64,000 bases of DNA, from the NCBI GenBank assembly GCA_028534125.1, contig CM052816.1, forward strand, positions 87,422,001 to 87,486,000. Reading direction: 5' to 3'. Every line of letters starts with the position of its first letter. Position 1 is the stretch's first letter. The notes under the pieces are model-generated. The model made no database searches and had not been told where the DNA came from. It saw nothing but the letters and a program-made list of their open reading frames with translations. Positions 1 to 64,000 of this stretch are shown one piece after another. The DNA is from Lama glama (Eukaryota). The translations under genes were made by a program, and so were the position numbers.

Positions 1-160
1 ATTGTCTAGGAACTCACTGAAGAGGTAATCCCATCCTATAGCACAGGCTTAAATGCCATCTGAATGCCTCTTTCCCAATTGGTATCTTTGTCTCCTATCC
101 CTGTGCCAAGCATCAAATTCCAATTTCAGAATTCCTACTCAGGATTTCCACGTTCAAGTC

Positions 161-555
161 TGCATTAGTCCGCTTGGGCAGCCAGAACAACATACCAGAC
201 ACTGAGTGGCTTAAAAACAGAAACTTATTTTCTCACAATTCCAGAGGGTAAGAAGCCCAAGATTAAAGTGCTGGCTGGTTGGATTCCTGGTGAGAGCTTT
301 CTTAGCTTGCTGATGAATGTCTTCTTGCTGTGTACTCACGTGACTTCTTGGTACTGATACCGAGAGGGTGAGTTAGCTCCCTGGTGTCTCCTCTTGTGAG
401 GGCACTAATCCCATCATGAGGACTCCATCCTTAAGACCTCATCTAACCCTAATTACCCACCAAAGGCCCTAGCTCCAAATACCCTTATGTTGGGGGTTCA
501 TATTTCAACATATGTGATCCTTGAATTTTGGGGATCACACTTCTAGTCCATAGCA
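161..555 (-). mobile_element. MaLR solo LTR, MLT1A-like
   Basis: TG...CA ends (tgcattagtc ... gtccatagca); diagnostic ggcttaaaaacagaaacttattttctcaca and gggcactaatcccatcatgagg...ctcatctaaccctaattac; degenerate 5-bp flanks aagtc/acatc. Confidence 0.9.
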
Positions 556-892
556 ACATCTAATCATTTTAAGCACAACTTGTTCCAAAAAAACAAACTC
601 TTGATTTCTGCCCATTCTTACCACAACCTAAATAATTATATTAATTTTTAAAATCTTCATCTTAGTAAACTGTATAAGTATTCATTTAATTTTTAAGCAC
701 TTAGGGTCAACTCTGAAGCCTTGTTTCCCCGCCGCCCCCCACCACACACACAATCAGTGCCACTGCTGAGTCCACTGGCTTCAAAGCTTTAGTGTCTACA
801 TATAACTTTAATTCAGTCACTTTTCACTTCTACCATCCTTACCTTTGAGTCAGCCACTATTATCTTAGTCTCCAAACTGGTCTTTAAAAGAC

Positions 893-1037
893 CAATACTG
901 TCTCACTGTGGATAGTGTCCCTGATTCCCCCATAGGCTCTACAATTAAAATGAACCTCCCAGGATACACTAAAAAGGGGGAGTGAAGGCTTGTAAAGATT
1001 TGTCTTAATTGGCTCTGAGATTCAGTTTTGTTATCTG
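893..1037 (+). repeat. 145-bp dispersed direct repeat, copy 1 (inferred derived copy)
   Basis: Identical to 1853-1997 except one base (958 C vs 1918 A); offset 960 bp. Confidence 0.98.
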
Positions 1038-1852
1038 CTTCTACTTATATTTCCCTCCCCCAACAATTTATTGCACAATGGCCAGTTGCAAACCCTCCAA
1101 TGTCACTGTCAAAGTGCTTTCCATGGCTTAAAGCCAATGTCTGGCCTTGCCCCTCCATTTTTCTTTCTCATTATGCCCAGTTCACCCCAGTCATAGGGAC
1201 TTGGCATTTACCCAGCTCCCCCTTATACTTTATGGAGATCTTGGTTTAAATATCCTTGCTTCAGAGCTACATTCTCTAACTACTCTGTGAATAGCTCTTC
1301 CCTCTCCAGAAGAATTATCTTCATCCTTTGTTCATTTAATTTTATTTAAATCAGAACTGCTTCAACATACATGATACTGTATTGTATTGTTTGTCTTCCA
1401 AAATAAAATGCAATCCCCATGAGGGAGGCCCTACAAAAGCACCTGGTACCTAGGAGCCCTCAGTAAATATTTGTTTGGTGAGTGAATAAATGAAGGGAAG
1501 AAAGAATGTATATGGGCACATAAATTCACCCAAACTAACACATGTGTATAAAGGAGTTAAAACAATTTACATGAGGATATGCTAAGAGTGATATTTAGGG
1601 AGGAAAGTGAGGTATATCTGTGATTTATTTTAGAGTAATTTATTCATGCATATAACTTGGCTCATAAATGTAATAATCATTAGCTAGTTATGCCATTTGT
1701 ATTAGGATTCGGTACTGAAATTGTGTTCTCCCACTGAAATGATTAAAGGAATTAAAAAAAAAACACAATTTGAGTGTCAAGCTACCAAAAAATGGCTTTA
1801 AAGTTAAGACAATAATTTGGACAAATACTAATTATCTTTTCACCCCAAGATG

Positions 1853-1997
1853 CAATACTGTCTCACTGTGGATAGTGTCCCTGATTCCCCCATAGGCTCT
1901 ACAATTAAAATGAACCTACCAGGATACACTAAAAAGGGGGAGTGAAGGCTTGTAAAGATTTGTCTTAATTGGCTCTGAGATTCAGTTTTGTTATCTG
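1853..1997 (+). repeat. 145-bp dispersed direct repeat, copy 2 (inferred donor)
   Basis: caatactgtctcactg...ttcagttttgttatctg, 144/145 identical to 893-1037; lies in unique-looking sequence. Confidence 0.98.
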
Positions 1998-4869
1998 AAG
2001 AGAACAGAGAAGAATCAGTGTGAACACCTGGACTCGTGTCTGTGCAGGGTCCTGAGCTCCGAACGGAACAATTAAATGGCTTAATCTTAAAACCCTCTAA
2101 GGTGTAATTCAGTAGCTCTCTTTAGAAGACCATTGCTAATTCTTCCTAAATTGCTGCTGCTGCTAACTGCACTGCCTTAATTTGAACAGTATTCAAAATT
2201 CCATTCTTTCTAATGGAGTTAATTGCATTATGAAAGTCAGCTTAGAGTGGAAACTTGTTTCCTCTTGTGGAGTATCTCTCTATAGAGTCCTTTTTTCCCT
2301 CCCTTTCAACTTGACACCTGTGCACATTTATACAGAATAATGTTCACAGATGCACAGTGTGCCCTATTTAAACTAAATTTTAAAGACTATTCTTCAAAAT
2401 ATTTATAAATACACCAGGCCAGGTTAGCTCTCCGAAGTGCCTACAGTTTTGTACATGCTCAGGCCGTCTGATCCAATAGACTCTAAGTCCTTGGAACATT
2501 AACAAATCTCTGAGCTTTTAAATAGGCTGTGACCTATTCATTTAGAGGGCTACTTCAATAAAGCGAAGGCTCACTTAGGTTAATGATGGATCATGGAGCT
2601 ATTCGATTTGCAGTGAGCAAAGTTGCCCATTATCCCCTAACATTCGTGTGGGTCATGTTATCACAACCAAATAATGAGTCAAGCCCCTTCCCTGGTTCCT
2701 GTAGATTTCCAAGTCATTACAGGAAATCTTAGTGTGTAAGTCCATGAAGCTTTATGCCTGATAACTGCGGATGAATTACTATTTTTGCTGAGAGTATGAA
2801 ATTTCAGCGAAGGGTTCATTTCTCATGAGAACATCAGCAGCTTATTCAGAGTTCATGAGTATTTTGAACAGTAAGGCAGACATTCTCTCCATCTCCTCTC
2901 ACCCCCTCAGTTAAGCATCCTTCAAAGCATATTCTCATTTACCATCTACTCTTGCTCCCAGATGCATATTTACATGGAGATGCCCACAGACTCAGACAGG
3001 TAGACACTGAATCAATTAGTAATTTTAAAAAAGTTACCTTGATTATAAATGTCATATCAAGGAACCAAAAATCTGTTTTATGATACCGACATGGTGACTG
3101 TTTCCTTTACATGTCAGTTTTCTGTTAATACCATACAGTCTTTTTAGAGGCACATGTTCATGCTAAGAAATCTTTAAAATTAAGGAAAAGTCACTGGAAA
3201 TCTATTTTAAGTGTATTTCAAGTATTTCTGGGATGCCCTCACATTCCATGCTTACCACTCCTGTGTCCATGCGTGCACACACATACAAATGTTAAAAGCA
3301 ACTTCTTCAGTAAGATCTCTAAAGCTAGCTGTTTCTGATGCAAGACAATAAACCCTTTTGGCATTAATTGTTCCTAAAAATGAAATACTTCCACACTATA
3401 GAGAAAGCTATATAAAATATGAATGACAGGAAGAAAACAACTTCATTTATTCTTGCTCTGCGATTTATGGTGTGGAGATGGCAACCACGGGGGATGTGAA
3501 GAATGGCGAATTCTTCTGTGTTTGATGCTAATTTTACAGCACAGCACAAAAATAGAACATTGTGCCGTACTCTGGATTGCTAAGTGAGTTTGTTTAAAGG
3601 TGGTCGATTAGTTCATGTCACCATGGAGAGCTAGTACGTTATGAACGTCTTTACAAACAGACTTGGGGAAAATTCCCCACTATTGTGGATTCACAGAGGA
3701 TGATGCTGAAAAATTATTAGATTTTGCTTCCCAGTTACAAAGCTATGATTAATAACTTTAACACAGAGCCAAGATATTTTCACTAATGGTTACTTAACCA
3801 ATGTTTCGAAATATATTTATTCTTCCATTTTTTAATGCCAAGGAAGCTTTCGAACGCCATGAAAGAAGGTAATTAGGCTGAAAAGGTAGAGCCAACATTC
3901 TCTTATCAAGAACAAACAAAAAGTGTACCTATCATTCTCTGACAGAAGTTAGAGTAAATACATTACAAAGTATATGAAGGCATTTCCTAACTTTCTCTTT
4001 GGCTTATTACACATTGTTTAAAATGTGTTTAACTATATCAGGATATTTTTACCATGACAGAAATCAGTTTGAATATTTTTGATGGCCAATTACAAAAATA
4101 CCAAGACCTCTCATAGTCTCTATTCCCCTTCCTTTCTTTGTTTCTCAAAATATTTCCAACTTCATCTGTGGCCCCATGTTAAGAAATCCAGGTGGTTTAG
4201 CATTTCTAATTTTATTATAGAATTTCATCTTTATTTCTGGGGTGATCCCTCACCTTGTAACTTACCCTTCTAGAGCTGTCTTGCCTTATCCTTGACTTAC
4301 CGTGTACCCTTGACCTGTAAAGTCAGTGGGTCATTAGTTAACACTTGATTCCAGATAGTTTACTTGACCTTAGTCTGGTCCCTGTCTATTCGCAGCCTCC
4401 GTGATGGTGAGTGGCATTTCGGCACTCCCTGTGGAAGACTTGTGGGCCCTGTCTTTCATGGACAGCCTGATGTTGGATTACACAGCCCTCCTCTTGGGCT
4501 CTACAACCTGTCTCCATCCATGTTAACAGATTCACAGAATGTTCATTTTCCCCCTTATGTTGCCTACAGCATGTTTTTAGCTATCTACATTTAATAATTG
4601 TAGCCATCTGCCATTTAAAATACTTTTGAGATTAGTTATTTAACATTATTCATTTCAGGTGACATGTTTATATTTCAAAAGAAGCCATCTGGAGGTAATG
4701 TTTAATCCAAGTCATGACTAACAGAGTTTGGGATTCCATTACTGTTCCATGGATGCTATTTTGAGGATTTTTTTTTCTTTACAAATATAACTTGTTTGAT
4801 ATTTTCATCAGTTGTCATCTGATGTATTTTGTCACTTAGATGTTAATTGCTACTTTTCTTGTTTAAGTA

Positions 4870-5065
4870 TATTTCATAATTTATTATAAATGTAGTACAT
4901 ACTCATGGTGAAGAAAATCAGTTATTACAGAATGTGTTAAACTGAAATCATCTCCCTTCTTACTCACCTTTATCCCATTTCCCAGACATAACTGCTCACA
5001 CAAGCAGTTCCCTATGTATTCTTGCAGAAACTTTCTACCAACATACAAATGCATGAATATAGAGA
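4870..5065 (-). mobile_element. Old L1 (L1ME-type) 3' end fragment
   Basis: ttattataaatgtagtacatactcatgg...cccatttcccagacataactgc...tgtattcttgcagaaactttcta resembles a reversed L1ME 3' UTR. Confidence 0.6.
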
Positions 5066-5094
5066 ATACTGTTGTCTGTCTTCAATTTACCTGA

Positions 5095-6330
5095 TGATTG
5101 ACCCAGTTAATTTCTCTTATTAATACAATATTTTTCTTTCACTTGAATTTTCAGATAACTACAACTTTGGTCTGCCCTTTTTACCCCACTGGCAATCCCT
5201 TCTCAGTTTTATTTTCTGGTTTCTTCTTTTTCCCCTTAATATTGAATCAGCTTTGGGTTTTCTCCTGTCTGTCTACACCCACACATCCAAGTGATCTCAT
5301 CCAAGTTCATAGTTTTAAACACCATATGTTGACAGCTCCCAAATATATATCTCCAGCTCAGATCTCCCAAAATCTGATCTCCTATACCCAACTGCTTTTT
5401 TGGCAAATAATACACTTGTGTACCTAACCAACATCTCAAATTCACGTGTCCAAAATGAACTTTGAGTCATCAGTTACAAATATATTCTATTTTCAGATTT
5501 TACCATGTCTGTTGATAAACTCCATCCTGTTAGTTATTCAAGCTAAAATTTCTCAACTCTCTTACACCCTCTATTTCTCTCTAATCGTATATCTAATCTG
5601 CTAGGAAATCCTGTTGGCTATACTTCCAAAATGTATGTAGAATCTTTCCAATTTTCAGCAATTTCCCTGATCTCACCATGATGCTAGTAGTAGTAATTGC
5701 CCACATGAATGACTGCATCAGCCTCCTCACTTGATTCGTGCTAGCCCTCCAAAGATTAGCCTCAACAGCAAGGGTCATCCTTTGAAAAAAATGTCAGCTC
5801 ATGTCATCCCTCTGTTTAGAAGCCAACTGATAGCTCCCTATTTACCTCGGAGGAAATGCCAAGGGTCTGTATAATCTGTGCCCCCTCATCTTATTTCTGG
5901 TCTCTTCTCCTACATTCTTCCCCTTACTCATTCTACTTGCACAACTCCCCTTGCTTTTCTTGGAACTTACAAGTCTTATTCCCATCTTTGCTGGTCATTC
6001 CCTCTGCTGGAATTCTGTGGACCAGATGCCTACTTGCCTAGCTGCCTGCAGGCATCTTTGTGCAAGTCCCCCCTTCTCTATGAGATCTGTTCTTAACCAC
6101 TCTATTTCATAGTGCAAATTGCACAAAACCCTTAGGCAATACAACCACCTTTATCCTGTTCTACATTTTTCTTTTTCCACATCGTGTTTGTAATTTATTT
6201 ACACCTCTCCTTTCTGGAATATAGATGCTTGGAGAACAGGGATCTTTACATTTTGTGCACTGATCTATCTCAGGAAATAAGAACAGCATCTGGCAGACTA
6301 GCACATAGTATTTGATATATATTTGCATGT
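5095..6330 (+). mobile_element. L2 LINE fragment
   Basis: catctcaaattcacgtgtccaaaatgaact, aaatcctgttggctatacttccaaaatgtat, cagctcatgtcatccctctgtttagaa; 3' part ttttgtgcactgatctatctcagg...gcacatagta. Confidence 0.85.
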
Positions 6331-7266
6331 ACATTTTATATATATAAATAATTTAATGGCCAAATTTCTCCAGATTTCTCATATGACTTTAGTGTTTTAG
6401 AAGCATACAGGAATATATATTAGCCTGAGCACACATAGTCTTTTTTTAAAAGAATAAGAAACATAAATCACTTTATATTTTCATTTATAAGCAGAGCAAT
6501 GTGGCTAAAGTTTAAGACTGTGAAACAAAACGTCTGCACTCAGTTTGTTTGGATTTGTTTGTGTGTGACTGTAATTTTGTGATTTCAATTGCACTTGGTA
6601 AATTGAAATCAGAATTTGAACTTGATTGTTTCTAAGATCCCTTCTCTGTGATGGTGGAGGATGAGCAAGGTAAAGATTCTCTCTGTCTGATGCACTTTTT
6701 ACATTTAATATTCACGTACTTTACCCTTATACTCTTAGGTGTTTGGCTATTTACAGTGTGGATGTGCATGTATATGAGCACATGCATGCAGACACGGGTC
6801 TACCTATGTTTCTAAGTGATTGCTACTACGTTGACTTACAGCAAATGAGAGTATGTAAGTTCCCAGAGGCATAAGTCATTTCAAGTGTAAATCATGCATG
6901 GAAATATGTACACATAGACAGTGATGGGGAGAGAGGGAGAAGGAGAGATGGCAAATTTAGATGATTTTTCTGAAGAATAAGAATTATACCCATTTATCTG
7001 AATTATAAATATTTTCCACTTACAAATATTTAATACAATATTTAATCATTTATTTTTTTTTGTTGTTGTCACACAGAGAATCTATGGTACACCAAGAAAA
7101 GAGAAAGAGTAAAGGAACTATCAAATTTATTTCACAAGCAGCCTTACGTTAATGTAAAACAATATTGAAAGTAAACTTTAAGCTTAGATGGCAAACTTGC
7201 ATGAAAGGCTAAAATATATATATTTTGAAATATCTATCATCTTAGGTAAATTCCCTTTTATCTGAC

Positions 7267-7578
7267 TGTCCTAGTCCTTGGGCTGCTGTAAAAAATAGCA
7301 CAGACTGGGTGTTTATTTCTCACAGTTCTACAGATTAGAAAGTCCAAGATCAGGGCAGTGACTGATTCTGTCTGCACAAGGCTGTGCTCCTGGTTCATAG
7401 ACCTCCCTCTTCTTGCCATCCTCACCTGGTGGAAACAGTAAGCGAGCTCTCTGGGGTCTCATATCGGGGCACTAATCCCATTCATAAGGGTTCCACTCTC
7501 ATGACCTAATCACCTCCTGATATCATCACACAAGAGGGCCAGGATTTCAACGTGTGCATTTTGCAAGACAAGATAGCG
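7267..7578 (-). mobile_element. MaLR solo LTR, MLT1A-like
   Basis: tgtcctagtccttgggctgctgtaa...tttatttctcacagttct...aagtccaagatcaggg...ggcactaatcccattcataagggttccactctcatgacctaatcacctcc; same family as 161-555. Confidence 0.88.
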
Positions 7579-7642
7579 CTGCCTTTAATGGAAGGTTTTG
7601 GTACTGTAGTTTCAATATTGATGGAATTAACTGTTGAATCAG

Positions 7643-8365
7643 TGTATGAGTCAGGCTTCAGTCACGGAAGCAGAGCCCACTCTAAAGTTCATGAGAACAA
7701 GGGATTAATTTTCAGAATGAATTTACACAAGCGAGGGTGATCTGGGGAAGTGGAAGTCTGGGAGGAGGAGACTGAAGTCAGAGAGAAGCTGCTGACGGTT
7801 CTGCCCAAGGCTCTGGTGGGAGGCAGGGGGGTCAAAGCCGGCACAGAGATCTGGGAATCCAGGCACGCAGGGCCACCGAGGCGGGCGGGTCCTGACAAGA
7901 TGCTCAAGCAGAGGTGGGCCAGAAGCTGTTGGCTCGGCTGAGCGACTGTGTCTGTGGGTCTGCATTCAGGTGAATAAGGCTGAGTGGGTCCGAGCTGCTG
8001 TGGATCAGTGCAGCCAGCCTTCAGGAGTGAGAGCTAAGAGAGGAACACAGCAGGGGCGGGACCAGCTGGACCCGCTTGTCCGCCTCTGGGTCTGTCCATT
8101 CAATATTTGCCCATGGTGGTCTTTGGGCATAATGGTTATTCCTTTGCTTCTGTCTTTCAGACTGTGTTTCTGATCGGTGCTCATCAGCAACCATCTGGAA
8201 ACATATTCCATACTTCATATTTATGAAACATATTCACAGCTTCGTCAAGCTGATGTAGGGCAGGGCAGTAGGTCTGCTCCTCATCACCCTGGCATCAAAC
8301 ACGCCTCCTTAAACCATGTTTGACTTCCACATAAAGGAAATAGCAAAATCAGATTTCCACCTAAC
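7643..8365 (-). mobile_element. ERVL-type solo LTR, LTR41-like
   Basis: Starts tgtatgagtcaggcttcagtcacggaagcagagcc...aagggattaatt...ctggggaagtggaagtctgggagg; GC-richer body explains the short ORF cluster here; right boundary approximate. Confidence 0.6.
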
Positions 8366-8761
8366 ACGGTAATTCTATGGTTCAACATCTAAGTGCAGTT
8401 TCTAGGTAAATTATATTTAACGTTTAATAGCTTATATTTAAGCTGCCTGTTTTTCCACTCTGGTCTAGGACAGATTAAGCAATAATGAAAAGCAATGTGC
8501 AGTAAACGTTCAGCACTACAATTTGTCCAGAATGTCAATGAAAATACATGATGTGATCTTTCACTTTTCTCTTCATAATAGTGAACATATTTTTACAGGA
8601 CTAAAATGTCAACAACCTGTTGGTATCCTCACTTATATTCATGTCTAATACAAAATGTTTATCCGACAAATGGCAGCATTCTGGAGGGCTTTTGAAATTT
8701 CACCCCCATGTGTTTGGGGTTATTTTATATTGAATCTGATGTCCCAAGATTGTGGTTTTTT

Positions 8762-8885
8762 ATTTCATTGTTTTATTTAGTAAATATTTGTTTAGCAATC
8801 TACTGTATGCCAGAGCCTATTTTAAGTACTGTATACATAGCCATGAAAACTACAAAATCCTTGACTACGTGGGACTTCAAATACG
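8762..8885 (-). mobile_element. L2 3' end fragment
   Basis: tttagtaaatatttgtttagcaatctactgtatgccagagcctattttaagtactg. Confidence 0.7.
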
Positions 8886-9211
8886 ATTCTTCTTTAGCTT
8901 CTAATCCATATATCCCATTAAATAACTCCATTGGAGCTAAAGCTGTTCAGATAAGGAATTTAAGAAAATTAACTAGTGTGTTAGTTCTCAATTAGTCACA
9001 ATCTTGTAGTTACTACAGAAAGAGTGGGAAAAGTCATAGTGTCCACGGTGGGGGTAAATAGTTACACATTTACCCTTAGTTTCTAGAACATCCTACATTA
9101 GAATTGTGGCAGTTTTGTAGCAAAGAACCAAGTTTCTTCACTATGTCTGAGTAATCTTCTAAACCCCAAAATAAATGCCCATAATTGTTTTTTTTAAGTT
9201 CATATAGCTTT

Positions 9212-10152
9212 CTTTTTTAAAAAAAATAGATATAATTGACATATAACATTGTATTAATTTTATATGTACAACATAATTTGATATATGTATGTATATATTG
9301 TGAAATGATTGCTACACGTTTAGCTAACATTCATCACCATAAATAGTTACAACTTTTTATTCTTGTGATGAGAACTGTTCAAATCTATTCTCTTAGCAAT
9401 TTTCAAACATACAATACAGTGCTGTTAACTATAGTCACCAAGATGTAAATTACATTCCATGACCTAATTATTTCATAACTGGTGATTTGTACCTTTTGAC
9501 AACCTTCTGCTCTTCCCCTACCCTCACCTCCTACCCTCTGCCTCTGGCAACTACCAATCTATTCTCTGTTTCTGTGAACTTTTAAATTTTTTTTGGATTC
9601 CACATATGGGTTAGATCATATAGTATTTGTCTTTCTCTGACTTGTTTCACTTCACATAATGCCTTCAAGATCTATCCATGTTATTGTACATGGCAGGATT
9701 TTCTTTTTCATGGCTGAATAATATTCTATTATATATCTATCATATTTTCTTTCCTCATTCATCTATTGCTGAGCACTTAGGTTGTTTCCATGTCTTTGCT
9801 ATGGTAAATAATGCTGCAATGAACACAGGGCTACAGGTATCTTTTTTTTGATAGTGATTTTGTTTCCTTTGTATACATACTCAGAAGTAGAATTTGGAGT
9901 CACATGTTCTGTTTTCAAATTTTTGAGGAATCTCATACTATCTTCCATAGTGGCTACACCAATTTACGTTTTCACCAACAGTGCACAAGGGTTCCCTTTT
10001 CTCCACATCCTTGGAAACATTTGTTTTCTTGGTTTTCCAATGACAGTCATTCTAGCAAGTATAAGGTGATATCTCATTGTGATTTGACTTGCATTTTCCT
10101 GATGATTACTAATGTTGAGTACCTCTTCATGTACCTCTTGTTCATCTGTATG
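9212..10152 (-). mobile_element. 5'-truncated L1 (L1MA9-like 3' UTR plus end of ORF2)
   Basis: gatataattgacatataacattgtattaatttt... 3' UTR; ORF2-like reading on - strand (9964-10158: ...TMRYHLILARMTVI...). Confidence 0.9.
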
Positions 10153-11871
10153 GTCCAAGTACAGTGGTGCTTATAATTCATTGATTACAGTCAGTCACAT
10201 GGCGTTCTGATTCTCAAAATATTCATTTGAATCAAATTGTCTCTGTTCTATAGGGAGGGATCAGATGTTTCTGCCTAGCTCATATAGTGATGTCTCTTTA
10301 GATTGGGCCTGTTTCCTGATCTGATTCTTATTGCTACATTTGAAGTTTCCTGTTACACAGAGCACCCTTTCTACAACTTCTTTTGAAGGAAAGAATTACA
10401 CACTTCCTATACAGACATCATTATAGTTGACCAACAGTTCACTGTCTCTTTCTGGGAAAACAGGAAGCTTGTAGTTTCAACGATACTGACATCAGCTGGC
10501 CTCTGACTTAGTTTACTGAGTGGAATTCGCGCCTCAGGGATAATCACTTACCTGCAGGAGAAGCTGAGCCCTGGGTCTTTCCTCCCTGATCCTTCTACCT
10601 GCCACGTCAGCTAACAGCTGTGGAATGATTAGCGGATTTGGAAATGAACGGATGAGCATCACGCTGAGACAGTTGCCCTGGAGAATTGCTCAGATCCACA
10701 GTTAGGTTTATATGAGTGAAAAATGAATAAATCTATAGTTAAGGAAGATGGGGTTAATGGTTTGTTTGTGGAAGATGCTATAGTGAGTGCAGATGCAATC
10801 CCCTTGCCAGAAACAGGCTACTAATGAAATAATACCATTGAAAATCATTAGATTCACAGAGAGGTAATGACAGCTAGTGAATGATCACTGAATAATACAA
10901 CTCCTTATATTAGTAAGATTATTTTCCTTGATCTAGCTCTGATTCAAAGAATAAATTAATGTGTAGTTATATTTTTACTCCTAACACCAGAATAATACTC
11001 AAATAATACTTAACTCCCCAAGCGAATGATATGATACTTTGAAATATTAACATAGTTTATAATGCTGTATACCATCTATAATTTTTATTTTAGAGTATTC
11101 CAGTTTTTAATAATTTATAATTCTTTTAATTACTAGATTGTTTTATATTTCAAGTATATTTTTTCCCATTCAAGAATTAGAAGATACAATAGGCATACAA
11201 ATTTCAGTGTTGAGAAAGCAAAAAATAAGTGGTATTTGTGAATAGAGTGTGAACAGGAATATAGGAATGGTAAGAATATGATAATTAGATTCACATTGAG
11301 TTTTTCTCAAAGAGTTGTACATTTTTACAGAGGACTAACCAATTCTTAGAGCAGAAATCTTCAGAATCCCTTCTCATTACAGAATTTTGCTAAATAGAAA
11401 TGCAAATTTTATTACAATATTGTGCAATTCTTTATTTTATGAGCATGTTCAATGCTTTTTCATTTGCTGAAGTGCCAAGCTTATATTCCATAGTGATTTT
11501 ATTTCTTCCCTCTCTTCTTTCTCTTCCTCCCTCCATTCTTTCTTTCTTCTAGATTTTTCTGTAAAGTATAGTATCCTAGGGGCTCCATAACTGGGATTCA
11601 TTTTTTGAATATATTTTCTTACTTTCTTAATATTGTCATCCCAGTTGAACTTGGTTCCTTAAGACACCTCTACACAGTGTACATTAGTATCTTTCAAGGA
11701 GTGTGATACCTTAATCTCTTATGTAAATGCCCATCTAATTTTAAAATTTTCCATGAAAGCCTTTGACCCCATGTATCCCCATTATTTCAACATACTTCTT
11801 ATTCTTACTTGTAGATCTACTGTAGGGTTTACCAACATAATACACTGCTTTAATTTTTTCTTATGTAGCCA

Positions 11872-11955
11872 GTAATTATTTATTGAGCACCTACTATTTT
11901 CCAGTCACTCATTCTACACTGAATAAAATGATGAACAGGATGGACATATTCCATC
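11872..11955 (-). mobile_element. L2 3' end fragment
   Basis: tatttattgagcacctactattttccagtcactcattctacactg. Confidence 0.6.
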
Positions 11956-14429
11956 TGCCACCGTTCCCCTCCCTTTCTTAATATATGCTGAATGTCTCAT
12001 TCTTTGTAAAAGAACTACATAAAATGTGGTCTTTTAGAATTCTCACTAGTAAAATCCGATAATATATAGTTGAAAATGATTGCAATTTTTAAAAATATCC
12101 CTAAAATGTCAGTAATAGAATAATTGGCTTCCAGAATATTTGATCTACTAAGTGTGTGATTTCTATGAAATGAGTATAACCTCTTTTATTCAGGGCCATG
12201 CTGAACCTTTTCTTGGCTTTGTATTGAAAAGGAATAAGATTGGAAAAGGGAGTTTTTAAACTACACCTGTTTTTAAATCCTGGTGAAAGAGTGCACTGTT
12301 TTTACAGTAAATGTGCTCAATGCAATTAACATACTTAATTACTTCATGCCTAGGAGAGCCTACTTGAAAACATTTTTGTTAGTGTTGAGGTCAAATTAAT
12401 TAAGTACTTGAATTTTCTCTGTAAATATGTTGTCATTTTTTGTTGTCTTCCCTATAATTGTTATAAATCATTCAGGTATTTTATGTTCCCACTGTGCTCT
12501 GAAAATCGCCATGCTGGCTTTCAAAGGTGGAGGACCAGAAAAAGCCATTTATTTCTTTTTCCCTCTTCCCTAACTTGCACAGTAGAAATGGTGCTAATGT
12601 TGCCCACGCATCTGTTCCAAAATATAAGGAGGTTTAACAAATGAATGAATTTTACAATGAAAAGTGCAGTGGAAACCACAAAAATATTTTGTGTTCAGTG
12701 ACTGAAGGTCCCAGATTACTCACTAAAACATCTGATGACCATGCCGTCTGGCACATCTCATGGGGAAATAGTCAGGGCAGAGCTAATGGAGGATCATGTC
12801 CTTTGGTTCAGAATAAAACTAAGAGGACAATCGCATGTCTTGTATGGAGTAGTTGTGTTCAGTGAAATTTTGCTTTGTGATGGCTTCACCTGATATATGA
12901 AAATAATCATGACTTACAGCATTGACTACTTGGTCAATGTAACAGTGATTTTGCAAATGTGACAATGGAATTTTGGAGTATCATAACGCATCTTGATTTA
13001 ATCAAGTGCCAATTGAAACATTATATGTTATGACTATGAAAAAATATATGGCAATTATATATCTAGGAAGGAATAAATTATTCCCACAGAGTATTTCAAG
13101 TAAAATTTTGAATACATTAAATCAGGGTCACTGTAATCTACTGTTCCTGAGTTTTCTGAAATAATATTTCCATATACGTACCAACTCTGACTTTGCAAGT
13201 CTCAATAATTAGTTATGCAATTGTAATAAGGTGTTTGATGCTCAATTGTTTAACAATAAGAGGGTGTGTCACTGTTAATTATAGTATGACTTCCGCATTA
13301 CCTATTTTGCATAGTTTGCGTTATAAACCTATTCTATGATTTCACAAAATATGTGGTGTACAGGGTATTTTTATTGAGTCTCAACTATGTGGCATGGACC
13401 ATGCTCTGATCTGAAGGGATTATGATGAATGCAGTTTTATCTTTGCTTTCTCTACACTGCCCTCCAGTCAGTGTGCTGCCAGCCCAGTGCAATGTGACAC
13501 TGTCAGGGACACAGGAAATCGTCTGGATTTTGTTACATTGATTATATCCACTACACCCCTTAGTTTTGTGAGGCATTACATCTAGATTCTAACTAAACTT
13601 AAAAACACAATCCAAACTACCAGATATCTAGTTGAGAATCATTAAAAAATAGTTCACCCAGACTAGGAGAAAAAACAAAAGAGTCATGAAAAACCTAAAC
13701 GAATTACCAGATGTAGAGAGAATGCATGGGAGAAGATACATTTTCAAAAGTAAACTTTGAATTTTGAAAATAAATTATGTACTGTTTTAAAGAAGTTAAT
13801 GATCTTGAAAATTAAAAAAAAAAAACAAAACCAGGGTGCTACTAAAGATGCTTATCAAATGTGAAAAGGTAATTATCATAGATTTAATTAGGGCATTATT
13901 GGCCTCTGTAGGCTCAGATCAAAAATAATATTTGTATCAAAAATGTTTGTTGGTAGTTGAGATGTTTGCGTTTCTCATGCTCAACAATTTTCCCTGGATC
14001 TATTGCAAAACCACATACTTGTTAAGTGTTGAAATGAATGACACTAAAGGAATGAAAACATTTTATTATTTTTAATTGTCTTATAACTAGCTTATACTAT
14101 TCTGTTATTATTATATTTTACACTACTTTTTTTTTTTTTTTTTACTATTCCTCATCCTTATGCTTGTGTTTGCATTTTCCTTTGTTCGTGTTTCCCATTG
14201 AGACTCTGGTAACACCTTTGATTCCCACATCTCTTTGCCTGTCTCACCCAGTATACTCTTTCTTAGAAAAATCACCAGTATAATAGTTTTAATGAACAGG
14301 TGTATGCTAAATAGTCCCAGATGGACATCTAAAGCCATGGCCACTTCCTTGAACTTCAGACTTTGCCAAGACTTAAGAAGGAACAAGTGATACTTACAAT
14401 CCTGTGTTTACTCCCAACACTTAAGAAAA

Positions 14430-14655
14430 TATTGGCTAATGTTTTAAGTGTTAACATAATGTCAGGTATATTTTACATATGTTATCACAGTAAATGCTCC
14501 AGTAACCTGCTAGTCTATTGCATTTTTCATTTTCCATATGAAGACACCAAGTTTCTCAGAAAGATAAATTTAATGGCAAGGTCACAAAACTATCAGGTGG
14601 ACTAGCTAAGGCTGGAAGCCAATTGCGTCTGTTGCCAAATCCTATCCTTGTAAGT
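14430..14655 (-). mobile_element. MIR SINE
   Basis: cattttccatatgaagacaccaagtttctcagaaagataaatttaatggcaaggtcacaaaacta matches the reversed MIR core. Confidence 0.75.
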
Positions 14656-14747
14656 ACGATTTATGCCTCCTCCATTTTTCCCCACAGTCGGCAATAGTAT
14701 CTTCCACTCAGTTATGCAAATCTGTAACCTGGGAGTCTCCTTGACAC

Positions 14748-14815
14748 TTGCTTCTCCTCCAGTCTCTTACCTATTCAGTTATTGCTTCTCCTCCAGTCTC
14801 TTACCTATTCAGTTA
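14748..14815 (+). repeat. Perfect 34-bp tandem duplication
   Basis: ttgcttctcctccagtctcttacctattcagtta x2 (14748-14781, 14782-14815). Confidence 0.98.
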
Positions 14816-15603
14816 TCAAGCCTAGCTAAGTTAAATTCTAAATATCTTCCAAACATATTCCCATTTACCATTGTTTTTATGTGGGCTCTAATTACTTTTC
14901 CTAGAAAGTTAGACTTATTTGCCTTTTTCTTTTCAAAACTTATCTTTGAAGACAGCTGATACAACCTCTCCAGGAGGAATTGACCATACCCCTTTTACAT
15001 GAGCCCCTCAATTTGCTTTCTATCAGCTGTAGAGTTTGAGGACCTGAACATGGTACCTAATGTATTCTGTCCCTCATTTCTCCAGGCTCATTCAAAACAC
15101 ACACATACACACCCACACATGCTCATACATGTATGCACATATCTGTATTCTTGTGACTATTCTATTCCATTTCTCAAAGTGGCTCCCATTTTTCCTCAGC
15201 TAACACACATTCATATTTGTATACATAATTTAATCATTTCTAAGAAAGCCTTCCTTGAGTTCAACTCACCTTCAAAAAGAGGGAAGATGTCTTCTCTTTC
15301 TTTAATGGAAATCTATGGTAGCTCTCTCCTTTCCCTTATAACATACCATTTGATTTACTGATTTGTCTATTTCTCAACTTAAATTATAAGCACTTGGAGG
15401 AATCAGTATGTACTGACTCATCTTTGAGTCATGGAATATAGCATGTGATAGGCATTCAGTTGTGCCTGAGCTGAACTAAAATGTGCTACACAAAATATAT
15501 AAAATTATTGATATAAGGAAAATTCTTTGGCTGTAGTTAATTAGTGAAATGGAACTTATGTTGATATTATTTTTGCTTTTAATATGTTTATATTCATTAT
15601 TAG

Positions 15604-16657
15604 TTTTTTTATGTATATGTATTTATTGAAATATAGTCAGTTTACAATGTTGTGTCAATTTCTGGTGCACAGCACAATATAGGAACATACATATATTCAT
15701 TTTCATGTCCTTTTCCACCATAATTTACTGCAAAATATTGAATAGTGTTCCCTGTGCTATACAATATGAACTTGTTTATTTATTTTATATATCGTAGTTC
15801 ATATCTGCAAATCACGAACTCCCAATTTATTCCTTCGCACCCCTTTCCCCCTCCGGTAACAATAAGTTTGTTTTCTATATCTGCATATGGTATTTTTCTT
15901 TCTCTTTCTGGCTGACTTCACTTAGAATGATGATCTCCAGGTCCATTCATGTTGCTGCAAATGGCATTATTTTATAATTTTTTATGGCTGAGTAGTATTC
16001 CATTGTACATACATACCATACTTCTTTATCCAGTCATCTGTTGAAGGACATTTAGGTTGTTTCCATGTATAGACTATTGTAAATAGTGCTGTTATGAACA
16101 CTGGAGTGCCTGTATCTTTTTGAATTAAGGTTTCATATGCCCAGGAATGGGAATGCTGATTATATGGTAAGTCTATTTTCAGTCTGTTGAGGAATCTCCA
16201 TACTGTTTTCCATAATATCTACACCAAACTACATTCCCACCAATAGTGTAAGATGTAGGACGGTTCCTTTTCCTCCACAGCCTCTCCAGCATTTATCATT
16301 TGTGGACTTTTGAATGATGGCCATTCTGACTGGTATGAGGTGATACCTCATAGTTTTGACTTGCATTTCTCTGATAATTAGTGATATTGAGCATTTTTTC
16401 CTGTGCCTATTAGCCATTTTTATGTGTTCATTAGAGAATTGCTTATTTAGGTCTTCTGCCCATTTTTGGATTGGATTTTTGTTTTTTTTCTTACTCAGTT
16501 GTATGAGTTGTTTATTTATTTTGGAAATTAAGCCCTTGTCAGTCTCATCTTTTGCAAATATTTTCTCCTATTCTGTAGATTGTCTTATTGTTCTGCTTAC
16601 AGTTTCCTTTGCTATGCAAAAGCTTATAAGCTTAATTAAGTTCCATCTGTTTATTTC
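15604..16657 (-). mobile_element. Younger 5'-truncated L1 (camelid-type 3' UTR plus ORF2 C-terminus)
   Basis: ORF 16229-16417 (-) [48 protein letters not shown] is L1 ORF2-like; 3' UTR homologous to 42086-42926 but lacking ~60 bp near 15884. Confidence 0.95.
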
Positions 16658-17611
16658 AAGGCTATTAATATTTAACATTAATTATATACATTATGTAGCA
16701 GTATTCAGTAAAACATAGCACACACAAATTTAAAAAGGAATGCAGAATATATAAGGATTTTAAAAATTCTCTAATAGAAACCATTAATACTAAATTAAGG
16801 TAAATAATTGCATTTGGATTTTAAAATAAAATTTAAATATGCTTCACATTAAATTCAATTCTAAGGACAATTTGGAAAATCACTCACAATCTTTTTATTG
16901 GAATTATAGAAAATAATTAGATGAACTATATATAGAGCAGAAGTACATGAGAAGGAAGAGAGTTTATTAGATTTTAACATGAAAGAGAACACTGAAAACA
17001 GAAACTGCCTCTGTATTCTTTGTAATTGGATATTTTGCAGTTACAGTTGGGAATTAGAAATAATCATCATATTTAAAAACATATACATAAATAACTCAAG
17101 TCAAAGTTCTAGTTAGGGTTCATTTTTACTATGGGATAACATTCATTCATATACTAGGATATAACAAGTTATTGTATGTGTATATGATATATAGAGTTTT
17201 AGAGTTTTTAAACTACATGAATATTAATTTTTCTATTTTCATACACCTACTAGATAGAAATACATTAAAACTTTCCTTATAGAAATTATCTAATACAATA
17301 TTCAGAATAGATGAAAATTTGCTTTTTAGATTCACATGACAGCATTGTGTATTTTATATTCTTTACCATGAAATAATGGTTAAAATAAATAGCTCATGCT
17401 TATTAAGACTTTCAGGGATTAAATGAGAAGGAAATTAATTTAATTTGCAACATAAAGCTTTGATTTAATATTAAAAGATACAGTCAACCTCTAGTAGTGA
17501 TATGATAACTATTATACGTTCTAATAATTGACACATATATTCTATGCCAATTTAAATACAAAAAAATACCCCACTCTAATGTTATAGGATCCTTGGCTTC
17601 TCAGATTCATC

Positions 17612-18057
17612 CATATCAGTCATCTATTATAATATTTCTAAATAAGAGACCATCCATAGCAAGTGTTCTCATGCTCATGTGTCTACCAATTGTGATTTGG
17701 CTGATCAAGTCTGGGCTTGGCTGGACAACTCTGTTTCATGTTCTCGTTAGCTAAGTCTCGGTCATTGTAAATGTATTCATCCTGGGGACCTGTAAGTGAC
17801 AATGGCTACTTGGGCAGAATCTTCACATTATGAAAACATAAACCGAAGAGGGCAAGTTAAACCAAATAAGAACATTTAGCATTTCTGCTCTCTTCAAGGT
17901 TGCCAATATTCCCATCGGCAGAGCAAGACACATGGGCAGCCCTAAGTCAAGGTGTGAAGAAGAGCATTCCTGCTACCAGGATGCCAAAACAAGGATGTGG
18001 TTGTATAACTTACCACAAGGGAGTAAATAACTGGGACCAGTAATTCAATCTATCAAA
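17612..18057 (-). mobile_element. Old MaLR LTR (MLT1H/J/K-like)
   Basis: ggctgatcaagtctgggcttggctgg...gccaatattcccatcggcagagcaagacacatggg...aactgggaccagtaattcaatctatca. Confidence 0.7.
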
Positions 18058-19884
18058 TCATTTTGTAATGATTTAGAACTCTTTGCAGATAGTTTTGTGT
18101 AGGGAATTTAAGAGACAGCCACCTCAGATTTCTCATCTGTAAAACGTTACATGTCTTGAAGGTGATGCAAAAACTTGTGAGATATTGTGAATTATCTGAG
18201 AGAGTTTTTATAACATGTCGAACAGTTCTCAGCTTACCTAACCCTGAAAATATTAGCTTAAGACTGCAGATAGTTAACTAACTTCCCCAAAGTCTTTCAG
18301 CTAATAAAAAATAGAAACAGAATTTAAATCTACTTATGTCTGAATAAAACATCTGCGCTTTCCCTCACTATAGTGTGCCTCCTTTTCCAATAACTCATCT
18401 ATTATTAGAATTCCTTTTACAGCAAATGCATTATGAAATTGACCAAACTTCCTTTGATTCCTTCAATAATGAGAACCAAATTCTTCTTGAAACTGCTGCT
18501 TCGACCTTCAGAAAAGTTGAAAATGATTTTCATCTGGCTTCCATTTGATGATCCTTATTTGAGCTCTAGGGAAATATAGAAAATTTATTTCCACAAGAAT
18601 ATTTAGGTAATCAATTAAAATATTTATTGAATGAATGAAAACACATACACACAACTACCAAATTCACCATTCCCACCTTTTTAATGAATGCCTCAAATAA
18701 CATATTTTTCACTTACATCATTCTCATGTCACATTGCTCTGTCTAAATTTACCTATATTTCACCATCCCTGGAAAAACCTGTGATTTTTCTAGGAGAGAA
18801 TATAGTGAGAATCAGGACTTTCATCCACTCAAGATATTATAATGCAAATGATTTGCCCTCGGATCATATTAGTTTATCTGGTAACCATAAACATTTATTT
18901 CTTCACCTAATGTTCTTACTGGTTTTTAAAATCTTTGTCTTTTTCACCACACACTGTGACTGGATTTAGTCATTAAGATTAGTTTTTCAATTTATTTCAG
19001 ATTATTGACCACCCCTTACTGCTTCATGTTAATCAGAAATGTATATACAACCTTTTATAACCCTTAACTTGGATGTATAGGTTAGCACTTTACAGGTTGA
19101 TGATGGGTCCCAGTTACATTCTAAAGAAATGTCTATCAGACTTCTCTTTACTCAAAAATCAGCATTATTTTGATAAAGCCATTTATTCAGTTGGTGACTA
19201 TCTAATTTTTGAAATTTGTTCACCCAGTATCTTTAAATTTTGTCCACTGATATGTAACCTAATGTATAAAGATAATATTTATAGACAATTCTTTCTTTTC
19301 AGATCCCCTGATCCACAAGCCTCAAAATATTTTTAGAACATAGGTTTACACTGACTCCCATTGTCATGAATTGTTCTATGTTTTCTAATCAAATTATTTG
19401 CCCTTTCATATGCTACAATTTCTTTTTTGTATCTGACTCCAACAATTGAACCATATAATCCAGGACCACAATGTGTGGTACTGGGATTTATGAATGTGGA
19501 ATTTCAGAACTCATACCCATGCTATTTTACGTTTACAATGTTTTTTATTAAGTATTGAGTAGATTCAAATGACTATTTGTAAACTATACGTTAAACACAA
19601 TAACTGAGGACCGGAAGAATACCAGTGCAAAGAATAAAATTAGTGTTATGAACTTTGAATTACCCTGGGCACCCTGTGCAATTTTCTTTCCTCATTCTTT
19701 TTTAAAGGCAGTTACAATCCAGAATGGTGAGCTCATCATTCCCTTGCTTTTTTTTTTTTTCGGTTTAACAAATGCCTGTTACCTTAAGCAATTAGTCTCA
19801 ACTTTTGTCTAAAAGCCTTTTAAAAATTTACATTAGTGATTGATGCTGCGTATACTCTTCTGAAGAGTGTGGGTAGAGCTCAGC

Positions 19885-20118
19885 AAGGCAGAATGCTGTA
19901 AAGAACTTAGACTCAGTAGGAAGACTGCCTAGGTTTGAATTCTAGCTCCTTTCTTAATAGCAAATTACTTAAAATTTTTGTGTCTCAATATTCTAATTTA
20001 TAAAATATGGAGAATTAATGAACCAACTAATATTTTTGAGAGGATTTAATAAGTTATAATATTTAACAGGTATAGAATAATGGCTGGCACATTGTAAATA
20101 CTATGTAAGAGATTTCCA
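19885..20118 (+). mobile_element. MIR SINE
   Basis: agactgcctaggtttgaattctagctcc...tgtgtctcaatattctaatttataaaatatggag...tggctggcacattgtaaatact. Confidence 0.85.
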
Positions 20119-20166
20119 CTAGTTTCTTTTGATAGTAGTTCTATGTTCTTGAGTTTCATCATATTG

Positions 20167-20167
<1 letters not shown>

Positions 20168-20201
<34 letters not shown>
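20168..20201. repeat. (TG)17 microsatellite
   Basis: Perfect dinucleotide run, seen directly. Confidence 0.98.
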
Positions 20202-20205
<4 letters not shown>

Positions 20206-21069
20206 GGATAGCATGAATCTTGATATAAATCTCAACACTGTGCTACATCTTTTAGAGGTCTAATAGCCATTCTTCATACTTGACTATTTGTAAATTTTAG
20301 TCTCAGCTTGTCAAATTCCAAACCAAAAACAAAAAAACAGCAAAACAGAAACAAAAAGACTCAAGTCTGTTGATACATAGATCCAATTAAGAAACACTGA
20401 AAATTTTTGTCTCAATTAAAAATAATTTGTATTTATTTATTTCCTTAATTTATTATAATAAAGTGTATTATTTGTTCTTGTACATATTCTATTAAATTTA
20501 TTATTAGATATTTTACTTTTAAAAAATTGTAAATGCCATCCAAGTTTTAAACATATTTACTAATTATTACTTGTGTATAGAAACACAATTATTGAATATG
20601 AATTTAGTACCCAGTAAACTTGCAAATTTCTACTATGTCCATAATATACCTAAAATTGTAAGATTTCCTAAAAGTGAATTATAGTATCTGTGAATAATGA
20701 GTTTTTTTTCTTTCCAATGCTTATTCATTTAACTTACTGTCTAAGTTGACGAAAATCTTCAGTATATAGGCCAACAGAAATGGTGATCGTGGGCTTCTTT
20801 GCCTCTTGCCAGAACGTACATGCTCATTCATTATTATTCTGTCTAAATTATCTTTCAGTGATGAGGTGTGTCCTACAATGTATATACAGACTGACCAGTC
20901 ATTAGCTACTACTGATCAAGTCACCACCATCCTTTTTCTTGACGTTAGCAGTGCTTTGCCGCCTTCTGTTCTTTTCTTACCTATAGCCTATCTTCAACAC
21001 GGCTGCTAGATTGATCCTTCTAGTTAGAGTTAGGTCATGTCACTATACTAGTCATTTCAGAACTCTCCA

Positions 21070-22887
21070 AGTTTGTATCTCTTAATCTCCTTCTCCTAAT
21101 TCATCACTCCCGCACTCTCCTCTCCTCTGGCAGCCACCAATTTGTTCTCCAAATTGATGAGTCTGTTCTGTTTTGTTCATTTGCTTTTTAGATTCCACAT
21201 ATAAATGAAATCATATGGTATTTATTTTTCTCACTCTGACTTATTTCACACAGCAGGATACTCTCTAGGTCTAGGTCCGTTCATGTTGTTGCAAATGGCA
21301 AAATACCATTCTTTTATATGACTGAGTAATATTCTATCATATATATCTACCATATCTTTATCTGCTCATCTATTGATGTACACGTAGGTTGTTTCCATAT
21401 GTTGGTTATTGTAAATAATGCTGCACGAATATGAGGTTTCATGTATCTTTTCAAATTAGTATTTTCTTTTCTTTTTCAGATAAATACCCAGAAGTGGAAT
21501 TGTTGGATTGTATGACAGTTCTATGTTTAATTTTTTGAGGAACTTCCATACTGTTTTCCATAGTGGCTGTACCAATTTACATTCCCATCAACAATGCATA
21601 AGTCCCCCTTTTCACCACATCCTTACCAACACTTGTTACCTGTGTTCTTTTTGATAATATCCATTTTAACAGGTGTAAGATGATATTTCATTGTAATTTT
21701 GATTTGCATTTCCCTGATGATTAATGATGTTGAGCATCTTCTCATGTGTCTTTTGGTTATCTTCATGTCTTCTTTGGAAAAATGTCCCCTTAGTTTTTCT
21801 GTTCATTTTGTAATTGGATTGTTTTCTCAATACTGAGTTGTATGAGTTCTTTATGTAGTTGGGATCTTAACCCCTTATCAGACATATCATTTGCAAATAT
21901 CTCCTCTCATTCAGGAGATTTCCTTCTAATTTTGTTGAGTGTTTCCTTTGCTGTGCAAAAGCTTTTTAGTTTGATGTGGTCTCATTTGTTCAGTTTTGCT
22001 TTTGTTTTCTTTGCCTGTGGAGACGTATCCAAAAAAATATTGCTAAGACCAATGTCAAAGAGAATACTGTCTGCTTTCTTCTAAGGTTTTATGGTTTCAG
22101 GTCTTTCATTTATGTCTTTTAATCTGTTTTGAATTTATTTTTTATATGGTGTAAGAAAGTGGTCTGGTTTCTTTCCTTTACATGTAGCTGTCCAATTTTC
22201 CAACAGGATCTAATGAAGAGATTGTCTTTTCTCCATTTTATATTCTTGCCTCTTTTGTCATAAATTAATTGATATATGTGGGGGTTTACTTCTGTGCTCT
22301 CTATTCTATTCCATTGTTCTCTGTGTCTTTTTTTTTTTTTTGCCAGTATCATACTATTTTGATCACTATAGCTTTGTAATATACTTTGAAATCAGGGAGC
22401 ATGCTATCTCCAGCTTTGTCCTTCTTTCTCAAGAGTGCTTTGGCTGTTTGGGAATCTTCTGTGATTCCCTATAAATTTTGGGATTATTTGTTTTAGTTCT
22501 GTGAAAAATGCCATGGATATTTTGATAGGGATTGCATTGACTCTGTAGATTGCTTTGAGTAGTATGGGATTTTTAACAAAATTATTTCTTCCATTCCATG
22601 AGCATGAAATATCTATTTATTTATGTCTTCTTCAATTTCTTTTATGGGTGTTGTTATATGTCTTTAATCTCCTTAATTGCACTTATTCCTGAGAATTTTA
22701 TTCTTTTTGATTCATTTGTAAGCATAATTTTTAAAAAATGTTCTCTTTCTGATAATTTGTTATTAGTGTATAGAAATGCAACAGATTTCTGTATATTGAT
22801 TTTACATCCTGCAACATTATTGAATTCATTTATTAGTTTTAATAGTTTTTCAGTAGATTCTTTAGGGTTTTCTATATATAGAAGATC
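21070..22887 (-). mobile_element. L1 fragment (~1.8 kb; ORF2 3' part and partial 3' UTR, no visible poly(A) end)
   Basis: ORF 22119-22352 (-) ...[24 protein letters not shown]...WRKDNLF is L1 ORF2-like; continuous L1 motifs from 21130 to 22880. Confidence 0.93.
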
Positions 22888-22889
22888 TA

Positions 22890-24530
22890 TTGCGTTCTTT
22901 AACCTTACTGGAATTTATTATTGTTATTGTGCTATACAGTCAAATTTTGTTTAAATTAACCCCTTTATTTGCAAATTTCTTTGCTCATCATTCTTTCTTG
23001 TACATTCCACCTAGATAATCTTCCTTTTTTTCCCCCTTATGTATATCTTTGAGAATTATGCTTGAGGGAGTGTGAAAGTTTCACACTCAGTTTCTGTTTG
23101 CTTGAAAATGTCTTTATTTTAACATCATTATTGAAAAAATAATTTTTGCTGAGTATACTGTCATGAGTTGACAATTTTTGCTTAAACTTTGAAGATAGTA
23201 TAGCAGTACCTTCTAGTTCTTATTAGTGCTATGATTAGTCAGTTCTAATTATAATCCTTTTGAAAGGATTACTTTTTCCTCTTGGAGTTATTATAATTAT
23301 CTCTGTCTTTTGTGTTCTGAGGTTACATCATTATCTGAATTTGTTCGCATTGATTATAATTCATTTCACTTGGATTGGATTTGGATTAAGATATTTGGAT
23401 TGGTATCTTTTATCATTTCTGAAGTAATTAAGATGCTACCTTTTAAGTATTGCTTCTGTCTATGTTTTCTCTTCAATATTTTTGAAACTTCATCTTGTTC
23501 ACATTAACCACATTTTCCCATTTTTTATTTCTTGGTTTCAATATGTATCACTGCCTACAATCTATTTAGGTATCTTTTTGTTTACTAAATTTCTATTTAA
23601 TTATATCTGGACTGCTATTAAAGATACCTATTTTCTGTTAAATTTCACATATGTTTACTATATGTATATCTTAGATTTCCTCTGTTCTTTCTGTCTTTCA
23701 TCATTTACTCTTACTTTCTTCTTTATTTTTATATTTTTAAAACATTGGACATATATTTTGTATTGTATTTGATAATTCTCCAATTTTTATGTCTCTGATT
23801 CACTTGTTTTTGCTGGCGTATAGTCATGGTGATTTGCTTCTTATTGAGTGTGTGTGTGTAGGTGTGTATGTTATATTTTATCTGTGATACCATATTTCTT
23901 TTAACATTAAGTGTAGGCATTTTCTGAGTCCTTCATGGAATTAGCTTTCCTCCAGAGGTAATTTGCATTTCTTTCTTTTAGGTGACTAATGGATCTCCCA
24001 ACCAAGACTATTTAAAAAAAAATTCTCAGTTGTAGATTTTTTGAACCACTCAGTTTATAATGGGTGCAAACATATATAAAGGGGGCCTTTGGGTACATAT
24101 TTAAAAAGAGATTTCCTCCTTCCTTCCTTCCTTTCTTCCTTCTTCCATATCTACCTATTTCATCCAGCATCATCCATTCAGCATCGTCTCAAGACAGGAT
24201 TCCTTGCTAAGCCTGAACTGTTGGGTTGATTTCCAGTTCATTTTTATATGAAAGGTAACATTCTATTAGAGTTACCATCTTAGGAGGGACCACTTTGTCA
24301 CCTGTTTCTGTAGACCTATGACCATGAAAATTAGGCTCAAGTTCTCCTGATGAAAACACCACCAGTGTGTGTGCCTGATTCGATTTTCTCCTTATATACC
24401 ACTTCTTCACATTTATTTTTAAAATTTTTTTCCAAACTTACTCATTTTTGAAAGATTTTTTAGCCAAAGCTTTCCATACTTGAGCCAGTCATGATTTGTA
24501 GACTACCATACTGCTAGAAACAGATGATAA
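22890..24530 (-). mobile_element. Ancient HAL1/L1ME ORF1 and 5' region
   Basis: ctcagtttctgtttgcttgaaaatgtctttatttt...tttgctgagtatac...gttgacaatttttg...ctttgaagat; ends ccatactgctagaaacaga. Confidence 0.65.
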
Positions 24531-25007
24531 TAAATTACCTTGAAACAAGTCTCTTCTCTCAGTAAACATATATTATTTCTCTCCAGTTGACAAAATATAC
24601 AAATATGGCTACTGAAATCAAATTACCAGCAATATGTTAGGTCTTTAAAGCAACTAATGAATTTTATTTTCTAGGCATATTTCAGCAACTATGTCAAGAC
24701 GAACAAGATACTTTAGCTATTGTCTATAATCAAGACTCCGATGGCAAAAGTCGATTATACTTACTTGGTTAGAAACCTGTGTGAGCTCTCCCTAGACATT
24801 AAAGTCATTGAAATGATTAATTTTTAAGTTAAAGTATACCATATTAGACAATAATCCTTCTTGTAAATTTATACGTATTTAAACATCCTGTATTTCAAAA
24901 GGTGTTATTGCTTGCCCATCTTCATGCCACCATCCTAAGGAATAAACAGATAGGCTGCTAACATGTTAGGCCCTCTTTTCCTGCAACTTCAGCACCCTCT
25001 CCATCCA

Positions 25008-25082
25008 CCACACACACATATATTCACACATGTGTACTGGCAGACATACACATGTGCATGTACACACACACACACACTCACA
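25008..25082. repeat. Degenerate (CA)n tract
   Basis: cacacacacatatattcacacatgtg...cacacacacacacactcaca. Confidence 0.8.
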
Positions 25083-28059
25083 GAGTTGTCAGAGACCTAG
25101 GGAAGTTAAGCAGCACTGTTTTAACAAAGAATATTTCTTGGAGGTGAAAGAAAGCAATAGAAGATGAGAATGAATGGAGGGCAGGATGGTGGGTTGGAGG
25201 GAAGCTGTGATGTATTCACATCGTGTGTAATACACACTATGAAGAAATAGAACCATTTGTTAGAAAAACTAGGATAGAACAAATTCTCCCAGTAGAATAG
25301 AGCTGAGCAGGACTGTGAGAGGAGAGAGAGATGCCAGGGCTGGACTCTGCAGTGGGTGTGAATGGCTGCCTTTACAGTGTATTCTTGCAGCCTCACCAGG
25401 ACAGCACGTCTAGTCTAACTGAAAATATAACTTTAATGGGAACAAACTGCTATTTGCCGAAGGTCTTTGATTCTGGTCTAGTTTTCTGATATTCAAAAGG
25501 CATTATTGAACGTCTCCTACTCTTTGCTGCAGTTTGAGTTTTATGTTCTATTTTTAAGCACAACCCACATACTACACAATTCTTCCATTTTTCATTCTTC
25601 AATACCTTTCACTTTCCACGGTCCACAAAATCTATTTCAGGGTTTACTTGGAACATAACTAGCTGCATGCCTGCCATGAATTTGAGATGAACAGTTCTAA
25701 AATTTAAGAATGCCAAATATGTGCTTTCTGATTTCTTTTATACATGAATTATGATATCGGCAATACAATTTTGCATATTTTAGAATACATGGCTGATATA
25801 CTAGACTTAGAAGGAAGTTGTTAAGCATAATATATGGTAGTATCTTCTCAGGAGATCGTAAGTTTATTAAGAGCATATTACTTAAAGGTATATGTAAAAC
25901 ATTGCACAAGGACTTCTGGTTAATGTTATTAGAATTAAAATAAATTTTTGCCACTTAACAGAATGCTGGAACATACATAATTTTCTAAAACAATGTATAA
26001 ATAGTAATGTTAAAATGAATATTTTATTGGCTATTTGAAACTCATTAGATTAATACTCAGCATTTTTGGATTTTTAATACAATTTTTAGGAATAAACATA
26101 TAGACATTCCTCTAATATCAAGAAATCCTTAAAATTAAGGATTAACACATAACACAAGTTACTGTGTATGTATTTGTTTAAATTCAACTACAAAATTTAT
26201 TAAAATTTATGTTCATTTAGAATAGGGTTGTGACTTTTGTATTTATGTTTCTGTGTGTTGTATGCTATGGTGTATTATTTTTATAACTACAAAACATCAT
26301 AATTATGGTAAAGAAGACGGATGCTTGCTACTTAAAAATAAAGTTTTTCAGGTTATTAGCAGGCATCACAGAATTGACAGAAGTATTTGATGAAATTTTG
26401 ACCAATTCATATCTTTTATTATTCTTATTCCCTATAGGGTTGGTGAATGTTAGCCCAGTCCTTGAAAGTTTTCTGCCAATGAATGGCTTCAACAGACTTC
26501 AGTAGTTCACATGAAATTGGTGGTGCTAGCCATGTCCTGTAACACAGTGATCATGGTAACGCTTAATAAACTATGTATCATATAGTCATACTGACACTGT
26601 AAGTAGGTCCTGAATTATATCATCACATGTGTGCATGAGTAAATTAACTGAAAACATTTGGAGAAAAATGAAAGGTTTGCTCTTAATTCCAAGCTATTTG
26701 TTTGCTGTCTAATATGTTATTTTGTAATTTTTACAAATTAACCTTTTGATTATTATGACTTACGGATGTTACCTCACTGTAATAATGCCTTGGACTTCTT
26801 AACGACATCAAACACTTTATGTTTTGCAGTCCCCATAGATGAGTCAAATGATCATTGGCATGATCAGAACTAAGGATTTAGGTTGAAATTATGACACACA
26901 GGTTTTATACTCTTCCCAGTGAAGGATATTGAAAGTCAAGACTGAATTTAGATGTTTGACTAGAGTGAAAATAGACTAGCTAAATAATCAAATCAGTGTA
27001 TCTCATTATAGAAACTCAATGATACATATAAAACTATAGTTAAAATGTTACTGGCAAATATTTGCAATCTGTATTTTTATAATTAACAAATGTCTTAATC
27101 AATATTTCATGTAACTGCAATATTTGTGAGTCAGATTATTGAAATGTTTATTTTGAGAATATAGGTGAGATCATTTGAAGGAAATATTTGGTCCATCAAA
27201 CTTAGTTACATCATTTTATTTTCAAAGATTGTAAGTAGAAAATAAGTAGGCTTATTATGTCTAATAATGGTAGGTTTCTAATGTGAATAAAATACATTTG
27301 GAAACCTGAGCAGAAATACTGTAACCAGTAGTAGCATTGTCTTTGTATACAGCCACCACAGGGAGAGGCTATTGAGAAGTAAGGGAAGGTCAATTTAGAT
27401 GTGATAGAGTTAGACAAGTTTAGTTTGAAAAGAGAACTCATATTCTGGGTCAGAATATTGAGCAGGCAGAAGGAAATAAATTATTAAAATCTGTTTTGCA
27501 AAGTTTCTTTTCAGAGGAATCATTAATCATATCTGTTCCTTACCTATTTATGTAGCAAATACTTAGAGACATGCTTGACTTTTATATTAGTTTGCAGTTG
27601 CAAAAGAAAACCCTCCACCAAGATATCCATGGATTGACAGGATAGAAACTTACCGTTGACTCCAACTGTGGGTCGGGTGGCGCCAAATGAGTCTACTCAG
27701 GGACTCAGGCTGAAGAAGGCTCTGCTGTAGCTGTATTAGCTAAAACTGTGTCAGGTTATTGTCTTGAGCCACATCTAATCAATGCTTAAAATGTCTGAAA
27801 AATGATTATGTTAATATACCTGTTTTGCTTGGAAGCAGGGAGACGGTCTTACTCCATAGTAGCTATATTGACTTAATCATCCAAGAAACGTAGATGCTCT
27901 GCTCCTGGTTCATGTCAAAACTGACAAATTGATCTTTCTTGGACTATTTGTTAAATATTCCCGTCTGCTTTTTCAGCCTCACTGACGAGGCGAGCTCTCT
28001 GCACTTAAGAAATCTAGCTGTAATAAAGGTTTCAGAAAGGAATTCTGCAGTCCAGGCAG

Positions 28060-28205
28060 AGGTAAACCTATGAGCTGTCTGGACAAGCCCTTGGTTTGAA
28101 TCCTGTCAGGATGACTTCCTCGTGGTGGGCTGGTGAACCTCCCTAAGGCTTCATTTCTTCTTCTGTTAATTAGAGATGGTAACACAACCACCCGTCACAA
28201 AGCAG
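28060..28205 (+). mobile_element. MIR SINE fragment
   Basis: cttggtttgaatcctg...aacctccctaaggcttcatttcttcttctgttaattagagatggtaac. Confidence 0.7.
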
Positions 28206-28379
28206 TAACATTCAATTTCATTCAAGTTTCCCAACTTGAAGGAAATTTTAATATAAGGAAGTAGCTTTCAAGTAATGTTAGCAAGGAATTAAAATTGAAA
28301 TTTACTTGTGGAGGTGTGGTGCTGAAGATGAAGATGATTTTATTCCATAAGGAAGGTTTTTGGTAAGATCAGGTTAAAA

Positions 28380-28790
28380 TCTTTGAATTCATACTTATAG
28401 CATTGGCCTTCCTCCTACTGTATGCTCTGGCCATACAGGACTGTTCTCAAGTGCTTTAACCCCTTCTGTAATCTGCATATCTTCCCCCACCCTCCCAAAC
28501 CTGGAATATAGTTTGCTTCTTCCCTAACATTATAACCCAACTAATTTCCTTTTGCTCTTTGATGGCACAGGTTATTCAGGTTCTCTCTCCAGCAGGACGT
28601 CTCCATGTATTCTGTCTCATCGATCTCCTTCTTTTCCCTCTTCTAATCTTCATCATTCTTAATTGTGATGCTTGTTGAAATTTTTATCTCCTCTATTACA
28701 ATTTACAGAAAGGGAAAGACTCCATCAGTCAAATTCATTGTTGCATTGCTAGTTTCTATGCTGAAAACTCTTACATAATTGACACTCGGG
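28380..28790 (+). mobile_element. L2 fragment
   Basis: tatgctctggccatacaggactgttctcaagtgc...cctggaatatagtttgc...ttttatctcctctattac. Confidence 0.55.
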
Positions 28791-30074
28791 TATAGGAGAG
28801 TGGTGAAAGGAAGAACAATCTATTTAACTTCTGCATTACTAATTCTTCTCAAACTTCGCCACTGATTAAGAAGTTGACACTGTGCAGCCAGCTTCCCTTG
28901 TGAAGAGTTCTGTGTTGGTCTCTCCGGGCTAAAGCGGAAGTTGAATGTGATTCTCACCCACTTATTTCAGGATCTGATGCCAACCTTTCTCTGCTTGGTT
29001 TTCACTTTTTCCTCCCTAAGCAAAAGTCAGACCCTCTCCTCTATGCCAAAAGTGTTAGGTGTGCAGTTAATATTTTCTGGTATGTTTGACACTTCTAATA
29101 TTTTATTTCTATAATGCTTTTTTTTTTCTCTCCTAAGAGATTTTCTTTCTGTCTGGCAGAAAATCATGTATAATTTGTAGGAGATTTTTATATTATCTTT
29201 AGACTAAACTGTCATTATATCAATACCTCTTTTTATACATAAAATTTATTATATTCATGTATTTAAATGATCTACTAATTGTTGTGAGCAGTGTGTTTTT
29301 AAATAAGACAAAACAAACACTACATCTCTGTAGGTACACCAGGTGAAAAAAAAATCTGGGGAGAGCCTCAGGCGCTAAATCACAGCAATAACCACAATAA
29401 ACCAAATATTTGCTGAAAAGATTTTGCTTAGCTATGAATAAAACTAAATGAACTTTAGATTTTTTTTCTTTTTTGCAGCTTATATTTTCCTGATGTTGTT
29501 ATTCCTTAAGACTAGCTTGATTTCATATCTAGTGAGTTAAGCAATTATTTGTTTAAAAAAGTCTCAATTAATAAATGCACCTGAATTTGTCCTGTAAATG
29601 TCAAAGCAGAGATACTGATAATCCTATGAATCTTTCTGTAATTTTCTTATCTTTATCTTATCCTAAATGATTGGAATAGCAAGCACTGAATTCTTAGTAA
29701 TGGTTTATCTGTTTAATATGTACTTATTGTGAAAATTCAATTTAGATTTAAATTGTCTTGGTGAGATAGGCAAAACATTTCAATGTGTTGCTAAAACATA
29801 TGTTTATTTTTGGCATTCCAGCTTGACTGATGGGGTGATCTCTGGGTAGATCTCCATCTGGTACTCTCTGTGGGCCAAACACTTATAATATTTAATGTAC
29901 TTAGATTATATAAGGAATAAAATGTTTTCATTCCCAGGCATAACTTTATTTTTAATGGCCAAATAACAAATACTCAAGCAATACTTCAGGCCTCTGCAGA
30001 CAGTTTTTTAAATGCGGAACAAGGGCTTTTGTCGAACATATGTATAATGTGGGAGTGTGGGATTCTGACACCGA

Positions 30075-30623
30075 ATTTATGGTCTTTTGCTCCTTAACAG
30101 TATCACCACAGGTTTAAAAGCTTAAAATAACACACATGTGGTGTCTCACAGTCTCTGTGGTTCAGGAGTTAGGGCAAGGCTTGGAGGGGTCCTCTGTTCC
30201 AGGGTCTAATAAAACTTCAATTTGGTTACTGGTTGGGGCTTCAGTCTCATCTGAGGCTCAGCTGGGGAAGGATCCAATTCTAAGCTCCCGTGGTTGTTAG
30301 CAGCATTTAATTTCTAGAGGGGACTTTGTGCTTGGGCCTCAGCGTCTTGTAGTTGAGAGGTTGGCCAGAGTTTGCTCTCAGTACCTTGCCACAGGGGCCA
30401 TCCCAACATGCCTTTTTGTCTCCTAAAGAGCAACAAGGGAAAGTGAATCTCCTTAGGAAGATGGGTTGCAATCTTATATAACATTTTCAGAGAAATGAGA
30501 TCCCATTGCCTTGGTTGTATTCTGTTGGTTAATAGGAAGTCAGCTTCTTCAGAGAAGAGATCACCAAAGATGTGAACACCAGGAGGCAGAGACCGTGGTG
30601 ACCACTTTAGTGTTTCTCCACCA
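30075..30623 (-). mobile_element. MaLR solo LTR (MLT1E/F-like)
   Basis: gcttaaaataacacac...tctcacagtctctgtggttcaggagt...gtctcatctgaggctcagctggggaaggatcc...gtgaacaccaggaggcag. Confidence 0.85.
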
Positions 30624-31520
30624 TGGAGATAGAGAGGTACATTTCCAAGGTGGTAAACATAGGAAGAAAGAGCAACTCTTTATAGTACAGGTTCTAAAAG
30701 GTAGGTGTCAGCTGTTTCAAGACAGAACAGTTATTGTTAAACTCCAGTAATTATGCAGCTGTCTCACAATACTTGCACTTCACCTTCTGGCCATAGTGAA
30801 AAACTGGAATCTATCCATGTTACAACACTGCTAGTTGTCCTTTGTCATGAAGACCAATAATTGTCCCGGATCTCCCAGGCTGTGGAACCAACAGCTTCTT
30901 TTCCTCATATCCTACCAGCTCTGTTTACTCATTTACAATTTACAAAATAATTTTTCACTAAGATATGAGCTCTTTCTCTTGATCTTAATATTTTTGCTGG
31001 GTTTTCTTCTGACTTTATAAGAAAAATTTGGTTCCTGAATCACTATCTTCCTCAGGGCACCTAAACACATCCCCAGCTCGGTGAGCTCAGGAGCCTGGTG
31101 GTAACTCCTCGCCCTGCTCCTCTGTCTCAAGTTCCCTCTCCTCACGTTTCTCTCACAGTCCCCTTTCTCAGTCTCCTCAGCCACACACATCTATGGACTG
31201 CCAGTTGTTATCTTCGCTCTGTTTTGTTCAACTCCCTCTAGTCACAAATTATTTCTGACTTCACTTATGGCTACATTCTCTTTGAAACAGTGACATCTGA
31301 ATTCTACTATTTGACCATAAATTTTAACTATTTAACTGTTCCAGTTTTTTTCCTCCCCACATCCCTCTGCGTCTGTTTCTCAGCTTTAGGCAAACTTCTT
31401 GTTCTTTGACTCCTCTTTACTGTACTTTTCTCACACTCCATGAGGTTTTACTAGGATTACAGAAACTCACTGTGGACCTCACTACTTTCCTTGCCCAAAG
31501 CAGACACTAGCACCTACTGG

Positions 31521-31720
31521 CTGGGCAAGCTTTAAAGTGTACAACTGGTGTGGTTACACAGGGCTTCCCTTCAAAGGCCCAGCACTTGGTTTAATGCTCT
31601 GCTGTCTCATTTCAAAATTCTTAATAATCTTGTCTTTGAATCTGATCTTTATCAGTAGTACCCAGTGGAACAGTGGCATGTGCATTCACAGAGGAGATGT
31701 GTTTGGTGTTACTGCCTGTG
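31521..31720 (+). mobile_element. hAT-Tip100 DNA transposon fragment, MER45-like
   Basis: acacagggc...gcacttggtttaatgctctgctgtc...aaattcttaataat...tctttgaa matches the MER45 left end; right boundary uncertain. Confidence 0.75.
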
Positions 31721-31957
31721 CATGTGGAGTCAGGCTCAATGACCAAATGTTAGGCCTTTCCTGTCACGAAAAATGAGGGTTCCATCTAAACCTTATGCTA
31801 CTATCTAACAGCATCTAACAATGTGTAATTTACAAAGATGTCCTAGTTTCATGCCTCCATAAATATATATACCCTATTCCATAGAAAATTATCTTTTATC
31901 CTGGTGAAACCGGAGTTCACCTGAGACACTTATTTCTTAAAATTCCAGCCCAACAAA

Positions 31958-32395
31958 AGTGGTAGCTTGAGATGGATACTTTCTGTTTGCCTCTTGAGAG
32001 CCACTTTCTACTTTTCTTTGTCTTCCTTTTCTATTCCAGAAGGCTGACCTCTATGGATCCCTTCACTATCTTCTCTGGCCTCTTATCTTCTCACTGAGTA
32101 TGACCAGGGAGAGCCCTGACAATAGATCAGAGTTTTCCTTTCTGTGGAAGTCACTGGCCTTATCCGAGTGGCTGTTACATAATTCCCCTTGTCTGGGTTT
32201 TCTTAACTTCTCTCTCTTCTAATAGCCTCCAACTTGTGACAGTCCTGCTTCTACTAACCCCAGGATCCTGTACTGTCTAATGTGATAACTCAGTACCCAC
32301 ATCTGGGTAAAGCAGTTCCCTTTAAGGTACACATTCCTCAATTTACATAAAAATAGTGAAAACATTTCCCCCCTTTTCAGGCCAGGCCTGACATC
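31958..32395 (+). mobile_element. ERVL solo LTR, LTR33-like
   Basis: ccagaaggctgacctctatgga...agccctgacaatagatcagag...ctactaaccccagg...gtaaagcagttccctt...cctgaca. Confidence 0.65.
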
Positions 32396-34789
32396 CTTCA
32401 TCCCCATCAGGTAAGAGTGATCACTTCCACCTTTGTTCTGGATGGAGTTCTTCACACATGCCTCTGTTTTATTACCAAGCAAATGATTGTAATATACCGT
32501 GGTAACAATAGTGGTATAGCTAGCAATCCCCCAGCTCAAAATGAAACTCCTCTGCTGATTCTGATCTCATCTAGTCTGAATCCTGTGTTTTCCCTTTCTG
32601 CTCCCAATACCCATACTGGGTGCCTTTGACCCAGGATGTAGGTTTATGGGAATTTCCAAGTGACCAAGAACATTGGATGGCAAATTGATTGCTGTGAAAT
32701 CTCAGGACCATTCCCTTCTGCTTTTCTATCCTCTGTATGTAAAGAATCTCTTCCTTCTCCTAATTTTTGGACTTTATCACTTTTTTAACAATTTAATGTG
32801 TTAACTTTTGGCTGTGCTTAAATATTTACTGAGAAAAAGATACTAAAATGATTATCAGAAATACTTCTCATCACTAAAGTCCAGAGCTTGTCCTAAAAGC
32901 TACTATTTCCCTTTGGGTTTCAGCATTTTGTTGGCCTCCTGCTGTCTCTGAGTAAATGAAAGCTCATGATTTAGGAAATTCAAACCTCATTGATTCATCA
33001 ACTAAACATACAGGAGCATGATCTATATAGTGTTTTGAAATAGCCACTATAAGCAATATGAATATTCAATCATTTTTTTTCAATGTGAGTTTTATAATAC
33101 CAAAACAACATGTAACCGTATAAAGTTTAAAGTAAGAGAATTATTCTTTGTGCTTTCATATTGGCATGTTTACCTTGATAAATTTTTCTCAGATCATTTT
33201 AACATCTAACATCTTAATGAGTAGATATGTCATTGCTAATTTTATAGAAATATTTTTGGTCACTATTCTGTTAAAAGGAACTAAGTAATTAAAATATCTG
33301 AAAGCATATTTTCAGCTGTTAAAAAAAAAAACAACAACTTGTATTTTCTCAAATGTCAGAATCAATCCCTCTCAAAGAACAGGGTTAACCTTCCACAGTT
33401 TTTAAGCAAGTGATTCCCTATAGCATTTTCTTTTGATCAGAGTAGAGCCATGGATTCTAAATTTTGGTTTGCTGAATAAATCATTTTTTTTTAGTTTTTT
33501 CTTTTAAATATTAGTATTTTTATCCACATCAGTCTTCCTGTATCCAACTTTGCTTAATGTTTTATTTAGGCTTAGCACAGAATTCATGAATATGTATTTT
33601 TCTAAAATATATATCTATATAAACACATTTATTTAAATTATTTTATTCAAGGGATGTGAATATTACTCCTATACATATATTTCTTTCTAGAATATGTCCT
33701 TTGTAAGATCCCCTTATTTTACATTTTTACATTGGAGGACATGGTTAGGCTTGACAGAGAATAAACACAGAATTATTCCATATTCAGAAGTCAAAATATT
33801 CTTGTGTCTGGGGTCACACAACTGACTCCTGTAACAGAAAAAGGTATACTTGTAGCAGCCCCCTCAAAAAAGTAACTGACAACTTACATGCCTTCAGGTA
33901 TAAAATACTCAAATTTCCTAAATGTATTTAAATGGCTGTACTTCAAATTAAGGTTAATTCAGTCTCAAAAACTAAATGACACCACTGTATGTTCCTCAGA
34001 TTTTTTTTTAAACAGAGTTTTGTTGCCATCAGATGGATTTGAAGAAATTATCCTACATTATTGTTCAGACATTTTTGGTCTTTTATTTCTTAGTGCGACT
34101 ACTTGCTTCAAGTAAATTGGCAAAGCTAATGCATTCCTTATTTGTCTCAACCAGGAGGTGAATATTTTGTGAAGATCTGCATGTTAGTATATCTACAGAA
34201 GTTTATGATATTTATAACAAAGTAACTAAATTACGGGCTGTTCTCTTTATTCCTAGTTCCATTACATGTAATAATAAAATATAGTATTCTAACACAAGCC
34301 TCTTGCTTTTAAAGTAAGTCCATTAAAATCTCATTTAACTCTATTTTTTAATGTTCAACAAAGTGAGCCTTTTAAAACCTCTGTAGAAGAATCATAAGGA
34401 TATCATTCACCTTTCTTACTCATCAAGCATGATTTGAATCCATTATAGCATGTAATAAGGTAGTTTGTAAAGCAGACAGTTTAATCTCTAAAGTATCGTT
34501 TACCTCTGCTTTAAATGACTGTATTGTGTTTACTAGACTGTTCAGTATTGAACAGGGAAACGCATAGAGTAGATAGCCTGAACGTAATTAATTCTTATGT
34601 AAGTGAACTCTTCATGTAGATAATGTGAAGCACTCCAAACAATTGTATGGAGTCTTTTATCTAATTCAGTTATTTGAAATCGTATTATGGATACACAGTG
34701 AAACAGAATTTTTCACCTATTATGGTTTAAATATTTGCATCAAGGAAGAAAATTCCTCCATTATTATTTCTTACATTGGAGATTTATTT

Positions 34790-35420
34790 AATTGGATGTG
34801 TTATAACATAACTGCGAAAAGGATGTAATAATCTATAGTGCATATAAAATGCTCACAAATTAACCAACCATATGTGAAAAAGACATGTTAAAGATAGAAA
34901 TTCAACAAAACTATTTAAACTTTTGTCATGCCATTTCTCATTGCATTCTAGCTTCTCTCCTGTAGATGTAGTTAATATTTGGATTTTTAAATAATCTCCT
35001 TTGGTGTTTATTTCATTGTTAAGTTACATTATGTAACCTTCAGTACATTTTTGTGTAAATGGAATCATTCTGCAAATAATATGATTATGAGGGCAACTGC
35101 ATTGGTGCATAAAGCTATAGTACATTCAATTTCATATGGTGTAGTACAGTATTATATAAATATTATTTCATTTACCTGCTGTTCCATCAATTTATATTTG
35201 ATATATTTCCTTTTGTTCTATTAATGTAATGCTATGGAACAGTGCAAAGATTGTCTAGAAATGGACATTGTTACTTCATGGATTTGTACATTTTAAAATG
35301 TGTCAGATAATCTGAAATTGTATTTCCAAGTTGTTACAGCCTTTTTCATCCCCCTCAGCAGTGTACAGCATACTGCTTCATATTCCTGCCCATACTCGAT
35401 AGTTCTAACTGCTTCTAGGT
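34790..35420 (-). mobile_element. Old L1ME-type 3' fragment
   Basis: gtaaatggaatcattctgca; aaattgtatttccaagttgttacag...cagcagtgtac. Confidence 0.6.
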
Positions 35421-35573
35421 GACCTTGTTATGTCTGTATTATATAAAAAAAAAAAAAAAAAGAACAAGATGGAAAGAAACCACACTTACTTTGCCACAAG
35501 TTAAATTTCAGTGGCTTATACAATAGTCTATGTGCAATTTCATGATTATGATAGTGTTTAATTTTATTATATC

Positions 35574-35892
35574 TGTGAGCTTTATGTGTCAACTTGGTTA
35601 GGCTATAATACCCAATTGTTTAATTAATCATAAATCTTATTGTTTCTGTGAAGGCGTTTTGTGAATGTAGTTAACATCTGTAATCAGTTGATTTAAGTTA
35701 AGAAGATTACCCTTGATAATGTGTGTGGCCCTTATCCAGTTGAGTTGAAAGTCTTTAGAAAAATAGGTTTCACAAAGAAGAAATTCTATCTCAAGACTGT
35801 AACATCAAATCTAACCTAAGGTTTCAGTCTGCCAGCCTGCCCTATAAATTGGATTTCTCTCTGCGTTTTCCTCTGTTCTTCTCTTCTCTCTC

Positions 35893-35931
<39 letters not shown>

Positions 35932-35960
35932 TCTCATACACACACAGCTTTGTCTTCTTT
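35574..35960 (+). mobile_element. ERVL LTR, MLT2-like, ending in a (CT)n tract (~35898-35935)
   Basis: tttatgtgtcaacttggttaggcta...ctgtgaaggcgttttgtg...agattacccttgataatgtgtgtggcccttatccag...ctgccagcctgccctataaatt. Confidence 0.88.
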
Positions 35961-36425
35961 TCTACAAAAGAAAAATAGGTTTAGGGAACAAACTTTGGAG
36001 CATTATTAATATAGGTGTAGAGAAAAAATATTGCACAGAGGAAAAATACGTGTCCAAATTCAAATGTAGAATTTATAAAATATTTCTCAGTCTTTACTAT
36101 AGTTATTTTGTTTCCCGATTACTGTCATCTGAATATCCAAAACAAGAAACTAAATCTTTCTGAAATAGGATGAATTTAAATCAAGTCATATAAACCTCAA
36201 CATTTAGAGATACACACTTTTACTTTCCTATGCTTGAATACATTTCTTCATTGTTCAGAATATGCAAGCAATTCTTTCATTTCTATTTAAAAAAAAACTT
36301 AAAAGATTGCCCGGTTATTTTTTCTGTAAAAAGAAAGCATAAGGACTGATAATAACTTGAATAACTCTCAAAAAATCATAAGATTTATGTCTTATCAAAA
36401 GCATTTGCCAAAAAAATACTCTGCT

Positions 36426-36832
36426 ATTGGGTAGTAACCCTACAGTAACTATAGACTTCCACCCCAAATTTGATTTGGATGGTTAAGACCAATGACACCA
36501 CACACTCACACACACCACAAGGGGTTGGAGATTTATCACTCACATTAAAAGACTTTGGGGAGAGCTAGGAGACTCCCAAGCACCTCCAACCTGGTATGAG
36601 AGAGCAGAGCAATGAGACAGGCATGGATCTTTTATGGTGGTCAAGAACTGTGGCCGCAGTGTGGTTTATCTTGTGTGCTTTGAATTTCCATCTAATGCTA
36701 ATGGAGCATCTGAGCTTTCTTATCAGCTTTTCCAGGTGTGGGGCAGACAGGGAAGAGGCAAGGATGAGGCTTAGAAGCTCTCAACAATCAAACATTAAAA
36801 TTCAAATTGAAAAAATTGTGCTCTTTATTACA
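36426..36832 (-). mobile_element. ERVL-type solo LTR, LTR47-like
   Basis: Reverse strand begins tgtaataaagag...; internal gctttcttatcagctt...ccaggtgtggggcag and ccaccccaaatttg. Confidence 0.65.
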
Positions 36833-37075
36833 TATGTGGTGTAGGACGTAAGTATAGGGTGAAGCCAATGTCATTGATTTCAAAGGGGTCTTCACTATCA
36901 ATAATGCGTTTAGTCTTAGTTACTCTGGAATAATTGCATTAGTAAAAAAGAGAAGAAAGTCCTTATCAAGTTTTTAGAAATGTTACTGAACTTAAGATGC
37001 ACATTTCTATCATCAGTAGGCCATTCACATTCTCAAGCCAGGTGTAAAAGAGTAAAATTTTACAAATTGATTCTT

Positions 37076-37263
37076 CTTTTTTTTTTTTTCCCATCTACAT
37101 ATCGTCTGTGGATGCTTTCTCTTTTATTTTCTTTACTGAAGTGCACTCAGTTACAATGTGTCAGTCTCTGGAGTACAGCACAATGTCCCAGTCATGCATA
37201 TACATACATATATTCGTTTTTCATGAAAGGTTATTACAAGAAGGGTCAAAAAAGAGTACTCAC
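37076..37263 (-). mobile_element. Very short young camelid-type L1 3' insertion with an extra 3' tag and candidate TSD
   Basis: tttactgaagtgcactcagttacaatgtgtcagtctctggagtacagcacaatgtcccagtcatgcatatac is homologous to the 3' ends at ~15620 and ~42115; T-run 37077-37089; attgattctt at 37066-37075 and 37264-37273. Confidence 0.85.
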
Positions 37264-37699
37264 ATTGATTCTTTAGATAAAATGGTGACTTTCTGTTACT
37301 GGAAATGTACACTAATAACTTGGCATGATGCCTGATTGAAGCATCTATAAATGCAGTCATTTAATGCAAAATAATATTTTGAGTGCAGAGAGGAACTTGA
37401 CAGATGGAAAACACTTCCTCCTGTTAATAGAATCCATTTAGGGTGATAAGGGGGAAAGCTGATGATAAACTTTTCTGTAGCCTGGAGTTGGAAAGAAATG
37501 CTGATCTTTGGAACCTAGAGGCTTTGGATTTAATACCCACTTAAGGCCAAGACCTGGGATCTTTTTGATAAGTTTCCACTTCACGTAATTCATAAAGTTG
37601 TAGCCTAGAAGCAGTTGACTAGTTAAATAAAACCATAGATTAGAAATCGATTTTTAGAAGTACCCATATGAAGTTCCAAACTCTTTGCTCTCTATAGGC

Positions 37700-38830
37700 T
37701 CTGCTTAGAGAGAGAAAAAAAAAAAAAAGTCTAAGAACTCAGACCACAGATTTTTGTCTATCGTGTGTTTGAGATCCTAATTAATTTACACTACTTACCT
37801 GGTCTGGTAACCACCAAGATGAGACATTAGCACAACACTTATCTGGAATTGATTTATGTTTCTGCAGTGCCTGGTATAAGCCAATGGAATGGCACTCTGA
37901 AAACACAAGCCTCGCCCTGTTATCCAGAGTTGCCTCTGGAATAAATCTGTGTAAATACTGCCTCACAATTCAAGATGGCAAGCACAAGAGGATAGGAGAA
38001 AATATATTATGATGACTGAGGGTCCATGACCCAATAAACTTTAATAATCTAATAACTTATGATAATAGTTATTGATATTAATAGTGTTTGAAACAATTAC
38101 AAATACTTTGAAATTAGAATTTAATATTCAGTTTGACTAGCGCACATAGACATAGTTGAAGGCTATCAGTGAATTAGAAAAAAATAATTCTAGAAAATGA
38201 CAGGCCACACAGTCTAGCAAGATTAAGACCTGGAAAATAAAAGGAATATTAAGGATAGATTAAATGGTATACGTATATTTACCAGAAATTTCAGAATGAA
38301 AATTTCCAAGGAAATGAGAGAAAGGTAGAACAGATAGAATAAATGAATGAAAATTTCTTCAAAATTGATTTTTAAAATGGCCCAAGCAGAGTGAATTAAA
38401 GTAAATCCATGTCTAAACTTTATAATGAGACTGCAGAGGAACAAAGAAGGTCCCAGAAAAGCAAGTAATAAACAATAAACAATATACCGAGAATGACCAT
38501 GAGAATGACAGCAGGATTCTCAACAGCAGCGATTGTGGCAGAAGGCGATGTAAACTATTTTCAGAATCTGAAAAGTACTTGTCAAAGATACTTGCATTCA
38601 TACATAAATAATTCTTAAAAGTAGAGAGTGAAATAATTTTCAAAAATCAAGTTCTGAGAGAAATCTTGATTGATACCCAGTAAAAAAAAAAGTGTAAAAG
38701 TAGGCTCCAGCATTATAAAAAATAAATCCTGAAGAAAGGATAAAAGATTCAAGATGGTTTAGTGAGCAAAGCTGCTAAACACATTGTAAATCTAAACAGA
38801 CGATGGAGCTTTAAAACAACAATAGAATTA
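37700..38830 (+). mobile_element. Ancient L1/HAL1 ORF1-region fragment
   Basis: Purine-rich ORF1-like motifs: tcagtgaattagaa, gaaaatttcttcaaaattga, aatgacagcaggattctcaacagca, tattttcagaatctgaaa; boundaries approximate. Confidence 0.6.
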
Positions 38831-39657
38831 AAAGTTAATGTTTCTACATCAAAGAGAACTAGAAAGCAGTCTAAGATGAGCATCAAATATTCACTATCTT
38901 AAAGAAATCTTTTTAAAAGTTGATGAATAGCTCACACAAAATCTCTTTAATGGTTTCTCAAGCCTAGCAGGTTGCTCAGAAGACTGCACTGTTAAATGAT
39001 AATTTTGGGCCAAGGAGCTCCTTGTGGGACCCAGTCCTCGGATGGACTGAAGTATTGCAACTAAAAGTTTATCGAGATCAAAACCAAGAGAAACCTGACC
39101 TTGACCAGTCTAGAGACAGTAAGAAATAAAACAGATTCCTCTAATCAAAGAATCTCAAGTTAGTTTTCCCAATAATACATTTGTTGTTACTGTTGATGCT
39201 GTGATAATTTTCCCGTATCAGTAACAGCAGAAAAAACACTTACATGTGAAAACTGAAATTGTGTTTGTAATAGTATTTATAACAGATGACTCACAAGGAA
39301 CACATACAGCTTTTCCAGCAGACTCTGAATCCTTGTGTTCTTCCAGTTGCATTAGCTACCAACTCCTCAGTGAGTACCAAACCACCTCCCCACACCTCTC
39401 TCCTCACACGTTATTGTATAATTACCAGTGTATGTGCTTTACTCGACAATAAAATCCACTCAGATATGATCATTAATCAAAACTCAATTCTATTAAAATT
39501 TCCTAACAATAAATATTTATGTATTGTGAAGTAATCTTTTGATTCATACAATTTTTATTAGACTTCCAGGAATAAAACTTTGAGAGGAGAATTGTGCTCA
39601 TTAATATATACATGTTCTGTATTTTGTAAACATCTATAAACTCTAGTACTTCTAAAT

Positions 39658-39737
39658 GTGTATATGTGTGTGTGTATATATATATTTATATATATAGTGT
39701 GTGTATATGTGTATATAATACATATATATGCATATAT
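39658..39737. repeat. Mixed (TA)/(TG) microsatellite
   Basis: Seen directly; a similar tract lies at ~40660-40742. Confidence 0.85.
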
Positions 39738-41189
39738 CTCCTAGCCAAAAATAATGTGCTCAAAGTGTTCAATAAATATTAGCTAAATGTACAGGAGTAC
39801 TTTATGATTAATGTATATAATTTCCTGTTAGAGATTTCAATGAGACAGTTGTTTGCAATTTCAAAAAGTCAATTAAGGAGGAGAGGTATTTAAAAAACAC
39901 GTTTCACAAAAGTTTTCTCATTGTAATAGCTCATCATCCACAGTCGAAGATAAAAGTTGAATAGCTATTCCTGTCTGCCCACTTTGTATATTAGTTTCCA
40001 ATCCATTAACTCTAACAAGTTAATATAAACACATTTATATATTAAAACAAAATATTAAAAGTGCTATATATTATGAAGATGGAAATTACAAACTATAATA
40101 CATTTACGTCAGCAGCCTGTGAACTAGCCTATTCATTTTAGGGAAAGACATATTTTATTACTGTATGATTTGTAATGTTGTGCTAATCATTTTGTTTTAA
40201 TGATATATATTATAGATGCTTTAACAAATGCTAAGAACTGTTCTCATTACAAATTCATTTTCTACAAAGAGGAGAATGCTTAAGCCACTGAATCAGTGAA
40301 CTGTACATATTTAGATGGCTTATTTTAATGATCACCATGACAATTCTAGCTAAAAGGTAAAAAGAAACATTTATAAAACATACTATACATAATTTATGTA
40401 ATTTGAGAGAGTTTCCATTATTAAAAGAAAAACATTTACATAAATATTTGAAACTACCAACTTGTGAAACAATATAAAATAACTTTTTTAAACAAAATAA
40501 CTTTTAAATCTTTTGTTGGACTATCTTGTGAGTAAATTTGAGAGTATTTTGCTAGGTTGGGGCTAGTATTAAATTTTTATTTTACATTATTATTCAAATC
40601 TATTTTATTTGTTTTCCCTATTATTCAAAAATATGCTGTATAATACAAATCCAATTCAAAGTGTGTGTGTGTATATATATATACATCTGTAATAATATGT
40701 GGATATGTGTGTGTATATGTATATATATATATATATATGTATAAAAATAAATAAAAATTTGGATTTTAGACAGTCCATCAGTAAATGAGTGCCTTTAAGC
40801 TATTATAATTTTAGGTAGCACATATTTACCAGTGATATTCTCATCAAATTCACTATCAGATCATAGACCTCAGAGGAGATGGAAGTTGAGGTAACTAGAT
40901 TTAGATCAAAATTGAAGAGTAGGAAGACTGGATATAGGGGAATTATTAGATGAAGACAAGACTGGATAAAACATTATAAAGTGAAACTGAGAATAACCTG
41001 TGGGGTTTTTTTTCAGGGAGAGGATATGAATAATATGTATGTGTAGAGTTAGAACCAAAACAGATGAGAATAGGGAGATAGAAAATGTCTATTTTTCTGT
41101 TATAGGTTTGCCTAGAGCCTCCTGAAGAAGACAAAGCTGGTGAGAAAATGTTCACTATTCAACAAGAAATAACACTGAAATTACAATGT

Positions 41190-41390
41190 GCCTATCACGA
41201 TACTGAGAGAATGCAGTATGTTGTTTATTCCTTAAAAGTGACCCCCCAAAAGAGGACTATGATTACCATTTTATACATGAGAAAGGAAAGACCTGCATTT
41301 TCTAAAAATCACACAAATAGTAAGGAACTCAGAAGTTCAAATGCGATAGGATCATGTCTAATTAGAAATGATACTCTAGTAAAAGCTTAA
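41190..41390 (-). mobile_element. MIR SINE
   Basis: ggactatgattaccattttatacatgagaaaggaaagac...tctaaaaatcacacaaatagtaag. Confidence 0.7.
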
Positions 41391-42085
41391 AAATTAAAAA
41401 TTGAGATAAAATAGTAACATCCTCTAAGATTTAAGGCACAAACGGAATTTTCTTGTTTATAAGTATTGTTGAGAATCTTTTATTTCTATACAGGCGATAA
41501 ATTCCTTCTCAAAATTTTCTCCAGTGACTCTTACAAGTCTATTTTTCTTACTTTCACTTCTTGTTCAGCTTCTTGAAGTATATTCCAAGTATAATATATC
41601 TAATTTCTTAATTTCACCCTTGCATCCTTTTGTTATTAGACCCAGAAGCCAATTAGTTGAGAACAAAGGTTTCTTGCCTGGTGACAGGAACATACCTCCA
41701 CCAACATATCACCTAGTAATAGTCTTCTGTGTCCGCAGAAGGCCTCCCCTATTCTCTGTGTCTGACATGGACAAGACCATTCTTTACTCACTCTTTGCAA
41801 TATGCTGTGTGATTAGACACAGGTCAGTTTTAAACAAATAGTACCATTTTCTAAAGCTTCCTTTTTCTTCCAAGATATGTCTCCTCACTGACTATGTACA
41901 TTTTATTACATAAGAACTGAGGCGATCTAATTTAAAATAAAGAATAAAAGTAAATAAATACAAGTAAGAAGTATATCCATGGAAATCTGTGAAATGAATT
42001 TCAGGTACAGAAAAATATATTTCCTCAGAATTAGACCCAAGTTTCATGTTGGTAGGTTCAAATCCAAATTTCAAGATTGCATGCA

Positions 42086-42926
42086 TTTTTTTTGTATATA
42101 TATATATATATATTTTTATTGTAGTAAAGTCAATTTACAATGTTGTCAGTTTCTGGTGTACAGCACAATGCTTCAGTCATACAGGAACATACATATATTC
42201 ATTTTCATATTCTTTTTTACCATAAGTTACTATAAGATATTGAATATAGTTCCCTGTGCTATACAGTGTGAACTTGTTTATCTGTTTTATATATATTAGT
42301 TAGTATCTGTAAATCTCGAACTCCCGGTTTATCCCTTCCCACTCCCTTCCCCTCCTGGTAACCATAAGTTTGTTTTCTATGTCTGTGAGTCTGTTTCTGT
42401 TTTGTAAATCAGTCCGTCTTTTTTTTTTTTTCACATATAAATGACATCATATGGTATTTTTCTTTCTCTTTTTGGCTTACTTCACTTAGAATGACATTCT
42501 CCAGGTCCATCCATGTTGCTGCAAATGGCATTATTTTATTTTTATGGCTGAGTAGTATTCCTTTGTATAAATAAACCGCAGCTTCTCTATCTAGTCATCT
42601 CTTGATGGACATTTAGGTTATTTCCATGTCTTGCTATTGTAAATAGTGCTGCTATGAATATTGGGGTGCATGTATCTTTTTGAATTAAGGCTTCCTCTGG
42701 ATGTATGCCCAGGAGTGAGATTGCTGGATCATATGGTAAGACTATTTTTAGTCTTTTGAGGAATCTCCATGCTGTTTCCCATAATGGCTGCACCAAACTA
42801 CATTCTCACCAACAGTGCAGGAGGGTTCCCTTTTATCCACACCTTCTCCAGCATTTATCATTTGTAGACTTTTGAATGATGACCATTCGGACTGATCTGA
42901 GTAAGTAAGTTGCATCTCATTGCAAG
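42086..42926 (-). mobile_element. Young 5'-truncated camelid-type L1 with 13-bp TSD
   Basis: TSD aagattgcatgca at 42073-42085 and 42927-42939; T/(TA)n tail; ORF 42587-42796 (-) [33 protein letters not shown] is the L1 ORF2 C-terminus. Confidence 0.97.
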
Positions 42927-43091
42927 AAGATTGCATGCAATTGTTAATATGTATTTGGCAAAAATCCTTGCAGAGATGCCATAATGTAAATGTGTCTTCA
43001 ATCTTTCAGTCAGTTAATTTTTGAGATTATGTTGGCATTGAAATTGATGAATATGACTTAAGTCTTAATACAGACTTTAAATAAAAGCCTT

Positions 43092-43598
43092 TGTATTAGT
43101 TTCTTCCTGCTGCTATAACAAATTACCACAAATTCAGTGGCTTAAAACAACACACATTTATGATTAATATTCTGAACGTCAGAAGTCCTAAGACCAAGAT
43201 ACCAGTAGTCCGACAAGTCAGAGTTCTAAAATCAAAGTTCATTGCTTCTGTAGGTCTAGTAGAGAATTTGTTTCCTTGCCTTTCTCAGCTTCTACAGGCC
43301 ATCGGCAACCCTTTGCTTGTGGCCCCTTCTGTCTTCAATGTTCATGAGTCCCTTCTCTCCAGTCCTCACATCTTCTCTCTTGCTTTGACTCTCTGGTCTC
43401 TCTTTCATAAAAACTCTGTGCTGACATGAGACCCAGCAGGGTAATCTCCCCATCTGGAGGTCCTTACCTTAATCACATCTGCACAGCCCTTTCTGCATGT
43501 AAGTAACATATTCACAAGCTCCAGGAGTTAGGACGTGAACATATTTGCATGTGTGTGTGTGGTGGTGGGGGTTGGTGTGGATCATTTGTTTATACACC
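43092..43598 (-). mobile_element. MaLR solo LTR (MLT1C/D-like)
   Basis: tgtattagtttc...gctataacaaattaccacaaattcagtggcttaaaacaacac...ccttaatcacatctgca...taacatattcacaagctccaggagttaggacgtgaacat. Confidence 0.92.
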
Positions 43599-44029
43599 CT
43601 TATCTGTGTGTTTTCCTGTATCTGTTGTCTTATATTCGCTGTAAATCCGTGTTCCTTTCTGTGAATCTTGCATTTAAAATCAAATTTAAAATAATAGTTT
43701 TTCTTTTTTTTTTTTAAAGTAGATGGTGACTGGTCCTGTTCTCATTACTGAGCAGATTTCCCACACTAAGTCTCCCCATAGGTAGCAGGTTATCTTACCG
43801 ATGGCCTGTTTGACTCGGGACTCAGGCCCTGGTCCAGTTAAATCGTGGTCAGAGCAACAGGTCCCATGATTCAAAGCATGTTAACCTGTGGGCAGAATGA
43901 TGTTAGCTACTTAATTCTGATGGAGCTGTGGCTATGGTAGATATTCAGGGTGCAGGGGATGCTTTCCTAATACTCCAATTTTTCTTTGTTCTTAACAGAA
44001 CTGGCCATTTACCTCTATCTGCCCCTTTG

Positions 44030-44560
44030 CTTCTGGGTCAGATGAGAACTGATTAGAGATGAGCTTGCAGGCAGAAGGGACCACATGCAGGATAACAAGG
44101 GTGCCTGAGTAGTTTGGAGCTTTCTCGAACATATGAACTGTCTGCTACAGTTGTCATTTTGAAGTGGAGGTGATTATGGAAAGCCAGATGTGGGGAGTTT
44201 GAGAGGCAGAGCGAAGTTAGGCCTAGACAGACTGAATGTTTAGTGTATTCTCTCCAGCGACACTCTGAAGGTAGTATTTAATGACCGTAAGAAATGTCAA
44301 GACCAGTGAGAAAATCTGCGGTGGTACTTATAACAAATGCAAATTGCCAAAATTAGGGCATTAATAGGAATGGGAAAGAGGTTTTAGGAAGGTGGTAACA
44401 CGCTGTTAAAAAGAGGTTTTGCCAGTCTATAGTGCCTGAGGAGGAAGGGAGGAATTTCTGTAATCTTTATGCTTCTTCTTGATGGTTCCACAGTGGGAGT
44501 TGAAAAGATATAAAAAAAAGCAGTTAGAGGGTGACTGCACACACCGAGTTCAGGTTTTGT
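44030..44560 (-). mobile_element. L2 fragment
   Basis: caggcagaagggaccacatgca and a purine-rich reversed L2 pattern; approximate. Confidence 0.5.
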
Positions 44561-44639
44561 TATGGTTAGGCTTCAGCAAGCATTTTTAAGACCATATCGC
44601 AGTTTACCTTATTTTTAAACATTAGAGGAATGGATCAAA

Positions 44640-45290
44640 GAAATGTGATAGATTGATTTTGATCAAAGCATTGCTCATAAAATCCTGGTGACTGACATGT
44701 AAAAGTGAACTTGATGATAAAAGGTATGGATTAATAACTAAGTGAAGGTCAGTATTCAGTGATGTCAACATAAAGAGAGGATTCTAGCATGTCCCTCAGG
44801 ATCTATACTCAGTTCTGTTTATTTCAGTAGTCGTAACCTTCACATTGTAACTTGACAACTATAAAGTAGTTCTAACCACCAGATTTGTGTATGACAAAAA
44901 TCAGGGAGCTGTAGTACGTATTTCATATTACAGAATAAAGAATCCACAGTATTTGGACAGCGAATTTCAGTGCTAATAAGCATTTTAAAGTGATAAACGT
45001 TAAGGTCCTGTCTTACGATCCAAAAAGCCAACCATACAAAGGATAGGATCACTTAGCAATAGCATGTGTAAAAGAGACTACAGGCTTTTCTTGACAGGAA
45101 GATCAATACCAGTCAATAGTGTGATGTAGCTGCAGCAGAGCTAATGGGATCTTATAATTCGTGAACAAAAATATAGTAACAGGATTGAAGGAGTGATAGG
45201 CGATGCAGAGTCTTGGCAGTTCTGAGTACACCATACTTTGAGGTGCTTCATGACATTAGAATCAGCTCAGGGAAGGACAATCAGAGAAAC
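44640..45290 (+). mobile_element. L3/CR1 LINE reverse-transcriptase region fragment
   Basis: gattttgatcaaagcatt, atgtccctcaggatctatactcagttctgttttatt, agtcaatagtgtgatgtagctgc...gctaatg are CR1-type motifs. Confidence 0.7.
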
Positions 45291-45898
45291 GATATAATTG
45301 TTGTTGAAGGCCTCTTAGGTACCTAACACTTCATAACTGCTTTGCTAAAGTTACTTCCTTTACTCAAAGGGAGAAAAAAAAAAGAAAAGTGTGAGGCGGG
45401 TAATGATGATGAAATGTGTATGAGTGACATCAGGATAAGTTATCTTTTTGCCACCCAAAGGACCTCTGGTACAACTTACATTTTGGTCTGATGTTCTGAA
45501 TGCATGATGGGCCAGAGACTGGATTTGATCAGCACAACCTTAAATCGATACATCTCTCAGAACTAACTCAAGTTCACTAAGCTCATAATACCAGGTTTTA
45601 CCCAATTTGGCAGTTTAATAGTTCTCAGGGGGAAAAACACTCAAACAACAACAGAAACTAAGGGCCCAGGCATTTCTGTTTTTTCTGGCCAAGATATTTT
45701 GTCATTGTCAACATGATGCAGCAATTGTAAGCAGAAGGCAGCCTGATCTATTTATTACCTTAATTCAGTGTAAAACCACATGAAAGCCCCAATTCCAGAC
45801 ATCTTCACCTCTGAAAGTTGCTTATATAAGCACCAATATTGTTAATATTATTTAAAATTTAAAAATATTCCTAATTAACTCTGACATATGATTGACTT

Positions 45899-46524
45899 TG
45901 TAACTGAGCAGGACTCCATGGGGCCTTCCCAGAACAGACTCCCCACTCCATGTCCTCCACCTGCCTATTATCCATCGAAAAACTTTAGTCTCCTAGACTT
46001 CCCCAAGTTCCAAAGAGTATATTTAATCAGAGAAGTGAGAAAATACAGAAAGAAAGGAAAACAGTCAAGCAAGACAAAATAATAACAGTTTAGCCATTAA
46101 ACAAAGTCGAGGACCTTTAATTCCTCCTCATGGGCTCTAAGTAATATTCTGAGCCATGTCCTTTGAGATGGTTTGCAGATACTGAAACCCCCATCAGATG
46201 GAAGAAGTTAACTGTGTGCTGCCCACACGCATAGACCCCAGATGGTTGGAACCAGAAGGTTGAGGAGGTTGACTTCCATTACCTCACCACCAACCAATCA
46301 GAAGAATGTTCATGAGCTGATCACACCCCCCAGCACCCCCCTCCCTCTTCAGAGACCTTTCCCTGAAAGCCTTTGGGGAGTTTGGGTCTTTTAAGGACCA
46401 GCTGCCCTGGGCCCCTCTCTTGGCGTCCTGCAAAGAACGGTGCACTTTCCTTCACCACAACCTGGTGTCAGTAGATTGGCTTTACTGCACGCAGGCAAGT
46501 GGACCCAAGTTTGGTTTGGTAACA
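45899..46524 (+). mobile_element. ERV1-like solo LTR (626 bp)
   Basis: tgtaac...gtaaca termini; CCAAT box (aaccaatcaga); typical U5 end cagtagattggctttactgcac...ggacccaagtttggtttggtaaca. Confidence 0.88.
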
Positions 46525-47809
46525 ATTAGAAGATGCATCTCAATTGTAGTAATGGTACAAAGTGAACTGAATGGCGTGTCCTAGAATGAATGAAATATGA
46601 TACACGTAGTCCTTTCAGCCCGAGGAATATTTGGTCATATTAAAGGGAATTTGCTTAAATCTGCTCAAAAGCATTAAATGTAGAATGTACTCAGGCCATA
46701 GTGTTATTTCCCTTTTTATCCTTTTATTGGTAGTAGTTGGCTCATGGTTGTGCCACATATAGTGCCTAATAGTGTCACTCTTTCTGTCTTATACCTGAAA
46801 AACTGAGACTCTGGTAAAACATCTTTGCCTAGGTAATAGGCTTACAATCTTTTTTTCCCCTGGTGCTCAGTCTTCTGCTCTTTACCATGACGTACTGCTC
46901 TGTAAACTAGCAGGCAAGGAGGGGAGTCCGTTGAGGCTTAGACTTAAATCTTAGATTCAACTGGTTTTAAGGAGAATGTAATTGTCATGTCATTGATGTA
47001 TACTGTTTCCAAATAAAGTGTGTAAGGTAATTCACATTTCTTTAGGTTCCTTGAATAAAATGAATTTAGATATATAGCCATGATCCTGGAAGACTGAAGG
47101 GAAATTAATCTTGGGCATAGTTGGGGCTCTCTCCTTCATGGGGTCACGTAAGAATCTGGAATACTTAACATGACACTTATTGAAGAGTGGGGTCCCTTAC
47201 ATTTAGCTCATTATGGTTGTCATAGCTGTCCTCTCAGGAGATGCTGGCATGATCCCTAAGGTAAGTGACTGTTTTTCCCATGCTTAGCAGGACACACTGG
47301 GTCTGTGATTCGCTTCTTGCCTGTTGCCAAAAATGCTTGTCTTGACACAGTGGGAAATGATTTCTGATACCTCACATAATGGCTCAATTAATTTAGTTGT
47401 TCATGGAAGACAAGAGAAAATTCGTTCAGGTAAATTTGCTTTGGCCTTGCAAATTTCTTTATACACAAATATCTGGCTAATATTGTAAAACAATAATTTG
47501 GGTGAAGTAGGTGAGAGATACAGTGCAGAGAAATCATAAATTAATATCTCTTCAGTATTTCCTTGAGATAGCTTTCTTCAATATTTGAGATATTGCTAGA
47601 AAGAAGAGGTTTTCGTTTAAATGCCACATATCTCCAAGGAGTAACATGAAACTAATGGATGGATTTTTCTTTAAAGACCAATCTTAGTTTAATTTCATAG
47701 TTTAAAATTCTCAGTGATGGGGTGATCTGACACAGGGATAAGTACTACCTTTGGATGTAATGAGAAGATTTCTTAAGACCAATTCTATAAAGAGAATTTA
47801 AGTATCAGA

Positions 47810-47885
47810 TTCCTTCATTCAACGAATGTTTCACTGTGTATTGGCACTGTGTTAGGTATGGTAATTATAGCACTGAAAAAGCTTT
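47810..47885 (-). mobile_element. L2 3' end fragment
   Basis: ttcattcaacgaatgtt...tggcactgtgttaggt. Confidence 0.6.
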
Positions 47886-49564
47886 GATAGGATGGAAGCT
47901 ACATGAATCATTTTGCTAGGTTATCATTCTAACTTGTAAGTACTTTTGTTGTTTGTTTTGTTTTGTTTTTATGAGTAGCAGTGGGACTAATCCATTTATA
48001 GTCTGGCAAGTAGGATACACTTGGAAAACTAAGAATCATTGACTTGTATTGGCTTCCTGCTCAGGTGATAAAAATATCTAATTCATCTTTAACCCATCAC
48101 TGATTTTGTCTGTTTTGTTCACTACTTATCACTCCTCACTCCCAACCTAACTAGGCTTTTCTTCTCCCATCTTTTTTTTTTTCTAATGAAAAGGGGCTCC
48201 CTATTCTCTCCTTCATGTTACCTCCCTGACAAAACACATTTTGTCTCTCTTTTGCAATGAACTGACTAATAACTTTACAACAGTTTTAGCATCATTTGTA
48301 ATATTAATTCTTTGGAAAGGTGTACCTCTCATGAGCCATGTCATTACTTGACTTCAAAACAGGCTTTTGCCTCTGGATGTTGTATGTTTGATATATGTCC
48401 AGAAACTGCTATTGTATCCATCAGCAAATATTTATTTTATGTCATTTTGTATCTACATCTGCTAGGAAAGGGTAAGGATTCCTAAATTCTTGATTACTTT
48501 GCTGCCTGAGGTTTTACTGTATTTCAAATAAATCCACTGAGGAGGAGCAAAAAAGTAAAATTGGAAAATTATTTAATATTTTATTTATATTTACTCATAA
48601 TTAAATAAAAAACTATTATAGTTACTTTATCATTGGTAAAATGAACTCACTTAAAGGTTCATATACATATTGAATCAACTAAATTTCCCTGTTATATTTA
48701 AAAAAGAACTCTATCAGTTTTAAAATTTCTGCAATTTGAGAGTTTATCATCCAGCAGAACTAGCCTGTTGTAAATCAGAGACATAAAATCACAAAGCCTA
48801 TGAAAAGTTGTGTCAAGCATGAAATTAATACTTCTGAGACACTTTTATGAGAAATATATTAAATCCAATAAGTTGCTTTGTTCCAGAACCCTGCAGACTT
48901 TCCTGAAATAACTATAAATTTGTCTCTTTTAACTAAAAAGAAATACTCATAAAACATTTGTATGCTGATAGTAAGTTTCATCACACATTACTGTTACTTT
49001 TTAAAACTCCAAATGTTGTTAATTTGGTTTACAAATATTGTTTCCTGGTATATATACAATTATGGCATATCTTATGTTACAAACTTTTTGTTTCTTATGA
49101 TATCACTTTAATTCTTAAATTTCAAAGTGTCTCATTGTGCTGAGCTTTAACTATATACACTATGTGGCATACAACAGGTGTAATATTCCATCTTGGTTCC
49201 TTAACTAAAATCAAATTAAAGCTAAAATTCCCTAAGCTTTTGTTTTTCCTCTCCCCTTTCCTTCGTCTGTTTTTCTTTCATTTCTCCCTCTCTATCTTCC
49301 TCTTATTTTGTAATGTTTTCCTTTTGTCTTTTCCCCTTTTCTCACTCTCATATGCATAGCAAGGGCTTTAATTTATGATCTTTTTTAAAATTTCAGGTCC
49401 ATTCCAGAAAAGTTAAACTATGATATTCATTTGTTCATCTGAAAATATTTATTGGTTACCTGTCATGTGTACTGAAGACACAGTCCATCATGTTTACTTT
49501 TTTTAATGTTTATTAGTTAAGTTTTAATATATGTGTCTGAGTCTAAGTTTGGATCCATGTGAGG

Positions 49565-49720
49565 GGGGGCATTATGGAGTTAGAAATGTAGGCTTCATAA
49601 CCAGACTCTCTGGGTTGAAATTCTAGTTCTAACAGATTGAACTTATCCATCTTCAGTTTCTTTATTTGTAGCATAGGAATAATAATATTAGCTTCCTTAA
49701 TAAAAGAATGTACATATGTG
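49565..49720 (+). mobile_element. MIR SINE
   Basis: ccagactctctgggttgaaattctagttct...cttcagtttctttatttgtagcataggaataataata. Confidence 0.75.
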
Positions 49721-49789
49721 TATGGATACACACACACATACTGTTTGATATGGTTTAAGCTCCATCAGGTTTATTTTCTTTCTTTGTAT

Positions 49790-50297
49790 CGTGGTAGACA
49801 GACTCTAAGTTGGCTCTCAGAACCCTTGCCTCCATCTGTTCATGCCCTTCTGTAATTCCCATTCCTTGGGTTTGGCCGAATTTGCTGACTTTGCCTCTAA
49901 TGAATACAATATGGAAGAACTCTTGGTATGTCCTTGTCTAGATTACAAAAAGATTTTGCAGTCTGTCTTTCTTGCCCCCTTTTGCTTTCTTGCCTGCCCT
50001 GAGGGAAGCCAGCTGCCATGTTGTGAGGTGGCCTATGGAGATGCCCAGTGGTGAGCACTGACCACTCTGGATAGTAGCAAGCCAGGATCAGCCAATGGTC
50101 ATGTGAGTGAACTTGGAAGGAGATTCCCCAGTTAGACCTTGAAATGTCTGTAGCCACAGCTAACACTTCAGGTGCAGCGTAGTGAGGGCCCCAGAGCACA
50201 AGGCGCCCATAGAAACTATGAAACAATACAACTTTGTTGTGTTAAGCCAGTAAGTTTTAGGATAACTTGTTGTGCAGCAATGGATCACACATATACT
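49790..50297 (+). mobile_element. MaLR solo LTR (MLT1F-like)
   Basis: gtggtagacagactctaag...gaagccagctgccatgttgtgagg...catgtgagtgaacttggaag...ttaagccagtaagttttaggataacttgttgtgcagcaat. Confidence 0.9.
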
Positions 50298-50689
50298 ATG
50301 GCTATGAGTCTTTTTTTTTGTTTTTTACGCTGATTAGAACTCAGATCCTTAAAGAGGGAAGATTCTATGTGCTTTTTGCAGTTGATCATGAACGTTGTAA
50401 GGTAGATAGGTTAGGATGACAGCTCAGTGGGTTACCAAGAACAGTGTCACATTAGGGCTTCAGGAAATCATACCGTAGGATACAAATGGCTTTTAATTTA
50501 AATGTAATAGAATTGCATTGCACTGAAATTAAATTCGATAATTTAATTAAATAAATTTAATTTAATAAATTTCATTAAATAAACTTCTTTCCATAAAAGG
50601 AAATGGAAGAAAGTAAAGTAGGAGCGAACAGGATGGAAAATACCTACTTGTTTTGGAAGTAATCAGGATAAGATCATCTGTGTGTATTC

Positions 50690-51182
50690 ATGTGCCTGTG
50701 GGAAAGGCCCTAAGAACATGTACACATTCAGTGATTTGCTGGAAGGACTCTCAGTTCTCAGAAGCAGTTGAGCTCACGGCTATATTTTATTATCACAATC
50801 AACAGGGGAGCAGATGGGTTAGGCTGAGTCTGGAGGACTTCAGGCACAGATTTCCTATGTACCCCCCAACCCCGACTCCCACTACCCGCACAGAGAGGGG
50901 CCCCACAGAACGCACTCCTTAATCCCACAGGAAAATGCAACTCAGGTGTGCAGCCCAGGAAAGCCTGCTTGACACTCAGAACCCAAGGTTTTTACTGGGG
51001 TCAAGCAGGAGCAACATCCAGCCACACATACTGAAATGCCAGATCACAAAAAGGAAAGCAGGCGTTCAGTGGACCAAATGGGGTAAAACTGCCAGGTTCC
51101 CAGCTGCCAGGCGTGGGCCAACCCCACAGACAGGCTCTACTGAAGGTAGTGACTTCCTGCTGTGTTAACTCTTTCCTGCCCA
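50690..51182 (-). mobile_element. ERVL-type LTR, MER77/MER21 group
   Basis: ttcagtgatttgctggaaggactc...ctcacggcta...; ends cctgctgtgttaactctttcctgccca. Confidence 0.75.
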
Positions 51183-51468
51183 GAGTGTGTATGAATTTGC
51201 ATATCTGAAAATGGCAGCCTTCCTTGTCCTATCAAGTCTGAAATGAAATGACCCTTAATAATGATTCAGTCTTTAAGGACCATTCCATGTTTTATTTCTG
51301 AATTTTTTTCTTAGTTTCTTCTTCTGTACTGCATGATATTACTTATACCTGATAAGGGAATGTGTTTGACCCTTGCGGCTATTATAATTAGGGATGTTCA
51401 TTCTTACCTGCCCTGCTAACTTGGTGCTCTGTGGCAATAGGCATTAGCCTCATAGCTGCCCAACCCTG

Positions 51469-51698
51469 CAGGAGTTTGCAAACTGTGGCTTGTGGCTAAA
51501 TTTGGACTACTGATTTGTAAATAAAGTTTTGTAAATAAAGTTTTAATGGAACACAACCACACCACTTGCTTATGTATTGTCAATGGCTGTTTTTGCAATA
51601 TAACCAGAGTGGAGTCATTGCAAGTAGTGGCTTCATGGCCGGCAAAGGCAAAAGCATTTGCTACCTAGCGCTTTACACAAAAAGTTTGCCAAGCTCTG
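51469..51698. mobile_element. hAT-Charlie MITE, MER58A-like
   Basis: Terminal inverted repeats caggagtttgcaaact / agtttgccaagctctg; internal tttgtaaataaagttttaatggaacacaaccac. Confidence 0.9.
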
Positions 51699-52249
51699 CA
51701 TTAAGAAAGCAGAGTGGCTGCACAAATGTTGAATAAATTCTTCAACATCCTTCAAAAATAGAGAGTGATAAAGGAAATCTTAATGACAATGATAATAAAA
51801 TTTTATTCCAATGTTATTCCTGTTTTCTCATGGATGATGCTTGTCAAGTAATTGTGATGTAATAAGACTACTCATTCTCTCAAAGCTTTTCCAAAAAATA
51901 TTACTGCCTGTCTTGTATAGTTTTAACTTAAGATTCCTCTAGGCTTAAAGTCCTGCTATTAGCAACATTTACACACTTGTCATGAGAAATAGACATTAAG
52001 AGATAGTAATTATCTGCTAAGAACTGTTGTCTCAGAAATTCTGTTAATCCAAATGTCAGGAAAATATTTGGCAGACAATACCAGAAGTAGTAGAAAATAA
52101 CAGATTTCATGGAATGAAATTTTAACAGAACTAGTCTAGCTTAGAATCAAGAATGTGCTCAACTTGTGAGTGTAAACTTCATATCCCTTTCTGTACGTAG
52201 AAGGTATAACCTAAGTGTATACACTGAAACAATACATAGCAGTTTTAAT

Positions 52250-52890
52250 GAGGTCATGTTGCCTGTCAGTGCCTCTGGGACTGAAAACCTGTTTTTTAAG
52301 ACAGCAGAACAATACACTAATAGAGGTTATCTGGAACTGGATCATGCTGGGTCCAGTAAGGAGAGTAGACTGGTTTGAAGTAGGATGCAAGGGTAGATGG
52401 TGAGTTTTACATCCAGGTAAGATGTGATGATAATCTTTATTAGAACTGTTTTAGTAGGAATCTGAGGGATATTTAGGAAGGAAAAATTAGCAGCACTTAA
52501 GTGGTGATTGATTTAATGTGGGTGGGTTGGTGAGCAAGAGAGGAAAGTAGCTGCGCAGAGAGGACCCTAGGTCCTTGTCCAGGGAAGGGAACATACAAGG
52601 TGGAGAATATTAAGAGGAAAGAGAAAGTATAAATAAATATGAATTTAAAATGACAACATATAGTAAGAAACTGGAAATACAAGTCTTGGAGTCAGGACAG
52701 ATCCTTGTTGAATCAAGAAAATCACTAGACTATATTCAGATACAGGTAAGATATGGTTAAATCATAGCCATAAATCTGCTGGTAATGTAACACTGCTTGT
52801 ACAGGAAGATGAATAAAGAAAACTGTGTTGGTCTTTAAATGAGAAATTTCTACAAACATTTGATGATGTACCTTGTAGAAAAAAGTGGTA
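52250..52890 (-). mobile_element. L2 fragment
   Basis: catccaggtaagatgtgatg...gatatttaggaaggaaaaattagcagcactt...gattgatttaatgtggg reversed L2 pattern. Confidence 0.65.
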
Positions 52891-55800
52891 GCCAGACTAA
52901 ATGCCAATTAATATGTTGGCCATCTATGAATAAGAAATACAAACTATAAACATTGAATTCTTAATAAAACTATAGGAAAAAAATAATTGAGTGGTTACCC
53001 CCCCCAAACACACATAAATCAGGAGAAAATCTTGCAGTGAATGTCCTATAAATACATATTTGTGATTTTAAAAGCCTTTGGAGTGATTTACCCGTAGACA
53101 ACTTGCCCTATGGTGACAAACAAAAGCAGGAGGGGTAATACTCTAAAGTAATACGATGGTATAGCTGTCATCGTGGGCACACATTTTACTTATTCAGACG
53201 AGACTTTGAGACCCAACCCGTCAAACCAAGGTCCTGAAAAAATCCTTTGCTCCACATTATCTCACAGGCACATTTATTATTTGAAAGTGTCTTATTTGGA
53301 CCAGGGCTCATCACCATGGCCGCTGCTTTCTTTCTCTTTGTTCTTTGAGCAAATTGGGCCTATCTGTGTAAATTTCTAATATTAAACTAATAATATTAGC
53401 TACAGAAGCAACAATGTATGTATGTTATTTTCATATTATACTTCATGTCTTCCCAAGTAATTTCCGAAACCAAATCATCTTCCTTTATTCTCTAGTTGTG
53501 AGTTGGCAATTCTTTAACTATAGAACACTTTTATTAATATCATGGTTTTAAATTCCTCTATCTGGGAAAACCTATTTTCAGCGAATCATCTGATTTTAAT
53601 GAGGCCTGTCCTAACCCAGTTTTCTACATGGGTTAATAAAGCCAAGAGTGAGTCATGGAACACAGAAAAGGTCTGAGGGGACCGAGGTGAACTCATTTCT
53701 ATTAATCTCTAGTTATTCACAGCCTGGCCTTTACTTAAGGACAAAGTTCGCCAGGATAGTGTCTCTCATATATTTATGCAAAGAGATGAATTTTCCATGC
53801 TACGTTATGAACATTACTCATGATATAACATTTAAAGTGTCAGATGTGTATTTATAAATATGTTTCAATGCTTAAAAGTTCTAAACTGTAGGTTTGATTT
53901 TGAACTTTGGTCCCGAAAGTAAAATCTAGTCGTTTTCATATGGCATTAAAATTCTCAAAATGTAATGTTTGCATTGTATGGTAAAATAGCCAAATGCTTT
54001 CCATTACTTTTTAAAGCATAGAAAAATGGCATCTTAATCCACCTCCATCTGATTTTATATCATACTTAGCAAATGAAGAGATTCAGATACACAGTACATT
54101 TTTAATGTAAGTGGATATTTTTGGAGGTAGGTACACAGAAGAAGTAACTGGAAGTTCCTTTATGTGAATTCACACTCTGTGATCACACTTTGTTTCATTG
54201 CAAAAACTTAAAGTGTGCCCTCTAACACATGACCCATACATGCTTCTCAACCAAATCCAATGCAAAATTCCCACATAAGTTTTCCAATAAAGAACATATA
54301 AGAAATAAGCACACAAAGATCCCAGAATTTTATGTTTTGTAAGAAGATGTCAAATATCAAGTTTTGAACTGCCATTGAATATGTAACCTAGATCATACGT
54401 AAGAATCTCGAGTTTCAAAGGAACCCATTTCTGTTTGGACATACTCTATCCAAAACATTATCTTCATCATTTTTTCCACTCCCTTGCCTACCATTTAAGA
54501 ATGTTCCTAGAAGCCTGAATCACTCTTATCTCACCATTCTCCCCCTGGAAGTGCATTCTGGCCCAAGAAGCAGGGGAAATGTTAGGCTCAATTACTCTGG
54601 ACTAAAGAGTACAGAGTAAATCAGAAGACGATTGCACGCACTTATTTCCAAAGGAAAGCTGCCCATTGCTGCTAAGAATAACAGCTGACAAAGCTTTTTA
54701 ATCATAAGCTGGAGCTAAAGTGAAGGAAAACAGGTCGGTAGAAGGGAAGAAATGAAAAATGAAGAAGCCTTTGGTGGGAGGAGATTGAGGAATGTCAGCT
54801 TAGTAACTGCACAGCCAAAGAAAAGAAATAGACCAGAAGGAGGAAGAAAAGAAGAAATTGGCAGAAGGCTCATTATATAAATTACACTTACCCTGTGCCC
54901 CAAGCGCTTTTCAGTTTCAATTCCTGTTGCTGCACCAAAAGATTTGTATTGATTTTGGGCCATGCAAAAATATTTAGTCTTTGGAATGATTAATGAGATT
55001 GAATATGACCAATCTTCTTGCCAGTTTTGAGCAGTAAAGCTTTGCTTAGAAAAGTCAAACTTCATTTTTTTCCCTTTCTGAGTATAGCACTTTGCATAAC
55101 CTCATACAAAATTGGAACCCACACTTTATATTTATGGAAGATTCAAAATATATTTTAAAATGTAACAACTTGAGTATTTGGAATAATCAGCTGAGTGATC
55201 TTGATGATGCACAGTTCATCCAAATATTCACTCTTTTCATCAATGTGTCACACTTAGAGTGAAGAGAGAGGATTTATAGGAATGAATAAGGTTACATAGC
55301 GTTGGCTTTGCCCCCACATCTTATTTTGTCAGTAGTGATTGTGTTTAAGCTGACAGTGAGCTGTCCCTATTGTTGCTAAAATTACTGTTTACAATCTCTG
55401 AAAGCAAGTATTTCTACCAAAATTATACGGAAAACCACTTTTAGAAAAATTATACCTCCATATTTATCCATAGATCATACATTTTAAAAACCAAAAGCCA
55501 ACATTATAATTTGTCTATAAGCAAATTTTACTTTGTTACAGAGAAGATACAATTTTGGCTATAGAAGTACAGAAATGTAAAATGTACTAGGATCCAAACT
55601 GTGTGTGAGGTACTGAGGATATAAAGATGGGAAAGTAATATGTGTCTTCAATGATAGGGTTAATTATTGTCTTAGTTTTGGTAATGCTTTTAATGTAATC
55701 AAGTTCTCTGATCAAATGAGTGATTCAGAATTGAAAAGTAATTACATTTTTCTTTTAGTCTGTATAACTAGGTACACATGACCTAAATCTTCAACTTTTT

Positions 55801-56500
55801 GTCATGCATAGAATATGTCCCTTGTGAAATGTATGTGTTTACAGTGAAAATATTTTTTTCCCATATGTCCAAAATATTTTTAAATGTAAGTAATTTGGAG
55901 ACAGCCATTTCTGTGCCTTTTGCTCACTGCTTCTCAGCTAGGAGGCTTTGATAAACATCAAGGTGCTGCTGCTGAAAAAAAGTAGAAGCATTTAGATCCC
56001 AAGGTAGACAGTAATTTAATTTTATAAACTTCTTTCAGGAATAAGTGCATGCAAGTCACTGAAAACTGAAAATACAAGACAAAGCCCCAAACTGCAAAAT
56101 AGTTCTTTTATAAACCATGATAAGTGTGCTATATGAATTTAATGAAGAGAAATTCTAGACTAGCATACTGTCTTTGGCTTTGGAGATATATATATTATAT
56201 ATATATTTGTTGTTATTGATGTTCTAAGTGTAAAATTGGAGTTTAGTGGCCACTCAACAGTTGAAACACATACTGTTAAGTAAGAAAATTACAAGAAAAA
56301 AAAAGATTTAGGTAGGTACTATTAAGTACCTTAGTTTTTGAATTTTTGTTCCCTTTGGGAAACATGACATTGCAACCACTTCAGTAAAATCTGTTAAAAT
56401 GTAAGATCTCTCGAAAATTATTTATAATTTCAATCTGTGAAATTGATTTAGAAGTAGACATTGATTTTACATGCTGATTAAAAATAGCCTATCATTTTGA

Positions 56501-57723
56501 TAAACTCAAAATGGATTAAAGACTTAAATGTTAAAACCAAATACTATAAAACTCCTAGAGGAAAATATAGGCAGAACACTCTTGGACATAAATCACAGCA
56601 ATATGTTTTTTGAACCAGCTCCTGGAGTAATGAAAATAAAAGCAAAAATAAACAAATAGGATCTAATTAAACTTAAAAGCTTTTGCACAGCTAAGGATAC
56701 CACCAACAAAACAAAAAGACAACCTGCAGAATGGGAGAAAATGTTTGCAAATGATGTGACTGACAGGGACTAATTTCCAAAATATACAAACAATTCATGC
56801 ACTTTAATATATTAAAAAAAAAGGCAACCCAATCAAAAAATTGGCAGAAGACCTAAATAGACATCTCTCCAAAGAAGATATACAGATGGCCAACAAGCAC
56901 ATGAAAAGATGCTCAGCATCACTCAATTGTTAGAGAAATGCAAATCAAAACTACAATGAGGGATCACCTCATACCAGTCAGAATGGCCATCATTAAAAAG
57001 TCTACAAATGATAAATGCTGGAGAGGGTGTGGAGAAAAAGGAACCCTCCTACACTGTTGGTGGCAATGTAAATCGGTACAGCCATTATCCAGGACATTAT
57101 AGAGGTTCCTTAAAATCTAAAAATAGACTAACCGGATGATCCAGCAATCCCACTCCTGGGCATATATCTGGAGAAAAATATAATTCAAAAAGACACATGC
57201 ACCACAATGTTCACAGCAGCACTATTTGCAATAGCCAAGACATGGAAGCAATCTAAGTGTCCATTGACAGATGACTGGGTAAAGAAGATGTGGTATATAT
57301 GTAGAATGGAATACTACTTAACCATAAAAAACAATAAAATAATGCCACTTGCAGCAACATGGATGGACCTGGAGATCGTTGTTCTGGGTGAAGTAAGCCA
57401 GAAAGAGAAAGAAAATTGCCATGTGGTATCACTTATATGTGGAATCTGAAAAAAAATGACACAAACGAACTTGTCTACAGATTACAAGCAGACTCACAGA
57501 CCTGGTGAACAAACCTGTGGTTACTGAGGGGTTGGGGGAGGTGGGAGGAGATAAACTGGTAATTTGAAGATTGCCCCTCTTGGGGAGTGATGGAAATGTT
57601 GGCTGTCTCAATTGTGGTAGTGGTTTCATTGGTGTATACGTCTATCAAAATTGATCAAGTTATACATTTGAAAGATGTGTAGTTTACTGTAGAGGAATCA
57701 TACCATAATAAATGTATTAACAG
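56501..57723 (+). mobile_element. Chimeric L1 insertion: young camelid-type L1 ORF2/3' UTR (56501-~57575) fused to an old L1MC/MD-type 3' end (~57578-57720), with 16-bp TSD
   Basis: ORF 57207-57449 MFTAALFAIAKTWKQSKCPLTDDWVKKMWYI is the L1 ORF2 C-terminus; tagcctatcattttga at 56485-56500 and 57724-57739; AATAAA at 57707-57712. Confidence 0.92.
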
Positions 57724-58399
57724 TAGCCTATCATTTTGAATAAAAATAGAAATTAGAGAAATTTAAAACTGATGACTATTTTCACTTTGAAAGATATTAC
57801 ATTTGATTAATGCCAAGCACACTATGTTTATATAATTCAATCCCCTTCCTATTTTCATTAGCTTTTATTATACATTAGTTTGTTGGGGGAGAAGTGCTGG
57901 GCCCCCTCCCGGTGGAAGAGGACTTCTCTAAGATAACGACCCTGACCTCTTGCCCACCCTCTCTTCTCAACGAAGAAGGAGTAATTCATGGGTGGACTAG
58001 AATGACTCAAAAGGTGGAAGAAGGATGGATGATTCTGTCTGAGCCATTTCCTCACCTTCTTATAGAAATTTGTCTGCTTACATCAAATGTAAATTCTGTC
58101 TTCCTCTCTCTCTCCTTTCTCTTCTATCTTGCTGTGAAGAACAGGTCCCCATGACAGGGCCTCCGGTCTGTGACCTCTACCAGCGACTTTTCCTGTGTAA
58201 GTTGACTAGTGGGAGCACTGAGACAGCAGCAGGGCCACAAGGCGGAAAGACCTCAATGACATGAATCTCCACAGCAGCAGCAAACCGAGTGAAAACATAC
58301 ATAAATGTTTTCACAATTTTGGAGTTGTAAAATTTTTTCTAAACATGTAATTTTACTCATAAAGGAATATATTTAATTTCTTGTTCAAAATAAACAAAT

Positions 58400-58930
58400 A
58401 CATTTAAAGGAAATATAACCAGTTGAGAAAAATAAATTTGCAACTTCTATAGAATGAATGATTTCCTTACACCCAAGAATTTGTTTCAAAATGTGAAAAA
58501 AATATGAAAAAAAGGCCCTGAACCTCTACTACCAGGGTAAATTACATAAAGACATAGTCATAGAAAAAGCACCCATAGTCAATAAGCAAGTGAAAGATGT
58601 TTACTCTTAGCTGCTGGAAATTTAATGCAATGATTCAAATAATTTAAATAAAGTAATGCTTTATAGTGTACATGCCTATCCTTTAATAATAATGTCACTC
58701 CATAAAAGTCTCACCCTAAACAAGAAACAATTACATAAAGGAACATTTCAGTAATTCTAATGAGAAATATTATGTCTTTTCTAACCAAACCACCAGAACA
58801 ATCTTTATAGAAAAATATATACATTAAGCGGAAAAAAAAAGAAGTTTGTATAGTACTGGACACCCATTTACAAATAAATAAATATGGATGATGCATTAAA
58901 TGTAATGCATCGATGGTTTATATTACTCAC
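58400..58930 (+). mobile_element. Ancient L1ME-type ORF2 3' fragment
   Basis: gagaaaaataaatttgcaac, gtcaataagcaagtgaaagatgtttactc, aaataaataaatatgg. Confidence 0.5.
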
Positions 58931-59789
58931 TATAGGAATAAGAGAAGATTAGATTGGTAGTAACTTGAAGAAGAAGGAGGTGAGAATCATTCTTCAAAAA
59001 TGTTTTCCTCTTTCGGCATTCTTTCTTCATCAGTTTCCTTTTCCTGGACTGTGGGTAGCTCAAGGATGTCTAGCACTTAAACTACACCTAAGCACAAAGT
59101 TATCACACCAAACACCTTTAAGACAACACAAAAGCTAAAGGCTAGAATCCTCGGAATAATGGAGATCATGCATGTACACAAGAGACTAAGTTTTGCGTGG
59201 AAAATGCCAGCTCTGAAAACTTCACTTGTACGTATGTTAAGTCAAACTTTAAGAGTATCTGAACAGGGTGGTGTCTCATTCACATGTGTACCAAGTGTTG
59301 TTTCTAACCAGGAACTCTTATCCTAATTGGTGCTTGTGTCTTTGCCTGAAACTAAAATGTCAAAATATCACATCTTTTAGCTTATCAATTTAGGGTGTTT
59401 TAGATGAAAATGCTGATCATTATAAAAGGCCTATTTTGGCAAGAAGTTGTAAACTGGATAGTAAATTTGTAATACATATACCAAATTTTACACACCAGTC
59501 ACACATTATTTTTCTGATTTTAAATGCCTGGATTTTCACAACTCTGAAATTTTCTCACAACCCTTGTATCATGCTTATTTTTTTTTTTCCTGGAAAAATC
59601 CTGTTCCTCTAAATAAATTTACAATATTCTCTCTGAAAATGCTTCCCCATCTCAGAATGTGGTTAAAAATGTGTCCTCGGGTGCTTTGGAGCTCCGTGTA
59701 AGCGATCATCATAAGCAATAGCACATTGTGCTGTAAGTGCCCAGCCCCAGCCTCCCCCAACTCCACATGCATGAGCACACACGCACCTG

Positions 59790-59892
59790 CGCTAGGGCTG
59801 TGAGCTCCTTGCAGAATAGATGTGGATCCCTTATTCCTGTGTCCCCAGTGTTTCTTAAGTAGGCACTGATCATTGATTTTGTGGAATTAACT
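59790..59892 (+). mobile_element. L2 3' end fragment
   Basis: ctgtgagctccttgcag...ttattcctgtgtccccagtg...agtaggcactga. Confidence 0.7.
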
Positions 59893-61476
59893 ATTAAACA
59901 ATAAAAATGATCAAATGATATAAACTGTAAAGTGGTGGAATACCCAGCACTTTATTATCATCATATTTAGTTATTTGTAGTGGTTTTGTTGGCTTGCTGT
60001 TTATTTGATTTTTAACTAGTCTGAGAGCTGGATAAATATTCTAGCCGTTCTACTTCTTGGCTGAATGTCCATGAGCTTACTTAGCTTATCTAGAGATAAC
60101 AAATACTCAGGGTAATTATGAAGACAGGATAGGACTATATAATAAACAGGTATATGTGCACCTTAGAGCACATGAAGAATATGCTACTTATATTTCATTT
60201 TGTCTTCTCTTTGTTTCCAACCTTTGCACACATCTCATGAAGCCAACTTATTCAGTGTGTACCAATCTCAACAAAAGGAAGAAAATGTACTATTTACCTC
60301 CAGTGTTGTTATTACTCACTGTTCCGTGTTGCTCAATATATTGGTTTTAGTCCAGAATTACTCTGAATTATTTTAGTATTCTAATTCTCTGATTTCAATG
60401 AAAATGAACAGAATGAATATGTGAGATTGGTTGAAATATAGTTTTCAGTCAGGCTTAACAGCATGGCGGACTCAAGCAACCTCCCTACTCCTGAAATGAG
60501 ATTTTTGTGAACCACCATGACCCCAAGGTAATGCTATGGACTGTGATTCTGTGTCAGTGGTATATTGATTTCAGAAATGACACAAATCTAGTTTTGATTG
60601 TGGGATCCTTTAACCTGTAACTTCTATGTAACAATGATAAATCTTAAGGTTATAATATACCTCCTGCTGTCAAGTCTGATCCATCCAAGGACAACCAAAT
60701 AAGGATTTCAGTTTACCTTGAGAATAACCTATGCCTTTTCAGTTTAATTCATTGAAGTTATTACCCATAAGGGGGACATATTTAGAGATATATACTTATA
60801 TTATCTAAAGTATGTTTACATATGTGATATATAATTAATGGGCAATGTAATTAGTTTTAATTAGTATTTAATATTTTTATTACATACAGATTTTTGAACC
60901 TGAATTTCCCTTTTGAATCCAGAACGTTATTAAAAAAAGCATCATTAAATGTCATTAAGCTTTTCTCTGGTACTAATATTTTTTCAGTCGTCAAATGGCA
61001 TTCTCAGTGCTACTGAAGTCCTTTAGACTGAGGTATAGAAAATGTCAGGACTTGAACTTTGTACATGTATAGAGGGCTGTGGATCCTACATATTAATCAG
61101 GCATGATTCGGCCCACCTTATATGGCATTTTGCTCTCACATATGTGTCTCCCTCTTGGCTAAGTTTAAGTTCAGATTGTCATAGAAGTATGTATAACTGA
61201 TTTACTAAAAGACCAAGGATTTGAGAGATACAAGCAGAAATCAGCTTCATTTTTCCTTTTCAGTAGGACTTCTCCTTCTACTCATTCCTAGAGTTGATCC
61301 TTTTACTCTTGAGTGAAATCAGAGTCCACAGCTTTTTTATGCATCACATTGCTTCCCTGATTTGGTTGTTTTCAAGTGAATTCCAGCCTTGACTCTGGCT
61401 TCTGACAGTGCACTCTGCTTTTGAGGACACTTGTTCTTTTGGGTGGATTTTTCCTAATGGGGTAAATTTTAGAGAT

Positions 61477-61522
61477 CCCAGCAATAGCTTCTTGCCCAGC
61501 ACCAGTTTCTTGCCCAGCACCA
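61477..61522 (+). repeat. 18-bp tandem repeat, ~2.5 copies
   Basis: cccagcaatagcttcttg / cccagcaccagtttcttg / cccagcacca. Confidence 0.9.
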
Positions 61523-61599
61523 TGGAGCTAGAGCTAATTTCTAATTCAACCTTCTCCATGCACTGTTGCCAGAGGCCACTATAGTTGCTTGATGGAATA

Positions 61600-62000
61600 T
61601 ACTATTAATAGCTCCCTATGCAGCTTTCCTCTCTGAATTTATTCCCTCCTGTCTTTATACACCTCCAGTCTTATCAATCACTGTGGCCTTCTTGCTGTTG
61701 CTCAAGCACACACATGTCTCAGGGACTTTGTACTTGAAGTTCCCTACGCCAGAACTGATCCCTCAAAACTTCCCATGGTTAATTCCATTTTTTATTTCAG
61801 GTCTCTAGTGAAATATCACTGATTTAAATTGACTTTCTCTAGTCATCCTTTCTGAAGCAGCACCCCTACATATTACATCACACATCATTGCTTTACACCT
61901 GCTTTCCTTCTTAGAATTCCATCCATCACTACTTGTAATTGTGTTAGATAGTGATGTGGTTACCTGTTTGTTTTATGTGGCTCTAGAATTAATTGTATCC
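61600..62000 (+). mobile_element. L2 fragment
   Basis: ggccttcttgctgttgctcaagcac...tctcagggactttgtacttg...ttcaggtctctagtgaaatatcac. Confidence 0.75.
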
Positions 62001-62002
62001 CC

Positions 62003-62190
62003 TGTATTAGTCAGAGTTCTCTAGAGAAACAGAATCAGTGTGTGTGTGTATGTGTACACGAGAGGGGAATATTTATTCTAAGGACTTAGATCATGTGATT
62101 GTGGAGCTGACAACTCCAAATCTGCAGGGTAGCCAGCAAGTGGGATACTCAGAGGGGAATTGATGCTGCAGTTCAAATCCAAAGGCAGCC
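62003..62190 (-). mobile_element. Truncated MLT2-like ERVL LTR
   Basis: tgtattagtcagagttctctagagaaacagaa...tcatgtgattgtggagctg...aaatctgcagggtag...tccaaaggcag. Confidence 0.88.
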
Positions 62191-62695
62191 CAAAGACCAT
62201 ACAAAAACTAGTTAGAGTTAGCTAATCTCGGATAAGAATGGAGGTATAGTGTGTAATAGCCTCTTCTGTTCTGGAAGTGAGATATGAGAGTAATTAGAAG
62301 TTAAAATATTTTAGATGAATTTAGATTAATTTTACTCTAGCAAAACTGTAGTTCCTTCCATTACAAATTGGTGATAGTTTTGATATTTATATTGTGGCAA
62401 TAGCATTTTGTGTTATAATAAATAGAAATTAAAGAATAGGAGAAAATGTTTATCACTTAAATTTTAAGGGAAATCAAAACTAGACTTTGACCACTTCATT
62501 TATCCTTCCCCTTCGTCAGTTGCCTCATCTGTAAATTGAAAGGATGGACTAGGTTAGCATTGCTCCTTAAAGAGCTGACATAATAGGCTTTTGTATAAAC
62601 ACCATGTCTTCTTTCAGATTTGGTATCTTTTTACTGTGAAATGTGGATGCTAGTCATTGTCAGTGCCCCTCAGGCAAAGACCTTCAGGAATGAAT

Positions 62696-62789
62696 GAAGA
62701 AAAAGAAAGAGAGAGAGAGAGAAAGGAAGGAAGGGAAAGAAAGGAAAGAAAGGAAGAAAGAAGGAAAGAGAAAGAAAGAAAGAAAGAAA

Positions 62790-62849
<60 letters not shown>

Positions 62850-62866
62850 GGAAGGAAGAAAGAAAG

Positions 62867-62897
<31 letters not shown>

Positions 62898-62900
62898 AGG
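62696..62900. repeat. Compound (GAAA)n/(GA)n/(GGAA)n microsatellite; 205-bp pure purine tract
   Basis: No pyrimidine between 62696 and 62900; explains the K/E/R- and F/L/S-rich ORFs. Confidence 0.99.
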
Positions 62901-64000
62901 TTGAGTTTATTACTTGCTGCAGCAAGCAAGACTACACATTTGAAAAACACTGGATTTTTCAAAAAAGAAGAGATGGATAGTGTAGAGCATTTTTTGACTG
63001 GGGACATGGAATGAATCATAGAATTATCTTGCCAAGGATTTAACAGAAAAAGCATTGTGTTTTTTGGAACAGTGAATCCTGTTATCATTATATTAAATGA
63101 GTTCATTTGGATTTACTTTTAGATATATTTTCTAATATCTTAAACCATATGTTCTAAGTCAACTTGTGTTATCCTATTGTGTGTTGAGTTTGAGCTCAGT
63201 TAGTCTGGGACGGACATTATAGTTTAGCCTGGCACAGTTGATCTATTTTGCATCTATAGTACACGCCAGTTGGAAAAGCTCCTCCTTACAGACTAACTAC
63301 CAGCAGAGAAGTTTTCAAATGTATTGTTATAATGCTCTAGAGTTGTGGGAAATATTTAAATATAAAATATGGGCAAAGCACTTAACCTGTAGTAGGTATA
63401 CAAGAAATACCTGTAAAAAGTTTAGACATTACTCACCAATTATGAAAAATAATATCATGTTAAATAAATAAAATAGGATTGCACAGTTAAACTGGATAAT
63501 AAAATTGTGAAGTAGAATGGAGAATATATTCTAAAGCTAATAACCAACTGCTATCATGTTATTAATTGTTAGTCATATGTATGTTTTGAAGTCCTTTATT
63601 CTCATTCAATGACACTGTGTGACTAAAGAAAGCAAACAAATTATCTTTGACATTCTTATTTAATCTAAGGATACGCTAGCATTACAATGATGATCAATAC
63701 TGTATACCATATGGAAATATTAGTCTACTTTATTTGTCTTTTGTGGTTGGAATGGACAAAAAAACAGAACAAAACAAAAAAAAAACACCCAATTCTAGAC
63801 AAGTGAGCCTAAAATAAAAGTGTAGATTCTCAAACACAAGAAATCTGTAGGAGTTGCTGACACAGTCAAAACCTGATAAAAACAGAATGCCTTCATTCTC
63901 TGCATGCCAACTCCATTTTTGCTTTTCTTTACCTATTGTCCTGTTGTGGACTTCCTGCACATATGCCTATGAGAAACAGAGACTCGAGGCATTCTTTCTC

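What the first reader, a model, noticed from the sequence alone, without database searches (positions are those of the whole stretch)
878..1997. Locally templated 145-bp insertion with a fold-back junction: a readable template-switch repair scar
Seen: 893-1037 and 1853-1997 match at 144/145 bases. Copy 1 sits inside an L2 that resumes colinearly across it (ctccaaactggtct | ctgcttctact, compared with the remembered L2 motif ctcctaactggtctccctgcttccact), so it looks inserted rather than overwritten. The left junction is a perfect hairpin, tggtcttt-a-aaagacca (878-894), whose last 2 nt (ca) are also the first 2 nt of the donor. The right junction shares ctg with the L2. There is no poly(A), TSD or TIR. 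Inference: snap-back synthesis at a broken end, a switch to a template 960 bp downstream, then a return by microhomology, as described for polymerase theta-mediated end joining and FoSTeS/MMBIR. One mismatch suggests a recent event.
Basis: partly seen in the sequence, partly recalled or inferred. Interest (0 to 1): 0.72.

Follow-up and report, generated by a model that had tools for sequence, protein, structure and literature searches.

The report
Local duplication left by DNA repair
A 145-base piece of a mammal's chromosome was copied into a spot about one kilobase away, most likely while a DNA break was being repaired; such scars are a known and common kind, and nothing suggests that this one has a function.

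Summary
893-1037 and 1853-1997 match at 144 of 145 bases, their flanks are unrelated, and there is no poly(A), TSD or TIR. An 8-bp inverted repeat sits on the left junction; 27 of 5000 random sites do as well. Copy 1 is probably the inserted one: its G:C balance differs from its own flanks (p=0.002) but not from copy 2's (p=0.88). The L2 identity is recalled only; my alignment test failed.

This fits the repair-mediated duplications (RDs) of Pace et al. 2009 (PMC2671141): median 147 bp, donor under 5 kb away, microhomology plus filler, hundreds per mammalian genome. Their first pictured RD also has an inverted flank copy in its filler (seen by eye). Snap-back for the 7-nt filler is likely. Polymerase theta alone fits a 142-nt tract from 818 bp away poorly, and sequence cannot name the enzyme. 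Age is loose (0.04-9 My). No junction-spanning reads, outgroup or genome-wide copy number were obtained. The scan noted a like scar before, in an Alu (e1-613054). Verdict: a new member of a known kind, low interest.

The parts
558..885 (+). Left flank; pyrimidine-rich, L2-like 3' region (family recalled, not tool-confirmed; start approximate)
   Evidence: GC skew -0.45; alignment to a second L2-like stretch not above shuffles
878..894 (.). Perfect inverted repeat, 8-bp arms and 1-nt spacer (folds as a 7-bp stem with a 3-nt loop)
886..892 (+). 7-nt filler: one A plus the reverse complement of 880-885
   Evidence: the 8-mer 887-894 recurs within 1-3000 only as the inverse at 878
893..894 (+). 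2-nt overlap shared by the inverted arm and the donor start
893..1037 (+). Copy 1 (probable acceptor); net insertion 886-1034, 149 nt, if the last 3 nt belong to the host repeat
   Evidence: G:C 30:28 vs flanks 79:183, p=0.002
1035..1037 (+). Probable 3-nt microhomology at the return junction
   Evidence: shared with the donor end; its assignment to the L2 is recalled, not tested
1035..1500 (+). Right flank; L2-like 3' part and tail (family recalled; end approximate)
   Evidence: GC skew -0.36 over 1035-1390, alike to the left flank, p=0.50
1847..1850 (+). 4-nt match to filler bases 888-891, two bases upstream of the donor start: a possible bulged priming site, or a slightly longer original copy
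   Evidence: 4.3% of 52,451 random sites do as well
1853..1997 (+). Copy 2 (probable donor); composition continuous with its flanks
   Evidence: G:C vs flanks 121:118, p=0.88

Best explanation
A germ-line repair scar of the proximal repair-mediated duplication (RD) kind. A break fell in an old repeat after base 885 (inferred). The left 3' end made a 6-8 nt inverted copy of its own last bases, by snap-back or an inter-strand switch (product shown, route inferred). The new end primed on 2 nt of homology, perhaps helped by a 4-nt match two bases upstream, at a site 818 bp beyond the break. About 142 nt were copied in direct orientation (product shown). The end then came off and re-annealed at the far side of the break on 3 nt (inferred), so little or none of the host repeat was lost. 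The template was the resected far end of the same break, or the sister or homologue. The simplest enzyme model is a short error-prone start (Pol theta-like) handed on to a processive polymerase (Pol delta-like), but sequence cannot name the enzyme. The product is neutral: no function is evident.
For: Sharp 144/145 duplicate with unrelated flanks. Polarity from composition: insert vs own flanks p=0.002, vs donor flanks p=0.88, left vs right flank p=0.50; 5 of 430 random segments are as extreme. Inverted arm at 1 of 4 junctions, 27/5000 by chance. No poly(A), TSD or TIR. Size, distance and junction type match Pace et al.: median 147 bp, peak about 1.2 kb, filler in 25 of 39 proximal cases, none with poly(A). 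Their first Figure S1 case has an 8-nt inverted copy of the left flank inside its filler (by eye; 1 of the 5 complete cases seen, 2 of 24 parts). De novo microhomology by snap-back is the SD-MMEJ model. Pol theta-to-Pol delta hand-over with fold-back switching and insert medians of 155-234 bp is reported in human cells. The locus as a whole is real DNA: leaving out the possible source, 19 runs in 9 studies hold 0.83-0.96 of its words.
Against: No junction-spanning read or contig and no empty orthologous site were seen. Word shares only weakly favour two copies: likelihood ratio 2-13 for the best holder (the possible source), 0.3-6 for the 0.96 group, on an assumed sampling model. The L2 test with a second L2-like stretch failed: no part beat shuffles, and the 885|1035 cut ranked about 3480 of 5000 under an over-permissive score. 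The composition signal lies mostly in the 3' half of the insert (best segments 962/976 to 1012/1037), and the statistic was chosen after seeing the data. The filler can also be read as donor sequence with two changes (4.3% by chance). Genome-wide copy number is unknown (no genome held).
Confidence: 0.8

Rival explanations
1. Same RD, but no fold-back during repair: the inverted repeat was already in the host repeat (it also spells the recalled L1 endonuclease site TT/AAAA at 884-889 and may have drawn the break), or the filler is donor sequence 1847-1852 with two later changes.
For: 4-nt match of the filler to 1847-1850. Pace et al. link RD rates to L1 activity. An 8-bp arm with a 1-nt spacer cannot pair fully as a hairpin.
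Against: The donor-extension match is a 4.3% event; the inverted arm is a 0.5% event, about 2% over four junctions. TTAAAA occurs 207 times in the window and follows automatically from inverting a TTT end. By recall the L2 has no room for 886-892.
Confidence: 0.08
2. Assembly or library artefact: a chimeric molecule with a fold-back and a local strand jump entered the consensus.
For: Fold-back chimeras are a known library artefact (recalled). Junction support was not obtained. P(best holder loses 5 or fewer words | insert absent) = 0.058, which is not negligible.
Against: The copies differ at one base. The insert falls in register inside a repeat (recalled). Likelihood ratio 2-13 for two copies in the best holder. 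11 of the other 19 holders, in 6 studies and 4 organism labels, lose only 6-7 of 164 words where about 9.8 depend on the insert.
Confidence: 0.06
3. Replication-fork template switching (FoSTeS, or short-range inter-strand switches) without a two-ended break: the nascent strand reversed for a few bases, jumped 818 bp ahead, copied 142 nt and returned.
For: It gives the same product. Short inverted copies in human genomes appear to arise inter-strand (PMC5453318).
Against: Cannot be told from the best explanation by sequence; it is a different route to the same class of scar and overlaps with it. The four-point model is restricted to single short-range switches.
Confidence: 0.2
4. Retrocopy or small mobile element, or the remnant of an old 960-bp tandem duplication homogenised by gene conversion.
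For: The length suits a small RNA or MITE, and TT/AAAA lies at the left junction.
Against: No poly(A/T) of 5 or more, no TSD, no TIR. No Rfam family on the first 125 nt of the donor (1 chance match, E 1.6, outside the donor). Two copies in 64 kb. Flanks are at background identity.
Confidence: 0.03

Closest known systems
Repair-mediated duplications (RDs), Pace, Sen, Batzer and Feschotte 2009, PMC2671141 (read: main text parts 1-6 of 8, passages, Figure S1 parts 1-2 of 24); related 'doublets' of Thomas et al., known here only as cited there
   Same: Insert of 149 nt (their median 147), donor about 1 kb away (peak about 1.2 kb, under 5 kb), inside an apparently interrupted TE, microhomology plus filler, no poly(A). 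They found 179-266 each in cow, dog, mouse and rat (0.18-0.26 per Mb of TE DNA). Their first pictured case has an inverted flank copy in its filler.
   Different: They ascribe RDs to SDSA and do not discuss inverted fillers ('inverted' and 'hairpin' occur 0 times in the main text). Here the empty site and genome-wide uniqueness are not shown.
SD-MMEJ snap-back and Pol theta templated insertions (TINS): PMC5728401 and PMC7165422 (passages); PMC2943611 (search listing only)
   Same: Inverse-repeat filler copied from the immediate flank, creating new microhomology, with several rounds of priming and 2-3 nt homologies.
   Different: TINS templates lie typically within 30 bp and first tracts rarely exceed 10 bp; distal templates were under 0.1% of repair. 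The 142-nt tract from 818 bp away falls outside this.
MM-BIR/FoSTeS templated insertions, including mitotic Pol theta + Pol delta MM-BIR (PMC13065848, passages); yeast Pol delta fold-back inversions (PMC11724301, passages)
   Same: Inserts of median 155-234 bp with about 2-bp overlaps and fold-back switching; short fold-backs, mostly under 14 bp.
   Different: Those are induced, mostly complex, many-segment events at telomeres or cut sites. This is one simple two-segment event, apparently inherited.

Membership tests
Repair-mediated duplication (Pace 2009) | Insertion of at least 50 bp | tested here: met
   145-nt copy, 149-nt net insert
Repair-mediated duplication (Pace 2009) | Donor more than 50 bp and less than 5 kb from the acceptor | tested here: met
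   815 bp between the copies, 960 start to start
Repair-mediated duplication (Pace 2009) | Flanks not duplicated with the insert | tested here: met
   5-23 of 50 identity in 12 of 12 flank blocks; no flank hit in blastn or nhmmer
Repair-mediated duplication (Pace 2009) | Interrupts one TE whose two parts are within 30 bp on the consensus | tested here: inconclusive
   No repeat library on hand; surrogate alignment not above shuffles; composition supports one interrupted element; family recalled as L2
Repair-mediated duplication (Pace 2009) | Only one other copy in the genome | not testable with these tools
   Two copies in 64 kb; no genome held
Repair-mediated duplication (Pace 2009) | Microhomology, filler or deletion at the breakpoints; no poly(A/T) of 5 or more | tested here: met
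   7-nt filler, 2-nt overlap, longest A/T run 4; the 3-nt right microhomology rests on recall
Repair-mediated duplication (Pace 2009) | Empty orthologous site in an outgroup | not testable with these tools
   No outgroup sequence or junction-level read data obtained
Pol theta TINS / SD-MMEJ snap-back | At least 5 bp copied as an inverse repeat of the flank | tested here: met
   8-bp arm at 887-894
Pol theta TINS / SD-MMEJ snap-back | Template typically within 30 bp, tract rarely over 10 bp | tested here: not met
   Met by the filler, not by the 142-nt tract 818 bp away (criteria)
Pol theta TINS / SD-MMEJ snap-back | Genetic dependence on POLQ | not testable with these tools
   Needs mutants; fold-backs also form through Pol delta in yeast
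L1-mediated retrocopy (TPRT) | Poly(A) tail and target-site duplication | tested here: not met
MITE / DNA transposon | Terminal inverted repeats | tested here: not met
   only one 5-nt internal match
Known structured RNA (Rfam) | Match to a covariance model | tested here: not met
   (first 125 of 145 donor bases scanned): 1 match, E 1.6, outside the donor

The most novel reading that the evidence does not exclude
The fold-back was the targeting step. It built a new 3' end that pairs with the donor through 2 terminal bases plus 4 more across a bulge (1847-1854), perhaps anchored by an 11-of-12 match upstream (856-866 vs 1827-1838), on the resected far end of the same break. If inverted fillers are enriched among germ-line RDs in general, the class long ascribed to SDSA would be a fossil record of Pol theta-initiated, Pol delta-extended end joining, datable across mammals. 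My searches found no paper counting inverted fillers among RDs, but the library lacks most subscription papers.
Probability: 0.2. Interest if true: 0.35.

Novelty: new member of a known kind. Interest (0 to 1): 0.17.

Why it matters
As a single locus it matters little: at the published density about 1-2% of 64-kb windows in a non-primate mammal should hold such a duplication, and nothing points to a function. It is a clean teaching example, and if polymorphic or lineage-restricted it is a homoplasy-free marker. Its one useful lead is a cheap genome-wide question: how often RD fillers are inverted copies of the flank. That count would bear on whether germ-line RDs come from SDSA or from microhomology-primed end joining.

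Tried and rejected
No whole genome is held for this window, so copy number and orthologues were not tested. No read- or contig-level view of the junctions was obtained, which leaves artefact and polymorphism open. Word shares of public runs were turned into likelihood ratios: too weak to decide, and they assume uniform sampling of words. Three rows with share 0.00 were not used. Testing L2 contiguity against a second L2-like stretch (5280-6340) failed under three scoring schemes: no part beat 300 shuffles, and the first scheme was too permissive to mean anything. blastn and nhmmer found no other window homologue of either flank. Pfam on 8 chosen frames of the 47 listed gave 1 weak hit (E 0.24), so neither the L1- nor the L2-like reading was confirmed there. 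Rfam: 0 matches at gathering score downstream of the donor, 1 chance match upstream. No look-alike stretch in the scan's earlier findings. The 11-of-12 upstream match (29 of 1547 windows do as well, found post hoc) is not counted as evidence. Retrocopy, MITE, and old tandem duplication with conversion were rejected. The L1 endonuclease-like site was not counted as independent evidence (207 in the window). 22 of 24 parts of Pace Figure S1 and Table S1 were not read and may hold more inverted fillers.

Full report
Observation. The window is mammalian-type DNA (35% GC or so; public runs that hold the locus have about 2.0-2.1 Gb of contigs; the L1-, L2- and MLT1-like repeats are named from recall). 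893-1037 and 1853-1997 are direct copies with one mismatch in 145, the only two copies in 64 kb. Outside them identity on the same diagonal is 5-23 of 50 in 12 of 12 blocks, so this is not the core of an older, longer duplication. A survey with 20-nt exact seeds gave 12 rows: this pair, one 34-nt tandem duplication and 10 matches among L1-like fragments.

Left junction. 878-885 is the exact reverse complement of 887-894. As a molecule it folds to a 7-bp stem with a 3-nt loop. Eight such repeats (arm 8, spacer 1 or less) exist in the window, this one included. 27 of 5000 random sites have an arm of 8 or more nearby, and the other three junctions have arms of 2-3. So the coincidence is about 0.5%, or 2% over four junctions. 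The 7-nt filler is one A plus the inverse of 880-885, and the arm's last 2 nt are the donor's first 2. A rival reading exists: 4 filler bases match 1847-1850, two bases before the donor start, which 4.3% of 52,451 random sites would do. Both can be true if the folded-back end primed across a bulge. There is no TSD, TIR or A/T run over 4.

Which copy is new. No repeat library or outgroup was on hand. By recall the flanks of copy 1 are the 3' part of an L2 that resumes in register, but aligning them to a second L2-like stretch (5280-6340) did not beat 300 shuffles under any of three schemes. An independent hint comes from composition. The insert has G:C 30:28, its flanks 79:183 (p=0.002), the donor's flanks 121:118 (p=0.88), and the two flanks of copy 1 agree with each other (p=0.50). 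5 of 430 random segments are as extreme, and the signal lies mainly in the insert's 3' half. This supports, but does not prove, copy 1 as acceptor.

Is it real DNA. Of 23 runs listed, 20 hold 0.83-0.97 of the 164 sampled words of 600-2300. Leaving out the possible source, these are 19 rows in 9 studies, 11 of them at 0.96 in 6 studies and 4 organism labels. That shows the locus, not the junctions. 95 of 1587 distinct 31-mers depend on the insert, about 9.8 sampled words; the best holder lost 5 and the next group 6-7. Likelihood ratios for two copies are 2-13 and 0.3-6 on an assumed sampling model: weak. No junction-spanning read or contig was seen, so artefact (about 6%) and polymorphism stay open. 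One mismatch gives 1.6 My, 95% range 0.04-8.7 My, at the rate used by Pace et al..

Mechanism. Shown: the product (host flank, inverted filler, 2-nt overlap, direct copy of a segment 818 bp beyond the break, return to the host flank). Inferred: a break after 885, brief inverted synthesis, priming on microhomology, about 142 nt of synthesis, release and re-annealing on 3 nt. Snap-back that creates new microhomology is the SD-MMEJ model (PMC5728401, passages). Pol theta insertions, however, are typically templated within 30 bp, in tracts rarely over 10 bp, and distal templates were under 0.1% of repair (PMC7165422, passages). Short fold-backs form in yeast through Pol delta (PMC11724301, passages). 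Short inverted copies in human genomes seem to arise inter-strand (PMC5453318, passages). A Pol theta start handed to Pol delta, with fold-back switches and inserts of 155-234 bp median, is reported for mitotic MM-BIR (PMC13065848, passages). So the filler works like a TMEJ snap-back and the long tract like SDSA or MM-BIR; the enzyme cannot be read from the sequence.

Comparison. Pace et al. 2009 (PMC2671141; parts 1-6 of 8 read) searched for exactly this: TEs interrupted by a copy of nearby DNA. They found 824 in human and 179-266 in cow, dog, mouse and rat, of median 147 bp and peak distance about 1.2 kb. 25 of 39 inspected proximal cases had filler and none had poly(A). Four of their criteria are met here, one is inconclusive (consensus contiguity) and two could not be tested (genome-wide uniqueness, empty site). 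Their main text never uses 'inverted' or 'hairpin'. Yet the first case in Figure S1 carries an 8-nt reverse complement of the left flank's end inside its 20-nt filler (by eye; 1 of 5 complete cases in the 2 of 24 parts read). The fold-back junction therefore has precedent within the class. At their density 1-2% of 64-kb windows should contain an RD. The scan's notes list like scars elsewhere (unchecked), and none on look-alike DNA.

Verdict. A real-looking, well-preserved, apparently neutral RD with a fold-back filler: a new member of a known kind, interest 0.17. The boldest reading not excluded is that the fold-back built the primer that chose the donor, and that such fillers mark RDs in general as microhomology-primed end-joining products (probability 0.2, interest 0.35).

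Noticed in passing
window 14748-14815: Perfect 34-nt head-to-tail duplication, no mismatch: a young tandem duplication, possibly polymorphic.
   Followed up: partly
window 856-866 and 1827-1838: 11-of-12 match (one gap) upstream of both left junctions; 29 of 1547 random windows score as high. Possibly an annealing anchor, more likely chance.
   Followed up: partly
window 884-889: The left junction spells TT/AAAA, the recalled L1 endonuclease site; expected from inverting a TTT end, and 207 such hexamers occur in the window.
   Followed up: yes
window 5280-6340: Second L2-like stretch on the same strand (family recalled); too diverged to align with the one at 558-1500 above shuffles.
   Followed up: yes
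window about 9590-10020, 15610-16660, 21170-22070, 37060-37220, 42100-42900, 56570-57470: Related interspersed repeats, 60-93% alike, the last in opposite orientation; recalled as L1 3' ends of different ages. Pfam gave no hit on the two frames tried.
   Followed up: partly
window about 160-560: MLT1-like LTR remnant just left of the L2-like stretch (recalled, not tested).
   Followed up: no
runs X15-X20: Six rows under one organism label hold only 0.83-0.93 of the words while others under that label hold 0.94-0.96: a divergent haplotype, an empty allele or lower coverage. These would be the first to check for the empty site.
   Followed up: no
window 62702-62898: Long AAAG microsatellite, about 50 units.
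   Followed up: no
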